NCBI GenBank assembly: GCA_037045355.1 | Contig: JBAOHO010000008.1 | Location: 105,331-169,330 of the forward strand | Direction: 5' to 3' | DNA length: 64,000 nt | DNA from: Candidatus Nanopelagicales bacterium | GTDB taxonomy: Bacteria > Actinomycetota > Actinomycetes > S36-B12 > GCA-2699445 | The notes under the pieces: generated by a model | The model's database searches: none | What the model was told of the DNA's origin: nothing | Seen by the model: the letters and a program-made list of their open reading frames with translations, nothing else | Translations under genes and position numbers: made by a program | Shown here: positions 1-64,000 of the stretch, one piece after another | Layout: every line of letters begins with the position of its first letter | Position numbering within the stretch: the first letter of the stretch is position 1

Positions 1-150
1 CTCGACCGGCGCCCTCGCAGCATCCAGCGGCTCCCCGGCACCGCGCCGGACACGAAGACCGCCGAGGCGATGTGGGACCAGGTGTGTCGACAGACCCAGA
101 CCCGTCCGAGCCTCTGACCTGGGCACTGGCTTTGCGGTCCGGGCTTGGCC

Positions 151-174
151 GACTCAGCCCGGACCGGCTGAGTC
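151..174. terminator. GC-rich hairpin between a possible edge-truncated + strand ORF and the convergent hydrolase gene
   Basis: GACTCAGCC (151-159) and GGCTGAGTC (166-174) are perfect reverse complements with a 6-nt loop, followed by TT. It lies just outside the hydrolase stop at 182. Confidence 0.3.
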
Positions 175-181
175 TTCCGGG

Positions 182-1018
182 TCAGGGGACGCGGTCGCTG
201 AAGCGATCGAGCAGGCCTTCCACCACGGCATCGGGGGCGGTCTCAGGGATCCAATGACCGATCCCCTGCAGTTGGGTGAAGATGTAGTCGCCCGTGACGT
301 AGTCGGCAGTCGCCTCGGCGCCGGCGCGGCCCAGGGCTGGGTCCCGCTCGCCCCAGATGTACGCGGTCGGGACGGTGATGCGATGCATCTTCAGCGACGG
401 TCTGATCATGTCGCGGGGCATGGCCCGGTACCAGTTCAAGGCTGCGCTCAGTGCGCCCGGCTGACGCATCCGATCGGTGTAGTGGGCCGCCTGGTGAGGA
501 GGCAGGCCCCGCATCAGGGCCCGCCATGCGGGGCCGTCGGGATCCAGGATGCGCTCGCTGATCCAGGGGAGTTGGAACATTCCCATGTACCACGAGCGCA
601 GTCCCTGGGTGCTGGTGATCATGGCATGCTTCATCGCCGCCGGATGGGGGGTCGACAGTACCGACACCGTGCGCACCCGGTCGGGGTACTCCGACGCCAC
701 GGCCCACGCGACAAACCCGCCCCAGTCGTGTCCCACGATGTGGGCGTCGTCGGCCTCGATCGCGTCCAGCAGAGCGATGGCATCAGCGGCGGTGCGGGCG
801 GATACATAGTCCTTCGCCGCCGTGGGACGGGCTGCCGGGGAGTAGCCGCGCAGGTTCGGGGCGAGCGTGCGATAGCCCTGTTCCTGGATGGGCTCGACCA
901 CGGAGTCCCATGCAGTGGAGTCCTGCGGGAACCCGTGCAGGAAGACCACGGGGTATCCGTCTTCCGGCCCTTCGTCTTTCACATCGAAGACCAGACCGTC
1001 GTGAGCATAGGTGCGCAT
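182..1018 (-). CDS. alpha/beta-fold hydrolase (epoxide hydrolase/haloalkane dehalogenase-like)
   Basis: 278-aa ORF with VVFLHGFPQDS near the N-terminus and a GHDWGG nucleophile-elbow motif. Confidence 0.8.
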   Translation of the reverse strand: MRTYAHDGLVFDVKDEGPEDGYPVVFLHGFPQDSTAWDSVVEPIQEQGYRTLAPNLRGYSPAARPTAAKDYVSARTAADAIALLDAIEADDAHIVGHDWGGFVAWAVASEYPDRVRTVSVLSTPHPAAMKHAMITSTQGLRSWYMGMFQLPWISERILDPDGPAWRALMRGLPPHQAAHYTDRMRQPGALSAALNWYRAMPRDMIRPSLKMHRITVPTAYIWGERDPALGRAGAEATADYVTGDYIFTQLQGIGHWIPETAPDAVVEGLLDRFSDRVP

Positions 1019-1186
1019 ACCCCCAACCTACTGGTGTCCGAGGATCGCTCACCCCCACCTACGTCACCCTCGGCACCGATGTCGACCACCCGCGCCCCGT
1101 TTGCTTGTTATCCGGGTGGCATCTCACGCTGCCGATGGGCAAGCCGACGATCGAGGCCTCCCGCGTGAGGGCACTAGACTTCGCCG

Positions 1187-3058
1187 GTGACGCAACGAAC
1201 TGATCTGCGCAATGTCGCGATCATCGCCCATGTCGACCACGGCAAGACCACCCTGGTCGACGCCATGTTGTGGCAATCGGGTGCGTTCCGAGAGAACGCG
1301 GACATCGCCGATCGTGTGATGGACTCCATGGACCTGGAGCGTGAGAAGGGCATCACGATCCTGGCCAAACAGACCGCCGTACGGTACTCGGGGCCGGGTG
1401 CGCCAGAGGGCGGACTCACCATCAACATCATCGACACTCCCGGTCACGCAGACTTCGGGGGGGAGGTCGAACGCGGACTCGAAATGGTCGACGGAGTCCT
1501 GCTTCTGGTCGACGCCTCCGAAGGCCCGTTGCCGCAGACACGATTCGTCCTGGGCAAGGCGCTGGCGAAGGGGCTCCCCGTCGTTCTCGTCATCAACAAG
1601 GTCGATCGCAGTGACGCCCGGATCGCGGCTGTGCTGGATGAGGTCTATGAGCTGTTCTTCGATCTCGAGGCCACCGAGGATCAGATCGACTTCCCCGTCA
1701 TCTACGCCAGCGCCAAGGCCGGCCGCGCATCCTTGGCGCAACCCGAGGACGGCGGAATGCCCGACGGTGAGAACTTGGAACCTCTGTTCACCACCTTGGT
1801 GCAGACCGTTCCCGCCCCCGAGTACGACGAGACCGGTCCGCTGCAGGCGCACGTCACCAACCTCGATGCGTCCCCGTATCTGGGTCGCCTGGCGGTCTGC
1901 CGAGTTCATGCAGGGGAAATCCGCAAGGGGCAGCAGGTCGCCTGGTGCCGGGCTGACGGGAGCATTGAGAACGCCAAGGTCACCGACCTCCTCATGACCC
2001 GGGCCCTCGAACGTGTCCCGGTCGACTCCGCGGCTGCCGGTGACATCATCGCGGTCGCGGGACTGCCCGACATCACCATCGGTGAGACCCTGGCCGACCC
2101 CGCCGATCCGCGCCCGCTGCCCGTCATCACGGTGGACGAGCCAAGCATCTCGGTGACGATCGGCACCAACACCGCACCCCTGGCCGGCAAGAGCGGCAAC
2201 AAGATGACGGCCCGGCTGGTGAAGAACCGATTGGACGCCGAGCTCATCGGAAATGTCTCGCTGCGGGTCCTCGAGACCGAGCGCCCCGACGCGTGGGAGG
2301 TCCAAGGCCGCGGTGAACTCCAACTCGCCGTCCTGGTCGAGATGATGCGTCGGGAAGGGTTCGAACTCACCGTGGGCAAGCCCGTCGTGGTCACGCGCGA
2401 GATCGATGGCACCCTGCACGAACCGATGGAGGAGCTCACTATCGATGTCCCCGAGGATTTCGTGGGGGTCGTCACTCAACTGCTCGGACTGCGCCGGGGT
2501 CGCATGAAGCAGATGCACAACCACGGCACCGGATGGGTTCGGCTGGAATACGCGGTTCCCGCCCGTGGGCTCATCGGCTTCCGCACGGAATTCCTCACCG
2601 AGACCCGAGGCACCGGGCTGATGCACCATGTGTTCGGCGGCTATGAGCCATGGCACGGGGAATTGCGGACCCGGCCCTCGGGCTCCTTGGTGGCGGACCG
2701 ACAAGGGACGGTCACCACGTATGCGTGCTTCGGGCTCCAGGAACGCGGCACCTTGTTCGTCGATCCGGGTGCCCAGGTCTACGAGGGCATGATCGTCGGT
2801 GAGAACGCTCGGGCCGATGACATGGATGTCAATCCCACCAAGGAGAAGAAGCTCACCAACATCCGATCCTCCACAGGGGACGAACTCGAACGACTGATCC
2901 CGGCCCGCCGCTTGTCGCTGGAACAGGCCCTCGAGTTCTGTCGTGAGGACGAGTGCGTCGAGGTCACTCCAGGCGAAGTTCGGCTGCGTAAGACCGAACT
3001 GGCGGCGACCGCCCGCGCCCGAGTTGCTGCCCGGCGCAAAGCCCGCGACTCCTCGTAG
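1187..3058 (+). CDS. typA: translational GTPase TypA/BipA
   Basis: 623-aa ORF with GTG start. Motifs: [17 protein letters not shown] (G1), [14 protein letters not shown] (G3), NKVD (G4), plus EF-G-like C-terminal domains. Confidence 0.95.
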
Positions 3059-3146
3059 TCCCCGCGACTCCTGGTAATCGGAGCGACTCCTGGTAGTCGG
3101 AGCGACGCCTCGCGAACGGAGCGACGCCTCGTGAACGGAGTAGGCC
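3042..3146. repeat. tandem repeat, about 5.5 x 19 nt, starting inside the last codons and stop codon of typA
   Basis: Units are cccgcgactcctcgtagtc, cccgcgactcctggtaatc, ggagcgactcctggtagtc, ggagcgacgcctcgcgaac, ggagcgacgcctcgtgaac, then partial ggagtagg. They are contiguous with no spacers. Confidence 0.85.
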
Positions 3147-3441
3147 CGGTCCTCGGTTCCCCTACGGCCTCCGCCGGAGGTTCCCAGCATGGCTGGCGCC
3201 CCCAAAGTGCGGGGATCGGGTGACACCGGGGCAATTCGGTTTCCCTGTCCCCCGAACGGACCTACGGTTACCGCACTTCGGTACCGATCCCTCACGGGAG
3301 CGCCAGACGAGGTCTCCAACGGAGTGAAGTCCTTCCTGGGTTTGTGGGGTGCCCCGGGATCGGGTGGCAGTTGTCCGCGCGGAGGCGCCTCAGCGAAGAA
3401 GTCGATCGGGTTACGGGCGAGAGGACACAGCAGTGCGCAGA

Positions 3442-5600
3442 ATGGGTACCGCGAAGCGGTCCATGGTCGTGGTCATGGGGGCTGCCGTGGTGGCGGCGTC
3501 GGCGGTGGTACCAGCGGCTGGCGCGACTTCAGGGGTTGCTGTGTCGTGGACGACGACCAGTGATTGGGGGACGGGGTATTGCGTCGACGCCCGCGTGACC
3601 ACCGATGCCGCGACGCCTGTGGTGTGGTCTGTTCCCATGGATCGTCCGGGAACTGTCACGTCGGTGTGGAACGCTCGGTTGAGTACCCAGGACGGCGGCA
3701 CTGTTGCCTCGGGGCAGACGTGGAACTCGTTGGTCTCGAGTGCTGCCCCGGCCTCGTTCGGATTGTGCTTGACGCGTACGGGTGCACCGTCTCCGACGTC
3801 GAGTCCGACGCCGACTCCGACGCCGACGCCGACGCCGACTCCGACTCCGACGTCGACCCCGACGCAGACCACCCCCGCGCCGACGCCCGACGCCGACTTC
3901 CGACTCCAACCCCGACCTCGACTCCGACGCCGACGGCCGCTCCGGTCGTTGCGAAGACGGAGGTCACGGCGCAGTGGAATACGGGGTACTGCGTCGACGT
4001 CACCGTGACCACCGCGACCGCGAGCCCGGTGAGTTGGTCGATTCCGTATGGCGTCAGCGGTCAACTGAACTCGTTGTGGAACGCCAAGACGGCCACCGTC
4101 AGCGGATCGTTGCGGTTTGTGGGGGAGTCGTGGAACCGCACGGTCACGGCGGCGACCCCGGCGGTCTTCGGGTACTGCGCCACGGGTAAGGCCCCGAGCC
4201 CGACACCGACACCGACACCGACCCCGACCCCGACCCCGACACCGAGCCTGACGCCCACCCCTACTCCAACCCCCACGCCTACCCCGACCAGTTCGGTGAC
4301 TTCCGCCCCACCTACGAGCTCGCCACCTACGAGCTCGCCGCCCACGAGTACGCCGACTCCGACAGCGCCGAGTGGACTCCCCACGCCCGTGTCATTCACC
4401 CCGACGAGTGCAGCGGACGGCGTGATCCACTTTCATCTCAATCTCCCCTTCGGATCGGGCAACGTCGAGCGGCTCACGCTCTCCACGAACCACACGGACC
4501 TGATCATTTCCAACTTCGTCGCAGGGGCGCTTCTCGGGCGGCTCGTCGAGGAGAAGGACCCGGAACTGCGCTTCAACAAGGACTACGTGTACGGCGCATT
4601 GTTCGCACAACTACTGCAGGAGAACATCGACACGGGCAACTACCAGCAGGGCACCAACTGGATCAACCCGGATGCCGTTGAACGGGGCAGACTGCTGTCC
4701 CCCGGCCAGGGCGGCCCCTACCAGATCAACGACTACTCCAAACGGCTGGAGACCGATGCCGGGATCGGGTTGGTCAACTTCGTCGCGCTGCAGAAGGGTC
4801 TTGGGTACTCAGTCGAGGATCAGGACTCCGGCGCCCAAACGGCGGCTGTCGGTCCCGAATCGCTTGACGACAAGTACTTCGGCCCGATGGCTGCCGCGTT
4901 CTTCCATCTCAACGACTTGAACCGACTCATCATGAACAACGCTGAGTCGTGGGGGCCACAGCATCAGTACTTCGCCACGTGCATGTCCAATCTGCGTGAT
5001 CCCCGATCCGACGAGTTCAGCTACAACAACCTCGACATGTTGCTGAATGCGGCTTACAACGCCGGGACGTACTCGCGCATCCTGAACGACTACGTCCGCA
5101 TCTGTGCCCGCCAGTTCGGTACTGGTCCGGAGTCGACCCAGGTCAAGTCCCAGGGCGATTACTCATTGTCCGATACCGCCTATCAGTCCGCGATCGGCAC
5201 CAGCGAGTCTGCCGGTTCCACGTTCATCCTTTATCCCCGCCAGGTGAGGTTGTATCTGGATCAGATCTACAACTCGCCGCACTTCCCGTCGGCCGCGATC
5301 ACCGGCGAGAACAGTGTGAGACTGTCCGCCCGCGATATCGGCTACGTCTTCGCCAACTCCATGGGAACCCTGGCCTACGTGGATGACCAGTCGAGGTATC
5401 GATACATCGACTGGTCCGACAGTGATGCGGCCTACCACGCCGCGCTCGACTCCTTGGAGCTGACCGAGGGATCAGTTCTCGACATCTCCAAGAAGGCTGA
5501 TCGCTCGCGGTTCTTCGCTCTGCTCGATGCTTCGATCGACAACGTCGCGAAGCGCTTGAACACAACATTCGGCCAGGTCACCCAAACGACGATCCGCTAG
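3442..5600 (+). pseudogene. secreted CBM2-PT-CBM2 protein with an unassigned ~400-aa C-terminal domain (lysozyme/SLT-like motifs), reading frame broken in the first PT linker
   Basis: The signal peptide plus first CBM2 ([19 protein letters not shown]...) is read in the frame of ORF 3349..4008. The second CBM2 ([14 protein letters not shown]...) and the C-terminal domain are read in the frame of ORF 3564..5600. Compared with the intact paralog at 5642, there are extra bases at 3890 (a) and 3902 (g), a net +2 shift. ATG at 3442 precedes the hydrophobic signal sequence. Confidence 0.65.
3477..4216 (+). repeat. copy A of a ~0.75-kb direct repeat (signal/CBM2-PT-CBM2 coding module)
   Basis: Block 3532-3776 is identical to 5723-5967, and block 3903-4216 is identical to 6170-6483. 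Translations agree in all three frames and in the antisense shadow ORFs. Only the PT linker length differs between copies. Confidence 0.9.
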
Positions 5601-5641
5601 CGCTGACCAGGCCACGCCACGGACCGCAGGAAGGACGAAAC

Positions 5642-7915
5642 ATGAGAACCGTGATCGCAGCAACTGTGGGGGCTGCCGTGGTGGCTGCTTCTGTGATCGT
5701 TCCGGTGGCGGGGGCTGCTGCGGGGGTTGCTGTGTCGTGGACGACGACCAGTGATTGGGGGACGGGGTATTGCGTCGACGCCCGCGTGACCACCGATGCC
5801 GCGACGCCTGTGGTGTGGTCTGTTCCCATGGATCGTCCGGGAACTGTCACGTCGGTGTGGAACGCTCGGTTGAGTACCCAGGACGGCGGCACTGTTGCCT
5901 CGGGGCAGACGTGGAACTCGTTGGTCTCGAGTGCTGCCCCGGCCTCGTTCGGATTGTGCTTGACGCGCACGAGTGCACCGTCTCCGACGCCGACTCCGAC
6001 GCCGACTCCGACGCCGACTCCGACGCCGACTCCGACGCCGTCTCCGACGCCGACTCCGACGCCGACGCCGACTCCGACTCCGACGCCGTCTCCGACGCCG
6101 ACGCCGACTCCGACTCCGACGTCGACCCCGACGCAGACCACCCCCGCGCCGACGCCCGCGCCGACTTCCACTCCAACCCCGACCTCGACTCCGACGCCGA
6201 CGGCCGCTCCGGTCGTTGCGAAGACGGAGGTCACGGCGCAGTGGAATACGGGGTACTGCGTCGACGTCACCGTGACCACCGCGACCGCGAGCCCGGTGAG
6301 TTGGTCGATTCCGTATGGCGTCAGCGGTCAACTGAACTCGTTGTGGAACGCCAAGACGGCCACCGTCAGCGGATCGTTGCGGTTTGTGGGGGAGTCGTGG
6401 AACCGCACGGTCACGGCGGCGACCCCGGCGGTCTTCGGGTACTGCGCCACGGGTAAGGCCCCGAGCCCGACACCGACACCGACCCCGACCCCGACACCGA
6501 CGCCGACCCCGAGTCCTTCGGTGACGTCTGCCCCGTCGGTGACTGCCACCCCCGCCCCGAGTGAGACGGCGAGTGCCACACCGACTGTCACACCGACACC
6601 CACACCGACACCCACACCGACACCCACGGTTTCGCCCTCTCCGACCGTCACACCGCCCCCGACGATCTCTCCGACGGCCCCTGCCGAGGGTCTGCGCCGC
6701 GTGGGGTACTTCACCGCGTGGGGCATCTATCAGCGCAACTTCTTCGTCAAGAATCTCGTCACGAGCGGGTCGGCAGCGAAGCTCACTCACATCAACTACG
6801 CATTCGGCAACATCAGTCCCTCCGGCGAGTGCTTCATCGTCAACCAGAGTGGCGAGGGTGACGCATGGGCGGATTACGCGCGGTCGTTCCCTGCCGACCA
6901 GAGCGTCGACGGCACCGGTGACACCTGGAATCAACCGTTGCGGGGCAACTTCAATCAGTTGCGCGAACTCAAGGCCCAGTACCCGCAGCTGAGGGTCCTC
7001 ATCAGTCTGGGTGGCTGGACGTGGTCGGACCGCTTCTCAGATGTGGCCCTGACACAGGCATCCCGCGAGAAGTTCGTCCGCTCCTGCGTCGACCTCTATC
7101 TGAAGGGCAATCTGCCCCTGTACGACGGAGCGGGTGGCGCGGGTTCCGCCTCCGGTGTGTTCGATGGAATCGACGTCGACTGGGAATACCCGGCGTCACC
7201 AGGGCTGGACCCGAGCGCCCATCGTCCCGAGGACTCGCGCAACTACACGTTGCTGATGCAGGAGTTCCGGCGTCAGATGGATGCGTTGTCCACCAGCACT
7301 GGCCGCCGCTACGACCTCACCGCTGCGGTGCCGTCGGATCCCGCCAAGATCGCGAAGTTCGAGATCGGTGAGGTGTCGCGGATCCTGGACTTCATCAACA
7401 TCATGGCCTACGACTTCCGCGGTGCTTGGGATGCGCAGGGTCCGACCAACTTCCACTCGAACCTGTTCCCCGACCCGTCATCGCCTGGGGGCGCGGACTT
7501 CAGGGCCTTCAGCGTGGCGACGGCCGTCGATGCCTGGCGAGCCGGAGGGGCGTCCGCCGACAAACTCGTGGTCGGAGTGCCGTTCTACGGGCGAGGCTGG
7601 ACCGGAGTCGCGGGGGGCGGAGACGGACTGTACCAGGCCGCTGGCCAGCCGGCTCCTGCCACGTATGAGGCGGGCTACGAAGACTTCAAGGTCCTCCGTT
7701 CGCTGCCGGGTTACACGTCCTACCGTCACCCGGTCACCAAACAGAGTTGGATCTTCAACGGCAACACGTTCTGGTCGTTCGACGACGCCCAGGTGCTGGC
7801 CGACAAGTCCGCCTACATCAAGGCGAATGGCCTCGGGGGCGCGATGATCTGGTCGTTGGACGGTGACAGCGCTGACGGCGCCCTCATGAGTGCTCTGGAC
7901 GCCGGTCTGGGCTGA
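5642..7915 (+). CDS. secreted GH18 chitinase with two N-terminal CBM2 domains and Pro/Thr linkers
   Basis: 757-aa ORF with AGGAAGGA Shine-Dalgarno before the ATG, a signal peptide, 2 x CBM2 (W..GY..V.V.N-type), long PT linkers, and the GH18 catalytic motif [11 protein letters not shown]. Confidence 0.92.
5668..6483 (+). repeat. copy B of the ~0.75-kb direct repeat (signal/CBM2-PT-CBM2 coding module)
   Basis: See copy A. The PT linker is expanded here (5971-6169) relative to copy A. Confidence 0.9.
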
Positions 7916-7920
7916 CCTCG

Positions 7921-8418
7921 TCACCGGTCCGACCAAGGCTTCACGGCGGCCTTGTCGCGCTCGTTCTTGGCGATCGCCAACGTCGCGTAGGCCGTGAGGG
8001 CGAAGGACATGCCCAGCAAGGTCCGGGTGCTGACCGCGAGCGTCGAGTCGAACACCATGTTGTAGGACACCAGAACGAACGGGGCGAGGGCGGCGACGAA
8101 TGAGAGCCCGTAGAACAACGCGGTGACCGGGATCCCTTCCTGCCGGTCCCGCACGACCTTGCTGACACCCAAGCAGCCGTACAAGCTGAACAGTGCGGCG
8201 GTGTAGAGGAAGTAGCGCTCACCGATTGTGATCCCCGCGGCGTACCAGACGGAGTACAGGAACGTGATCGCGCCGAGCGCGAAAGCGAACCATGACACGC
8301 CCTGCCAGGCGCCGGTGGGGGGTGGGATTGTGCCGACCCGGACCGGGGCCACGTTCGGCGGGGGGAAATCCGTTGCGGGTGTTGCGGGTACGGACTCGAC
8401 GGTGTCAGTCGTGTTCAT
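7921..8418 (-). CDS. YiaA/YiaB-family inner membrane protein
   Basis: Four predicted TM helices. SKVVRDRQEGIP and AKNERD resemble the E. coli YiaA motifs KTVRDKYEGIP and QKNIRD. The ATG at 8418 overlaps the upstream stop (ATGA). Confidence 0.65.
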   Translation of the reverse strand: MNTTDTVESVPATPATDFPPPNVAPVRVGTIPPPTGAWQGVSWFAFALGAITFLYSVWYAAGITIGERYFLYTAALFSLYGCLGVSKVVRDRQEGIPVTALFYGLSFVAALAPFVLVSYNMVFDSTLAVSTRTLLGMSFALTAYATLAIAKNERDKAAVKPWSDR

Positions 8419-8651
8419 CGGGATTCCTTTCGGTGGGTGCTGCGGTCGGGGGTCATGCTGAACAGGTCGCCGGGTTGGCACTCGAGTGCCTCACACAGGG
8501 CGATGAGAGTCGTGAAGCGGATCGCTTTTGCGCGGTTGTTCTTCAGGATGGACAGGTTCACGTGCGTGACGCCCACGCGCTGCGACAACTCCATCACCGT
8601 CATGTGGCGCTCGGCCAACAGGTCGTCGAGGTGGCAGATGATCTCGGGCAT
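8415..8651 (-). CDS. small XRE/Cro-type HTH transcriptional regulator (YozG-like)
   Basis: 78 aa from the ATG at 8651 (MPEIICHLDDLLAERHMTVMELSQRVGVTHVNLSILKNNRAKAIRFTTL...). This is the typical short HTH found downstream of DUF2975 genes. Confidence 0.8.
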   Translation of the reverse strand: MPEIICHLDDLLAERHMTVMELSQRVGVTHVNLSILKNNRAKAIRFTTLIALCEALECQPGDLFSMTPDRSTHRKESR

Positions 8652-8653
8652 CC

Positions 8654-9295
8654 TCAGATCAGTCCCTCGGTGTCTTCCACGATTCGCCGACCCGAGCGGA
8701 ACGCCCCGGCGAGCACCAGTGTGACCGCGGCCAGCGCGATGGGGATCAAGGAGTAGTAGGGGATGACGGCGATATCCGTCCCGGGTGCCGCGACGCTGGT
8801 CAGCCATCGAGCGGTCACATAGTTCACGGTGTCAGCGCCGGCCGAGGCCACCAGGATTGCGAGGGCGATCTGGGTGAAGCGTCGTGCGTGCGATGGATGG
8901 AACGGGTCACCCGCCGCGATATTGGCGAGGATCCGCGCCAAGAGGTAGGCGATGCTCGCCAACCCCAGCAACCAGATCGACGTTCCCAGATCGCTCAGCA
9001 GACGCAGAGTCAGCGGGACTGAGGACCCGTCCGGCAGTCGGTCGACGAACAGGTTGACGGTCAGCCCATCGTCACCTGTGGGCCGGATCTGCTGGCCGTC
9101 GGGCAGGGGGACGGTCATCAAGGCAGTCTCCGATGCCGCTGGTGCCAGGTTCACGGTCGCGACGGCACCGGGCTCGGTGATCTGATGAATGGGCAGTGCG
9201 ATCGCGATGATGGTGAGCACCGCTGAGCCCACGAGCAGCAGCGCCCCCAACGGCGATGCCAGCCGGGACGTGTCGGATGCGGTGCTGGATGTCAT
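8654..9295 (-). CDS. DUF2975-like membrane protein
   Basis: 213 aa from the ATG at 9295, with 4 TM segments and a C-terminal AFRSGRRIVEDTEGLI tail like DUF2975. Its stop lies 2 nt before the HTH gene start. Confidence 0.6.
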   Translation of the reverse strand: MTSSTASDTSRLASPLGALLLVGSAVLTIIAIALPIHQITEPGAVATVNLAPAASETALMTVPLPDGQQIRPTGDDGLTVNLFVDRLPDGSSVPLTLRLLSDLGTSIWLLGLASIAYLLARILANIAAGDPFHPSHARRFTQIALAILVASAGADTVNYVTARWLTSVAAPGTDIAVIPYYSLIPIALAAVTLVLAGAFRSGRRIVEDTEGLI

Positions 9296-9322
9296 CGCAG
9301 CGGCCTCCCTGCATCGGGGTTT

Positions 9323-9357
9323 CTTATCGAAAAACAATAACATCGAATATCGATAAG
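9323..9357. promoter_or_regulatory. AT-rich promoter/operator candidate upstream of the DUF2975-HTH-YiaAB operon
   Basis: This is one of the most AT-rich stretches I noticed in the window. CTTATCGA (9323-9330) and TCGATAAG (9350-9357) form a perfect 8-bp inverted repeat with a 19-nt spacer. Confidence 0.4.
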
Positions 9358-9442
9358 TCTTGGGGCGTCACCCGAATGGCGCTGCAGGGACCTCGCATCC
9401 TGCTCCCAGCCGATTCCCAGGCTGACAGGGCACGGTGGCCCC

Positions 9443-9907
9443 ATGAATGACGAGCAGTGGCCCGGCCGGGCCGACCATCCGACGGAACCGATCGAGCAGC
9501 CAGGTGACGCTCCCCCGCCCGGGTTGCACAGCGACGCGGATTCGGAGCCAGGGGTGAGTGCGGACACAGTCGGAGAGGACTGGCAGCAGCGCTACGAGAC
9601 CCAGGCCAAGCGCACCAAGATCTTCATGGCCACGACTGTCGCTGCTGCGGCGGCCCTGGTGGGCAGCCTGTTCTTCGCCGCCGCTCAGGCGGGGAACTCC
9701 GGAGCCGATCCTTCCCGGTTCGGCAATCCTGGTTTGGGCCGGGGGACGGGCCCTGGAGCCGGTCCTGGGATGGGACGCGGTCCGTCGGATGGTGGACCGC
9801 CGGGAATGGGCCATCACGGAGGGTTCGACAACGAGGCGGACTTCGACGACGCGGACTTCGACGACGCGGGCCTCGATGATGACTCGGACCCGGATTACAG
9901 CGGCTGA
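9443..9907 (+). CDS. hypothetical single-pass membrane protein with Gly-rich and acidic low-complexity tail
   Basis: 154-aa ORF with one TM (IFMATTVAAAAALVGSLFFAAA) and a GPG/GMG-rich region followed by a DFDDADFDD tail. No family recognised. Confidence 0.45.
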   Translation: MNDEQWPGRADHPTEPIEQPGDAPPPGLHSDADSEPGVSADTVGEDWQQRYETQAKRTKIFMATTVAAAAALVGSLFFAAAQAGNSGADPSRFGNPGLGRGTGPGAGPGMGRGPSDGGPPGMGHHGGFDNEADFDDADFDDAGLDDDSDPDYSG

Positions 9908-10842
9908 CCATCGACCCCGATCGCCCGGTAGCGAGGGTCGACGGTGAGGTCACGCCAGATCGGGACCACCCCGATGTAGGTCAGCGCCGTAACCGCCAGG
10001 GTGATCGGCATGGTCAACGCATAGCCGACCAACAACCATGTCGACGAGTCCCCGTCCGGAGTCGCCACAAGGCCGACGGCGATCACGGACAACGGCAGCA
10101 GCACGGCGGACACCACGATCTGACCCAGGACCGAGGCGACAATGGCCCACAAGAGGTAGCGCCCGAGAACGGCCCAGAACCGCCCTCGCGTCGCCGTCCA
10201 GGTCCAGCGCAGCGCCCCGGGGCCGATCACGACCTGAGCCCCGATCGGGCTGAGCCGCCCGATCAACCACAGGCCGACCGCCACAGCTGCGACGACGCTC
10301 GTGAGAGCGAGAAGGACGGCCAGACCAGGGGCGGACCATAGCGCCGCGATCGCGGCTATGAGCCCGACTGCGAGCAGCGCGACGATCGCCGCCACAGCCA
10401 CGACGTAGCCCACAAGACGCAAGCCGCCTGCAATCGCGGCGGACCACGCATCTGCCAAGCGCACGGATCGCTCTGCCGCCGCATCCATCGCCAGTCGGCT
10501 CACGGCGGCGATGTGGCCGCAGGACACCAGAACCGTCATCAGGGCGAGCAACACTGCGATGCCGATCCACGCTCCGGGTGACTGCACACGCAGGAGATGC
10601 GCCAGCGCCTGTTCGGCCTGTTCCGCCTGATTCTGGGCACGGCCGGGGTCGGGGTAGCCGTACGGGTTGGGAGTCAGCGCGACCAGCCGGGCGAGTGCCG
10701 TGAGATCGACGGTGAGCGTCGTGAGGATCGCCAGCACGGCGACCCAGGCACCCCACAGCACGAGCCCGACCGAGAGGATCTGCCACCACGCCCGAGTCAG
10801 GATCCGGCCAACGTCACCGAATAGGGCTGAGACCCGCCTCAT
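9895..10842 (-). CDS. polytopic membrane protein (resembles the GPDPase-type membrane domain usually fused to DUF2510)
   Basis: From the ATG at 10842 (MRRVSALFGDVGRILTRAWWQILSVGLVLWG...) with about 6-7 TM helices. Its 5' end overlaps the DUF2510 ORF, which is in another frame. Confidence 0.6.
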   Translation of the reverse strand: MRRVSALFGDVGRILTRAWWQILSVGLVLWGAWVAVLAILTTLTVDLTALARLVALTPNPYGYPDPGRAQNQAEQAEQALAHLLRVQSPGAWIGIAVLLALMTVLVSCGHIAAVSRLAMDAAAERSVRLADAWSAAIAGGLRLVGYVVAVAAIVALLAVGLIAAIAALWSAPGLAVLLALTSVVAAVAVGLWLIGRLSPIGAQVVIGPGALRWTWTATRGRFWAVLGRYLLWAIVASVLGQIVVSAVLLPLSVIAVGLVATPDGDSSTWLLVGYALTMPITLAVTALTYIGVVPIWRDLTVDPRYRAIGVDGQPL

Positions 10843-11068
10843 ACCTGCTGCCGGTGAGGGCTGACGTGTTCGGGCTGTAGGCGCCATGCCGCTGCTCGAC
10901 CCACTCCGTGGTGGCGGCGGGGGCCGCCGACGCGTCCGGGGTCGTTGCCCCCCAACGCGAGGCTCCCCAATCCGATACCGCGTCTGGGGTCCAGGCGGAA
11001 CCGTCCCAGTACCGCCGGCCCGCGGGATCGCTCGGATCGGGGTACCAGCCCGGCGTGGGATCACTCAC
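10814..11068 (-). CDS. DUF2510-motif ORF (possible detached N-terminus of the downstream membrane protein)
   Basis: Starts at a GTG (11068-11066) and reads SDPTPGWYPDPSDPAGRRYWDGSAWT, the hallmark GWYPDP...RYWDG..WT motif. It ends 28 nt inside the next ORF. Confidence 0.5.
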   Translation of the reverse strand: MSDPTPGWYPDPSDPAGRRYWDGSAWTPDAVSDWGASRWGATTPDASAAPAATTEWVEQRHGAYSPNTSALTGSRYEAGLSPIR

Positions 11069-11298
11069 AGATTCAGGCTACGGGCAGCCCCGACGGGCGG
11101 ATTCGCTCCGCTGGCCGCACCATCGGTACATGACCGACGAGAGACCACGAACCAGCCAGCGACCCCCCACCACCGCCCCCGACTGCGGAGCACCCTCGGC
11201 CCGCGAACCCCCGGCCCACGAAGCATCCCCGGACCGATCGACACCATACGACGAAGTGGACCGACGCCGACCTGCCGGACCTCTCCGAGCGAACCTTC

Positions 11299-12198
11299 GT
11301 GGTCACCGGCGCGACCAGCGGTCTCGGACTCGAAACCGCGGTGGCCCTTTGCGCGCATGGCGCGACTGTCGTGCTCGCCGGGCGCGATCCCGGTCGCCTG
11401 CGGTCTGCCGTGACCAAGGCCGGAGCGGTCGCCACCGGCCCTGAACCCTCCGGCCAACTGCTCGACCTCGCGGACCTCGGGTCGGTGCGGTCGGCGGCAG
11501 AGGAGCTCGCCGAACAGCATCCGGTCATCAATGTCCTGATCAACAACGCGGGTATCATGGCCACCCCGCGCCGCCAAACGGCTGACGGATTCGAACTCCA
11601 GGTCGGCACCAACCATTTGGGACACTTCGCGCTCACGGGCCTCCTTCTCCCGGCGCTCCTGGCCGCCGACGCCGGACCGCAGGCAGCGCGCGTCGTCACC
11701 GTGTCCAGCGGCGCTCATCGCATGGGCTCGGTGGATCCTGACGACCTCTTCTTCGAACGCCGGACCTACCGCCCGTGGCAGGCGTACGGCCAGAGCAAGT
11801 TGGCCAACCTGCTGTTCACGTCAGAGCTGGCCCGGCAAGCCGAACTGGCGGACGTGCCCGTCATCGCGGCCGCCGCCCACCCGGGATACGCGGGAACCAA
11901 CCTGCAATTCGCCGGACCGTCCTTCGCGCAGAACAGCATCGGACGCCTCTGGATGAAGGGAATGAACTCCGTGTTGGGTCAATCGGCGCTGGCCGGCGCC
12001 TGGCCCACTCTGTACGCGGCCACCCGGCCCGACGTCCACAGTGGTGACTACATCGGTCCCGACGGTTGGTTGGAGCAGCGTGGGCACCCGCGGCACGTGG
12101 GTCGCAGCGCTGCCGCCAAGGATATGGCTGTCGCGGCTCGGCTTTGGGAGCGCAGCGAGGAACTGACGGGCGTGACGTACGAATGGCCCGCTGACTGA
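11299..12198 (+). CDS. short-chain dehydrogenase/reductase (retinol-dehydrogenase-like SDR)
   Basis: Contains VVTGATSGLGLETA (TGxxxGxG), NNAG, and YGQSK (YxxxK). The in-frame conserved-looking N-terminus TKWTDADLPDLSERTF extends upstream to about 11251 with no ATG, GTG or TTG. Confidence 0.8.
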   Translation: MVTGATSGLGLETAVALCAHGATVVLAGRDPGRLRSAVTKAGAVATGPEPSGQLLDLADLGSVRSAAEELAEQHPVINVLINNAGIMATPRRQTADGFELQVGTNHLGHFALTGLLLPALLAADAGPQAARVVTVSSGAHRMGSVDPDDLFFERRTYRPWQAYGQSKLANLLFTSELARQAELADVPVIAAAAHPGYAGTNLQFAGPSFAQNSIGRLWMKGMNSVLGQSALAGAWPTLYAATRPDVHSGDYIGPDGWLEQRGHPRHVGRSAAAKDMAVAARLWERSEELTGVTYEWPAD

Positions 12199-12256
12199 TC
12201 ATTGACTCGACTGACGGGACGCGGACCGGCAGCGGATGGGCAGCAGGGGTCCGGTG

Positions 12257-12469
12257 TCAGCAGTAGGGGCAGTGGCGGCAGCCGTTGCCACAACAGCGGC
12301 CCCGCTCCGCGTGCGTGAGGGCAGTGATCACGAACAGCCCGGTCTGCGGATCGAGGTACCCCGGATGCCCGGCCGCCATCGCCTCCTCATGGCGCCGCAG
12401 GATCTCGCTGCGCATGGGGTGCTCCGTCGGCAGGCGATCGGGGTGTGGCTGCGTCAATGGACGGGTCAT
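12257..12469 (-). CDS. DUF5522-like small Cys-rich protein
   Basis: 70 aa ending in ERGRCCGNGCRHCPYC. Its start overlaps the upstream ADH stop (ATGA). Confidence 0.6.
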   Translation of the reverse strand: MTRPLTQPHPDRLPTEHPMRSEILRRHEEAMAAGHPGYLDPQTGLFVITALTHAERGRCCGNGCRHCPYC

Positions 12470-13485
12470 CTGCCCCCCGGACTCCCCTCCGGAATCAGGA
12501 CGAGGCTTCCCGTCACATCGCCGGCACTCACGCGATCCAGCGCCGACGCGGCGGCCGTCAGCGGCAAGGTCTCATACGCGGTGCGGACATCGGCGGGCCC
12601 GACCAGCTCCAGGAAATCGCGCACATCTGCTCGGGTGACGTTGGCGACGGACCGCAGCGATCGTTCCCACCACAGATCGTCATAGTCGAACTGAGGGATG
12701 CGGTCGAGGTGGATGGCGTTGATGGCAACAGTCCCACCCCGGCGAACCGATCGCAGCGCTGCCACGACGACGTCCCCCGAGGGCGCGAACGTCACTGCGG
12801 CGTCGAGTTCGTGCGGCACCGTCTCGTCGTAGGTACCGGCCCATTCGGCACCCAACGACATCGCCCGATCTACCTCAGCCGCCGAACGGGTGATCACCGA
12901 ACAGCGGACTCCCCAGTGGTTCGCGACCTGGATGGCCAGGGATGCCGAGGCCCCGAAGCCGAACAGGCCCAGGCGCTGTGTCTGACCCTCAGGGGCCGGG
13001 CCGGTGATCCCCGCGATGTGCAACGACCGGAACCCGATGACGCCGCCGCACAGCAAGGGGGCGACATCGGCGTCGCTGCGCTCGTCCAGGGAGTGCGGTA
13101 TCGGGTGGATGAAGCCCGGATCGGCGCGCACCAACTGCGCATACCCACCGTCCACATCCCATCCGGTGAACTGTGCGTGTTCGCACAAGTTCTCCCGCCC
13201 CGTGCGACAGAAGTCACACACACCACAGGCGTATGCCAGCCACACCAGACCCACCCGACGCCCGGCATCCGGACCTTCCGCTATGCGGCCGACGACCTGG
13301 TGGCCCGGGATCACAGGCATCCGGTGGGCGGGCAGATCTCCGGTGACGAGTTGTAGATCGGTGCGGCACACCGCCGTCGCCGTGACCTGGATCAAAGTGC
13401 CGGGGCCGACGGGGTCCGCAACCTCACCCACGGACATGGCTCGGGCCGGGTCGGGATCGGGGGTGTTCAGTCGGGCAGCCAGCAC
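12466..13485 (-). CDS. zinc-dependent alcohol dehydrogenase (MDR family)
   Basis: Contains CRTDLQLVTGD...PGHQVVG and a CGVCDFCRTGRENLC structural-Zn motif. The GTG at 13485 gives a typical ~340-aa length, whereas the longest ORF (to 13644) adds an atypical extension. Confidence 0.8.
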   Translation of the reverse strand: MLAARLNTPDPDPARAMSVGEVADPVGPGTLIQVTATAVCRTDLQLVTGDLPAHRMPVIPGHQVVGRIAEGPDAGRRVGLVWLAYACGVCDFCRTGRENLCEHAQFTGWDVDGGYAQLVRADPGFIHPIPHSLDERSDADVAPLLCGGVIGFRSLHIAGITGPAPEGQTQRLGLFGFGASASLAIQVANHWGVRCSVITRSAAEVDRAMSLGAEWAGTYDETVPHELDAAVTFAPSGDVVVAALRSVRRGGTVAINAIHLDRIPQFDYDDLWWERSLRSVANVTRADVRDFLELVGPADVRTAYETLPLTAAASALDRVSAGDVTGSLVLIPEGSPGGR

Positions 13486-13746
13486 GAGCCCATGATCACA
13501 TTCCCAGCCCCAGCTTGCTGATCGGAGATCACGATCCGCGCACCGGTGCCGCGGGCGGTGGTTTGGCCCCTGGGAGAGCGGGGAAGGGTCGCCGGGGCTT
13601 TGCTGCGCCCGGTCGACGCCAGGCTGGTGGGCGGTGGGACTCAAGGAGTCCGGCCACGTGCTCCACAGGACCCGGTGTCCGCCCGAGGGCCGGTAAGCAA
13701 GGCCGGTAACTCAAGAACCGGTTATCGGTAAAGGAGAGAGGTATTC

Positions 13747-14424
13747 GTGACGACCGCTGGGACGTCAACTCGTGCTGCCCGCTACCCGCTCATCGTCGTG
13801 GACTGGGCGCAGGATCGCGCCTCCTTCGACTGGATCCGAACCGCGGGACCCGGTGATGTTGCACACCTCAGGCTCACACCGACGTGCCAGACCTGGGACG
13901 GCAGCGGGCGCCCGGTGATCGTTCAGGGTTCATCGGTGACCGTCACCTCCGACGCCGTCGATCCGGCTGTGCGCAACATCGTGACCGAGTGGAGATCGCG
14001 CGCCCCCGTCGGCGTCATGCCCGCCTCGATGTCCGGCGACACTGCCATCCCATTCCTCGTCGACGATGTCGCCGCGGCCCGGGATCGGCTCGCCTCCGGC
14101 GGGACCACCGGGCGCCACCCGGCCGCAAGGCGTTGGCTGCCCATCTTGTTGATGGCAGTCGCCGCCGTCTCCTTGATCCCGCTACTCCAGGTCGACCTGC
14201 TCACCGGATCGATCTCCTTCGTGCTCTACGTCGTCGCCTCGTGGGGCATGGACCGCTGGACTGCCCCGGCGCGCCACTGGGGCGGTCGAACCGATCCCCA
14301 CGACACGATCAGTCGCATCGCAGTGGCGACCCGGATCGGGTTCTGGGCCGTTGCGGCGGCGGCCCTCACACTGGTGATTCTCGACTGGGCCGAAGTCATC
14401 CCCCGGTTGTTCCGTTGGGTCTGA
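13747..14424 (+). CDS. hypothetical membrane protein
   Basis: 225-aa ORF with a GTG start behind a strong Shine-Dalgarno (AAAGGAGAGAGG). It has a soluble N-terminal half and 3-4 C-terminal TM helices. No family recognised. Confidence 0.5.
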
Positions 14425-14569
14425 AAGCCGCTCCGCGCAGCGCGAACACGGTCGGCGGGGGCCGGTGGGCCGGTGTACCTTGGCACTGCGGTGCCCGGTC
14501 TGTCGCCGGGTCACTGATCCGTGGGCAGCGTGCCCACGCGACCGGACACCGGAGGCCCGACCCGCCCCC

Positions 14570-16648
14570 ATGGACCTGAAACGAATCGCCCGCGGCCCCG
14601 TGCTGTGGATTCTGCTCGCGCTGGTGCTGCTGCTCGTCGCAACGAGCGTCATGTCCGACCTACGCGGACCGACTGAGGTTCCCACGTCGCAGGCTGTGCA
14701 GTCCATCCAGGACAACCAGGTCGCTCAGGCCACACTGATCGACCGGGACCAGCGGTTGAACCTGACCATGGGCGACGGCACCCAGCAGACTTCTCAGTTC
14801 ATCACCGGGCAGGGTGTCGAACTGCAGCAGCTGCTGCAGACCAAGTTCGACGAGGGCCAGTTGAAGGACGGCTACAACGTCGAGGTGCCGCAGGAGAGCC
14901 TGCTCGTCACCTTGCTGGTGTCATTCCTGCCGATTCTGTTGATTCTGTTCCTGCTGTTCTTCTTCCTCAACCAGATGCAGGGCGGCGGCGGGCGCCTCAT
15001 GTCCTTCGGCAAGTCCAAGGCGAAGATCGTCAGTAAGGACATGCCCAAGACCACATTCGCCGATGTGGCCGGAGCTGACGAGGCCGTCGAGGAACTGCAG
15101 GAGATCAAGGAGTTCCTCGAAGATCCCAGCAAGTTCACGGCGGTCGGCGCCAAGATTCCCAAAGGCGTGCTGTTGTACGGCCCCCCCGGAACCGGCAAGA
15201 CCCTGCTGGCCCGCGCGGTCGCCGGGGAGGCCGGCGTGCCGTTCTTCTCCATCTCCGGGTCGGACTTCGTGGAGATGTTCGTCGGCGTCGGCGCTTCCCG
15301 GGTCCGCGATCTGTTCGAGCAGGCCAAGAACAATGCCCCCGCCATCATCTTCGTCGACGAGATCGATGCTGTTGGTCGGCATCGAGGTGCGGGACTCGGC
15401 GGTGGCCATGACGAGCGGGAGCAGACCCTCAACCAGATGCTCGTCGAGATGGACGGCTTCGACGTCACCGGCGGTGTGATCCTCATCGCCGCGACCAACC
15501 GACCCGACATCCTCGACCCCGCCCTGCTGCGCCCGGGCCGGTTCGATCGTCAGATCGCGGTCGAATCCCCGGACCTCAAGGGTCGCGAAGCGATTCTCAA
15601 GGTCCACTCGACCGGCAAACCCCTGGCGCCGGACGTCGACCTCGAGAGCATCGCGAAGCGTTCGCCGGGCTTCACCGGCGCCGATCTAGCCAATGTGCTG
15701 AACGAGGCAGCCCTGCTGACAGCCCGCAACGGCGACAAGCTCATCACCAACAAGGCTCTCGACGAGGCTATCGATCGGGTGATCGCCGGTCCCCAGAAGC
15801 GCACCAGGGTCATGGACGAACACGAGCGCAAGATCACGGCCTACCACGAAGGAGGCCACGCCATCGTGGCCGCCGCGTTGCCTGGCAATGACCCCGTGCA
15901 CAAGATCACGATCCTGCCGCGCGGACGGGCCTTGGGATACACGATGGTCTTGCCCGATCAGGAGAAGTACTCCCGGACTCGCTCGGAGATGCTCAACCAG
16001 TTGGCCTACATGCTGGGCGGTCGCGCTGCCGAAGAACTCGTGTTCCACGACCCGACCACCGGGGCGGCGAACGACATCGAGAAAGCCACCAGTCTGGCTC
16101 GGGCCATGGTCACCCAGTACGGCATGACCGAGCGGCTCGGTGCGATCAAGTACGGCCAGGAGCAAGGAGAGGTGTTCCTGGGACGCGACATGGGCCATTC
16201 CCGTGACTACTCCGAGGACGTTGCCGGCGCCATCGACGAAGAGGTCCGCACGCTCATCGAGGCCGCGCACCAGGAAGCCTTCGACATCCTGGTCACCAAC
16301 CGGGATGTGCTCGATCATCTGGTCCTGGAGCTGCTCGAAAAGGAGACCCTGAACAAGTCGGAGGTCGAGCAGATCTTCTCCGCACTGGACCTCAACGATG
16401 TCCGGCCCGCCTGGACGGGCTCGGCTCGGCGCGCTCCGTCGGATCGCCCGCCGGTGTTGACCCCCAAGGAGGTCGCCGGCCTCAACGGTCATGGCTCAGC
16501 CAACGGTTCCGGCAACGGCAGCCGGGGTGGCGCCGACGTCGATGTCAGTGATGGTGCGTCCACGGGAGCGGCAACCACATCCGGCACGGCTCCCGGTGAT
16601 TCCGGCCCGTGGGATCCCCCGGCCGGCGAGTCACCGATCGGTCGATGA
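14570..16648 (+). CDS. ftsH: ATP-dependent zinc metalloprotease FtsH
   Basis: Contains [22 protein letters not shown] (Walker A), IIFVDEID (Walker B) and HEGGHA (the HExxH zinc site). The ATG at 14570 precedes the first TM helix. Confidence 0.95.
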
Positions 16649-16724
16649 CCGGTCCCCAAGAGTTCCCGCGACTTGACCAGATCGGCCCGGTGGCGGACTG
16701 GCGTTGTCAGCCTCACACTGAAGC

Positions 16725-17309
16725 GTGACCGAAATGACTGACTCGGATTTCGACCACGTCCGGGCCGAGGCCGCCGTCCGCGAACTACTGATCGCCATCG
16801 GCGAGGATCCGGATCGGGAGGGACTGCGCGAGACACCTGCCCGGGTGGCCCGCAGTTTCCACGAAGTGACCGGGGGCATGCGCCTGGAACCCAAGACGGT
16901 GCTGTCGACGACCTTCGAGGCGGATCACGACGAGATGGTTCTTGTCCGAGATATCGAAGTCTTCTCGCTGTGCGAGCACCACTTGGTTCCGTTCAGCGGA
17001 GTAGCTCATGTCGGCTACATCCCCGCGCAGGACGGCCGAGTGGCGGGACTGTCCAAGCTGGCCCGCCTGGTGGACGTCTACGCCCGGCGACTGCAGGTGC
17101 AGGAGCGGCTCACGACCCAGATCGCCGACGCCTTGGTCTCGGTCCTCGAACCGCGCGGTGTGATCGTCGTGGTCGACTGTGAACACCTGTGCATGGCGAT
17201 GCGCGGAGTGCGCAAGTCGGGTGCCCGAACCCTGACGAGCGCCGTGCGCGGCCAACTGCGGGATTCGGTCAGTCGGGCCGAGGCGATGTCCCTGATCCTC
17301 AAGAACTGA
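16725..17309 (+). CDS. folE: GTP cyclohydrolase I
   Basis: 194 aa with the CEHHLVPF and HLCMAMRGV motifs. Confidence 0.92.
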
Positions 17310-17441
17310 GCGGGATCCTCAAACACCGGGCGGGATCCCCAAACACCGGGCGGGATCCCCAAACACCGAGCGGGATCCCCAAACACCGAGTGGGATCCCC
17401 AACACCGAGTGGGATCCTCACGAACCGAGCGGGATCCTCAG
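17310..17441. repeat. tandem repeat, about 6.5 x 20 nt, each unit centred on a GGGATCC(C) palindrome, filling the folE-folP intercistronic region
   Basis: Units are gcgggatcctcaaacaccgg, gcgggatccccaaacaccgg, gcgggatccccaaacaccga (x2), gtgggatccccaacaccga, gtgggatcctcacgaaccga, then gcgggatcctcag. The array starts at the base after the folE TGA. Confidence 0.9.
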
Positions 17442-17474
17442 TTGCTGCGTTCCGCTGCTCCGTATGCTGGCGGG

Positions 17475-18350
17475 GTGTCAGGTCCCGTCGGTCCCCGTGG
17501 TCTGCCTGCCCCATTGACCGACACAGGCCGCTGTCTGGTCATGGGAATCATCAATGTCACCCCTGATTCCTTCTCCGACGGCAGCCGGTATGCCGACCCG
17601 CCCGCCGCCATCGCTCACGGACAGTCTCTGGTGGCCGCAGGTGCCGACTTGGTCGACGTCGGGGGGGAGTCGACCCGACCCGGGGCCGATCGCATCAGCA
17701 CCGACGACGAACTCGCCCGCGTCCTTCCGGTGATCGAAGGCTTGGCGACCGCAGGGGTGCCGGTGAGCATCGACACGATGCGTGCCGCGACAGCTCTTAA
17801 GGCGGTGGCAGCGGGAGCGGTCATGGTCAACGACGTGTCCGGCGGACGGGCGGATCCCACCATGTACCGTGCCATCGCCGACTTGGGCACGCCGTATGTC
17901 GTGATGCACTGGCGGGCCCACTCGCGCGAGATGAATCGATGGGCCACTTACTCCGACGTTGTCAGCGACGTCCTGGCTGAGTTGGGCAGCGCCGTCGCCG
18001 ATGCGCGCGCGGCGGGCGTCTCGGCCGATCGACTCGTGATCGACCCCGGACTGGGCTTCGCCAAGGAGGCCCGCCACAACTGGGCCCTGCTGGCGGCCAT
18101 GGACCGACTGGTGGCGCTCGGATTCCCGGTACTGGTCGGAGCCAGCCGCAAGCGGTTCCTCGGGGAACTCCTGGCCGACGAGCACGGCCCCCGTTCGTTG
18201 GATGCACGAGAGGCCGCCACCGCAGCCGTATCCGCGCTGGCTGCGGCAGGCGGTGCGTGGTGTGTTCGGGTTCACGACGTGGCGGCGACCCACGACGCCG
18301 TCCGTGTTGTCGCGGCACTCGAGGGCGCTCGATCGGGCGACGCGACCTGA
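17475..18350 (+). CDS. folP: dihydropteroate synthase
   Basis: Contains VMGIINVTPDSFSDGSRY and DVGGESTRPG. The start is uncertain. The GTG at 17475 is the first start beyond the repeat array, while the longest ORF begins at 17409 inside the repeat. Confidence 0.88.
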   Translation: MSGPVGPRGLPAPLTDTGRCLVMGIINVTPDSFSDGSRYADPPAAIAHGQSLVAAGADLVDVGGESTRPGADRISTDDELARVLPVIEGLATAGVPVSIDTMRAATALKAVAAGAVMVNDVSGGRADPTMYRAIADLGTPYVVMHWRAHSREMNRWATYSDVVSDVLAELGSAVADARAAGVSADRLVIDPGLGFAKEARHNWALLAAMDRLVALGFPVLVGASRKRFLGELLADEHGPRSLDAREAATAAVSALAAAGGAWCVRVHDVAATHDAVRVVAALEGARSGDAT

Positions 18351-18439
18351 GGCTGGTTCAGATGGTTGCCAACTCCGACAAGCCCGTGCCCTTCGTTCGA
18401 GTGACCTGAGGTCAGCAGTCGTGGGCCCTGCGGCGGTCG

Positions 18440-20002
18440 TCAGCGGTCGCAGCGCAAGTAGACGTCCCGGGCGTCGTTGGCCGGTTGGTTGGGTCGCGGG
18501 ATCTGGTCGGTGATGACCTTCGACGTACTCCAGACCTCCGGGGGCGGGCTGCGGAATGAGGTCACGTAGCAACTGCCGGCCCAACTGGGAATCCACGTGC
18601 TGACCGAATAGCCCTGTCCCAGCAGAATGGATCGCGCCTCGGTCGCCGTCTTGCCCATGACGTCGGGAACCACCTTGTTCGCCGGACACGGCACTTCCAC
18701 CGGACGCGGCCTTTCCAGCCCGACGTACCGGTAGCAGGTCCGACTCGTGCTGAAAGAGACCGCACTGCCCGGGGCGGCCTGATTCAAGGTGCCATCGGCG
18801 GCGCCGGTCACGAACTTGGATTCGTACAGCCAGGTGTCTCCAGGCCCTCCTCTGAGCGAGGGTTGGACGACCTTCGGGTAGGACTGGCCGGTCGGGAACG
18901 AGAACTTGACCACCTGCTCTGTGCGGCTTTCCCGGAAGGGAAGCTCCGTGGCGATGGCCTTGATGACGGGGGTTCCTCGGATATCGCGATAGGCGGCCGC
19001 GGCAGAGGCGGACAGCGGCGGTGCAGTCACCTCGATCTCGACAGGGTCGGACCACTGTTCCTCCGGCCATACCCCGGCGGACAACTGCACCATGACCGTC
19101 CCTTGACCGACGAGCTGGGTCGTGTTGCTGATCCGCTTGTCGTCGGTGTCGATTGATCCGCCGGCGTCCAGTTGATTGCCGTCCGAGTCCTTGACCCACA
19201 CGTTGATCCAGTTCCCGGGACTGAACCCTTCAGTGTGCCCTTCGATCACGAACGGCTGTCCGGATACGACGCGCTTCGGGAAGGAGTCGATGGTCACCCC
19301 GAAGCGTGGTTCGGCAGTCGCCGCGAGCCCGACGCGGCGGAAGTTGGGCATGATCGTGCCCGGGGCAGGGTTGTCGCTCGTCGGCGTCACCGGCGGGCGG
19401 TTGTCATCCGTGGATGGCGGGGGCTCGGGGACCTCGCCGCTGTCGTCGATGACCAGCGTGAGAGGTCCGGTTCGTTTGGGGTTGGCGGCCCGGTTCGTCG
19501 CCTGCTGCTTGCCCTTGGCGAGTTTCCTCCCCGGGGCAGGGAGCGTTTCGACAGTCCGGGCAATCCGATCGGCATCGAACCGGACGGTGGCGGAGGCCCG
19601 ATCGAATCGGGGTCGGCTCAGCATCAGGGCCATCTGGGTGGGCAGTTCGCCCGGGGTGCGCTGATAGGTCAGCACCGCGGTCGGATGGGCAGAGCCGAAC
19701 CGCTTCTTCCAGTGAGAGACAAAGTGGTCGAGTCGAACGTGGGTCGCGTCGCGGGACGGGCGATGGGCGAACCGCGCGACCCGTTGGTCCACTCCCGTGA
19801 GTCGAAGTCGCAGACGAGAATCGTCATTGCCGGTCAATGACCCGTTGCGGGCGGCCAAGGACCACAAGTAGTCGGGGTTCTCGTCGATACCCACCACCTG
19901 ACCTGAAGCCTGTGGGCCGGGGGTGGCCGCCAGGGCGCCGACCCCGAGCCCAGCAATGAACAGGGCAGCGACCGCGCCCACGGTCACGAACAATCTGCGC
20001 AC
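18440..20002 (-). CDS. secreted multidomain hypothetical protein with PASTA-like C-terminal domain
   Basis: GTG at 20002 preceded by GAGGAG. The signal peptide is RRLFVTVGAVAALFIAGLGVGALAA, followed by a Pro-rich linker. The C-terminus (VVPDVMGKTATEARSILLGQGYSV...KVITDQIPRP) resembles a PASTA repeat. The rest is not recognised. Confidence 0.55.
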   Translation of the reverse strand: MRRLFVTVGAVAALFIAGLGVGALAATPGPQASGQVVGIDENPDYLWSLAARNGSLTGNDDSRLRLRLTGVDQRVARFAHRPSRDATHVRLDHFVSHWKKRFGSAHPTAVLTYQRTPGELPTQMALMLSRPRFDRASATVRFDADRIARTVETLPAPGRKLAKGKQQATNRAANPKRTGPLTLVIDDSGEVPEPPPSTDDNRPPVTPTSDNPAPGTIMPNFRRVGLAATAEPRFGVTIDSFPKRVVSGQPFVIEGHTEGFSPGNWINVWVKDSDGNQLDAGGSIDTDDKRISNTTQLVGQGTVMVQLSAGVWPEEQWSDPVEIEVTAPPLSASAAAAYRDIRGTPVIKAIATELPFRESRTEQVVKFSFPTGQSYPKVVQPSLRGGPGDTWLYESKFVTGAADGTLNQAAPGSAVSFSTSRTCYRYVGLERPRPVEVPCPANKVVPDVMGKTATEARSILLGQGYSVSTWIPSWAGSCYVTSFRSPPPEVWSTSKVITDQIPRPNQPANDARDVYLRCDR

Positions 20003-20249
20003 GATGAACTCCTCAAATGCCGACCGGGAAGCGACCCGCGAAGCTCCGAGTGGCCAACGCGTGTGAGAAGTGATTGTGAGTGTCGCGTGATGGTTCGCGC
20101 AACCACAAACCATCCGGATGCGGACATTCTTCGGTGATCCGGACCAGGTGGGTTCGCTGAGCCGCCGAACAGTCCGGCTGCCGCGGGCCGATCGCTGGGA
20201 ATGACAGGTCGACCCGCGGGATGACACATGTGCGTGCCAGCATGGCTCT

Positions 20250-21857
20250 GTGACCTCACCCGAACCTGCCGCGGCCCCGCACTCGGACAGCGGCGCCGCC
20301 CCGGAGCGCGAGTCGCTGGGGATGCCGCTGGTCGCCCTCATCATGGTGGCCGCGGTGGCCAACCTGAACCTCGCGGTCGCCAACGTCGCGCTCCCGGACA
20401 TCGGCAAATCCTTCGACTCCTCACAGACCGCGCTGAACATGATCGCCATCGGCTTCTCGCTGGGGCTGGCGGCCTCGGTGTTATACCTGGGGGCACTGGG
20501 AGACCGGCACGGCCGAAAGGGCTTGATGCTGCTGGGAATGGTCTTGTCGATCCCCGCGTCCTTGATGGCTGCCTACGCCCCCAACGAATGGGTGCTGGTG
20601 GGTGCCCGCATCTTCGGTGGGGTGGCGGCGGGAATGGCCTTCCCCACCACTCTGGCCCTCATCACCGCGATCTGGGCGGGATCCTCGCGGACCCGGGCGA
20701 TCGCGCTGTGGTCCGCGGTCGGCGGTGGCGTCATGGCGCTGGGGCCGCTCGTGTCGGGGGCCCTTCTGGAGAGCTTCTGGTGGGGTTCGGTCTTTCTCAT
20801 CACCTTGCCGTTGGCGGTGATCGCGCTGCTTCTCGGAGCGAAGTTCGTTCCCGCCCATCTCGACGAGTCGACCCAACCCGTGGACAACATCGGTGGCGTG
20901 TTGTCGATCGTCATGGTGGCTGCGCTCGTCATCGGCATCAACTTCGCCCCGGTCCCGGGTGCGCTGCCTTTCGCGCTCGCGCTCGCCGGGATCACTGTCG
21001 TGGCGGGCGCCCTCTTCGTCGTGCGTCAGAAGCGCGCGCCAAACCCGCTGTACGACCTCGACTACGCGAAGCGCCGAGTCTTCTGGGTGGCGGCATTGGG
21101 CGGGATCATCGTCTTCGGCAGTTTGATGGCATCGATGTTCGTCGGGCAGCAGTACCTGCAGAACGTCTTGGCCCTGTCCACGTTCGAGGCTGGCGCTGTC
21201 CCGCTGTCGATCACGGCCGGGATGCTCGCGGTCGCCGGCCTGTCGGCCAAGTTGGTGGAAAGCCGTGGATCCCGCTTCACGTTGCTGTCCGGGTTCCTGT
21301 TCATCATGATCTCGTTCACCCTCATGCTGGTCGTCTGGACTGAAACCACCTCGATTCCCGTTGTCGTGTTCACCTACCTCATGGCAGGTATCGGAGTGGG
21401 CTTGGCCGGCACTCCTGCCTCCCACTCGCTCACCAGCTCCGTGCCGACCGACCGCGCCGGCATGGCGTCTGCGACCGCGGACCTGCAGCGTGACCTCGGT
21501 GGGGCCATCCTGCAGGCGATCCTCGGCGCACTGCTGACCGCCGGCTACGCCGCAAGCTTCGCTTCTCTGGTGGCCCAGGCGCCGCAACAGGTGAGTCAGG
21601 ACGTGCTGGCTCAACTCCAAAAGTCGTTCTCGAGCGCGACGACGTTGGCCGAGCAGTACCCCGAGTACAGCAACCAGATCGTCGAGGCAGCCAAGCAGTC
21701 ATTCCTGACGGGCGCGAACTGGGCCTACACAGCCGGGCTGGTCTGCGCGGCCGTGGGAGCTCTCGTGATCTTCTTCCTCTTCCCCAACCGCGAAGATGAG
21801 CGCGCCCTGCTGCGGCGTTACGCCGAGCAGGACAACAGTTCCATCGAGGTGATGTAG
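20250..21857 (+). CDS. MFS transporter, DHA2 (EmrB/QacA, 14-TMS) type
   Basis: 535 aa with an N-terminal LNLAVANVALPDIGKSF motif and about 14 hydrophobic segments. Its stop codon directly abuts the folB start. Confidence 0.8.
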   Translation: MTSPEPAAAPHSDSGAAPERESLGMPLVALIMVAAVANLNLAVANVALPDIGKSFDSSQTALNMIAIGFSLGLAASVLYLGALGDRHGRKGLMLLGMVLSIPASLMAAYAPNEWVLVGARIFGGVAAGMAFPTTLALITAIWAGSSRTRAIALWSAVGGGVMALGPLVSGALLESFWWGSVFLITLPLAVIALLLGAKFVPAHLDESTQPVDNIGGVLSIVMVAALVIGINFAPVPGALPFALALAGITVVAGALFVVRQKRAPNPLYDLDYAKRRVFWVAALGGIIVFGSLMASMFVGQQYLQNVLALSTFEAGAVPLSITAGMLAVAGLSAKLVESRGSRFTLLSGFLFIMISFTLMLVVWTETTSIPVVVFTYLMAGIGVGLAGTPASHSLTSSVPTDRAGMASATADLQRDLGGAILQAILGALLTAGYAASFASLVAQAPQQVSQDVLAQLQKSFSSATTLAEQYPEYSNQIVEAAKQSFLTGANWAYTAGLVCAAVGALVIFFLFPNREDERALLRRYAEQDNSSIEVM

Positions 21858-22223
21858 GTGGCCGACCGCATCGTTCTCGAGGGCGTGAGCGCGACTGGCT
21901 ATCACGGCGTGTTGCCCGAGGAGCGCCGCAACGGTCAGCCTTTTGTGGTCGACGTGGAACTCGTGACGGATACATCTGTTGCTGCGGACAGTGATGACCT
22001 GGGCGACACGATCAACTATGCGGCAGTGGCCGCTGATGTCCGGGACATCATCACGGGGGAGCCCGTCGATCTGATCGAGACTCTCGCCGAACGAATCGCG
22101 CGGATATGCCTGACGCGCTCCCGGGTGGTGGCCGTTCAGGTCACCGTCCACAAACCGCAGGCACCCGTCGGAGTGCCCTTCACGGACGTGCGGGTCGTCA
22201 TCACTCGCGATCGCGGTGACTGA
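21858..22223 (+). CDS. folB: dihydroneopterin aldolase
   Basis: 121 aa (IVLEGVSATGYHGVLPEERRNGQPFVVDVEL), with the GTG start immediately after the MFS TAG stop. Confidence 0.88.
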   Translation: MADRIVLEGVSATGYHGVLPEERRNGQPFVVDVELVTDTSVAADSDDLGDTINYAAVAADVRDIITGEPVDLIETLAERIARICLTRSRVVAVQVTVHKPQAPVGVPFTDVRVVITRDRGD

Positions 22224-22725
22224 CGTGCGAGTCGCGCTGTCGGTCGGTTCGAACCTGGGTTATCGCCGCGCCGCGCTCGACCACGCCGTGACTGCGCTTG
22301 GGCAGATGCCTGGCGTAGCCGACGTCCGAGTCTCATCGGTGTACGAGACCGACCCCGTCGGAGGAGTCGAACAACCGGATTTCCTCAACATCGTGGTCGT
22401 CGCGAACCTCGGTGACGATCCCGCTGAAGAGGTGGCGCACGCGCTCCTCAATCTGGCCCGCAACGTGGAGGCCGATCTCGATCGCAGGCGCACCGTGCGC
22501 TGGGGACCGCGGACCGTTGATCTGGACATCCTGGCGGTTGGCACATGGACGAGTACCGATCCCGAACTGACCGTCCCGCATCCGCGTCTCGCGGAGCGCG
22601 CATTCGTGCTGGTCCCATGGGCCGAGGTCGATCCCGACTTCGACGTGCCCGGTCTGGGGGAGGTGACCGCACTGCTGGCGGCGCTGCCGGATTCCGAAGT
22701 GAAGGGTGTGCGGCAGGTGCGCTGA
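22216..22725 (+). CDS. folK: 2-amino-4-hydroxy-6-hydroxymethyldihydropterin pyrophosphokinase
   Basis: Contains VALSVGSNLG, RWGPRTVDLDIL and HPRLAERAFVLVPW. It overlaps the folB stop. An alternative GTG lies at 22225. Confidence 0.88.
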   Translation: MTDVRVALSVGSNLGYRRAALDHAVTALGQMPGVADVRVSSVYETDPVGGVEQPDFLNIVVVANLGDDPAEEVAHALLNLARNVEADLDRRRTVRWGPRTVDLDILAVGTWTSTDPELTVPHPRLAERAFVLVPWAEVDPDFDVPGLGEVTALLAALPDSEVKGVRQVR

Positions 22726-22786
22726 CGGCTGCGCCAGGACATTCGGGCGCGTGGCCTTACGGTTGGGGCGGCCGTACGGTTGGGGC

Positions 22787-23671
22787 GTGAGTGATGATGG
22801 TCGCACCCGAGAGTTCCTCGACCGCTTCGCGGTCACGCCTGTTGCACCCGAGCGCTACACCGGCACCTGCCACCCGGCGTGGCCGGGTCGCGCATTCGGG
22901 GGTCAACTGGCGGCGCAGAGCGTGCAAGCTGCGGCAGCTGCGCTGACCGATGAGTCCTTACACCCATGGTCATTGCACATCCTCTTCCACGCTCCGGTGG
23001 CATCGAACTCCCGGATCGATTACCAGGTTCTCGCGCTGAAGGAGGGCCGGACCCTCACGAGCCGGCAGGTCCGGGTCGAGCAGGACGGCAAACTGCGGGC
23101 AACAGCGGTTGTGCTGTTCGGCATGACGGCAGAGGGACCGGAACACCAGTACCAGCAACCGGATGCACCACCTCCGGCACTCGTACCGCCGGAGGAACGG
23201 CTCATCGATCCCACTTTGGTAGCCCCGGACGCGGACTTCGAGGAGCTCGGCTATCCCGCCGAGTCCCTGGTCGACCTGAGGATCGTGGAGCGGGCCGAGA
23301 GGGGGCCTGCCGACAACTCGGCTGAGACGTCGGACGGCTACTTGCGCAAGGCGTGGATGCGCGTCATCCCGGATCTTCCCGACGACCCCATCACCGCCGC
23401 AGCGACGCTGTGCTACCTGTCCGACATCACGCTGGGAACCACCGCCCTGCAGCCCCACGGCGGCCGATCTCACACCACGGAACTGCAACTCGGCGCCGTC
23501 GAACTGGCGTTGTGGTTCACCGGCCCGGCGACGCTCAGCGAGTGGACCATGTTCGCCCAGGACACCGCCTTCGCCGGGCGCGGTCACGGATTGGCCCACG
23601 GGGTCTTCTTCAACTCGCGCGGCGAGGTCTCCGCGGTCGCGATGCAGAACGCGTTGATGCGACGCCGCTGA
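22787..23671 (+). CDS. acyl-CoA thioesterase II (TesB-like, double hotdog)
   Basis: FGGQLAAQSVQAAA...SLHILFHAPV and a C-terminal GLAHGVFFNSRGEVSAVAMQNALMRR resemble TesB. The GTG at 22787 is chosen, and the longest ORF starts at 22706. Confidence 0.7.
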   Translation: MSDDGRTREFLDRFAVTPVAPERYTGTCHPAWPGRAFGGQLAAQSVQAAAAALTDESLHPWSLHILFHAPVASNSRIDYQVLALKEGRTLTSRQVRVEQDGKLRATAVVLFGMTAEGPEHQYQQPDAPPPALVPPEERLIDPTLVAPDADFEELGYPAESLVDLRIVERAERGPADNSAETSDGYLRKAWMRVIPDLPDDPITAAATLCYLSDITLGTTALQPHGGRSHTTELQLGAVELALWFTGPATLSEWTMFAQDTAFAGRGHGLAHGVFFNSRGEVSAVAMQNALMRRR

Positions 23672-23677
23672 GACGGC

Positions 23678-25477
23678 TCAGCCAGAGTGCCGGCGGAGCA
23701 GAGGAGTGATGGCCTCGAGCACGGTGGCGTCCTCGATTGTCGACGGGACCGATTCAGCCCGGCCGTCCGCGATGCCACGCATCGTGCGGCGCAGGATCTT
23801 GCCGGACCGCGTCTTCGGTAGCGCCGGGACGATCACCACTTCCTTCATCGCCGCTACCGGTCCGACTCGATGACGAACCTCGGCGATGATCTCCGCGCTC
23901 AGTTCCTCCGGCGCCACATCGGCACCTGCTTTGAGCACCACGAAGGCACGCGGGCTCTGCCCCTTGAGGTCGTCCGCGACCCCGATCACCGCGCATTCCG
24001 CGACAGCGGGATGAGTAGCCACGACCGCCTCCATGACACCAGTGGACAGCCGGTGTCCGGCGACATTGATCACATCATCCGTGCGACCCAGTACGAACAA
24101 GTAGCCGTCCTCATCGACGTAGCCTCCGTCGCCGGTTGTGTAGAAGCCGGGGAACGCGGTCAGGTACGAGTCGATGTACCGCTGGTCCGCATGCCACAGC
24201 GTCGGGAGTGTTCCGGGTGGGAGAGGCAGTCGAATGACGATGCTGCCCTCTTGGCCCTCGGGAAGGGGCCTACCTTCGCCGTCCACCACCTGCACGTCGT
24301 ATCCCGGCACAGGGACCGACGGTGAACCCTCCTTCAACGGAAGCGGCTCCAGTCCGCGAGGGTTTGCGGCGATGGGCCATCCGGTTTCCGTCTGCCACCA
24401 GTTGTCGACGACGGGAACATCGAGGGCCTCGGTGGCCCACTGATACGTATCTGGATCCAGTCGCTCGCCGGCCATGAAGAGCGACGCGAGTGACGATGTG
24501 TCGTGGTCGCCGATCAGCGTTGCGTCGGGGTCCTCCTTCCGGATGGCCCGGATCGCGGTCGGAGCTGTGAACAACCCCTTCACCTGGTGGTCGGCGATCA
24601 CCCTCCAAAACGCCGCGGCATCCGGAGTTCCCACGGGCTTGCCTTCGTACAGAACAGTCGTCGCCCCGATCAGCAAAGGCGCGTACACGATGTAGGAATG
24701 ACCCACGACCCAGCCCACGTCCGAGGCGGCCCACCACACATCGCCTGGCCCTATGTCGAAGATGCTCCGCATCGACCACACCAAGGCGACCGCGTGGCCC
24801 CCGTTGTCGCGCACGATCCCCTTGGGCTTGCCGGTGGTGCCAGACGTGTAGAGGACGTACAGGGGATCAGTGGCGTCCAAGTCGGTACAGGACACCGGGA
24901 CTGCTCTGGCCAGCAGTTCTCGCCAGTCATGGTCCCGTTCGCCGAGGTCAGCCGTCAGTTGCTCGCGCTGCCAGATGACGCAGGCGTCAGGGCGATGCCG
25001 AGCGATCGACAGCGCTTCGTCCAGCAGTGGCTTGTAGGGGACCAGGCGATTGGGTTCAATGCCGCACGACGCGGACAGGACCACTTTCGGTTCGGCGTCA
25101 TCGATGCGCAGCGCCAACTCCTCCGCAGCGAAGCCCCCGAACACCACCGAATGCACCGCACCGATCCGGGCGCACGCGAGCATGCCAATGACAGCTTCCG
25201 GAATCATCGGCATCGACAACACGACCCGGTCACCCTTTTCGACCCCCAACTCGTGGAGCGCGCCGGCAAATCGGGCGACGTTCTCGAGCAGTTGCGCGTA
25301 GGTGTAGGTCCGTTCGGTCCCGGTGACGGAACTCGTGTAGACGAGCGCCGCCTGGTCAGCCCGTCCCGCAATGACATGGCGATCAAGGGCGTTGAAGCAG
25401 GTGTTCAGGCGGCCGTCGGGGAACCAGCGGTACAGGGGAGCCGCACTGTCATCCAGAATCATCTGGGGCGGTCTCAC
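23678..25477 (-). CDS. prpE: propionyl/acetyl-CoA synthetase (PrpE/Acs-like AMP-forming ligase), with the conserved N-terminal ~27 codons out of frame upstream
   Basis: Contains YTSGTTGKPKG, SDVGWVVGHSYIVYAPLL, LGRTDDVINVAGHRL and LPKTRSGKILRR, closely paralleling E. coli PrpE. The expected N-terminus MGAYQDTYRQSIEDPAGFW is encoded at 25560-25504 in another frame. Confidence 0.85.
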   Translation of the reverse strand: MRPPQMILDDSAAPLYRWFPDGRLNTCFNALDRHVIAGRADQAALVYTSSVTGTERTYTYAQLLENVARFAGALHELGVEKGDRVVLSMPMIPEAVIGMLACARIGAVHSVVFGGFAAEELALRIDDAEPKVVLSASCGIEPNRLVPYKPLLDEALSIARHRPDACVIWQREQLTADLGERDHDWRELLARAVPVSCTDLDATDPLYVLYTSGTTGKPKGIVRDNGGHAVALVWSMRSIFDIGPGDVWWAASDVGWVVGHSYIVYAPLLIGATTVLYEGKPVGTPDAAAFWRVIADHQVKGLFTAPTAIRAIRKEDPDATLIGDHDTSSLASLFMAGERLDPDTYQWATEALDVPVVDNWWQTETGWPIAANPRGLEPLPLKEGSPSVPVPGYDVQVVDGEGRPLPEGQEGSIVIRLPLPPGTLPTLWHADQRYIDSYLTAFPGFYTTGDGGYVDEDGYLFVLGRTDDVINVAGHRLSTGVMEAVVATHPAVAECAVIGVADDLKGQSPRAFVVLKAGADVAPEELSAEIIAEVRHRVGPVAAMKEVVIVPALPKTRSGKILRRTMRGIADGRAESVPSTIEDATVLEAITPLLRRHSG

Positions 25478-25665
25478 CCAGTCGATGCCATTCGCGGCTT
25501 CACCCAGAATCCCGCGGGATCCTCGATGCTCTGGCGATAGGTGTCCTGGTATGCGCCCATGATCACTCCTGCCTTCGACTCTGTCGGGACCCTAGGACGC
25601 GGCCCCGGGTACCGGCAAGGGCTGTGGCTCAGGCGCGGCCGACCCGGGTTCGTCGTCGTGGGCTT

Positions 25666-25711
25666 GGGGGTCCGGGGGCTGGGGGTGCTCGGGGGCTGGG
25701 GGTGCCTCGGG
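25666..25711 (+). other. G-quadruplex-prone tract (five G5 runs plus a G3) in the prpE / DUF3180 intergenic region
   Basis: GGGGG runs at 25666, 25674, 25681, 25691 and 25698, with loops of 2-5 nt. It includes the 17-nt direct repeat gggggctgggggtgc(c)tc twice. Confidence 0.6.
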
Positions 25712-25835
25712 TGCCTGCCCGAGGTCCGCCAGCCACAGGGGTCGTTGGGCGCTGGGTGATTCCGTGCTTGCCGGGGGGGGGTGGCCTCGGTCGGGGTGAG
25801 GTCTTGTCGGCCTGCCCACGACACCCCCGAACACC

Positions 25836-25890
25836 CCCTGCGACAGTGAAGGCCCCTGCGACAGTGAAGGCTCCCGATGTCAGTGAAGGC
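25836..25890. repeat. tandem repeat, 3 x ~18 nt (core CAGTGAAGGC), upstream of the DUF3180 gene
   Basis: Units are ccctgcgacagtgaaggc, ccctgcgacagtgaaggc, tcccgatgtcagtgaaggc. Confidence 0.75.
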
Positions 25891-25949
25891 TCGACCCAGC
25901 AGCAGTTGGGCTCCGACAGTCGGGGAGTGACCGGTCGTACAGTGGGCGC

Positions 25950-26474
25950 GTGACCCCGACTCGGATTCGCCTGCTGATGTTGATAGCACTCGTCGCCGGT
26001 GTAGTCGGGTGGGCATTGGCGACCCTGGCCGATTCCGTCGCGGGCCGTTACCTGCCGGTTCCACTGTCGGCGGCGGTGGCTGTGTGGATGCTGGCTCTGG
26101 GTCTGGGCATGTGGGCGCTGATCGTCCGTCCGCGCTTATCGGGGCGTCCCGAAACCGCCCCTCTGCCGCCCCTGGTCGCGGCGCGGACAGCCGCGCTGGC
26201 ACTGGCGGCGTCGCGGGTCGGCGCCGGAGTGGTGGGCTTCTACGTCGGCGTGCTGTTGGTCTTCGTCGCCGACCTTCCCGTGCCGGCAGCACAGAGCGGC
26301 TCCCTGACGTCGGGTGCGACAGCGGTCGGTGGCTTGGTGATCGTGGCGGTCGCCTTGTGGCTGGAGCATCTGTGTCGCATCAAGGGAGATGACGATGACG
26401 AGCGGAATGTGGACCTGCGCGGGCTTTCTGGTGGACCCGCGCCGGGTGGGACCGAGCGCACATCCTCTCGGTGA
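25950..26474 (+). CDS. DUF3180-like membrane protein (conserved partner of the actinobacterial folate operon)
   Basis: 174 aa with 4 TM helices, AARTAALALAASRVGAGVVGFYVG and LWLEHLCRI. This family sits directly after folK in mycobacteria. Confidence 0.65.
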   Translation: MTPTRIRLLMLIALVAGVVGWALATLADSVAGRYLPVPLSAAVAVWMLALGLGMWALIVRPRLSGRPETAPLPPLVAARTAALALAASRVGAGVVGFYVGVLLVFVADLPVPAAQSGSLTSGATAVGGLVIVAVALWLEHLCRIKGDDDDERNVDLRGLSGGPAPGGTERTSSR

Positions 26475-26494
26475 GACCCGCGTACCCTGGGGCC

Positions 26495-26797
26495 ATGCCG
26501 CTGGATGAGCCGATAGACGAGTCGCTGGATGATCTGCCGTACGAAGAAGTGAAGTCCCGCGCGATCGCGCTCGCCGAGAAGCGCCACGACATCGGCTTCT
26601 TCTACGACCTGTTCCGACACACACCGGCGATGAACGCCGCTCAGTCCGAGGGCGGTTCGCTCGGTGACTTCTCCGGCAGCATCATCGAGATGGTCGACGC
26701 GGCCCGCGAGATGTTCGGCACCGGTCATGTGGGGGAACTCGAACCGCTGTTCCGAGCCCGATTTGAGGAGTACCTCACCCAGCACGGCACGGGCTGA
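26495..26797 (+). CDS. hypothetical acidic cytoplasmic protein
   Basis: 100 aa from the ATG at 26495. Coding-like G/C at third positions. No family recognised. Confidence 0.45.
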   Translation: MPLDEPIDESLDDLPYEEVKSRAIALAEKRHDIGFFYDLFRHTPAMNAAQSEGGSLGDFSGSIIEMVDAAREMFGTGHVGELEPLFRARFEEYLTQHGTG

Positions 26798-26857
26798 TCT
26801 GAGCCGTCAAGCACTCATCTGACCTGGGCAAACGCCGCGCCTGACCAGGATCCCGAT

Positions 26858-27844
26858 CTAGTCCGCGACGTTGCTGTTGGCGGCGAGGATCTGGCGCACT
26901 CCGTCGAAAGTCAGAGTTCCGAGCGCTGCGCCGTCCGCACCGGTCACGGCCACGCGGCCCGCCGGCGCATCCAAGATCGCCACTGATGCCTCGCGCAGGG
27001 TCGCAGTCACAGGGATTGTCGGCAGAGACTCGGTGCCAACGACCACGGGGTCGAGGTGGGCACTTTCGACATCCATCACCGCCATGAGTTTCAGCAGCCG
27101 ATCCGAACCGACGAACTCGGCGACGAAGTCCGAGGCGGGGTGGCCCAACACCCGCGCCGGAGTGTCGTACTGCTCCAGATATCCACCCTGCTTCATGACT
27201 GCGATCCGGTCACCGAGTCGCACTGCCTCGTCGATGTCATGCGTGACGATGACGGTGGTGGTGCCGAGTTCGCGTTGCAGTTTCAAGAACTCCTCTTGCA
27301 GGTTGCCACGGGCCACAGGATCGATGGCGCCGAATGGCTCATCCATGAGCAGTACTGGGGGATGAGAGGCGAGCGCTCGCGCCACCCCCACCCGCTGTCG
27401 CTGGCCACCGGACAACTGATGGGGATAGCGGGAGCCGTAGAGTTCAGGCTCCAGGCCCACCAACTCCAGCATCTCGTCGGCGCGCTGGTCGATCTTCTCC
27501 TTGTCCCACTGCAAGAGGCGGCACACGGTGCCCACGTTGCGGCGCACCGTCTGATGGGGGAACAGTCCGACCGCCTGGATCACGTAGCCGATCCCGCGTC
27601 TGAGCGCCACCGGGTCGCCGGCCATGACGTCCTTGCCGTCGACGGACACCGTGCCCTTGGTAGGTTCGACAAGGCGGTTGATCATCCGCATCGTGGTGGT
27701 CTTGCCGCAGCCCGAAGGCCCCACCAGGACGCAGACTTCCCCGGCCTTGACGTCGAGAGTCAGATCCTGAACGGCGATGGTGCCGTCACCGTACTGTTTC
27801 TGCACTCCCTCAAGACGAATCATCGATTCAGCGGTAGCGTCCAT
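26858..27844 (-). CDS. osmoprotectant (glycine betaine/choline/carnitine-type) ABC transporter ATP-binding protein with C-terminal CBS region
   Basis: Contains GPSGCGKTTTMR (Walker A), LSGGQRQRVGVARAL (signature) and LLMDEPFGAID (Walker B). GGGAGGG Shine-Dalgarno lies 6 nt before the ATG at 27844. An alternative start is MIRLEGV at 27823. Confidence 0.85.
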   Translation of the reverse strand: MDATAESMIRLEGVQKQYGDGTIAVQDLTLDVKAGEVCVLVGPSGCGKTTTMRMINRLVEPTKGTVSVDGKDVMAGDPVALRRGIGYVIQAVGLFPHQTVRRNVGTVCRLLQWDKEKIDQRADEMLELVGLEPELYGSRYPHQLSGGQRQRVGVARALASHPPVLLMDEPFGAIDPVARGNLQEEFLKLQRELGTTTVIVTHDIDEAVRLGDRIAVMKQGGYLEQYDTPARVLGHPASDFVAEFVGSDRLLKLMAVMDVESAHLDPVVVGTESLPTIPVTATLREASVAILDAPAGRVAVTGADGAALGTLTFDGVRQILAANSNVAD

Positions 27845-27846
27845 GC

Positions 27847-28530
27847 ATGTCCCTCCCGGCGGTCGGCGACGCCCCGAACCCCTGGTTCAGCTGGACGTAC
27901 GTTGAGAACAACGTAGACAAGTTAGTAGCAGCCGGTCAGCAACATGTCGCGTTGACCCTGTGCGCGATGGGACTCAGCATCATCGTGGCCGTCCCGCTCG
28001 CGGTCATGGTTCGGACCTGGCGACCGCTCGAGACTCCGACACTCGTGTTCACCGGCGTGCTCTACACGATCCCGTCACTCGCCATGATCACCGCGCTGTG
28101 GCCGGTGTTCGGGCTGTCGGCGTTGACTGTGATCATCGCGCTTGCGCTCTACGCACTACTTATCATCCTGCGCAACATCCTGGTGGGCCTCGAAGGTGTG
28201 CCGGAGACCGCGGTGGACTCCGCGCAAGGTATGGGGATGAGTCGCCGACGGATCCTGTGGCAGGTGGAGGTGCCGCTGGCCCTGCCCGCCATCATCGCCG
28301 GGATCAGGCTGGCCACGGTGTCCACCGTCGGACTGGTCACCATCGGCGCGCTCGTGGGTTTCGGTGGCTACGGCACCCTGATCCTGAACGGATTCATCAA
28401 CAACTTCTACCACGCCGAGATCATGACGGCGACGATCCTCACGGTCATCCTGGCGCTGCTGTTCGACCTGCTGCTGCAGGGAGTGGAACGACTCGTGACG
28501 CCATGGGCCCATACCCGCGGGAGCAGGTGA
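27847..28530 (+). CDS. osmoprotectant ABC transporter permease
   Basis: 227 aa with 5-6 TM helices and an EAA-like loop (AVDSAQGMGMSRRRILWQVEVPLALP). Confidence 0.85.
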   Translation: MSLPAVGDAPNPWFSWTYVENNVDKLVAAGQQHVALTLCAMGLSIIVAVPLAVMVRTWRPLETPTLVFTGVLYTIPSLAMITALWPVFGLSALTVIIALALYALLIILRNILVGLEGVPETAVDSAQGMGMSRRRILWQVEVPLALPAIIAGIRLATVSTVGLVTIGALVGFGGYGTLILNGFINNFYHAEIMTATILTVILALLFDLLLQGVERLVTPWAHTRGSR

Positions 28531-28536
28531 GGCATC

Positions 28537-29232
28537 GTGTCTGAACTCATCGCATGGTTCACGGACCCCGCCAACTGGAGCGGTCCCAACGGCATCCCGG
28601 TGCGCACGCTGCAGACACTGTGGATCAGCGCCGCCGCGATGGTGATCGCGGTCGCATTGGCCTTCCCGATCGGAATGATCATCGGTCACTTCGGCCGGTT
28701 CGGTGGCCTGGTGACCAATCTCGGCACCATCGGCCGCGCGATCCCGACGTTCGCGTTGTTGATCATCTTCGCGTCCTGGGATGTCATCGGGGTCGGCAAC
28801 TTGGCTGCGATCTTGGCGCTCGCGATCTTCGCGATCCCGCCACTGCTCACCAACACTTACGTCGGTGTGCGCGACGTGGACGAAGCCATGGTGGACGGCG
28901 CCACGGGCATGGGCATGACAGATCGCCAGGTCTTGGGGCGCGTGGAACTGCCCACTGCCGTTCCGTTGATCGGGGCGGGACTGCGCACCACGACGGTTCA
29001 GGTAGTGGCCACCGCGACACTTGCCGCGCTCGTCGGTGGGGGCGGGCTGGGTCGATACGTCGTGGACGGGTTCGCCCTGCAAGACCTCACGCTGATGTTC
29101 GCCGGTGTCATCTGTGTTTCGGTGCTGTCCGTGGGGACCGAAGCCGTGTTGGCCGTCATCCAGAAGTACCTCACCCCGTTGCCGCTGCGTGCGAAGAAGA
29201 AGTCCGATGCGCAAACTGGGAGTCAGACGTGA
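28537..29232 (+). CDS. osmoprotectant ABC transporter permease (second subunit)
   Basis: 231 aa with an EAA-like loop (MVDGATGMGMTDRQVLGRVELPTAVP). Confidence 0.85.
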   Translation: MSELIAWFTDPANWSGPNGIPVRTLQTLWISAAAMVIAVALAFPIGMIIGHFGRFGGLVTNLGTIGRAIPTFALLIIFASWDVIGVGNLAAILALAIFAIPPLLTNTYVGVRDVDEAMVDGATGMGMTDRQVLGRVELPTAVPLIGAGLRTTTVQVVATATLAALVGGGGLGRYVVDGFALQDLTLMFAGVICVSVLSVGTEAVLAVIQKYLTPLPLRAKKKSDAQTGSQT

Positions 29233-30176
29233 GAGGTGCAGTTCGGTTGGCCGCCGCTGTCCTGGCCGTCCTGGTCGTGCCGGCCTGCTCCAGCCTGCAG
29301 TCGTCCGATCCCAGTGCCGACGCGGAGCCGGGTGCGGGCGACGCCGGGACTTTGCAGGTGGCGGCCTACAACTTCGGTGAAAGCCAGATCGTCGCCAACG
29401 TGTATTCGGGAGCTCTCAACGCGGCCGGTGAATCCGCTGAGGTCAAGACCCTGACCAACCGCGAGATCGTCATCCCGGCCGCAGAGCAAGGGGAGATCCA
29501 GGTCGTGCCGGAGTATGCAGGCACCCTCACGGAGTTCCTCAACAAGCAGGTCAACGGTCCGGATGCGCCGGCGCAGGCCTCGCCGAACATCGATGTCACG
29601 GTCAAACACCTGCGCAAGCTGGCCGATCAGGTGGGCCTGGTGGTGCTCGAGCCCGCTCCCGCGCGCAATCAGAACGCCTTTGCGGTGCGCAAGGAGTTCG
29701 CGGCGGAGCACAACCTGACGACCCTGACCCAACTCGGCGAGTACTCCCAGCAGAGTCCGGTCAGCGTCGGGGGGCCACCAGAGTGCCCTGCCCGACCGTT
29801 CTGCTTGATCGGGCTCGAAGACACCTATGGAGTCCAAGTCTCCGAGTTCGTCAGTCTGGACGCCGGTGGACCGTTGACGAAGTCAGCCCTGGAACAGGGA
29901 ATGGTGGACGTTGGACTGGTACTCACCTCGGATGGTGCACTCGATCAGTTCGGGTTGGTGATCTTGACCGACGACAAGAACCTGCAGGCATCCGACAACA
30001 TCATCCCGGTGGTCAACGCCAAGGCCGACAACGACACGATCAACAAGACCCTCAACGCGGTGTCGGCAAAGCTCACCCAGGAAGCCTTGCGTCAGATGAA
30101 CTACGCGGTCGACTGGGAACGCCAGGACCCAGCGACCGTGGCCCAGTCGTGGCTCGTCGCCAACGGTTTGGCCTGA
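29229..30176 (+). CDS. osmoprotectant-binding lipoprotein (OpuCC/OpuBC-like substrate-binding protein)
   Basis: The GTG at 29229 overlaps the permease stop (GTGA). The signal with lipobox is LAVLVVPAC, and there are YNFGESQIVANVY and PEYAGTL motifs. Confidence 0.8.
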   Translation: MRGAVRLAAAVLAVLVVPACSSLQSSDPSADAEPGAGDAGTLQVAAYNFGESQIVANVYSGALNAAGESAEVKTLTNREIVIPAAEQGEIQVVPEYAGTLTEFLNKQVNGPDAPAQASPNIDVTVKHLRKLADQVGLVVLEPAPARNQNAFAVRKEFAAEHNLTTLTQLGEYSQQSPVSVGGPPECPARPFCLIGLEDTYGVQVSEFVSLDAGGPLTKSALEQGMVDVGLVLTSDGALDQFGLVILTDDKNLQASDNIIPVVNAKADNDTINKTLNAVSAKLTQEALRQMNYAVDWERQDPATVAQSWLVANGLA

Positions 30177-30179
30177 CTC

Positions 30180-30230
30180 CCACCCGCGCGTGACCCCCCA
30201 CCCGCGCGTGACCCCCCACCGCGCGTGGTC
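30180..30230. repeat. tandem repeat, 3 x ~18 nt, starting 4 nt after the binding-protein stop codon
   Basis: ccacccgcgcgtgacccc occurs twice (30180-30197 and 30198-30215), then degenerate ccaccgcgcgtggtc. Confidence 0.8.
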
Positions 30231-30344
30231 TTCGCATCACCTCCTGTCGTGACCGCGTAAGACAGGTCACGAGATTCGACCCCCCATGTCGGCGGCCCGG
30301 CCCTCGGCGATGGACAGTTTCTGCGCCGAAACGGGGGTAGGCGC

Positions 30345-31274
30345 ATGAGTGTTCGCATCAAGCCGGGTGACGACTGGGGCGATTCCTGGGGCAGTGGTCC
30401 GGGGCCGGAGTCCGACGACCGCGTCCCCGACCCCCAGGATGTCCGGGCAGTGTTCGCCGATGATGACGGTGACTCCGACGAGTGGGGTGCACCCCGGCCG
30501 GCACGAGCGTCATGGTGGGGCGGCGGACGGCCACAAGTGCCGAAACTGGTGGCGGGTGCCCTCATCGCAGTCGTGGTGATGATCGTGCTGGGGGGCCTGG
30601 CCTACCGGTTGTCGGTTCCCGCGCCGGTTACTCCCGCGGAAACAGTGGCGGCGGCTCCCGGACCAAGCCCGGTCACCTCTGTGCGCTCACCGGAATCAAC
30701 TCCGACGCCAACCCCCGATTCCGCCGACCTGACCTCCATGCCGTGGCAGGGCGCTGCTCTGCCCATCAGCGAGAGTTCTGGCCCGTTCATCTTCACCGAT
30801 CACCGGGCGACGGGTTTCGCCCAGGATCCCCAGGGTGCGGCACTCGCGGCAGTCCACATCTCCACCCACATCGATCCCTACACCGGTCCGCGGGTGTTCA
30901 CTCCGACCATCGACGAGCAGGTGATCGAGGGCGGGGACTTGTTGGCGCAGACCATGAAGCAGTACGAAGCTGCGGCGGAAGCACAGGGCCTGGCCGAATC
31001 GGCGATCAAGCGGGGCGCCCCCGTGCTGGCGCCCACCGGGGAGATCGCCGCCTGGCGGATTCGCAACTATCGACCCGATGCCACCACCACGGTGGAGTTG
31101 CTGGTGCACACACCGCAAGGACGCTCCGTCGTCTATGAGGTCCCGGTCGTCTGGGATGACGACGACTGGCGCGTCACGTTCGCCGGCAGCCAGACCGGAC
31201 CGGTGCTGCGCGTCACGGCTGCGGCCCCTGGCGCCGAATCAGAGTTCGAACCGTTCAATACAAGGGGGAAATGA
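30345..31274 (+). CDS. hypothetical single-pass membrane protein with extracytoplasmic globular domain
   Basis: 309 aa with an acidic N-terminus and one TM (LVAGALIAVVVMIVLGGLAY). No family recognised. The stop lies 3 nt before the next gene. Confidence 0.5.
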   Translation: MSVRIKPGDDWGDSWGSGPGPESDDRVPDPQDVRAVFADDDGDSDEWGAPRPARASWWGGGRPQVPKLVAGALIAVVVMIVLGGLAYRLSVPAPVTPAETVAAAPGPSPVTSVRSPESTPTPTPDSADLTSMPWQGAALPISESSGPFIFTDHRATGFAQDPQGAALAAVHISTHIDPYTGPRVFTPTIDEQVIEGGDLLAQTMKQYEAAAEAQGLAESAIKRGAPVLAPTGEIAAWRIRNYRPDATTTVELLVHTPQGRSVVYEVPVVWDDDDWRVTFAGSQTGPVLRVTAAAPGAESEFEPFNTRGK

Positions 31275-31277
31275 GAA

Positions 31278-32435
31278 ATGAGTACGCGTTACCTGACGAT
31301 TCCGGCGGGGCTGTTGGTCGTCGGCGGAGGGATGTTCCTGGGCATGGGCACCGCACATGCCGACGACGTCGACCACGAACCGGGATTGACGGCGTCGGCG
31401 GGCATGGTCAGTCGGGATCCGCAAGATGATTCCGAGCCCGGTCCCGTCACGGATCCTGGGACTCCTGACGACGAACCGGATCCCAGCGGTGGAGATACCA
31501 CGCAGGGGGATCCAGGTGGTGGTTCGGCTCCCGATCCACAGCCCGATCCAGGGCCTGATCCTGGGCCCGATCCGGGGCCGAAGCCGGATCCGGATCCTGA
31601 CCAGTCCGACGACGGCCCGGATGACGACCCGGACGACGGCCCGGACGACGGCCCGGACGACGGCCCCGGCGACGGTCCCGACGACGGTGCGGGCGATGAT
31701 CCCGACGATGGTGCCGAGTCGACTCCGGGCGATGGTGGTGAGGGCCGGCCTGATGCCGATGAGCCTGATGCCGGTGAGCCTGATGCCGGTGAGCCCGATG
31801 CCGGTCAGCCCCATGCCGATGAGCCCGATGCCGATGAGCCCGATGCAGACGAGCCCGATGCCGGTCAGCCTGGCGCGGGTCAGCCTGGCGACGGCAAGGA
31901 CGACGAACCCCAACGCGGTGGCAACGGTGAACCGCCGCGCGGGGGCCATGACGATGAACCGCAGCGTGGCGGCGGCGGCAACGGGGGCGAAACGGGGACC
32001 CCGGAGTCGACGGAACCACCGCGCGACGAGCCGCCCCGACGTGAGCCGCCTCGACGCGAGCCGGACCCATCGATCGTGACCGTGGACCCGGGTCCAGCCC
32101 CGACACCGTCGCCGGTGCTCTCCCAACCGCAGCCACAGCCGCGCGACCCCGCGCGTGACCCCGGCGCAGCGCCGCAGCCGACGGTCGGGGCGTCCCCCCA
32201 GCCCAGCGGGACCCCGCTGCATCCGGTCGTACCGCAGGCTCCCAGTGACGCCCCATCCGTGGTCGTCAGTACTCCCCTGCATCCGGTCGTCCCCGCAGGA
32301 ACTCCGGAGTCGGACCAGGCACCAGGCGCCAACATCACGTTGTCGACGCCGCTGCATCCGGCGCGGGTCGTCGGTGGTTCCACCCCGGCTGCAGCGGAGT
32401 CGGGGTCACCCCTGCATCCGGTTGAGGACGACTGA
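31278..32435 (+). CDS. secreted, highly acidic Pro/Asp/Gly-rich repeat protein (intrinsically disordered)
   Basis: Signal peptide LLVVGGGMFLGMGTAHA. In-frame tandem arrays: (DPGP)n, (DDGPD)n from a 15-nt unit, and (DEPDA/GEPDA)n from a 15-nt unit. The C-terminus carries four copies of (S/T)PLHP. Confidence 0.6.
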   Translation: MSTRYLTIPAGLLVVGGGMFLGMGTAHADDVDHEPGLTASAGMVSRDPQDDSEPGPVTDPGTPDDEPDPSGGDTTQGDPGGGSAPDPQPDPGPDPGPDPGPKPDPDPDQSDDGPDDDPDDGPDDGPDDGPGDGPDDGAGDDPDDGAESTPGDGGEGRPDADEPDAGEPDAGEPDAGQPHADEPDADEPDADEPDAGQPGAGQPGDGKDDEPQRGGNGEPPRGGHDDEPQRGGGGNGGETGTPESTEPPRDEPPRREPPRREPDPSIVTVDPGPAPTPSPVLSQPQPQPRDPARDPGAAPQPTVGASPQPSGTPLHPVVPQAPSDAPSVVVSTPLHPVVPAGTPESDQAPGANITLSTPLHPARVVGGSTPAAAESGSPLHPVEDD

Positions 32436-32592
32436 TCGGGGAGTAGATTGGCGGTCGTGACAATTTGGTGAGGCCTTCGCCCCTCCCACCGAGGCGTGGC
32501 AACGGGTCTCACCGCGGCTCGCGACCGCCTGGCGGCTCACCACCGTCCTGATCGTCGTTCCGGTCACCGCGGTACTCATCGTCATCTTCGCG

Positions 32593-32952
32593 GTGCAGTC
32601 CCTCATGCCGGGGGTCATCGCGGTGAGTGTGGTCGCTGTCGTTGTGCTGGGCTGGTTGTGGTGGCTGTTGGGTCGCCGCGTCGCCTCGTTCGGTTACGTG
32701 GAGCGCGACGACGATCTCCTCGTGACATCAGGGGTGATGTTCAAACGCCTGGTGATCGTGCCCTACGGCCGGATGCAGCTGGTCGACCTGGTCGCCGGGC
32801 CGATCGACCGGGCCATGGGCTTGGCCACCGTCAAGTTGCACACGGCAGCTGCCACCACCGACGCCGGTATCCCGGGACTCACACCGGTCGAAGCGGCCCG
32901 GCTGCGGGATCGCCTGGCGGCCCAGGGTGAAGCCCGCTCCGCGGGGATATGA
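32593..32952 (+). CDS. YdbS-like bacterial PH-domain (bPH_2) membrane protein, with 5' end unresolved
   Basis: Contains LLVTSGVMFKRLVIVPYGRMQLVDLVAGPIDRAMGLATVKLHTA. The frame is open and looks like a first TM helix from 32461, but has no start codon before the GTG at 32593. Confidence 0.7.
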   Translation: MQSLMPGVIAVSVVAVVVLGWLWWLLGRRVASFGYVERDDDLLVTSGVMFKRLVIVPYGRMQLVDLVAGPIDRAMGLATVKLHTAAATTDAGIPGLTPVEAARLRDRLAAQGEARSAGI

Positions 32953-34376
32953 ACCTCCCACCACCGCCGCGCCCCGTCCCGGACAGCTCCGGGACGTTCG
33001 GACCCGCTGAAGCACTGCCCGCTGGACCACCGCCCGCCGGTCCCACCGCACCCCGGCGCACCCATCCGATCACCCCGCTCGTGCATGCCGCCCGAGTGCT
33101 GCCGCTGGCGCTGCTCGTGGGCATCGGTCTGCTGGGACGTTTCCAGGCGTCGTTCCCGATGTTCACCGGACTTGCGGGCGTTGTGGTCGTGGCGCTGGTC
33201 ATCGCGCTGATCACTGCGGGCGTGCAGTACCTGGCCTGGCAGCGGCTGACGTTCTGGTTCGACGGGGAAGGCGACTTGCGGGTCGCGTCCGGCATCCTGA
33301 CCCGGACCGAACGCCGGCTGCAGCTGTCCCGATTGCAGGGCGTCGAAGTCGTCCAGCCGCTGTTGGCGCGGCTGTTCAGCATGGCCGAGGTGAGCGTCGA
33401 GGTCGCGGGCGTCGGCGACTCCCGCGCCCAACTGCGCTACCTCACGCTGTCGGACGCTCAAGATCTGCGCAACGAGGTCATCGCCCGGGCCGCCGGACTG
33501 CACCCCAGCACCGGCGAAGCCCCGCAACGTCCCCTGGTCTCAGTGCCCGCCCGCGATCTGGCGGTCTCGCTCCTGCTGCGCGGCAGCACAGTACTCCTCC
33601 TGCTGCTCACTACATTGATCGTCGTCACGACGGTCATGACAGAGGGACCGGTCGGCCTGCTGTTCCTGTTCATCGGCGGGGTTCCCCTCGTGATGGTCCT
33701 GACCGAGTTCACGCGGTACTACGGATTCACCGTCGCCGACTCACCGGACGGACTGCGGCTGCGCTCCGGTCTGTTGCAGGTCCAAGCGCAGACGATCCCA
33801 CCCGGTCGGGTTCAGGCGGTCGAGTTCGTCCAGTCGATCCTCTGGCGGCGCAAGGATTGGGTGCGCGTGAGACTGAACGTCGCGGGGATGCGGCGCTCCG
33901 ACGACGACGACGGACAGAACACCGACCAGGTCCTCCTCCCGGTCGCCCCGTACGACGTGGCGCTGTCCGTGGTTCGCCAGGTTCTCCCGGGAGTCGATGC
34001 GCGTGCCATCACTTTGGTCCCACCTCCCCCGCGGGCCGCCCGGCGTGCGTGGATCCAATTCCGGCAGCTGGGAGTGGGACACGACGACACCGTGTTCGCC
34101 ACCGCACGCGGCCGCTTTGTCCACCGGCTCACCGTGGTGCCACACGCCCGATGCCAGTCCGTACGCGTCACCCAGGGACCCTGGCAACGGTGGCTGAAAC
34201 TGGCGTCCATGCACGTGGACTCGGTTCCCGGTCCGGTCTCGATCGTGGCTCTGCACCGGGACGCAGGAGAGGCGCGGACGCTGGCCGAGGAACAGAACCA
34301 GCGGGCTCACGCGGCGCTCACCGCCGCCGGGACGATGCGCTGGATGCAGCACGAGCCGCCGGTGACCGATGAGTGA
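32949..34376 (+). CDS. YdbT-like membrane protein with repeated bPH_2 domains
   Basis: 475 aa with an ATGA overlap with the preceding gene, TM pairs alternating with PH-like segments, and a Pro-rich N-terminus. Confidence 0.7.
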   Translation: MNLPPPPRPVPDSSGTFGPAEALPAGPPPAGPTAPRRTHPITPLVHAARVLPLALLVGIGLLGRFQASFPMFTGLAGVVVVALVIALITAGVQYLAWQRLTFWFDGEGDLRVASGILTRTERRLQLSRLQGVEVVQPLLARLFSMAEVSVEVAGVGDSRAQLRYLTLSDAQDLRNEVIARAAGLHPSTGEAPQRPLVSVPARDLAVSLLLRGSTVLLLLLTTLIVVTTVMTEGPVGLLFLFIGGVPLVMVLTEFTRYYGFTVADSPDGLRLRSGLLQVQAQTIPPGRVQAVEFVQSILWRRKDWVRVRLNVAGMRRSDDDDGQNTDQVLLPVAPYDVALSVVRQVLPGVDARAITLVPPPPRAARRAWIQFRQLGVGHDDTVFATARGRFVHRLTVVPHARCQSVRVTQGPWQRWLKLASMHVDSVPGPVSIVALHRDAGEARTLAEEQNQRAHAALTAAGTMRWMQHEPPVTDE

Positions 34377-35235
34377 ACCGGCCCGATTGCGGGTGGGTGT
34401 CATCGGAGTCGGCCGCGCCGGATCGGTCTTGGCGGCTGCGCTGCAGCGAGCCGGTCATCATGTGGTCGCGGTGCACGCCCACTCGGGACGCTCCCGCCAA
34501 CGTGCCGCCGGCATGCTGCCCGACGCCGCCGTCGTGTCACCGCCCGACGTCTTCGCGGCGGCGGATCTCGTCCTGCTTACCGTTCCGGACGACGTACTGC
34601 TCACGATGGTCCAGGCCGCGGCGGCGGGAGGCTGGGCAGGTCGAGAGCAATTCGTCGTCCACTCGTCCGGCCGCTACGGAGTCACGGAACTCGACCCGCT
34701 GCACGCCCAGCCGATGGCTCTGCATCCCGTCATGACTCTGACCGGACGTCCCGAGGACGTCGACCGGCTCATCGGCTGCCCTTTCGGGGTGACCGCCCCG
34801 GAACACCTGATGACCGTCGCTGCTGCCTTGGTCGTCGAGATGGGTGGGGAGCCCATGTTCGTCGCGGAGGACAAGCGCCCGCTCTATCACGCTGCCTTGG
34901 CCCACAGCGCGAACCACATGATCACCCTGGTCGCCGAAGCGATGGATCTGCTCCGGCTCTCGGGTCTGGACGAACCGCATCGCATGCTCGGACCACTGTT
35001 GGACGCCGCGCTGGCGAATGCCCTGGCCCATGGTGACAACGCGTTGACGGGACCGGTGTCCCGCGGCGACTCCGGCACCGTCGCGGCTCACTTGGACGAG
35101 TTGACCAAAGTGTCGACAGCCATGGCCGACGCCTATCGGGCGCTGGCACGACGCACGGCTGACCGCGCTCTGGCGGCCGGCAACCTCGACCCCGCCTTGG
35201 CGGCCCGCTTGCTGGAGGTACTGGCGCAGCGCTGA
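34369..35235 (+). CDS. Rossmann-fold / DUF2520-family protein (conserved upstream neighbour of panC in actinobacteria)
   Basis: Contains RVGVIGVGRAGSVLAAALQRAGHHVVAV (GxGxxG). Its position before panC matches mycobacteria. Confidence 0.65.
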   Translation: MSEPARLRVGVIGVGRAGSVLAAALQRAGHHVVAVHAHSGRSRQRAAGMLPDAAVVSPPDVFAAADLVLLTVPDDVLLTMVQAAAAGGWAGREQFVVHSSGRYGVTELDPLHAQPMALHPVMTLTGRPEDVDRLIGCPFGVTAPEHLMTVAAALVVEMGGEPMFVAEDKRPLYHAALAHSANHMITLVAEAMDLLRLSGLDEPHRMLGPLLDAALANALAHGDNALTGPVSRGDSGTVAAHLDELTKVSTAMADAYRALARRTADRALAAGNLDPALAARLLEVLAQR

Positions 35236-35258
35236 CGGGTGTCGGGCATGCTGATCCC

Positions 35259-36104
35259 ATGCGACCTCGCGTTGTCGACACAGTGGCGGACATGCAGGCG
35301 CGGACGCCTACTGGACACAGAGTCGCCGTGATGACGATGGGCGCCTTGCATCCGGGGCACGCGGCCCTCATGGACCTCGCCCGCGATGAGGCCGGGGCTA
35401 CCGGGGAAGTCGTGGTGTCGATCTTCGTCAACCCCCTGCAGTTCGGTGAGGGCGAGGACTTTGCGCGGTATCCCCGCACCTGGGAGCAGGATCTCGACAT
35501 CTGCGCCGATCACGGGGTCGATGTGGTCTTCGCCCCTACCGCCGACGACCTGTACGCGGGAGGGGCGCAGATCACCGTTGACCCGGGCCCGCTCGGCGCA
35601 GTACTCGAGGGCGCAGCTCGACCCGGGCACTTCCGGGGCGTACTGACGGTCGTGGCGAAGTTGCTGCACATCATGGCGTGCGACACGGCAGTGTTCGGGG
35701 AGAAGGACTACCAGCAGCTGGTCCTGATCCGGGCGATGATCGCGACGCTGAACATCCCCACCCGCGCCGTCGGCGCCCCGACCGTACGCGACTCCGACGG
35801 TTTGGCGATGTCCAGCCGCAACGCGTACCTCTCGCCCGCCGAACGCAAGACCGCCACGGCCATCCCCCGCGCCACCGCCGCCGCTCGGTCGGCCGCGGAA
35901 CGCGGAGCCAACGCCGAGACTGTGGTGGACGTGGCCACCGACATCCTGCGCGCCGAGCCCGGTGTGGAACCTGACTACGTCGTCGTGACCGATCCCGATC
36001 TGGGCCCGGCGCCGTCATCGGGACCGGCTCGGCTGCTGGTGGCCGCTCGGGTCGGCCCCCCTCGCCTCCTGGACAACGTGCCCCTAGTGTTGGCCCCGCG
36101 ATGA
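35259..36104 (+). CDS. panC: pantoate--beta-alanine ligase
   Basis: Contains TMGALHPGHAALM (the HxGH motif), NPLQFGEGEDFARYPR and MSSRN. Confidence 0.92.
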   Translation: MRPRVVDTVADMQARTPTGHRVAVMTMGALHPGHAALMDLARDEAGATGEVVVSIFVNPLQFGEGEDFARYPRTWEQDLDICADHGVDVVFAPTADDLYAGGAQITVDPGPLGAVLEGAARPGHFRGVLTVVAKLLHIMACDTAVFGEKDYQQLVLIRAMIATLNIPTRAVGAPTVRDSDGLAMSSRNAYLSPAERKTATAIPRATAAARSAAERGANAETVVDVATDILRAEPGVEPDYVVVTDPDLGPAPSSGPARLLVAARVGPPRLLDNVPLVLAPR

Positions 36105-37780
36105 CCATGACACCGCCGCCTCCCACTGCTGCCGGTATCGTGGCTGCCGAGCTGGCGGCCCCGTCACCGGGGTGGTTCGAGGAATCCGATGTCGTCGTCA
36201 TCGGCTCCGGAATCGCCGGTCTCAGCCTCGCTCTGCACGCACGCACCCTCGGGTACCGGGTCATGGTCGTGACCAAGTCGCGGGTCGAGCACGGGTCGAC
36301 CCAGTGGGCCCAGGGTGGCATCGCGGCGGCCCTCGACGAGGACGACTCCCCGGACGATCACCTGCGGGACACGCTCACCGCCGGTGCCGGTCTGTGCGAC
36401 GAGGACGCCGTCCGGGTGCTGGTCACGCAGGGCCCCGGGGCCGTTCGAGGCCTGGTGGAGCTGGGCACACGTTTCGACCGCACCGCCGGCGGCGATCTCG
36501 CCCTGACCCGCGAGGGCGGCCACCTGCGTGACCGGATCGCGCATGCGGGGGGCGACGCCACGGGCCGAGAAATCGTGCGGGCCCTGGTATCCGCGGTGCA
36601 CGACGACGACGGCATCACTTTGTACGAACAAGCACTCGCCCTCGACCTGCTGCGCGACGGCGACGGTGCGGTGCAAGGCATCACGTTGCATGTCATGGAA
36701 CAAGGGCAACGGGACGGCGTCGGGGCAGTGCTGGCTCCTGCTGTGGTGCTCGCGACCGGGGGCCTCGGTCAGGTCTTCGCCGCCACCACGAACCCGCTGG
36801 TGGCCACCGGCGATGGCATGGCCTTGGCCGCGCGTGCCGGGGCGGTCATGGCCGATCTGGAGTTCGTCCAGTTCCATCCCACGGTGATGTGGCTGGGCCC
36901 TGCCGCGCGCGGGCAGCAGCCGCTGGTGTCGGAGGCGGTGCGCGGTGAGGGGGCGCTGCTGTTGGACCCGCACGGGCGCCGGTTCATGGTGGACCGACAT
37001 CCGTTGGCGGAACTCGCCCCCCGCGACGTCGTCGCCAAGGCGATCATGCAGGTCATGCGGGAGTCCGGCGCTCCACATGTGTGGCTGGACGGGCGGGCAC
37101 TGGGGGCCGACGTGTGGCGGGAACGATTCCCCACGATTCTGGTGCGCAGCCGTGAGCTGGGTTTCGACCCGGTCACGCAGTTGGTCCCGGTGGCGCCGGC
37201 CCAGCACTACGCCAGTGGCGGTGTTCGCACGGACCTGTCGGGACGCAGTTCCATCCGTGGCCTGTTCGCGTGCGGGGAAGTCGCGTGCACCGGTGTCCAC
37301 GGAGCCAACCGTCTGGCGTCGAACTCGCTGCTGGAGGGACTCGTCTTCGCGGAACGTATCGCGGACGTCCTGGCCACCGGGCTGCCCCGCCGCCGCGAGC
37401 CCGTCGCCCGCTCCCAGTCCGAGTTCGTCATGGATGAGGCGGCCCGCCCGTTGGTGCAAAGCGCGATGTCCGACGGTGTCGGAGTGCTGCGATCAGCGCA
37501 GTCCATCGACGCCGCGTTGCGCGAGTTGGATCGTCTCCCCCGGGAGTTTCCGGGAGAAGCGGCGACCGCCGCCTGGGAGACGAGCAACATCGCCACCGTC
37601 GCCACGGTCCTGGCCCACCAGGCGGGGGGCCGGACCGAGACCCGCGGATCACACTGGCGCGAGGATTACCCAGAGACGGTCCCCGCGTGGGCCGTTCATC
37701 AGGCAACGCGATTGGTGGACGGTGAACTCGTCACCGAACTGGCGCCATTGTCGACTCCACGATGGGAGGCTTGGCCATGA
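36101..37780 (+). CDS. nadB: L-aspartate oxidase
   Basis: Contains VVVIGSGIAGLSLA (FAD site), GGIAAAL, RHPLAELAPRDVV and GANRLASNSLLEGLVF. The ATGA overlaps the panC stop. Confidence 0.92.
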   Translation: MTMTPPPPTAAGIVAAELAAPSPGWFEESDVVVIGSGIAGLSLALHARTLGYRVMVVTKSRVEHGSTQWAQGGIAAALDEDDSPDDHLRDTLTAGAGLCDEDAVRVLVTQGPGAVRGLVELGTRFDRTAGGDLALTREGGHLRDRIAHAGGDATGREIVRALVSAVHDDDGITLYEQALALDLLRDGDGAVQGITLHVMEQGQRDGVGAVLAPAVVLATGGLGQVFAATTNPLVATGDGMALAARAGAVMADLEFVQFHPTVMWLGPAARGQQPLVSEAVRGEGALLLDPHGRRFMVDRHPLAELAPRDVVAKAIMQVMRESGAPHVWLDGRALGADVWRERFPTILVRSRELGFDPVTQLVPVAPAQHYASGGVRTDLSGRSSIRGLFACGEVACTGVHGANRLASNSLLEGLVFAERIADVLATGLPRRREPVARSQSEFVMDEAARPLVQSAMSDGVGVLRSAQSIDAALRELDRLPREFPGEAATAAWETSNIATVATVLAHQAGGRTETRGSHWREDYPETVPAWAVHQATRLVDGELVTELAPLSTPRWEAWP

Positions 37781-38667
37781 GCTGGCACGACATCTCCCCG
37801 GCCACCAGGACTGCACTGGTGACTGCCGGACTCGATCCCGAACAGGTGACGACCTTGGTCGGTCGCGCGCTGGACGAGGACCTCGACGGGGGTGTCGACG
37901 TGACCACCGCGGCCACAGTCCCCGACGATCAGACCGCAGTGCTCGACCTGGTGGCACGCCAGCGGGGAGTCGTCGCAGGCGTACCGGTGGCAGCTGCGGT
38001 GTTCGAGACCGTCGGGGGCGACGACTTGACCACGACAATCGGATCGGTGGACGGCACCCGGGTCGGCCCCGGGGACGTGGTGGTGAGCGCGGCCGGTCGC
38101 ACGCGGGACCTGCTGCTGGCCGAACGCACCGCTCTCAACCTCCTGTGCCACCTGTCCGGTATCGCGACTCAGACCGATCGATGGGTGCAGGCGCTGGCGG
38201 GTACCGCAGCCAGCGTGCGGGACACCCGCAAGACGACCCCGGGTATGCGGCGTCTGGAGAAGTACGCCGTGCGCTGCGGCGGCGGCGTCAATCACCGGAT
38301 GTCGCTGTCAGACGCCGCACTCGTGAAGGACAACCACGTACTGGCCGCGGGGGGTGTCGTTCCGGCTTTCGACGCTGTGAGGCGCGACTTCCCCGGGCTG
38401 CCGATCGAGGTAGAGGTCGACTCGATCGACCAGCTCGAAGAGGTGCTCGTCGCCGGGGCCGATCTGGTGCTGCTCGACAACTTCACGACCGATCAGATGC
38501 GTCAGGCGGTGGCGATCAACGCGGGCCGGGCGCAACTCGAGGCGTCGGGGGGCTTGACCCTCGACATAGCCGCCGACGTGGGAGCCACTGGCGTGGACTA
38601 CCTGGCGGTGGGGGCGCTGACGCACAGCGCCCCGGTGCTGGACATCGGCGCGGACCTGCGGAGTTGA
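37777..38667 (+). CDS. nadC: nicotinate-nucleotide pyrophosphorylase (carboxylating)
   Basis: Contains RTALNLLCHLSGIAT, DTRKTTPG, and LVKDNH. The ATG at 37777 overlaps the nadB stop (ATGA). Confidence 0.9.
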   Translation: MSWHDISPATRTALVTAGLDPEQVTTLVGRALDEDLDGGVDVTTAATVPDDQTAVLDLVARQRGVVAGVPVAAAVFETVGGDDLTTTIGSVDGTRVGPGDVVVSAAGRTRDLLLAERTALNLLCHLSGIATQTDRWVQALAGTAASVRDTRKTTPGMRRLEKYAVRCGGGVNHRMSLSDAALVKDNHVLAAGGVVPAFDAVRRDFPGLPIEVEVDSIDQLEEVLVAGADLVLLDNFTTDQMRQAVAINAGRAQLEASGGLTLDIAADVGATGVDYLAVGALTHSAPVLDIGADLRS

Positions 38668-38668
38668 C

Positions 38669-39427
38669 ATGCTGCTGACCATCGACGTCGGAAACACCAA
38701 CACGGTCCTGGGTCTCTTCGGCGGTCCCGAGCTGATGGAGTCGTGGCGTATCAAGACCGACTCGCGAGCCACCGCCGACGAGATGCTCCTGATCTATCGA
38801 GGGTTGCTCGAGGGGCAGCCGGGTTTGACCGGGATCTCGTTGTGCTCGACGGTCCCCGCGGTGCTGCACGAGCTGCGCCTGATGCTGGACCGGTACTTCC
38901 CGCGAGTCGACACCGTGATCGTGGAACCGGGGGTACGCACGGGGGTTGCGGTGGTGACCGACAACCCGCGGGAAGTCGGCGCCGATCGCATCGTCAACAC
39001 CCTCGCTGTGTTCGAGCGGTACGGCGGACCGGCGATCGTCGTGGACTTCGGGACCTCCACCAACCTCGACGTCGTCAGCGCGAAGGGGGAATTCCTCGGC
39101 GGGGCACTCGCCCCGGGGATTCAGATCTCGTTGGACGCGTTGGCCGCCCGCGCTGCGCAACTGCGCAAAGTCGAACTGGTCCGACCTCGGTCTCCCATCG
39201 GCCGAAACACGGTCGAGGCCCTCCAATCCGGTGCGTTGTACGGGTTCGCCGGACAGGTGGACGGCTTGGTTCGTCGCATCACGGCGGAACTCGGTGCGGT
39301 CGAGGCGGTCGTGGCGACCGGTGGCCTGGCCGAGATCGTCGTGCCCGAGTCCGAGTCCATCACCCACCACGACCCGTACCTGACGTTGCACGGATTGCGG
39401 CTGGTGTTCGACCGCAATCGGGACTGA
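38669..39427 (+). CDS. coaX: type III pantothenate kinase
   Basis: Contains MLLTIDVGNTNTVLGLF, GADRIVN, and VVDFGTSTNLD. Confidence 0.92.
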   Translation: MLLTIDVGNTNTVLGLFGGPELMESWRIKTDSRATADEMLLIYRGLLEGQPGLTGISLCSTVPAVLHELRLMLDRYFPRVDTVIVEPGVRTGVAVVTDNPREVGADRIVNTLAVFERYGGPAIVVDFGTSTNLDVVSAKGEFLGGALAPGIQISLDALAARAAQLRKVELVRPRSPIGRNTVEALQSGALYGFAGQVDGLVRRITAELGAVEAVVATGGLAEIVVPESESITHHDPYLTLHGLRLVFDRNRD

Positions 39428-39470
39428 ACAGGACGGAACCGGGACTGAACGCTGCCGGTAAACTCCCGGG

Positions 39471-40997
39471 GTGACCGAACACCTGGACACGTCATCCCCA
39501 GACGAGGGCCTGCCATCCCCGGATGAGGACCTGCCCGAACAGATGCAGATCCGCCGCGACAAGCGGCAGCGCCTGCTCGACAGTGGTCGGCAGCCCTACC
39601 CCGTCACCGTTCCAGTCACTCACAGCATCGAGCAGGTCCGCGACACCTTCGACGAGGTCGCGGCGGGGCAGACCACGGGCCAGTTCGTGACAGTCGCCGG
39701 CCGCGTGCTGTTCATCCGCAACACCGGCAAACTGTGCTTTGCGAGTCTGCGCTCCGGGGCGGGCGCCGCAGTGCAGGCGATGATCTCGTTGGACCGCGTC
39801 GGGGAGCAGTCGCTCGCCGACTGGAAGCACGAGGTCGACCTGGGCGATCAGGTGTGGGTCACCGGCGAAGTGGGAGCGTCGCGGCGCGGTGAACTCAGCA
39901 TCTTCGTGACTGACTGGGGTTTCGCGGCCAAGGCACTACGTCCACTTCCCGTCGCCCACAAGTCGCTCAGCGAGGAGACCAGGGTCCGGCAACGCCATCT
40001 GGACCTGATCATGAACGAGGAGGCCCGCACAGTGGCGCGGCAGCGGATCGCGACGCTCGCCAGTCTGCGTGCGTCACTGACTTCCCGTGGGTTCCTCGAA
40101 GTCGAGACCCCGATCCTGCAGACCTTGCAGGGCGGCGCGAGCGCGCGCCCGTTCGTGACGCATATGAATGCCTATGACATCGACCTGTTCCTGCGGATCG
40201 CCCCCGAGCTCTACTTGAAGAGGTGCGTGGTGGGTGGCATCGAAAAGGTCTTCGACATCAACCGCAACTTCCGCAACGAAGGCGCGGACTCCACCCATTC
40301 CCCGGAGTTCGGGATGCTGGAGTTCTACGAGGCCTACGCCGACTACAACGACGGTGCCGCCCGCACCCGGGAACTGATCCAGGAGGCCGCTCAGGCGGTC
40401 TGTGGATCACTGACCGTGACGCACGCCGATGGCAGCGTTCACGACCTGTCCGGTGAGTGGGAGCGGATCTCGCTCTTCGACGCCGTCTCACAAGCGGTCG
40501 GGCGCCGGATCACCCCGCAGACGCCGAGGGCCGAGTTGGCGGATCTGTGCGCAGCGGCAGAGATCGACCTCGACCCCGGTTGGGTCCCGGGTCGACTGGT
40601 CGAGGAACTCTTCGAGCACTACGTCGTCCCGCAGTTCACCGGTCCGACGTTCGTGTGTGACTATCCCGTCGACACCTCCCCCTTGACCCGGGATCACCGC
40701 AGCATCCCCGGTGTCGTCGAGAAGTGGGACCTCTACGTCGGCGGATTCGAGTTGGCCACCGGGTACTCCGAACTGACCGACCCCGTCATCCAGCGCGAGA
40801 GACTGCTGGCTCAGGCCGAGTTGGGCGCGCATGGTGATGTCGAGGCCATGCCGCTGGACGAGGACTTCCTGGCGGCACTCGAGCAGGGCATGCCACCAAG
40901 CGCAGGTGTGGGACTGGGTATCGACCGCCTCCTGATGGTGCTGACCGGACTCGGTATCCGCGAGACGATCCTGTTCCCTTTGGTGAAACCGCTGTGA
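39471..40997 (+). CDS. lysS: lysine--tRNA ligase (class II)
   Basis: Contains [10 protein letters not shown] (motif 1), [22 protein letters not shown] (motif 2) and [15 protein letters not shown] (motif 3). Confidence 0.95.
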
Positions 40998-41509
40998 GCG
41001 TCGGGGCCCCTGGTGACGTCTCGCTGCGGCCTGCTCGAACCGTGGACATCGCGGAGGTCCGGCGCCTCGTCGACCTGTACGCGCCCGACAGACGCCTGCT
41101 GAGCAAGGCGACCGTGACGCTGTATGAAGATGTCCAGGAGTTTGTCGTTGCCGAACTCGGCGGCCGTGTCGTGGGGTGCGGTGCGCTGCATGTGATGTGG
41201 CAGGACCTGGCCGAGGTGCGGACCTTGGCCGTCGACCCCGACTACCTCGGAATGGGTATCGGCGGCCAACTTCTGGAGGAGTTGGTCCAACGGGGTCGAG
41301 ACCTCGGGGTATCCCGGATCTTCGTGCTGACCTTCGAGGCGCGCTTCTTCAGTCGTTTCGGATTCACCATCATGGCCGAACCTGCGGTGTCCCCCGATGT
41401 CTTCGCGGAGTTGCTGCAGTCCGAGGATGAAGGTGTCGCGGAGTTCCTCGACCTCGAACGAGTCAAACCGAACACCCTGGGCAACAACCGCATGATTCTG
41501 CGGATGTAG
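40994..41509 (+). CDS. GNAT-family amino-acid N-acetyltransferase (short ArgA-like)
   Basis: Contains [39 protein letters not shown], the acetyl-CoA-binding Q/RxxGxG/A motif. It overlaps the lysS stop. Confidence 0.75.
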
Positions 41510-41510
41510 G

Positions 41511-42212
41511 TCACCGCAGCAGCCCGGCTGCCGTCAGTGCCGCACGTAGTTCACCCGGACCGACGGTTCGCGCGGCCGCCCACCCGGCAGCTTGGGCTGC
41601 CGCGACATTTACTGGGTTGTCGTCCGCGAAGAACACGGCATGCGGTGGCACCTGGAGTTCTCGGGTGACCCGGGCGAATACCTCCGGGTCAGGCTTCGCG
41701 ACACCGAGTCGGAACGAGACGAATTCCTTGTCCAGTAGTTCCGACAGGCGCATCTCCTCCCACATCAGCGGCCAGTGGATTTCGTTGGAATTGCTCAGGC
41801 ATCCGGTGGTCAGTTCCGGCCGCAAATCCGTCAAAATCCCGGCGACCTCGGGAAATACTCCCTGGGGCCACGATCGGAAAGCCTCCAGGTACTCGGGGGG
41901 CGTCAATGGCAGTTCCCATTGCGCTACCATCCGCTGCGCGAAGTCGATGGCGGTGCACTTTCCGGTCTCGAATTGTTGGACATGCGGACTGTGTATCCAC
42001 GCCTGCCACAAGTCGGCCTGCTGTCGGGCGTCTGTCGCAGTGATTCCCGGCAGTCCGGGCAGATCGACAAGGACCCCGCCCACATCGAAGAGGACAACGT
42101 CGATCGAGGCTGCCTGCCGTGGCGATCCGGGCCCTTCGTCGTGCACAGTCAGCGATTCTGGCAGAACCCGAGGAAGCAGCGTCCTGACCCGCCACCCGTG
42201 GATGCTGGTCAC
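41511..42212 (-). CDS. HAD-superfamily hydrolase
   Basis: Contains VVLFDVGGVLVD (the DxG/DxD-like motif I) and a C-terminal FFADDNPVNVAAAQAAGW (motif IV). The start is uncertain. Confidence 0.7.
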   Translation of the reverse strand: MTSIHGWRVRTLLPRVLPESLTVHDEGPGSPRQAASIDVVLFDVGGVLVDLPGLPGITATDARQQADLWQAWIHSPHVQQFETGKCTAIDFAQRMVAQWELPLTPPEYLEAFRSWPQGVFPEVAGILTDLRPELTTGCLSNSNEIHWPLMWEEMRLSELLDKEFVSFRLGVAKPDPEVFARVTRELQVPPHAVFFADDNPVNVAAAQAAGWAAARTVGPGELRAALTAAGLLR

Positions 42213-42384
42213 GCCCGGTCCTCCTCGCCCTGGGTCCTCCGGGAGCCCGATGCCGTGGGCATGGTGTGGTGGAATCGAGGAGCCCTCAGCGGAGAATCCG
42301 ATTCCCCGGGCAATTTCGGCGAATAGAGGCGGACGGCGATATCATTCGGCGAAATACACACAACGGGGACCGGCAGGAGAACAT

Positions 42385-42714
42385 ATGGCCCGCAAGGTCC
42401 AAATCGTCCTTGAGGATGACATCAACGGCGGAATCGCTGACGAAACTGTCACCTTTGCTCTGGACGGCACCACCTATGAGATCGACCTCTCCAGCAGTAA
42501 TGCCGATGAGTTGCGAAGGGCTCTGAGCCCCTACACCCGAGCTGGTCGCAAAGTCACGAAGTCACGGACCCGCCGACCTGCTCCCGGGGCTGGTGGCGGC
42601 ACCGGCAAGTCCGGTGAGGTGCGGGCCTGGGCGCGCGCCAACGGGATACCGGTGAGTGCCCGTGGCCGGGTGGGGGCAGACGTCGTCGCCCAATACGAAG
42701 CCGCTCACCGCTGA
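42385..42714 (+). CDS. lsr2: Lsr2 nucleoid-associated protein
   Basis: Contains MARKVQIVLEDDINGG...VTFALDGTTYEIDLS and a C-terminal VRAWARANGIPVSARGRV (AT-hook-like RGR). Confidence 0.92.
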   Translation: MARKVQIVLEDDINGGIADETVTFALDGTTYEIDLSSSNADELRRALSPYTRAGRKVTKSRTRRPAPGAGGGTGKSGEVRAWARANGIPVSARGRVGADVVAQYEAAHR

Positions 42715-42748
42715 GGCCCGATCCGAGAGTTCGCCCTGGGCTCCGGAT

Positions 42749-43909
42749 TCAGGCGTCCAACACCGATCGGTAGACCTCCACGGTCCGTCGCGCGATCGCG
42801 TCCCAGCCGAACTCCTCGACGGCCCGACGCCGCCCGGCGCTGCCCAAGGAACCCGCCAGAGCCGGATCGGCCGCCACCCGGTTCACCTGGGTGGCGAGGG
42901 CTGCCTCGAACGTTCCCGGGTCGTCCTCGTCGTAGTGCACGAGCAAGCCGGTGCCGTCGGTGACGACCTCGGGAATCCCACCCACGTCGCTGGCCACCAC
43001 CGCTGTCTCGCACGCCATGGCTTCGAGGTTGACGATGCCCTGCGGCTCGTAGACCGACGGACACACGAACGCTGTCGCCCGGGTGTAGAACTGCACAACC
43101 TCGGGTCGGGACAGTTGTTCTTCGATCCAGATCACGGAATCTGCCCCCCTGCTGGCTCGCAGCGCCGCCACCTGACGGGTGACTTCCTCCCCCAACTCCG
43201 GCGTGTCCGGAGATGAGGCGCACAGAACCAGCCGCAGGCCAGGGTCGAACTGCTCCGCCGCGCGCAGCAGATGCGGTAGCCCTTTCTGCCGCGTGATCCT
43301 CCCCACGAAGAGAGCGAACGGTTCATCGGGGTCCACGCCATGCGCGGTCAACGCGTCTGTTGTGTTGGCCGGGCGGTAGAAGTCAGTGTCGATGCCGTTG
43401 TGCACCACATACACGCGGTCCGGGTCGACGAATGGGTAGCAGTCCAGCACGTCGGCCTTCATGCCCGCGCTCACGGCGATGATGGCTGCCGCCTCCCGAT
43501 ACGCGGCTCGCTCGACCCAAGAGGAGATGCGGTAGCCCCCACCGAGCTGCTCCTCCTTCCACGGTCGCCGTGGCTCCAGCGAATGCGCGGTGATCACATG
43601 CGGTGCACCTTGCAGCAGCCCCGCAAGATGACCGGCCATGTTGGCGTACCAGGTGTGCGAATGCATGATGTCCATCCCGGCGCTGTCACCGGCCATCAGC
43701 AGATCAACGCCGAGCGTCTGAAGTGCGAAGTTCGCGTCACCCAACTCCGCCGGGGGGTTCCACGCCACCGCGTCGGGCCGCGGGGGTCCGAAGCACTCCA
43801 CCGTCACGTCGGCGAGCTGCCGCAGCTGCGCGACGAGGTACTCGACGTGGACTCCCGCACCACCGTAGATGTCCGGTGGCCATTCCCTGGTCATGATCCC
43901 GATATGCAC
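42749..43909 (-). CDS. glgA: GT4 glycogen synthase (actinobacterial GlgA/GlgM type)
   Basis: MHIGIMTREWPPDIYGGAGVHVEYLV closely parallels the mycobacterial GlgM N-terminus. It is divergent from glgC. Confidence 0.85.
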   Translation of the reverse strand: MHIGIMTREWPPDIYGGAGVHVEYLVAQLRQLADVTVECFGPPRPDAVAWNPPAELGDANFALQTLGVDLLMAGDSAGMDIMHSHTWYANMAGHLAGLLQGAPHVITAHSLEPRRPWKEEQLGGGYRISSWVERAAYREAAAIIAVSAGMKADVLDCYPFVDPDRVYVVHNGIDTDFYRPANTTDALTAHGVDPDEPFALFVGRITRQKGLPHLLRAAEQFDPGLRLVLCASSPDTPELGEEVTRQVAALRASRGADSVIWIEEQLSRPEVVQFYTRATAFVCPSVYEPQGIVNLEAMACETAVVASDVGGIPEVVTDGTGLLVHYDEDDPGTFEAALATQVNRVAADPALAGSLGSAGRRRAVEEFGWDAIARRTVEVYRSVLDA

Positions 43910-43989
43910 GGCAGGAGCCTATGGGGGATGGGACCCAGGTGGCGCGGCGTCGGTCGCGTTATTCGTGGCGGGGTGGATAGGGTGGTCAG

Positions 43990-45207
43990 GTGAGCCAACC
44001 TCATGTCCTGGGAATCGTGCTCGCCGGTGGCGAGGGCAAACGACTGCTCCCTTTGACCGCAGACCGAGCCAAACCCGCTGTGCCCTTCGGAGGCGCCTAT
44101 CGCCTGATCGACTTCGTACTGTCGAATCTGGTCAATGGCGGCATCCACCGGATCTGTGTGCTGACCCAGTACAAGTCGCACTCGCTCGACCGACACATCA
44201 CCACGACATGGCGCATGGGGCAGATGACCGGCGACTACGTCACCCCGGTCCCGGCGCAGCAGAGGCTCGGCCCGCGCTGGTACACCGGCAGTGCCGACGC
44301 CATCTACCAAAGCCTCAACCTGGTCTATGACGAACGGCCGGACATCGTCGTGGTTTTCGGCGCCGACAACGTCTACCGCATGGATCCCACGCAGATGATC
44401 CAACAACACATCGACACCGGGGCGGGGGTCACTGTCGCGGGGATCCCCATGCCGCGGCGTGACGCCAATCAGTTCGGCGTGATCGAGGTCGCGGATGACG
44501 GCCTCAGGATCGAGCGATTCCTCGAGAAGCCCGACGATCCCCCGGGAATCCCCGGAAATCCCGACCAGTCCTACATCTCCATGGGCAACTACGTGTTCAG
44601 CACCGACACTCTGCTGGAGGCGCTCAAGGCGGACGCCGGAGATGAGGGCTCGGTGCACGACATGGGTGGCAACATCATCCCGATGTTGACTGAGTCCGGG
44701 GACGCCTACGTGTACGACTTTCACTCCAACCGCGTCCCGGGGTCCACCGATCGCGACCATGCCTACTGGCGCGATGTGGGAACACTGGACGCGTACCACG
44801 ACGCCCACATGGACCTCGTCAGCGTGCATCCTGTGTTCAACCTCTACAACCGGCAATGGCCCATCCTGTCCAGCCCCCCATCGCTCCCGCCCGCGAAGTT
44901 CGTCGAGGGTGGCAACGCTCATGACTCGATGGTCGGGGCGGGTTCCATCATCGCCGGGGCGCACGTCCGGTCGTCCGTGGTGTCCCACAACGTCGAGATC
45001 CGCGAAGGCGCCTACGTCGAGGGCAGCGTCATCCTGCCTGGCACGCGGATCGGTCGTAACGCGGTGCTGCGCAGGGTGATCCTCGACAAGAACGTCGAAG
45101 TCCCCGATGGTGCTCAGATCGGTGTCGACCTCGAGGGCGATCGAGCCAAGTACACGGTCAGCCCCGGTGGCATCGTCGTGCTCGGCAAGGGCCAGATCGT
45201 CGTCTGA
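43990..45207 (+). CDS. glgC: glucose-1-phosphate adenylyltransferase
   Basis: Contains [40 protein letters not shown]. Confidence 0.93.
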
Positions 45208-45273
45208 GCGCGTGTCTTCTCGCCTGGTATATGCGGCTCAGGGGGGCATAAACAGTCACCGGGCGCCGTTGGG

Positions 45274-47436
45274 ATGGCCATGAGCGAAGCCCAGATCGAC
45301 CTTGCGATCAACGGAATGAGTTGCGCCTCGTGTGCGGCCCGAATCCAGCGCAAGGTCGCCGGCATCGACGGAGTGGCCGATGCCTCGGTCAACTTCGCGA
45401 CCGGAACTGCGCTCGTCACGGTCGATCCCGAGCTCTGCGATCCCGACACGGTGGTCCGCACCATCGACGATCTGGGCTACGGCGCGGTTGTCCACGACGC
45501 TGCCACGCCACCTGGGCATGAGTCCGGACACGAGCATGATCACCACGGCGACAGCGCCGATCTCAGAGTCCGACTGTTCGTTGCGATCCCACTGACCGTG
45601 GTCGTGGTGATCCTCGGTATGGTGCCGTTCTTCCACAGTCAGATGTGGGCCGCGGTGGTGGCACTTGTCCTGTCCACTCCCGTGGTGTGGTGGAGCGGAT
45701 GGCCCATCCACGACCGCACGATCCGTGGGCTGCGGCACCGATCAGTCGGAATGGACACACTCGTCACGCTCGGAGCAGGCACCGCCTGGGTGTGGTCGGT
45801 GTTCCAGATCGCGGTCGGCGGCATGCAGGTGTACGCCGAGGTCGGTGCGGTCGTCGTCACCTTCGTCTTGCTGGGTCGATGGTTGGAGGCTCGCGCGACG
45901 GACACGTCGGTCGATGCGTTGTCGGCGCTGTCCCAACTGCAAGTGGACACCGTCCAACGGCTGGCAGCCGACGACACCGAGCAGGAGATCCCGCTGTCTC
46001 AGCTTCAGGTGGGGGACCGGTTCCTTGTGCGACCAGGGGGGCGGGTGGCCACCGACGGCAAGGTGGTGCACGGGACCTCGGCCTTGGACCTCAGCCTGGT
46101 GACCGGGGAGTCGGTTCCTGTCGAGGTCGGCCCCGGCGGTCAGGTCGTGGGTGGCTCCGTCAACGGGGCCGGCCGACTCGTGGTCGAGGCGCAGGCGGTG
46201 GGTGCCGACACCGTTCTGGCCCGCATCGGGGAACTGATCCGGCAGGCGCAGCACTCCAAGGCCCCTATCGAGCGGCTCGTCGACCGCATCGCCGGCGTGT
46301 TCGTTCCGGTGGTCCTGGTTCTCGCGCTGCTGACTCTCGCAGGGTGGTTGATCGCAGGCGCCGACCCCACCTTCGCGGTGAGTGCTGCCGTTGCTGTGCT
46401 GGTGATCGCGTGTCCGTGCGCGCTCGGTCTGGCTACCCCAACTGCCTTGGTGGCGGGTACTGGCAAGGGCGCCCAGCTGGGAATCCTGATTCGTGGACCA
46501 CAGGTCCTGGAGGCCGCTCAGGAAGTCGACACCGTCCTGCTCGACAAGACGGGGACGGTCACGAGCGGTGAGATCACCGTCGAATCCGTCACTGGTGGAA
46601 CGAGCGAGGAGCGGCTCATGGTGGCCGCCGTCGAGCGCGCGTCGGAGCACCCCATCGCGCGTGCCATCGCCACGGCCTTCGCGACCGCAGGCAGCGTCCC
46701 CGACGTCACCGAGTTCGAGGCCCGTGCCGGAGTGGGTGCCGCCGGCATCGTGCACGGCCGTCCCGTCTTGGTGGGCAAGCCCGACGCGGAGTTGCCGGCG
46801 GACCTCTCCCGTGCCGTGGCAGATGCTGCGCAGCGGGGCCTGACTCCCGTCGCGGCCACGATCGATGGTGTCCCGGTGATGGTCATCTCCGTGGGGGACT
46901 CCGTCAAGCCCAGCAGCCGCTCGGCGATCGGCCGGCTGGAGCACCTGGACCTGACTCCGGTCCTGCTCACCGGGGACCGCAGATCGACGGCGGACGCAGT
47001 GGCCGCCCAGGCTGGCATCACCGATGTCATCGCTGATGTGAGTCCCGAGGGCAAGGTGCTGGCCGTCAAGGAGCGGCAGGGAGCAGGGAATCGCGTCGCG
47101 ATGGTCGGTGACGGCATCAACGATGCGGCAGCGCTGGCGCAGTCCGATCTCGGAATCGCCATGGGGTCCGGCACGGACGCCGCCCGAGAAGCAGCCGACA
47201 TCACGATCGTCAACTCGGACCTGCAGTCGGTCGCAGACGCCATCGAACTGTCCCGCCGCACCTGGCGCACCATCAAGCAGAACCTGCTGTGGGCCTTCGG
47301 CTACAACGTTGCGGCGATTCCGCTGGCAATGAGTGGACGTCTGTCACCGATGATCGCCGGCGCGGCGATGGCCTTCAGCAGCGTGCTGGTGGTCAGCAAC
47401 TCCCTACGGCTGCGCAGGTTCCGCGCGCACCGGTGA
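45274..47436 (+). CDS. copA: copper-translocating P1B-type ATPase
   Basis: Contains an N-terminal HMA domain (GMSCASCAARI), a transmembrane CPC motif, DKTGT, and GDGINDAAAL. Confidence 0.9.
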   Translation: MAMSEAQIDLAINGMSCASCAARIQRKVAGIDGVADASVNFATGTALVTVDPELCDPDTVVRTIDDLGYGAVVHDAATPPGHESGHEHDHHGDSADLRVRLFVAIPLTVVVVILGMVPFFHSQMWAAVVALVLSTPVVWWSGWPIHDRTIRGLRHRSVGMDTLVTLGAGTAWVWSVFQIAVGGMQVYAEVGAVVVTFVLLGRWLEARATDTSVDALSALSQLQVDTVQRLAADDTEQEIPLSQLQVGDRFLVRPGGRVATDGKVVHGTSALDLSLVTGESVPVEVGPGGQVVGGSVNGAGRLVVEAQAVGADTVLARIGELIRQAQHSKAPIERLVDRIAGVFVPVVLVLALLTLAGWLIAGADPTFAVSAAVAVLVIACPCALGLATPTALVAGTGKGAQLGILIRGPQVLEAAQEVDTVLLDKTGTVTSGEITVESVTGGTSEERLMVAAVERASEHPIARAIATAFATAGSVPDVTEFEARAGVGAAGIVHGRPVLVGKPDAELPADLSRAVADAAQRGLTPVAATIDGVPVMVISVGDSVKPSSRSAIGRLEHLDLTPVLLTGDRRSTADAVAAQAGITDVIADVSPEGKVLAVKERQGAGNRVAMVGDGINDAAALAQSDLGIAMGSGTDAAREAADITIVNSDLQSVADAIELSRRTWRTIKQNLLWAFGYNVAAIPLAMSGRLSPMIAGAAMAFSSVLVVSNSLRLRRFRAHR

Positions 47437-47470
47437 GGCTGCTGGTCATCAGGCCCCACAGCGCGGACGA

Positions 47471-48313
47471 TCAGCCGTCCACACCACTGTTGAGTTCGGC
47501 CAGGTCCTTCAGGCTGTCGACGCTGACGACCTGATCGGCGGGGGGCGGGACGATGTCGGTCTCTATGCCGAAGTCGGTCATGGTGGTACTGGACATGGTC
47601 TCGACCGGCTTGCCGGCACCGATGTCGATGGTCATCTTCTGGTCGAATCGCACGATCCGGTTCTCGCTGTCGACCCACACGGTGACCTGTGACTGGCCGT
47701 CGACCTTGTCGAGGTTCTTCTCGATCTCGCTGGTCTGACCGGTGGGCAGCCCCAACTGCTCGATCGCCTTCTTCAGATCGATCGTGCCCGTGTACTTGGT
47801 GGCTTGGACGCCATCGATGTTCTCCGCGCCCACCTCTTGCAGGTCTGCGATGTCCTGCAGCATCTGCAGGCTTTGGCTCGGATCTGCTCCGCTGAGCCCG
47901 AATTCCTCGGCGGGTGCTTCGATCCACTTGTTGCCGAAGATGGGGACCTTGATGTAGCTCTTGCCGTCGACCACCGTGACCTCGATGTCGCTGCCGCCAC
48001 CGAACAAGCTCGAACTCACCCGCAGCGCCGCCTCGTCGTCGGTGAAGTTGACCACGCCGTCACCACGGATGGCGATGCCCTGGTCGGCCATTCCACCCAC
48101 AGAGGTCGTGAAGGTGACTCGGGCGCTCCCCGACGATGTCGTGCTTTGGGTGGCCTGCGCCATGAAGGCAGCCGGAGATGCGGTGACCGCCACGGAGGGA
48201 GAATCGGCGGGGGCCGGAGTGGTCGACGGCGTGGAACTGGCGGAGCACCCCGCGGCGAGGAGTCCGGCAGCCACGAAGCCCGCGGCTGCGATGAAGGGGC
48301 GGTTGGTGATCAT
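47471..48313 (-). CDS. putative lipoprotein (LppX/LprAFG- or LolA-like size and composition)
   Basis: Signal with lipobox LLAAGC, then a Ser/Thr/Pro linker, then a beta-rich domain. The family assignment is tentative. Confidence 0.55.
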   Translation of the reverse strand: MITNRPFIAAAGFVAAGLLAAGCSASSTPSTTPAPADSPSVAVTASPAAFMAQATQSTTSSGSARVTFTTSVGGMADQGIAIRGDGVVNFTDDEAALRVSSSLFGGGSDIEVTVVDGKSYIKVPIFGNKWIEAPAEEFGLSGADPSQSLQMLQDIADLQEVGAENIDGVQATKYTGTIDLKKAIEQLGLPTGQTSEIEKNLDKVDGQSQVTVWVDSENRIVRFDQKMTIDIGAGKPVETMSSTTMTDFGIETDIVPPPADQVVSVDSLKDLAELNSGVDG

Positions 48314-48407
48314 GGGGCACTCCCATCCGAAGGTTCTCCCAGGTTACGACGGTCTCCCCCCCGCGTAAGTTCCAGAACGGCATCGGCCTGACTCGGGAAA
48401 GAGTGGA

Positions 48408-48728
48408 TCACTGTCGTCGGGTCACGTGCGACATCCGTCCGTCGCCGTAGGTCTCGGTGATCTCCGCGACGACGATGTGGTAGCCGTGGTACCACCTTTG
48501 GTACTGCGCCTTGGCGCTGCGGTGACTGGCCACATCGGCGAAGGCGCGCAGACCCGCGAGGGTCTTCCAGTAGTACACGGCGTTGCGAGTGCCGCCGTCT
48601 TCTGAGACCCACGACTCCTGACCAACGTAGTCGTCGGAATCGTAGGCAGCGGCCTGGATCTCGGCGTCGAGCCGGTGGAAGTCATCGTCGTATTCGCCGG
48701 GCTGAAACATGAACGAGATCATGTACAT
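48408..48728 (-). CDS. ABM/Dabb-fold (antibiotic biosynthesis monooxygenase-like) small protein
   Basis: About 106 aa from the ATG at 48728 (GAAGGGA Shine-Dalgarno upstream), with the size and pattern of a ferredoxin-like alpha+beta barrel. Confidence 0.5.
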   Translation of the reverse strand: MYMISFMFQPGEYDDDFHRLDAEIQAAAYDSDDYVGQESWVSEDGGTRNAVYYWKTLAGLRAFADVASHRSAKAQYQRWYHGYHIVVAEITETYGDGRMSHVTRRQ

Positions 48729-48738
48729 GGCTGTCCCT

Positions 48739-49488
48739 TCATCGGATTCCACTTCGGCCGTGACTGTCGGAGGTCGTGCTCGTCACCAGTCGACGGGCCC
48801 ACTGGACGTCGGGCCCGAGGCGATCCAGGTGGGTCACCAGATCCCGCGCGGCGGCGTGCAATTGATCGTCGGTCACAGGGTCGAGTGCGTCGAGGATGAA
48901 CAAGCCCGCGGTGGTGTGATCACTCAGTTGAGTACGACGCGCCTGGCGCCAGTTCCAACGCCGACACGTCACTCCCTGGTCGTCACACCACACCACCTCG
49001 CCCGGATCTGGGTGCTCGATCACCTTCTCGCCGGAGGCGACGGTGTCGAAGGGCTCCTGACCGGTCGCTCGGCGCAACTGAGGGGCGCCGACATAGCGGT
49101 CGAGGTCCTCGCCCCCCAACGGGATCTGGTGGATCACGGAGATGGCGTTGTAGATGTCGGTCAGCCGGTTGATGCGAGGCAGCCCGGAGTCCACGCGCCG
49201 CAGCAGTGCCTCAAGACTGTTGCGCGTGCGCTGCGGTTTTGACCCGAATCCGCGGTACGCGTCGCGCCAGGCCGCCACGTGGGGGAGTTGGTCCGCGGGC
49301 ATCAGACGAAGGGCGTCCTGCCCGGTTTTCTCCGCGGTCTCGAGGAGGGCGTCGCTTGCTGGGTCCGACGCTCCCGGGGTCAGTCCGCTCACCGCCACGA
49401 GCATGGCGCGGTAATCGGGGCGCAGGTCGAACACAGCCGCGTCGACCGTACCGCCGGCGAGGAAATCGTCAAGGGCGCTGTCAGCCAT
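48739..49488 (-). CDS. stand-alone B3/B4 tRNA-binding-domain protein (PheT B3_4-like)
   Basis: Contains WRDAYRGFGSKPQRTRNSLEALLRR...RINRLTDIYNAISV...PLGGEDLD...CRRWNWRQARRT, the characteristic B3/4 domain pattern. Confidence 0.7.
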   Translation of the reverse strand: MADSALDDFLAGGTVDAAVFDLRPDYRAMLVAVSGLTPGASDPASDALLETAEKTGQDALRLMPADQLPHVAAWRDAYRGFGSKPQRTRNSLEALLRRVDSGLPRINRLTDIYNAISVIHQIPLGGEDLDRYVGAPQLRRATGQEPFDTVASGEKVIEHPDPGEVVWCDDQGVTCRRWNWRQARRTQLSDHTTAGLFILDALDPVTDDQLHAAARDLVTHLDRLGPDVQWARRLVTSTTSDSHGRSGIR

Positions 49489-50143
49489 GGCCTACCTCCG
49501 GTGATGTCGGTTCGACTCTTGGTAGGTCGACGCTGGTGGCTTCTCTGAGCGCTTTGGTCGGCTCGGATACAGCCAGCGAGAACCGTGTCGGTTGCCCAGA
49601 CGGACGGGAGTCGGGGGCGGCGGGATTCGAGTAGGAATGTGCCACGTCCCCGGGGAAGGCGGCGGCGTCCCCCGGACCAAGGGTGAACGCCTGCGCGCCG
49701 ACCCCGAGCGTGAGCGTGCCGACGTGGACGTGCAGGAGTTCGCGGGTGCCCGGTGCGTGGGCCTCGCTGGTGTGGCGGTCTCCGGGACCCAATGTCCAGT
49801 CCCACATCTCCAGCACGTCCGGTCGCACGGTGCCGGCGACCATCACGGCGGCCCCGCCGCAATCTCCGGTCCACAGGACGGGCCCGGTGCCCCTGCGGGT
49901 GACGGCCACCGGCGAGGGCTGCGGGGGTTCCACCAGGTCGGGCAGCCCGACGCCCAGTGCCTCACTGAGGCGGAGCAGGATCGCGACACTCGGGTTCGCG
50001 CTGCCACGCTCCACGTTGACGACCGTTCTGCGGCTCACGTCCGCGGCCACGGCCAGTGTGTCCAGGGTCCAACCGCGGGACTGACGTTCCTGCTTGACGC
50101 GGGCACCTATCGCGCCGGCAAGCGCGGCGGTCGCGGAATCCAT
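49481..50143 (-). CDS. XRE-family HTH regulator with C-terminal cupin domain
   Basis: Contains RVKQERQSRGWTLDTLAVAADVSRRTVVNVERGSANPSVAILLRLSEAL (HTH) and a cupin-like PGTRELLHVHVGTLTL...GDAAAFPGDVAHSY. An alternative ATG lies at 50161. Confidence 0.8.
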   Translation of the reverse strand: MDSATAALAGAIGARVKQERQSRGWTLDTLAVAADVSRRTVVNVERGSANPSVAILLRLSEALGVGLPDLVEPPQPSPVAVTRRGTGPVLWTGDCGGAAVMVAGTVRPDVLEMWDWTLGPGDRHTSEAHAPGTRELLHVHVGTLTLGVGAQAFTLGPGDAAAFPGDVAHSYSNPAAPDSRPSGQPTRFSLAVSEPTKALREATSVDLPRVEPTSPEVGHG

Positions 50144-50153
50144 TAGTGCAGCA

Positions 50154-50163
50154 TAATGCATTA
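50154..50163. promoter_or_regulatory. perfect 10-bp palindrome TAATGCATTA in the divergent regulator / lipid-kinase control region
   Basis: Seen directly in the sequence. It is flanked by the direct repeat cattagtgca / cattagtagtgca in a locally AT-rich stretch. Confidence 0.35.
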
Positions 50164-50200
50164 GTAGTGCAACAGGCTCGACAACGTCGAATGACCCGCA

Positions 50201-51574
50201 ATGGCCCGACAATGGATCGTGATCACTCACCCACTGCGCCGACGGCTGGCGGCCTGTGCTGCCTTGCTGGTGGGTGGCCTGGCGACTCTGCTGCTGCTCA
50301 CGACGGTGCTCGCCAATCCGATCGCCAGTCTGTTGTCGGTGATCGGCTTCGTGGTGGCGGTGGTCTCGGGTTGGGTCGCACTGACCAACCGGGGCGTCAA
50401 GCGCAACCGGGCATTGGCCGCTGCGATCGCCGGATGCCTCCTGCTGGTCGCCGCCGTCATCGGTGACGACGAGCATCGGTTCTACCTGACGCTCGCCCTC
50501 GTCGGACTGTTGGCCGCCACAAGCTCGGGTCGCGTGGCGCTCGGCCATCCGCCGCGTCGCCCGGACAGCGACGTACCGGTGGGCCGTTCCCGGCATCCCG
50601 CTCTGGTGGTCAATCCCAAGTCGGGCGATGGACGCGCAGCGCAACTCGGACTGGTCGAGCGTGCCCGGGAACTCGGAATCCACGTCTTCGTCTGGGACGG
50701 CTCCGATACCCCCCTGCAGCTGGCTCGGCGAGCGGTCGCCGAGGGCGCCGATGCGTTGGGCATGGCAGGTGGTGACGGGTCACTTGCCCCGGTGGCGCGA
50801 TTGGCCGCAGACCACGGTATCGACTTCGTCTGCATCCCGGCCGGCACCCGGAATCACTTCGCGCTCGACCTCGGACTGGACCGCTCGGATCCGCTGGCGG
50901 CCCTGACCGCCTTCGGTCCGGCCTTCCGGCGCCGGATCGATCTGGCCTGGGTCAACGATCGTCCGTTCGTGAACAACGTCTCATTGGGGCTGTACGGCGA
51001 GATCGTGCAGGACGAGGCCTACCGCGAGGACAAGTTGGGCACGGCGCTCGCGCGACTGCCCGACGTGATCAACGAGAACCCCCAGGACCTCGACCTGCGC
51101 TACACCGATGCCGACGGCGTTGCGCGCGACGACGCCCAAGTTGTGCTCGTGTCCAACAATCCGTACACCTTCACAGTGGGGGGGTCGGTCGGTCGCCGCG
51201 AACTCGATGCCGGCGAACTCGGCATCGTGTGCCTGCGCGTGGACGGCGGAGTCCGGGCGGCGGAGGTCGTGACGGCTGTGCTCGGATCCGGCAACTCCGA
51301 CTCGATGCGGTCCTGGACCAGTCGCGCATTCGAGGTACGTTCCGGAGGTCCGGTCGCGGCCGGGCTCGACGGTGAGGCGCTCACGTTGGAACCGCCCCTG
51401 AGGTTCAGCAGTGCCCCGGCATCGGTGGGCGTGCGGATTCCGCCCTCGGCGCCCGGCCAATCCCCGGCGGCTCGGCGTTCGAGCTATGAGTTCGCGATCG
51501 CCGAGTTGCTGCGTCGGGCAGTACTTCCCTCACGTCGCTGGACATCGCCGGAAGAGTTCCCGGTGGCGGGGTGA
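50201..51574 (+). CDS. diacylglycerol-kinase-family lipid kinase with N-terminal membrane anchor
   Basis: Three N-terminal TM helices, then PALVVNPKSGDG and GMAGGDGSL (the DAGK catalytic-domain GGDG motif). Confidence 0.75.
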   Translation: MARQWIVITHPLRRRLAACAALLVGGLATLLLLTTVLANPIASLLSVIGFVVAVVSGWVALTNRGVKRNRALAAAIAGCLLLVAAVIGDDEHRFYLTLALVGLLAATSSGRVALGHPPRRPDSDVPVGRSRHPALVVNPKSGDGRAAQLGLVERARELGIHVFVWDGSDTPLQLARRAVAEGADALGMAGGDGSLAPVARLAADHGIDFVCIPAGTRNHFALDLGLDRSDPLAALTAFGPAFRRRIDLAWVNDRPFVNNVSLGLYGEIVQDEAYREDKLGTALARLPDVINENPQDLDLRYTDADGVARDDAQVVLVSNNPYTFTVGGSVGRRELDAGELGIVCLRVDGGVRAAEVVTAVLGSGNSDSMRSWTSRAFEVRSGGPVAAGLDGEALTLEPPLRFSSAPASVGVRIPPSAPGQSPAARRSSYEFAIAELLRRAVLPSRRWTSPEEFPVAG

Positions 51575-51592
51575 CAGGCCCCAGGTCCTCAC

Positions 51593-51621
51593 TTGCCCCC
51601 ACCATAAGACTGCTCTACTAT
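51593..51621 (+). promoter_or_regulatory. sigma70-like promoter candidate for the riboswitch-TerC transcript
   Basis: TTGCCC (51593-51598), a 17-nt spacer, then TACTAT (51616-51621), at the edge of an AT-rich island. Confidence 0.45.
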
Positions 51622-51651
51622 TCCTGAAAAATAATACAGATAAAGCAGATT

Positions 51652-51750
51652 CAGCAAAGGGGAGTACCTCTCGCCTGGAGCCGACAACCCGGGGACCCAC
51701 GTCCCCCGGCCACAGGGAACGGCGTGTGCCGTTCGGGGAGACCTTCGCGA
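51652..51750 (+). ncRNA. yybP-ykoY (Mn2+) riboswitch candidate
   Basis: CAAAGGGGAGUAC at the 5' side and GGGGAGACCUU at the 3' side match the two conserved halves of the motif. Two internal hairpins are present: CCGGGGAC/GUCCCCCGG and GAACGGC/GCCGUUC. It lies upstream of a TerC-family gene, the classic genomic context. Confidence 0.6.
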
Positions 51751-51847
51751 CGACGGAGTGGAAGTACCGCGCCGCGTCTGATGAAGCCGTCCGTGGCAGG
51801 TCCCGGCGGAAGGCTTCTGGAAGGTCTCGAAGGAAGGAATCCCCGCA

Positions 51848-52858
51848 ATGTTTGATGTTCCCCTGTGGGCTTGGGCCGGCGTCCTGGCGCTGATCCTCGT
51901 CATGCTCGCCATCGATCTGTTTGCCCACCGCCGCGCGCACGTCATCGGAGTCAGGGAGGCGCTCGGCTGGTCGATCTTCTGGGTCGCGCTGGGAGTCGGC
52001 TTCGGGATCCTGATCTGGTCCGTCTACGGTGCCGAGTTCGGTGCTCAGTACTTCGCGGGCTACGTCATCGAGAAGTCGTTGGCCGTCGACAACGTCTTCG
52101 TCTGGGCCATCATCTTCGGCTACTTCGCCGTGCCACGCGAATACCAGCATCGAGTCCTGTTCTACGGCGTCATCGGGGCCCTGATATTCCGGGGTGCCTT
52201 CATCGCGGCCGGCTCGGTCCTGATCGCCAGTTTCTCCTTCGTCCTGTACCTCTTCGGCGTCTTCTTGGTGTTCACCGGAATCCAGATGCTGCGGCACCGC
52301 AACGAGCACATCGACGTCGCCAACAGTCGAGTGCTGCGGTGGTTCCGGCGGGCCGTCCCTCACACCGACGAGTACCACGGGCAGCGGTTCTGGGTGAAGA
52401 AGGCCGGGGTCTGGGTCGCGACCCCACTGCTGTCGGTCCTCGTTCTGATCGAGATCACCGACATCATCTTCGCGGTCGACTCGATTCCCGCGATCTTCGC
52501 TGTCACGCAGGAACCGTTCCTCGTGTTCACTGCGAACGCCTTCGCGATCCTGGGTCTGCGCGCGATGTACTTCCTGCTCGCTGACCTGATCGACCGGTTC
52601 ACCTACCTGAAGACAGGCTTGGCGTTCGTTCTGATCTGGGTGGGAGTCAAGATGCTGCTGCTCATGGTGGGCGTCAAAGTGCCGACCTTGCTGAGTCTGG
52701 GCATCGTGATCGCCATCATCACGACGAGCATCGTCATCAGCCTGAGGTCGACCCGGGGGAGGAAGCGCCCGCTCGGCGCCGACGCGGAGGATGCCGAATC
52801 CCAGCAAACCGCGAGTCCACGCGTCGAGATTCCCATCGACCAGCAACAACGGCCGTAA
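51848..52858 (+). CDS. TerC-family integral membrane protein (Alx/YkoY-like)
   Basis: 336 aa with EKSLAVDNVFV and TDIIFAVDSIPAIFAVT motifs and about 9 TM helices. Confidence 0.88.
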   Translation: MFDVPLWAWAGVLALILVMLAIDLFAHRRAHVIGVREALGWSIFWVALGVGFGILIWSVYGAEFGAQYFAGYVIEKSLAVDNVFVWAIIFGYFAVPREYQHRVLFYGVIGALIFRGAFIAAGSVLIASFSFVLYLFGVFLVFTGIQMLRHRNEHIDVANSRVLRWFRRAVPHTDEYHGQRFWVKKAGVWVATPLLSVLVLIEITDIIFAVDSIPAIFAVTQEPFLVFTANAFAILGLRAMYFLLADLIDRFTYLKTGLAFVLIWVGVKMLLLMVGVKVPTLLSLGIVIAIITTSIVISLRSTRGRKRPLGADAEDAESQQTASPRVEIPIDQQQRP

Positions 52859-52952
52859 CCCGGCGTCGGTGGATTCGGGATGAGCTCGGATCCACCGACG
52901 AGGGGACGCCCCGGTCCAACGGCGCGCGTGCGTCGGCGACCACTACCGTGAG

Positions 52953-54650
52953 ATGACCACGGAGGTGGAAATGAGCGCTGACCCGCAGCCGCAGTTGACC
53001 GGTCGCAAGAAGTGGGTGGCACTGGTCTTCCTGTCGCTCGGCGTGGCGATGATCATCCTGGACGCGACGGTGGTCAACGTCGCGATCCCGACCATGGTCA
53101 AGGACCTCGGCCTGTCCACCACGGATGCCGAGTGGGTCAACGCGATCTATGCGCTGACATTCGCCTCACTGCTTCTGCTGTCCGGGCGGTTGGCCGACAT
53201 CGTCGGACGGCGGCTGATGTTCGTCTCCGGTGTGGTCGTGTTCGCCGTCTCGAGTGGTCTGGTCGCGATGTCGGACGGCGCTGTGGAACTCATCGGCGCA
53301 CGGGCGTTGCAGGGGATCGGTGCGGCCATGATCCTGCCGGCGTCCTTGTCGGTCCTCAATGCCGTGTACCGCGGTCGTGATCGTGCGGTCGCCTTCGCCG
53401 TGTGGGGCGCCACGATCGGTGGCATGGCCGCCTTGGGGCCGCTCGTCGGTGGCTGGCTGACCACATACGCGTCCTGGCACTGGGCGTTCCTGATCAACAT
53501 CCCCATCGCGGTCATTGTCGTGATCGGGGTTCTGGCGCTCGTCCCCGAGACCCGCGACCTGGTGGATCGATCCGGCGCCGACCTTCCGGGGACGATCCTG
53601 GGCACGCTGGGCCTGGCGTTCTTCGTCTTCGGGCTCATCGAGGGACAGACCTACGGATGGCTGGCTGCCAAGAAGCCGTTCCAGATCGGTGGCTGGCAGT
53701 GGCCTTTGGACAACGTGTCGCCGGCGGCCGTGGGACTGTTCGGTGGAGTGCTCCTCGTGCTGGTGTTTCTCTGGGTCGAGAAGAGCCGTGCTGCCGCCAA
53801 CCGCACTGTCCTGGTGGATTTGAGACTCTTCCGGATCCGCACGTTCGGTGTCGGCAACCTGGTGGCGGCCCTGGTGAGTCTGGGGGAGTTCGGACTGCTG
53901 TTCACGCTCCCCCTGTTCCTGCAGTCGGTCATCGGATACGACGCATTGCAGACCGGGGTCATCTTGTTGGCGTTGGCCGTCGGATCCTTCGTGGCCAGCG
54001 GTGTCGGAGCGCCCCTCGCCCAGCGCATCGGGCCGGTTCGGGTCCTACGCACCGGGATGGCCTTGGAGGTGATCGGCGTACTGCTGATCACGGTGGTCAT
54101 CTCGACGACTGTGACGGGGTGGGCGATGGTTCCGGGGTTGTTCATCTACGGATTGGGTGTCGGATTCGCCACGGCGCAGCTCACCGGAGTGATCTTGTCC
54201 GAGGTCCCCGTGGCCGAGTCAGGTCAGGCGTCGGCGGTTCAGTCGACCTCCCGCCAAGTGGGAGCGGCCATCGGTACCGCCCTCTTGGGCGCGACTCTCG
54301 TGGCAGGACTGAGTTCGGTCGCAGGGGAACTCACCGACCGGGGTGTGCCGCAGCCGGTCGCCGATCAGGTCACCAGCGCGGTCCAGGGAAGCGCCGGCAC
54401 TGCAGTGGCGGCACTGCCCGCTCAGCCCGGTGGCGATGTGCTGTTCGCAGGGGCATCGCAGGGTTTCGCATCCGCCACCGAGGACGTCGGCTATGTCGCC
54501 GCCGCGTTGATCGCCCTGGGTCTGATGGCAGCCTTCCTCCTCCCTGCCGATGCTGCTCGGACCGAGGCTGCCGGGTACGTGTCCGCCAAGGAGGAAGAGT
54601 CGGCCGCTGAGGAGGATTCGGCCGATGGAGAAGAGTCCGCAGCCGAGTAA
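52953..54650 (+). CDS. MFS transporter, DHA2 (14-TMS) type
   Basis: Contains LGVAMIILDATVVNVAIPTM, LSGRLADIVGRR, and about 14 TM helices, plus an acidic EE/SA-rich C-terminal tail. An alternative ATG lies at 52971. Confidence 0.8.
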   Translation: MTTEVEMSADPQPQLTGRKKWVALVFLSLGVAMIILDATVVNVAIPTMVKDLGLSTTDAEWVNAIYALTFASLLLLSGRLADIVGRRLMFVSGVVVFAVSSGLVAMSDGAVELIGARALQGIGAAMILPASLSVLNAVYRGRDRAVAFAVWGATIGGMAALGPLVGGWLTTYASWHWAFLINIPIAVIVVIGVLALVPETRDLVDRSGADLPGTILGTLGLAFFVFGLIEGQTYGWLAAKKPFQIGGWQWPLDNVSPAAVGLFGGVLLVLVFLWVEKSRAAANRTVLVDLRLFRIRTFGVGNLVAALVSLGEFGLLFTLPLFLQSVIGYDALQTGVILLALAVGSFVASGVGAPLAQRIGPVRVLRTGMALEVIGVLLITVVISTTVTGWAMVPGLFIYGLGVGFATAQLTGVILSEVPVAESGQASAVQSTSRQVGAAIGTALLGATLVAGLSSVAGELTDRGVPQPVADQVTSAVQGSAGTAVAALPAQPGGDVLFAGASQGFASATEDVGYVAAALIALGLMAAFLLPADAARTEAAGYVSAKEEESAAEEDSADGEESAAE

Positions 54651-54670
54651 GAGGCGGCCGTGCCCCCGGC

Positions 54671-54958
54671 TCAGCCCAGTGAGTCGGTGTCGACCACTGC
54701 CCGGGTCGCAACCCGGTCACTCATCCAGGACACGATGTCTTGATGAACGGGATCCGCCGCGTACGTGGTGAGGGCGTCCGGGGAGTCGTGCTCGCTGATC
54801 AGGACGAGTTCGAACGCATTCGCCGATTCGTTGCGGTTGCGCCCTACCTTGATCGAGTTGGCGCCGGCGACCTTGCCGACCATGCCACGCAACTTCGACA
54901 CCGCCTCGTCGACGTCTGCCGGATCGTGGAAACGCCACATGACGATGTGAGTCAGCAT
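54671..54958 (-). CDS. Dabb-family stress-responsive A/B-barrel protein
   Basis: Contains MLTHIVMWRF...VGRN...FELVLISEHDSPDALTTYAADPVH. Confidence 0.75.
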   Translation of the reverse strand: MLTHIVMWRFHDPADVDEAVSKLRGMVGKVAGANSIKVGRNRNESANAFELVLISEHDSPDALTTYAADPVHQDIVSWMSDRVATRAVVDTDSLG

Positions 54959-54984
54959 TGGCAAACCCTATCGATGTCGGCGCC

Positions 54985-56133
54985 CTACGCGCCGTCGTTG
55001 TCGAGCGCCCTGCCGTTGTCGAGCGCCCTGCCGCTGTCGGCTGCTCCTCGGTTGTCGAGCGCCCTCCCGTTGTCGAGCGCATAGTCGTTGACGCGATCGA
55101 TCAACTGGCGCAGACGCCCGAAGGAGGCGCGTGTGTGGGTGAATACAAGACGCGGTAGGTCGAGGTACTCGCCCTCGATGTCGTCCGCCGGTCGCTGATA
55201 CATCTCACCGGCCTCGACGAGGTCGGCGAACTCGCGATTGAGGTGGCGCAGTTGCCGAGTGGTGAGCGGGGAGCGTAGGCGCAGGACGAGTTCGCGCCCC
55301 ACATATCGCGACGAGTGGTAGTTGCTGAAGAAGCGGGTGATGTGGTCGACAGCATCCTGGGCGTCGATGGCGAGGTAATACAGCGACGTGTCGGCCGGGC
55401 TGAGGAAACCACCGCCGAGGAGTTCCTCTCGCACGTAGCGATCCCACCGCTCCCAGTAGTTCGAGTCAGGTCCCTCGATGAGGACCACCGGAACCACGGC
55501 GGACTTACCTGTCTGAATCAGGGTGAGTGCCTCGAGGAGTTCATCCTGGGTCCCGAACCCGCCCGGGAAGGCAGTGATCGCCTGGCTTTGGCTGAGGAAC
55601 ATGAGTTTGCGTGTGAAGAAGTAGCGGAAGTTGATCAGCTTGTGATCGCCGGAGATCACCGAGTTGGCCGTCGTCTCGAACGGCAGTCGAATGGACAATC
55701 CGAACGAGTTCTGCGGACCCGGGCCCTCATGACCGGCCTTCATGATGCCCTCACCGGCTCCCGTGATCACGAGCCAGCCCTGTTCGGCCATCATGCGAGA
55801 GAAACTCACGGCGGTCTGGTAATCCGGATGATCCGCCGGTGTCCGCGCGGATCCGAAGATGCTGACTCTCGGGGCGCCGTTGTAGCCCCCGAACACCCGG
55901 TAGGCGTGCCGCATCTCCTTGAAGGAGTTCGTGAGCAGTTTCAGTTCTCCGGTGTGGCGGCGATCGGTGATCAGTTTGAGCGAGGTGGCGAGCAGATCCC
56001 GCACCAGGCGACCGTCGCGCGAGGTGCTGTCACCGCCGCACTCCTCGATCAGTCCGTTCAGCTGCCTGACGAGATCGGGATCATCCACTCGCCGGCGAGT
56101 GAGGGTGTCGATCGCTGCTGACATGTTGGTCAT
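54985..56133 (-). CDS. LOG-family (TIGR00730) nucleotide nucleosidase-like protein, long PpnN-like form
   Basis: Contains SIFGSARTP, VITGAGEGIMKAGHEG, and PGGFGTQDELLEAL. It has extra N- and C-terminal regions, and the C-terminal tail consists of GRALDN repeats. Confidence 0.75.
   Translation of the reverse strand: MTNMSAAIDTLTRRRVDDPDLVRQLNGLIEECGGDSTSRDGRLVRDLLATSLKLITDRRHTGELKLLTNSFKEMRHAYRVFGGYNGAPRVSIFGSARTPADHPDYQTAVSFSRMMAEQGWLVITGAGEGIMKAGHEGPGPQNSFGLSIRLPFETTANSVISGDHKLINFRYFFTRKLMFLSQSQAITAFPGGFGTQDELLEALTLIQTGKSAVVPVVLIEGPDSNYWERWDRYVREELLGGGFLSPADTSLYYLAIDAQDAVDHITRFFSNYHSSRYVGRELVLRLRSPLTTRQLRHLNREFADLVEAGEMYQRPADDIEGEYLDLPRLVFTHTRASFGRLRQLIDRVNDYALDNGRALDNRGAADSGRALDNGRALDNDGA
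54997..55080. repeat. in-frame tandem repeat, about 4.7 x 18 nt, encoding (GRALDN)n at the extreme C-terminus of the LOG-family gene
   Basis: gttgtcgagcgccctgcc twice, a degenerate unit, gttgtcgagcgccctccc, then partial gttgtcgagcgc (plus-strand reading). Confidence 0.85.
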
Positions 56134-56173
56134 GACGCCAGACTTGCCCGATCAGTGATCGGGAAGCTGAGCG

Positions 56174-56758
56174 TCAGGTGGAGCGTTGCGCACGAATGGA
56201 TGAATAGTCGACGGTCGCGTCAGGGGGAATTGCCGGTGGGACGCGGCGCATCGTCAGTTGGGCCATCAGCAGATCCAACTCCTGCGAGATCGTGTTCAAC
56301 CGGCCCATGAGTTTGGCCGTGTTGGGGGGCATTCCGTGCTCCCGGCGGTTCTTGGTGCTGCGCTGGCGCGGCAGGCTCAGCACCACGCTGTCCGCCAACC
56401 CCGCGATGTCCCGGGCGCGGTCATGGCACTCGACCTCCAACGGTCGAGGGCTGCCCTGAGCCGCGATCCGGGCGATGGCCACCATCTGGGATCCGATGAG
56501 ACCGGTGGCCTGAACGACGCGGATCGCCGGCGAGCGGTGCGGGCCGGAGATCTCGGTGGTCCGATCGAGGAACACCAGCCGGGCGCGATCGAGGTCCTGG
56601 GCGGATTTGCTGATGCGCAGGAACTGCATCTGGCGCGCGGCCGGCCCGACTGTCACCAAGGTGTAGAGCGCTGTTGCCGTGGGCGGGAGATGCTTCAGCA
56701 CAGATCGCAAGGTCAGGCCGTCGGATCGGGGGGTGACCGCGGCTCCGTTCTCAGGCAC
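56174..56758 (-). CDS. hypothetical protein
   Basis: 194-aa ORF with coding-like composition. No motif recognised. It is divergent from pstS. Confidence 0.45.
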   Translation of the reverse strand: MPENGAAVTPRSDGLTLRSVLKHLPPTATALYTLVTVGPAARQMQFLRISKSAQDLDRARLVFLDRTTEISGPHRSPAIRVVQATGLIGSQMVAIARIAAQGSPRPLEVECHDRARDIAGLADSVVLSLPRQRSTKNRREHGMPPNTAKLMGRLNTISQELDLLMAQLTMRRVPPAIPPDATVDYSSIRAQRST

Positions 56759-56883
56759 GATGGAGAACCTAAGGAGAGCGGGGGAACGGCGCTGAGCGCC
56801 GGGACGAACGGTCGGTGAACATCCGATGGCGGTTGCCTCGGGCCGGTGGTGACGATGACGGGGACCACACCTCCACGGCCAAT

Positions 56884-56938
56884 GGTCACGTTCAGGTCAC
56901 CCCGCGTTCATCTGTGAGCGAACCTCCGGTCATCTGGC
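56884..56938 (+). promoter_or_regulatory. PHO-box array: five phased 11-nt direct repeat units upstream of pstS
   Basis: Units are GGTCACGTTCA, GGTCACCCCGC, GTTCATCTGTG, AGCGAACCTCC, GGTCATCTGGC, in exact 11-nt register. Four of the five begin G(G/T)TCA(C/T), like actinobacterial PhoP direct-repeat units. The array lies 83-137 nt upstream of the pstS start. Confidence 0.6.
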
Positions 56939-57020
56939 TGCCCTAGCGTCCGGATCGCATCGCCCCATACGGGGGCTTCGCAATGCCCCGAGTCCGGGGC
57001 ACTGACATTTTGGAGGCAGG

Positions 57021-58004
57021 GTGCGCATCACCCGTAAGAAGTGGGGGCTCGCCGCCGTCGTCGCCGGGGGATCCCTGGTCCTGGCGGCCTGTGGCGGTCA
57101 GCAGTCCGGCAGCGGCTCGGGAAGTTCGGCTTCGGGGGCGGTGGCCGTTGACGGGTCATCGACCGTCGCACCCCTGACGTCCGTTGCTGCAGAGTTGTTC
57201 CAGGCCCAGAACTCCGGCGTGAACGTCACCGTGGGAACCTCGGGAACGGGCGGCGGATTCGAGAAGTTCTGCCGCGGCGAGACCGACATGAACGACGCGT
57301 CTCGACCCATCGAGGACGACGAGAAGGCCAACTGCGAGACGGCCGGCGTCAAGTACGCGTCGCTGACCGTTGCCAACGACGCCCTGACCGTGGTGGTGAA
57401 CAAGGAGAACACTTTCGCCAAGTGCCTGACCACGGAGCAGTTGAAGAAGATCTGGGAGCCCAAGTCGCAGGTCACCAACTGGAACCAGGTCGACCCGTCA
57501 TTCCCCGACGAGAAACTTGCGTTGTTCGGGCCCGGAACCGATTCCGGGACCTTCGACTACTTCACCGAGGCCATCAACGGCGAAGAGGGTGCCAGTCGCA
57601 CCGACTACACACCCAGCGAGGACGACAACGTCGTCGTGCAGGGCGTGTCGGGCTCCAAGGGCGGCATGGGCTACTTCGGGTACACGTACTTCGAAGAGAA
57701 CGCCGACAAAGTGAACGCGGTGCAGATCGACAGTGGTGATGGCTGCGTGTCTCCGTCACCTGAGACTGCCCAGGACGGCACCTACACGCCGCTGGCCCGG
57801 CCGCTGTTCATCTACCCGTCGATCACGAAGCTGGGATCCAACCCGGCGTTCGCTTCGTTCCTGACGTACTACGTCCAGAACGACTCAACGATCGCGGAAC
57901 AGGCCCAGTTCATCCCGCTCAACGACAAGCAGAAGAGCGAACTGGACGCAGCGCTGGACAAGGCGTTCACCGAGGCGGGCCTTCCGGCTCCGGCGGCGAG
58001 CTGA
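57021..58004 (+). CDS. pstS: phosphate ABC transporter substrate-binding lipoprotein
   Basis: GTG start, lipobox LVLAAC, and [20 protein letters not shown] and GYFGYTY motifs. Confidence 0.9.
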
Positions 58005-58012
58005 CCCAGACG

Positions 58013-58960
58013 ATGAGCAGTTCCACCCTCGACGTGGTCCGGGAGGGCGGCGGTTCGCCGCCGTCCTTCCGGCAATCGTCGCCCCGCTACGGGGAGAGAG
58101 TTATCGGCTTTGTGCTGATGGCCGCGGCGGCCGTATCCGTGCTCACCACGGTGGGGATCATCTACTCGCTGCTCATCCCCACGATCGAGTTCTTCCAGAC
58201 CGTCCCGGTCACCGACTTCCTGTTCGGCACCCAGTGGTCACCGCTGTTCGCCGATCCTGAGTTCGGTGTCCTGCCTCTGGTCTCGGGGACCTTGATCATT
58301 ACTGGCATCGCGTGCCTCGTCGCGCTGCCCCTCGGACTGCTGTCCGCGATCTACCTTTCGGAGTACGCCAAGCCCAAGACTCGAGCGTCGATCAAACCGA
58401 CGCTGGAGATCCTGGCCGGCGTCCCCACTGTGATCTTCGGCTTCTTCGCCCTCGAGTTCGTGACGCAGGTGGTGTTGAAGCCGCTGTTTCCGGATATCCA
58501 GGTGTTCAACGCCCTGTCCGCCGGACTCGTGATGGGCGTCATGATCATTCCCACCGTGGCCTCCCTGTCAGAGGACGCCATGGCGGCTGTGCCCCGCGGG
58601 CTGCGCGAGGGCGGCTACGCGCTGGGTTCCACAAAACGACAGGTGGCACTCAAAGTCGTTGTGCCTGCTGCCCTTTCGGGCATCGTGGCAGCATTCGTGC
58701 TCGCCATTTCGCGTGCCATCGGTGAGACGATGATCGTGGCTGTGGCCGCCGGATTGCAGCCCAACCTGAGTCTGAATGTCCTGGAGGGCATGCAGACAAT
58801 GACCTCGTTCATCGCAGCCGCAGGATCCGGCGACCAGCCGACCGGATCAATCGGCTACCAGACCATCTTCGCCGTCGGCAGTCTGCTGTTCGTGATGACT
58901 TTCATCATGAACATGTTCAGCATCCGCCTGGTGCGCAAATACCGGGAGGTGTACGAATGA
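58013..58960 (+). CDS. pstC: phosphate ABC transporter permease PstC
   Basis: 315 aa with 6 TM helices and the EAA loop [25 protein letters not shown]. Confidence 0.9.
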
Positions 58961-59868
58961 GCCAGGCCCATTCGCTCGACGACATCAAGCCGTTGGAGAT
59001 CGAGTCCGGGGCTCTGCAGTCCCAACGCAGCGACCTGCCCGAGAAATCGTTCCGCTGGGGACTCTTCGCCGCCCTTGCCGTGGCCCTGATCACGTTGGCG
59101 GTGCTGCTGATCTTCATCGTCACCGAGGGGTGGCCGCGCTTCAATCTGCAGCTCTTCACGAACATGCCGTCGATCCGCTTGCCGGAGATCGCGGGAGCTC
59201 AATCGGCAATCACAGGATCGATCTGGGTGATTGTCACGACCGGATTCATCTCCCTCCCGGTGGGCATCCTGGCGGCCATCTACCTCGAGGAGTACGGCAA
59301 CCCGCTCAGCCGCTTCTACCGGCTCGTCGAAATCAATATCCAGAACTTGGCAGCCGTGCCGTCCATCGTCTACGGCATCCTCGGGCTCGGCGTGATCGCG
59401 CGTGCCCTCGCCCTCGGCCAGACGGTCATCACAGCGGCCCTGACACTGTCGCTGCTGATCCTGCCGGTCATCATCATCTCCACCCGGGAGGCGATCCGGG
59501 CGGTGCCGCAGTCCATCCGGTTCGGATCGATGGCGCTGGGTGCCACCAAATGGCAGACCATCTGGAAACAGGTCCTGCAGGTGGCCACTCCCGGAACCGC
59601 GACGGGCGCCATCCTGGCGCTTTCTCGGGCCATCGGCGAGGCGGCACCTCTGCTGCTCCTCGGGGCCGTCACGTTCATCACGTTCAACCCCAACGGCCTG
59701 CTCAGTTCCTACACCGTGATGCCGATCCAGATCTACAACTGGATCTCACAGTCCCGCGATGAGTTCCATGTCCTCGCGGCCGCGCTGTGCATCGTCTTGC
59801 TCATGCTCCTGCTGGTCCTCAACGGTCTGGCGATCTTCCTGCGCAACAAGTACCAGAAGAGATGGTGA
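58957..59868 (+). CDS. pstA: phosphate ABC transporter permease PstA
   Basis: 303 aa with the loop [24 protein letters not shown]. It overlaps the pstC stop. Confidence 0.9.
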
Positions 59869-59872
59869 CCTC

Positions 59873-60772
59873 ATGACCGCTGAAAACACTGTTGAACTCG
59901 ACTCAGAGCAAGGTGCGCCCGTGACGGATGGAACAGAGACCCGGCCAACACTGCCTCGGATCGCCATGCAGCAGCCGAAGCCGCGATCGGAGACCAGCGA
60001 GACCGTGGTCACGCTGCAGGATGTCGGTGTCTGGTACGGCGACTACCACGCCCTGCGCGGGGTCAATATGGAGGTGAACCGCAACGAGATCACCGCCTTG
60101 ATCGGACCTTCCGGATGCGGTAAGTCGACGTTGTTGCGTTCGATCAACCGGATGAACGACCTCATCCCCGGCGCCCGGGTGGGGGGCACAATCGAGGTTC
60201 ATGGCACTGACATCTACGGCTCCGATGTCGACCCCGTCGAGGTGCGTCGGCACATCGGAATGGTGTTCCAGAAGCCCAACCCGTTCCCGAAGTCCATCTA
60301 CGACAACATCGCCTACGGGCCGCGAGTCCTCGGGCAGAAGAAGAATCTGGACGACATTGTCGAGGAGTCCCTCACTCGAGCTGTTCTGTGGGACGAGGTC
60401 AAGGACAAACTCAAGACCAGCGGCCTGTCTCTGTCCGGAGGCCAGCAACAGCGTCTGTGCATCGCCCGGTGCATCGCAGTGCGCCCGCAGGTGATCCTCA
60501 TGGACGAACCGTGCGCATCGCTCGACCCCATCGCCACCTTGAAGATCGAGGACCTCATGCAGGAACTCGCCGACGACTACACGATCATCATCGTCACGCA
60601 CAACATGCAGCAGGCAGCTCGCGTCTCCGACCGCACCGCGTTCTTCACGGCCAAACTGGACGAGCATGGCGAACGGTTCGGCGAACTCGTCGAGTACGAC
60701 CTCACCCACTCGATCTTCACGCAGCCGAAGGATCAGCGCACTGAGGACTACGTCTCGGGCCGATACGGCTGA
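59873..60772 (+). CDS. pstB: phosphate ABC transporter ATP-binding protein PstB
   Basis: Contains [25 protein letters not shown], and [12 protein letters not shown]. The ATG at 59873 lies 4 nt after pstA. An alternative ATG at 59966 would give a more typical length. Confidence 0.9.
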
Positions 60773-60786
60773 GCCTTTCCCGCCGA

Positions 60787-60810
60787 CCCGTGCCCATCAG
60801 CGGGCACGGG
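60787..60810. terminator. bidirectional terminator hairpin between convergent pstB and the NUDIX gene
   Basis: CCCGTGCCC (60787-60795) and GGGCACGGG (60802-60810) form a perfect 9-bp stem with a 6-nt loop. Confidence 0.5.
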
Positions 60811-60815
60811 CAGGT

Positions 60816-61718
60816 TCAGAGTTCTTGTCGTTCCGCTGCCTCGATGCGCCACTGGCCCTTGCCGGTGAAAGAGCGGTGGACGACGACGAATCCCCCGGGG
60901 GGGAGCGGCGCCCGGAACGCCGAAGCGGCCTTCTTGTCCGCCTCCCGCGCGAGTGGCGCCATGATGTCGGGCAGCACCGGGCGGTGGGAACAGACCGACA
61001 GGGCGGCCTTGGTGTCGGCCAGCGACAGCAGTCGGTTGACGGCGGCCTTGGGTTTGTCGTCGAAGCCGGTCTCGCTGAACAGCGGCTCCTGTTCGACCGT
61101 GACCTTCTCCGCAGCGGCGTACGGTTTCACAGTCTGCAGGCAGCGAACGGCGTCCGATGAGTGAATCCGCCTGATGCCGAAGGCGGCAAGCAGGGGGATC
61201 AGCGCCTGCGCTTGGCTGCGACCTTTCCCCGTCAGTGGTCGGTCTCGGTCGTCCTTGCCCGAGAAGTCCGACCGCTTGGTCGCCACAGCGTGACGCAGGT
61301 AGACGAGAGGCTGCGTGGGCGGCAGAGCGAGAGCCCGTTTGACCAGATCGAAGTCGCGCTTGTAGGTCAACAGAGATCGGGCCTGAGAGGCGGTCACCCA
61401 GCGGATGTCATCGATCTCGGAATCCGGGGAGAAGCCGTGGTCCTTGCCAGGGGAGGCGACCCAGTAGTCGACGGTCTTGGGTCGTCCCATGGCTTGGTAG
61501 GACTGACGGCCCAGCGGAACCCCCAGAATGGGCACGATCCCGGTCTCTTCGTCACATTCCCGGACAGCCGCGGCCACCACATGCTCGCCGCGGTCGAGTT
61601 TCCCCTTGGGTAGGGACCAGTCCTTGCGCCGGGGGCGATGCACGAGCAGGACCTTGGGTCCGCGCGGTCCCGGGCGCAGCATCACCACGCCCGCAGCGCG
61701 GACAACAGACTCGGCCAT
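60816..61718 (-). CDS. mutT1: bifunctional NUDIX hydrolase / histidine-phosphatase protein (MutT1-like)
   Basis: Contains the NUDIX box GKLDRGEHVVAAAVRECDEETG, then the RHAVATKR histidine-phosphatase RHG-type motif. The ATG at 61718 overlaps the upstream stop. Confidence 0.8.
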   Translation of the reverse strand: MAESVVRAAGVVMLRPGPRGPKVLLVHRPRRKDWSLPKGKLDRGEHVVAAAVRECDEETGIVPILGVPLGRQSYQAMGRPKTVDYWVASPGKDHGFSPDSEIDDIRWVTASQARSLLTYKRDFDLVKRALALPPTQPLVYLRHAVATKRSDFSGKDDRDRPLTGKGRSQAQALIPLLAAFGIRRIHSSDAVRCLQTVKPYAAAEKVTVEQEPLFSETGFDDKPKAAVNRLLSLADTKAALSVCSHRPVLPDIMAPLAREADKKAASAFRAPLPPGGFVVVHRSFTGKGQWRIEAAERQEL

Positions 61719-63262
61719 CAGGCGAGCACGGTCTCGGCGTGGACCTTGGCGATCTTCGGCCACATCCGCTGGAACTCCCGACGCAGTCGCATCTCGTAGT
61801 CGACCTCGAGACCGAACAGCAGCCCCAGCGCGAACCCGGTGGGGGCGTCGACATCGGGCTCCGTGGCCAGCGATTTCAGGGTCATCTGGGCAACGTGCGC
61901 GTCTTGATGGTCCCCGAGGATCTCGGTGACCTGCTCCAATACCTTGACCAGTTCTTTGGCGGGCCGGCCGAACACCGGCTCCACTGCCTCGGCGGCATAC
62001 CGCGCCTTCTTGGCGGCGATCCGGGTCTCGTGCCAGGGGGCCGCGGGGCTGTCCAAGTGCAACTCCGCGACATCTTTGGCGAGGCGCCGCCACGTCTTGT
62101 CGACGAGCGGCGGGAGGGCCTCGTCGCAACTGCGGTCCGCTGCCTTGGTCAGGTGGGGCTCGTTCGCGGCCTCGACCAGATCCTCCAGCAGTCGCAGGTG
62201 GCGCTTGCTGCGCAGAGCCGCGAGCGCGTGCGCGCGGGCATCGACGATGCGGGAGTTCAGGGCCTTGTCGACTGCGGTCTGGGCCAGGTCCGCTTCGTCC
62301 GGGGGCAGGTCGGCTGCCCGTTCATCCAACCGCTCGATCATGACTTCGGTGTCGCGGACGGCGCCGAGTTCGCCCGCGATCCAGCCGAGTTCGTCACGCA
62401 GGTGGCGCGCCCATTTGTCGTCCACCAGCGGGCCGAACCCGCGTAGCCCACTGCGGATCCGTCGTGCCGCCACCCGCATCTGATGAACCGAGTCCGGCAG
62501 ATTGCGCCGCACCCGAACGTCCTGCAAGAGGAACCGCCGGATGTGCTTGGTCAGATGAGCGCGCACCGCGTCCCCGGCGGGGTCACCCGGTCCTACCCCC
62601 TGCGCTTCGACAACGTCAGGTGGTGCCGAGGCGCGGGGACCCACCGCGGTGGCCGCCTTGGACGCCGTGCCCGGGATGGCCCCCGCGGCCTGCAGAGCCT
62701 CGACCACGGCGGGCAGCAGGGCCCCCTTGGCGGCCTCCGGCGTGATGGCCTCCACCTCGATCTCCCGGAAGCGGGCAGCGACATGTTTGCCGTCCAGGAT
62801 GCTGACGGTGTCGTCGACGAGCTCCAGCACGGGAACTCCCGAATCGTCGCTGATCAGATAAGGGGTCCGTTCGGTGCGAAGGGTCGCGACCGGGGTCAGG
62901 AACTGTTCGCGTGTCAACGCCGTGAGGGTGTCCCGGATGGCCTCGGGCACATCCCCCACACCGCCCTCCGACAAGGGAAGTCGAACCTCATCACGCACGC
63001 CCTCACCCTCGCCGGGCACCGGGAACTTCACGTGCCAGCCGGCATCGTCGCCCCCCTCTCGTCGACGCAGGGTGATGCCCCAGCGGAACAGCCGGAGATC
63101 CTCCGTGTCGTGGTAGACCGCCGTCAGAGTGCGAGTGGGTTCGGCGCGGATCTCGCGGATCCCCTCGATGCCGTCGAGGGGCGGCAGGCGGAATAGCGCA
63201 TGGACCCGCAGTTTCTTCTCGACCTCGCGATGAGTGGTCGGGCTCTGGCGCGTTTCCGTCAT
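61718..63262 (-). CDS. CYTH-domain and CHAD-domain protein
   Basis: N-terminal EVEKKLRV and REIEVEA (CYTH), and C-terminal VHQMRVAARRIRSGLRGF with repeated helical CHAD motifs. Confidence 0.8.
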   Translation of the reverse strand: MTETRQSPTTHREVEKKLRVHALFRLPPLDGIEGIREIRAEPTRTLTAVYHDTEDLRLFRWGITLRRREGGDDAGWHVKFPVPGEGEGVRDEVRLPLSEGGVGDVPEAIRDTLTALTREQFLTPVATLRTERTPYLISDDSGVPVLELVDDTVSILDGKHVAARFREIEVEAITPEAAKGALLPAVVEALQAAGAIPGTASKAATAVGPRASAPPDVVEAQGVGPGDPAGDAVRAHLTKHIRRFLLQDVRVRRNLPDSVHQMRVAARRIRSGLRGFGPLVDDKWARHLRDELGWIAGELGAVRDTEVMIERLDERAADLPPDEADLAQTAVDKALNSRIVDARAHALAALRSKRHLRLLEDLVEAANEPHLTKAADRSCDEALPPLVDKTWRRLAKDVAELHLDSPAAPWHETRIAAKKARYAAEAVEPVFGRPAKELVKVLEQVTEILGDHQDAHVAQMTLKSLATEPDVDAPTGFALGLLFGLEVDYEMRLRREFQRMWPKIAKVHAETVLA

Positions 63263-63264
63263 CC

Positions 63265-64000
63265 TCAGGCTCCCCGGCGGCTGCTTTGCAGCTTGATCAC
63301 GGTGTCTTGGTAGTCGACGAGGTCGTGACCCTCTTCATCGACGATGCGGCGGGTCCAGGTTCCGTCGGCATCGAGGTCCCATCCTGACGTGCCCGGGTCG
63401 AAGGCAAGATCGAACAACCTGGCGACCTCCGTGATGTGCTCGGGGGTCTCGAGCCGAACCAGAGTCTCCACGCGACGGTCGAGGTTGCGGTGCATGAGGT
63501 CGGCGGATCCGATCCAGGTCTCGGTGTCACCGCCGTTGGTGAACTCGTAGGCCCGGGAGTGCTCGAGGAACTTGCCCAGAATGCTGAGCACCCGGAAGTT
63601 GCCATCGGTGCCCGGGATACCGGGCCGCGCCGCGCAGATTCCGCGGACGAAGATGTCCACAGGTACGCCGGCCTGCGCCGCTCGATAGAGCGAGTCGATC
63701 AGCCGTTCGTCGACGATCGAGTTGCACTTGAAGCGGATTCGCGCGGGACGGCCTTCTCGGTGATGGTCGATCTCGCGTTCGATGCGGTCCATGAGGCCGG
63801 AGCGGATCGAGCGCGGGGCGACCAGCAAGCGGTCGTAGGTGGTGTTCATCGAGTATCCGGACAGGACGTTGAACAGCCGACTGACGTCTTCGCCGACCAC
63901 CGGGTCGGTGGTCAGCAACCCGAAGTCCTCGTACAGACGGGCGGTCTTCGGGTGGTAGTTGCCGGTGCCGATGTGACAGTAGCGACGCAGGACATCGCCG
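63265..64000 (-). CDS. ppk1: polyphosphate kinase 1, C-terminal part (gene runs off the window edge)
   Basis: Contains [45 protein letters not shown], and [10 protein letters not shown] (the PLD-like C2 domain). The frame remains open to position 64000. Confidence 0.88.

Follow-up and report, generated by a model that had tools for sequence, protein, structure and literature searches.

A candidate chitin-directed catalytic module of an apparently uncharacterised family, encoded beside a GH18 chitinase gene

The C-terminal 408 amino acids of a protein encoded at 3442-5600 of the window (the whole 64,000-nucleotide stretch of DNA analysed), here called domain X, appear to found an uncharacterised protein family. 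We favour the explanation, to which we assign a probability of roughly 0.55, that domain X is a new chitin-directed catalytic module. In this scheme, the two CBM2 modules ahead of it would anchor the protein to crystalline chitin, and a glycan chain would be held by domain X in a site formed by conserved Gln, Asn, and Tyr residues. Glu83, at a helix C-terminus, would serve as general acid in breaking the beta-1,4 bond, an activity that would complement that of the GH18 enzyme encoded next to it.

Bacterial chitin breakdown is credited to GH18, GH19, some GH23 and GH48 enzymes, and AA10 LPMOs. If the favoured explanation is true, an extra catalytic family would imply an unknown step or specificity in a flux of carbon and nitrogen that is among the largest in water and soil, and the enzyme could be put to use in chitin valorisation. 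The range of the family extends from actinobacteria of freshwater and wastewater to Francisella and Legionella, where members belong to the secretome.

Architecture of the locus

The gene at 3442-5600 is predicted to encode a secreted modular protein consisting of a signal peptide, a CBM2 module, a PT linker, a second CBM2 module, a PT/S linker, and domain X (Table 1). Pfam matches agree with the sequence-only reading that two CBM2 modules precede the domain. That reading placed the domain at 4390-5600; the end and stop codon stand, but the start does not, since GLPTPVSFTP begins at 4374, 16 nt earlier, and position 4390 is one base out of frame (codons begin at 4389 and 4392).

In the window itself, the modular CAZyme frame is interrupted by two extra bases in the first PT linker, A3890 and G3902, which is the frameshift implied by the earlier proposal of a frame-repaired construct. 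Neither base occurs in the GH18 gene's paralogous linker or in L090, an independent assembly that matches the window at 99.9% identity across 2,958 nt, the differences being one SNP and these two indels. In this intact allele (L090:616-2769), the start and signal-peptide frame is open through to the stop, giving a 718-aa ORF with the signal peptide, two CBM2 stretches, and Pro/Thr linkers in one frame. PF00553 matches two stretches of this 718-aa protein, with the best match at residues 33-122. Identical contigs are found in wastewater and other metagenomes.

A neighbouring GH18 chitinase gene, also recognised in the sequence-only reading, starts 41 nt downstream of the domain X gene. A scan of 3000-8300 revealed no terminator-like site between the two genes, and the hairpin just past the GH18 stop is the sole such site in that interval. 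Co-transcription of the two genes across this spacer is probable. They are also related in sequence: the DNA of CBM2 module 1 is nearly identical to that of CBM2 module 1 of the GH18 gene, and window positions 3903-4202 are 100% identical to 6170-6469.

Table 1. Features of the domain X gene and its GH18 neighbour (window coordinates; conservation counted in 190 near-full-length homologues)
Position	Strand	Feature	Details
3433	+	Alternative in-frame start, GTG	Sequence reading
3442..3525	+	Probable start codon (ATG 3442) and Sec-type signal peptide, 28 aa	Sequence reading
3538..3807	+	CBM2 module 1	PF00553; frame of ORF 3349-4008
3808..3953	+	Pro/Thr linker 1, frameshift-bearing	Extra A 3890, extra G 3902
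3954..4211	+	CBM2 module 2	PF00553 E 4.9e-9, residues 131-216 of 678-aa ORF; frame of ORF 3564-5600
4212..4373	+	Pro/Thr/Ser linker 2	Translation
4374..5597	+	Domain X, 408 aa, candidate catalytic module	Apparently uncharacterised family
4608..4625	+	Motif Q79-L-L-Q-E83-N84	E83 187/190, Q82 188/190, Q79 184/190
4704..4736	+	Motif G111-Q-G-G-P-Y-Q117-I-N119-D-Y121	Non-helical segment; G114 and P115 190/190, G113 188, Q117 187, N119 186, Y121 184
5046..5066	+	Motif N225-A-A-Y228-N229-A-G231	End of helix 220-230; Y228 and N229 188/190, G231 190/190
5232..5261	+	Motif Y287-P-R-Q290-V-R-L-Y294-L-D296	Helix 283-299; Y287 189/190, Q290 187, Y294 184, D296 163/190 (N in 23)
5598-5600	+	TAG stop of domain X gene	
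5601..5641	+	41-nt spacer	GGAAGGA 6 nt ahead of next ATG
5642..7915	+	GH18 chitinase gene, 757 aa: signal peptide-CBM2-PT-CBM2-PT-GH18	PF00704 E 7.4e-80, PF00553 twice; contains DGIDVDWE
7946..7958	+	Terminator-like hairpin just past GH18 stop	Single consensus match, weak

The domain X family and its predicted fold

The sequence-only reading had recognised no family in this region, and profile and sequence searches with the 408-aa domain matched no characterised family: we obtained no Pfam match at E<=1, no NCBIfam match at E<=10, and no match in PHROGs or PDB sequences. Homologues of the window domain were recovered at E 1e-170 to 1e-50, with comparisons reaching E 2e-173 at 64-67% identity and 100% coverage; its closest named relatives are in Actinomycetota MAGs, at ~70% identity. 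The family is small: of 1.84 billion representatives, only 170 clusters match at E<=1e-3, and the 185,579 species genomes searched contain 157 loci. In an exhaustive profile search its boundary was sharp, without matches trailing off into SLT. Carriers include the chitinolytic genera Andreprevotia, Amantichitinum, Silvimonas, Collimonas, Vibrio, and Shewanella, as well as Francisella and Legionella. A literature search found no paper characterising the family, and the Jeongeupia paper contained nothing assignable to it. An Aquicella member is labelled 'Imelysin-like domain' in UniRef, a label for which neither Pfam nor Foldseek gave support.

The three motifs highlighted from the sequence lie exactly at the positions given (the E of LLQENID is GAG 4620-4622, GGPYQIN is at 4710-4730, and AAYNAG is at 5049-5066), and they are not chance resemblances but hold the best-conserved positions of the family. 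The window domain has every conserved family position, including those of QxxQEN, GQGGPYQxNxY, NxxYNxG, and YPxQxxxY. E83, proposed earlier as the key acidic residue, is the sole near-invariant carboxylate, sits at the C-terminus of helix 75-83 in the model, and is on conservation the obvious catalytic candidate. A second near-invariant carboxylate that might act as base or nucleophile was not found, the closest being D181 (170/190) and D296. Similarly, no conserved protease-type motif (His/Ser/Cys triad or metal ligands) was detected, and H21 (178/190) is the only conserved His.

The AlphaFold2 model of domain X (pLDDT 97.0, pTM 0.96) is mostly alpha-helical, apart from a beta-hairpin at the N-terminus and an alpha/beta region at the C-terminus; a truncated core model (residues 36-250) reached pLDDT 94. 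Foldseek comparison of the full model with PDB and BFVD returned nothing significant (no PDB match at E<=0.001), and comparison of the core model with PDB likewise gave no match at E<=0.001. Domain X is thus a confidently predicted fold without a match among solved structures, and it constitutes a clean target for structure determination.

Candidate function and its alternatives

Because searches revealed no structural or profile similarity between domain X and any known glycosidase, we infer its catalytic role, chitin as its substrate, and E83 as its catalytic residue from conservation and context. The sequence-only reading called the domain catalytic in type, and conservation together with module behaviour favours an enzyme-like interpretation. 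Among 189 proteins, the domain stands alone in 54, has an N-terminal extension in 47, a C-terminal extension in 38, and both in 50; its placement is position-independent. Of the 97 proteins extended at the N-terminus, 40 have a P/T/S-rich linker ahead of the domain. The N-terminus is hydrophobic in 148 of 179 members, and most members are likely secreted via a signal peptide. This combination of linkers, extensions, and hydrophobic N-termini is typical of a CAZyme catalytic domain. The presence of only one near-invariant carboxylate points to single-acid-type chemistry, which would be nearer to that of GH23, lytic transglycosylases, or GH124, or to substrate-assisted catalysis, than to that of a two-carboxylate hydrolase.

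Activity on chitin, suggested earlier from the CBM2 and GH18 context, is supported across the family by CBM2 and CBM5/12 fusions, by GH18 fusion or adjacency, and by the chitinolytic genera among the carriers. In the 83 members scanned, the appended modules are CBM5/12 in 22, CBM2 in 3, and CBM49 in 3; ~29% of members lack any carbohydrate-binding module. Domain X and GH18 are united on one polypeptide in at least four different architectures (P0165, P0166, P0195, P0212). A GH18 domain occurs within 8 kb in 11 of 83 loci, fused or adjacent every time (only domain envelopes were used for the profile in this count), but, as a point against the link to chitin, ~87% of loci have no GH18 gene that close. 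The Vibrio ostreicida family gene, for instance, begins 146 nt past a ChiC-type GH18 gene. No chitin gene cluster was found around the family gene in Francisella, on one actinobacterial contig, or on one proteobacterial contig.

Two described proteins may belong to the family. Andreprevotia ripae secretes, mainly on chitin, a protein described as two CBM5/12 modules joined to a region that was not recognised (PMC8802321). In A. chitinilytica, the family member likewise consists of two CBM5/12 modules and domain X, and this matching architecture suggests that A. ripae IGB42_00302 is a family member. The F. novicida member, 555 aa long and made up of domain X and CBM5/12, is named 'chitin-binding protein', and in type A/B strains it is broken into fragments. 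This pattern fits the reported disruption of FTT1577 in type A/B (PMC2682660), and since cbpA, which encodes a secreted protein, corresponds to FTN1485/FTT1577 (PMC4688374), names and pseudogene pattern together indicate that the F. novicida member is probably CbpA (FTN_1485). Under the favoured explanation, secreted proteins now labelled 'chitin-binding' or hypothetical in Francisella (probably CbpA), Legionella, Vibrio, and Collimonas would gain a testable function.

The sequence-only reading proposed domain X as a candidate member of the lysozyme superfamily, an assignment left unsupported by profile, hhalign, half-profile, and Foldseek comparisons. Nevertheless, domain X might be a strongly embellished member of that superfamily (GH23/SLT- or GH19-like) that cleaves chitin or peptidoglycan with E83 as its single acid, large insertions hiding its core from sequence and Foldseek searches. 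We consider this doubtful; it would be a special case compatible with the favoured explanation, and would extend the known divergence limits of that fold. The motifs are indeed colinear with those of SLT domains, with a Glu at a helix end, GxGxxQ[IL] ~30 residues on, and the AYNxG motif of the SLT family, as AAYNAG, at a helix end. However, E83 is followed by Asn in place of the Ser of the SLT-type E-S...GLMQ feature, GGPYQ lies 30-34 residues on, compared with about 15 for GLMQ in that feature, and the spacing is about double that of Slt70 (34 versus 18 residues from E to Q, and 144 versus 73 from E to AYNAG), in keeping with the earlier remark that the second and third motifs are much further apart.

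Profile comparisons with GH23/SLT and GH19 stayed at chance level. PF01464 and PF00182 matched none of the 83 members at E<=10. Default hhalign against five E. coli SLT domains, paralogues with a Neff of 2.6, aligned only AAYNAG, to SLT AAYNxG, at 0.2-0.7% probability, a score equalled in 14 of 100 column shuffles; a search to enrich the SLT profile recovered almost only enterobacterial EmtA orthologues and gained no diversity. With relaxed gap penalties, the alignment ran from AAYNAG to YPRQIRxYL (against SLT ETRxYV) and scored 28.6, compared with 17.1 +/- 3.6 in 38 shuffles, none of which reached 28.6, but this result was obtained after parameter tuning. The SLT ES...GLMQ half-profile located the E83...Q117 region no better than it did reversed sequences. 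Domain X also resembles GH19 locally (LF[GA]QLLQEN versus F[LI]AQxxHES, and GQGGPYQIN versus GRGPIQ[LI]T), but hhalign against 10 GH19 sequences gave 0.7% probability and aligned regions outside these motifs. These negative profile results are weak, because GH23 and GH19 profiles also fail to detect each other (1.3%).

Structure comparison weighs further against a lysozyme-type core, since no lysozyme-type structure rose above noise with the full or core model despite the hundreds of such structures in PDB and BFVD. The best lysozyme-type matches were GH124 (E ~4, TM 0.33-0.35) and MltE (E 7.1, TM 0.17). The only glycosidases, and the only CAZymes, in the full-model list were the GH124 entries 2xqo_A (E 3.9, TM 0.33) and 6g1g_A (E 4.7, TM 0.35), over ~225 columns, and both were absent from the core-model list. 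A single conserved carboxylate, typical of lytic transglycosylases and GH124, is consistent with a hidden lysozyme fold as well as with the favoured explanation.

It is unlikely that domain X is non-enzymatic and serves as an accessory module that binds chitin or another glycan. It might then be an adhesin, might disrupt the substrate or present its chains, or might promote colonisation, as the 'chitin-binding proteins' of pathogens do. Such a role would fit the naming of Francisella members only as 'chitin-binding protein', the lack of a second catalytic carboxylate, the lack of similarity to any known hydrolase fold, and the occurrence of single-domain members outside chitin gene clusters in the intracellular or amoeba-associated Legionella, Aquicella, and Francisella. 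However, ~25 near-invariant polar residues across 400 aa, with Glu at 187/190, indicate stronger constraint than in typical binding modules, and domain X is joined to dedicated CBMs by long linkers, as catalytic modules are. Moreover, loss of E83 accompanies decay elsewhere, in that two of the three sequences lacking it also depart from the family at 10-14 of the 22 conserved polar positions.

Least probable is catalysis on a substrate other than chitin, such as peptidoglycan (bacteriolysis), chitosan, cellulose, or a protein or glycoprotein matrix around chitin: CBM2 and CBM49 bind cellulose too, an S8 protease occurs among the fusion partners, a CE4 deacetylase and an AlgX/MBOAT pair are encoded close to a Legionella member, and chitinolytic secretomes include proteases and other accessory enzymes bearing CBM5/12 (PMC8802321), but the recurrent partner, in four fusion architectures and in adjacent genes, is GH18, the commonest appended module is CBM5/12, and the family lacks a protease-type motif.

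Extending the favoured explanation of a chitin-directed catalytic module, we tentatively propose that domain X may found a new CAZy family whose fold is absent from PDB, and that it might cleave chitin alongside GH18 using the single carboxylate of Glu83. This could proceed by a non-classical route, either base-less inverting hydrolysis or lytic-transglycosylase-like chemistry on chitin.

Comparison with known systems

Domain X shares several traits with GH23/SLT enzymes (PF01464; E. coli Slt70, MltE/EmtA, MltC, MltD, and MltF, and the GH23 chitinases): one conserved Glu at a helix C-terminus with no second conserved carboxylate, AAYNxG where a helix ends, a Gly-rich ...Q[IL] motif separating them, a mostly alpha-helical build, and a plausible GlcNAc-polymer substrate. 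In contrast, SLT domains span ~170 aa with E-S and shorter spacing, whereas domain X has 408 aa, E-N, spacing about twice as long, and the additional hairpin and alpha/beta region, and the two show no significant profile or fold similarity. Chitin, the substrate of the GH19 chitinases/endolysins (PF00182), fits the context of domain X, and there are the two local motif resemblances; however, GH19 enzymes use two catalytic Glu residues, as acid and base, whereas domain X has one near-invariant carboxylate, and Foldseek matched it to no GH19 structure. GH124 is all-alpha, with a single identified catalytic acid and a fold related to GH23; the GH124 cellulase CtCel124 (2xqo, 6g1g) shows noise-level fold scores and no sequence similarity to domain X.

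F. novicida CbpA is secreted through a type IV pilus/type II-like system, and secretion is the only function that the two papers report for it (PMC4688374; PMC2682660). The neighbouring gene encodes a CBM2-linker-GH18 chitinase of the actinobacterial modular secreted type, built on the same signal peptide-CBM2-PT-CBM2-PT scaffold as the domain X protein. The two genes share ~770 nt of nearly identical DNA and probably one transcription unit, and domain X, which is without similarity to GH18, occupies the place that the GH18 catalytic module holds in its neighbour.

Gene layout and the shared 5' cassette

The unassigned region that had been noticed behind two CBM2 modules is real. Two overlapping plus-strand reading frames cover the gene (see the table of features); the second matches only CBM2 in Pfam, and its 408-residue C-terminal region (domain X, within which residues are numbered here) had no match in Pfam, NCBIfam, PHROGs or PDB sequences, in agreement with the sequence-only reading that it belongs to no recognised family. 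The three motifs were placed exactly, and the neighbouring gene is a GH18 chitinase as proposed (CBM2-CBM2-GH18, Pfam E 7e-80). The domain itself is present, but its proposed start at 4390 lies 16 nt inside it and out of frame by one base; the true start is at GLPTPVSFTP.

Features of the domain X gene and its surroundings (window coordinates)
Feature	Position	Strand	Content
Upstream gene	1187-3058		TypA/BipA-like GTPase, by sequence reading
First ORF	3349-4008	+	Signal peptide, CBM2, Pro/Thr linker
Second ORF	3564-5600	+	Second CBM2, Pro/Thr/Ser linker, 408-residue C-terminal region
Shared regions	3476-4249 and 5667-6517		About 97-100% DNA identity
Identical segments	3903-4202 and 6170-6469		100% identity
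Domain X	4374-5597	+	Starts GLPTPVSFTP
GH19-like motif 1	4596-4640		LF[GA]QLLQEN
E of LLQENID	4620-4622		E83
GH19-like motif 2	4701-4736		GQGGPYQIN
GGPYQIN	4710-4730
AAYNAG	5049-5066
Stop codon	5598-5600		TAG
GH18 gene	5642-7915	+	CBM2-CBM2-GH18

The 5' parts of the domain X and GH18 genes are nearly identical over ≈770 nt, which comprise most of the signal-peptide end, CBM2, the linker and the second CBM2; the linker is 75 nt shorter in the domain X gene. Despite these near-identical cassettes, the catalytic modules of the two adjacent genes are unrelated, a pattern suggesting that a targeting cassette was recently duplicated or spread by gene conversion.

The reading frame is broken in a CCGAC-type linker repeat, where the domain X gene carries two single extra bases, A3890 and G3902, 12 nt apart. 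Both are missing from the paralogous linker and from L090, an independent metagenome contig (ENA ERZ27239181) that is 99.9% identical to window 2827-5784 and differs by one SNP and the absence of exactly these two bases. L090 thereby contains a single unbroken frame of 756 codons, which from the Met matching window 3442 encodes a 718-aa protein with two CBM2 stretches (Pfam). The frameshift is either an artefact of assembly or polishing within the repeat, which is the more probable, or a variant of the strain; whichever applies, L090 carries an intact allele. The majority of other public contigs of the same species end within the duplicated region.

A 41-nt spacer separates the domain X stop codon from the chitinase ATG, and GGAAGGA stands 6 nt ahead of that ATG. 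No terminator-like site was found between the two genes in a scan of 3000-8300, where the sole such site follows the chitinase stop codon, and this arrangement suggests that the two genes are likely co-transcribed. The whole 64-kb window contains no tRNA genes (ARAGORN) and no Rfam families at gathering score.

A rare family with one near-invariant carboxylate

A word-indexed search returned 149 homologues of domain X, almost all annotated as "hypothetical" or named just for their CBM. Multidomain homologues (54-67% identity) carry CBM2, CBM5/12 or CBM49; single-domain homologues (44-49%) occur in Legionella, Aquicella and uncultured Gammaproteobacteria, and those of Francisella and Vibrio are 33-36% identical. 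When 1.84 billion representatives were searched exhaustively with a HMMER profile, only 170 clusters reached E<=1e-3, 114 of them at E<=1e-30, with a weak tail consisting of fragments and no other families. Scanning one genome per species located 157 loci in 185,579 species, with carriers including Andreprevotia chitinilytica, Amantichitinum, Silvimonas, Collimonas, Vibrio, Shewanella, Parashewanella, Legionella, Francisella, Cysteiniphilum, Victivallales, and freshwater or wastewater MAGs of Actinomycetota and Burkholderiales. The family is rare, has a sharp boundary and is undescribed.

Conservation was counted over 190 near-full-length domains. Toward the N-terminus, H21 (178/190), N47 (185/190) and G51 (190/190) precede a Q-x-x-Q-E-N motif (Q79 184/190, Q82 188/190, E83 187/190) and G-Q-G-G-P-Y-Q-x-N-x-Y (G113 188/190, G114 and P115 190/190 each, Y116 183/190, Q117 187/190, N119 186/190, Y121 184/190). 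The middle contains N135 (188/190), Q155 (182/190) and P161 (189/190), followed by N-x-x-Y-N-x-G (N225 183/190, Y228 and N229 188/190 each, G231 190/190) and Y-P-x-Q-x-x-x-Y (Y287 189/190, Q290 187/190, Y294 184/190). Among carboxylates, E83 alone is near-invariant, with D181 and D296 kept in 170/190 and 163/190. Three members lack E83. In P0080 and P0213, 14 and 10 of the 22 conserved polar positions are gone as well, the pattern to be anticipated for residues that belong to one functional site, and both are probably inactive paralogues; P0090 has E83A and is otherwise intact.

Comparative evidence supports domain X as a new chitin-related catalytic domain. We favor, at a probability of roughly 0.55, the reading that domain X represents a new enzyme family, secreted and directed at chitin, in which Glu83 would serve as general acid and which would act together with GH18 chitinases.

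Predicted fold and comparison with lysozyme-type and GH19 enzymes

An AlphaFold2 model of domain X (83-sequence alignment; pLDDT 97.0, pTM 0.96) predicts an N-terminal beta-hairpin, ≈17 helices and, at the C-terminus, an alpha/beta portion, with E83 closing helix 75-83 and AAYNAG closing helix 220-230. Foldseek with the full model found nothing in the PDB at E<=0.001; the top match was an unrelated dGTPase (E 0.29), and the only glycosidases listed were GH124 entries 2xqo and 6g1g (E 3.9-4.7, TM 0.33-0.35). BFVD gave no match, nor did the core model (residues 36-250, pLDDT 93.8), for which MltE appeared at E 7.1 and TM 0.17. These searches matched domain X to no solved structure, and the lysozyme-like fold that had been proposed was not found in them.

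The family was also compared with aligned SLT (GH23 lytic transglycosylase) domains of Slt70, EmtA, MltC, MltD and MltF from E. coli K-12. In hhalign, AAYNAG was the only segment to align, with probabilities of 0.2-0.7%, and the score was reached by 14 of 100 controls with shuffled columns. Relaxed gap penalties extended the alignment from AAYNAG to YPRQIRxYL, opposite SLT ETRxYV, with a score of 28.6 against 17.1 ± 3.6 for shuffles (0/38 reached 28.6); this alignment is suggestive, but the parameters had been tuned beforehand. The ES...GLMQ half-profile located the E83...Q117 region no better than in reversed sequences.

Two domain X motifs also resemble the GH19 catalytic motifs F[LI]AQxxHES and GRGPIQ[LI]T, and we therefore gathered ten GH19 sequences out of phage and Salmonella records, for which a barley chitinase served purely as bait. 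Profile comparison aligned regions outside the motifs (hhalign, 0.7%) and gave no homology support, and the likeness may reflect convergence or chance. As a calibration, these thin GH23 and GH19 profiles score only 1.3% against each other, so the profile negatives are compatible with a superfamily-level relationship. The Foldseek negatives are weightier, but they would not be decisive for a core interrupted by ≈110 inserted residues. The proposed lysozyme-superfamily membership, with one common motif, no statistical support and a negative fold search, is a tentative lead; a hidden lysozyme-type core seems doubtful, and it would be a special case of the chitin-directed enzyme family, compatible with it.

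Links to chitin and to known proteins

Among 83 members scanned, appended modules were CBM5/12 (22/83), CBM2 (3/83), CBM49 (3/83) and fn3 (6/83), and none matched a catalytic Pfam family via domain X. Large members combine domain X and GH18 on one polypeptide: P0165 (2850 aa; CBM2, two GH18 domains, domain X), P0166 (2680 aa; S8 protease, GH18, domain X), P0195 (ChiA_N, domain X, GH18) and P0212 (CBM2, GH18, domain X). At 11 of 83 loci, GH18 is encoded within 8 kb, in every case fused or directly adjacent; the V. ostreicida gene begins 146 nt downstream of a ChiC-type GH18. Of 189 proteins, domain X makes up 54 by itself, and it is C-terminal in 47, N-terminal in 38 and internal in 50. Of the 97 proteins extended at the N-terminus, 40 have a P/T/S-rich linker ahead of domain X, and 148 of 179 have a hydrophobic N-terminus. 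By analogy, this is the behavior of CAZyme catalytic modules. Other inspected loci were not chitin clusters. A non-catalytic chitin-binding accessory is an unlikely identity for domain X, and a catalytic module acting on another substrate is less likely still.

Giant secreted multi-enzyme proteins (P0165, P0166; loci L023, L025, L031 and L063), mainly from Victivallales/Lentisphaerae and Bacillota MAGs, join domain X to an S8 protease, CBM2, GH18 in one or two copies and numerous repeats of Big_9 or cadherin-like type. Separately, the single-domain member of Legionella maceachernii (L097, 3699-9846) has in its vicinity a polysaccharide deacetylase of CE4 type (PF01522) and an O-acetylation pair, AlgX/MBOAT, a context that hints at modification of an acetylated polysaccharide, not a chitin catabolic cluster.

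In F. novicida the member, a 555-aa protein with domain X and CBM5/12, is annotated "chitin-binding protein". Among proteins P0128-P0141, F. hispaniensis shares this intact form with F. novicida, and genomes of F. tularensis type A/B have fragments only (181 aa and 338-361 aa). By name and fragmentation, the pattern fits cbpA (FTN1485/FTT1577), which is secreted via a type IV pilus/type II-like system (PMC4688374; bioRxiv 10.64898/2026.05.11.724269) and is listed among genes that type A and B strains lack or carry in disrupted form (PMC2682660). IGB42_00302 of Andreprevotia ripae, a secreted protein seen mainly on chitin, has two CBM5/12 modules and nothing else recognisable, and its homologues occur chiefly in chitinolytic bacteria (PMC8802321); the A. 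chitinilytica member matches it exactly in architecture and may be its counterpart.
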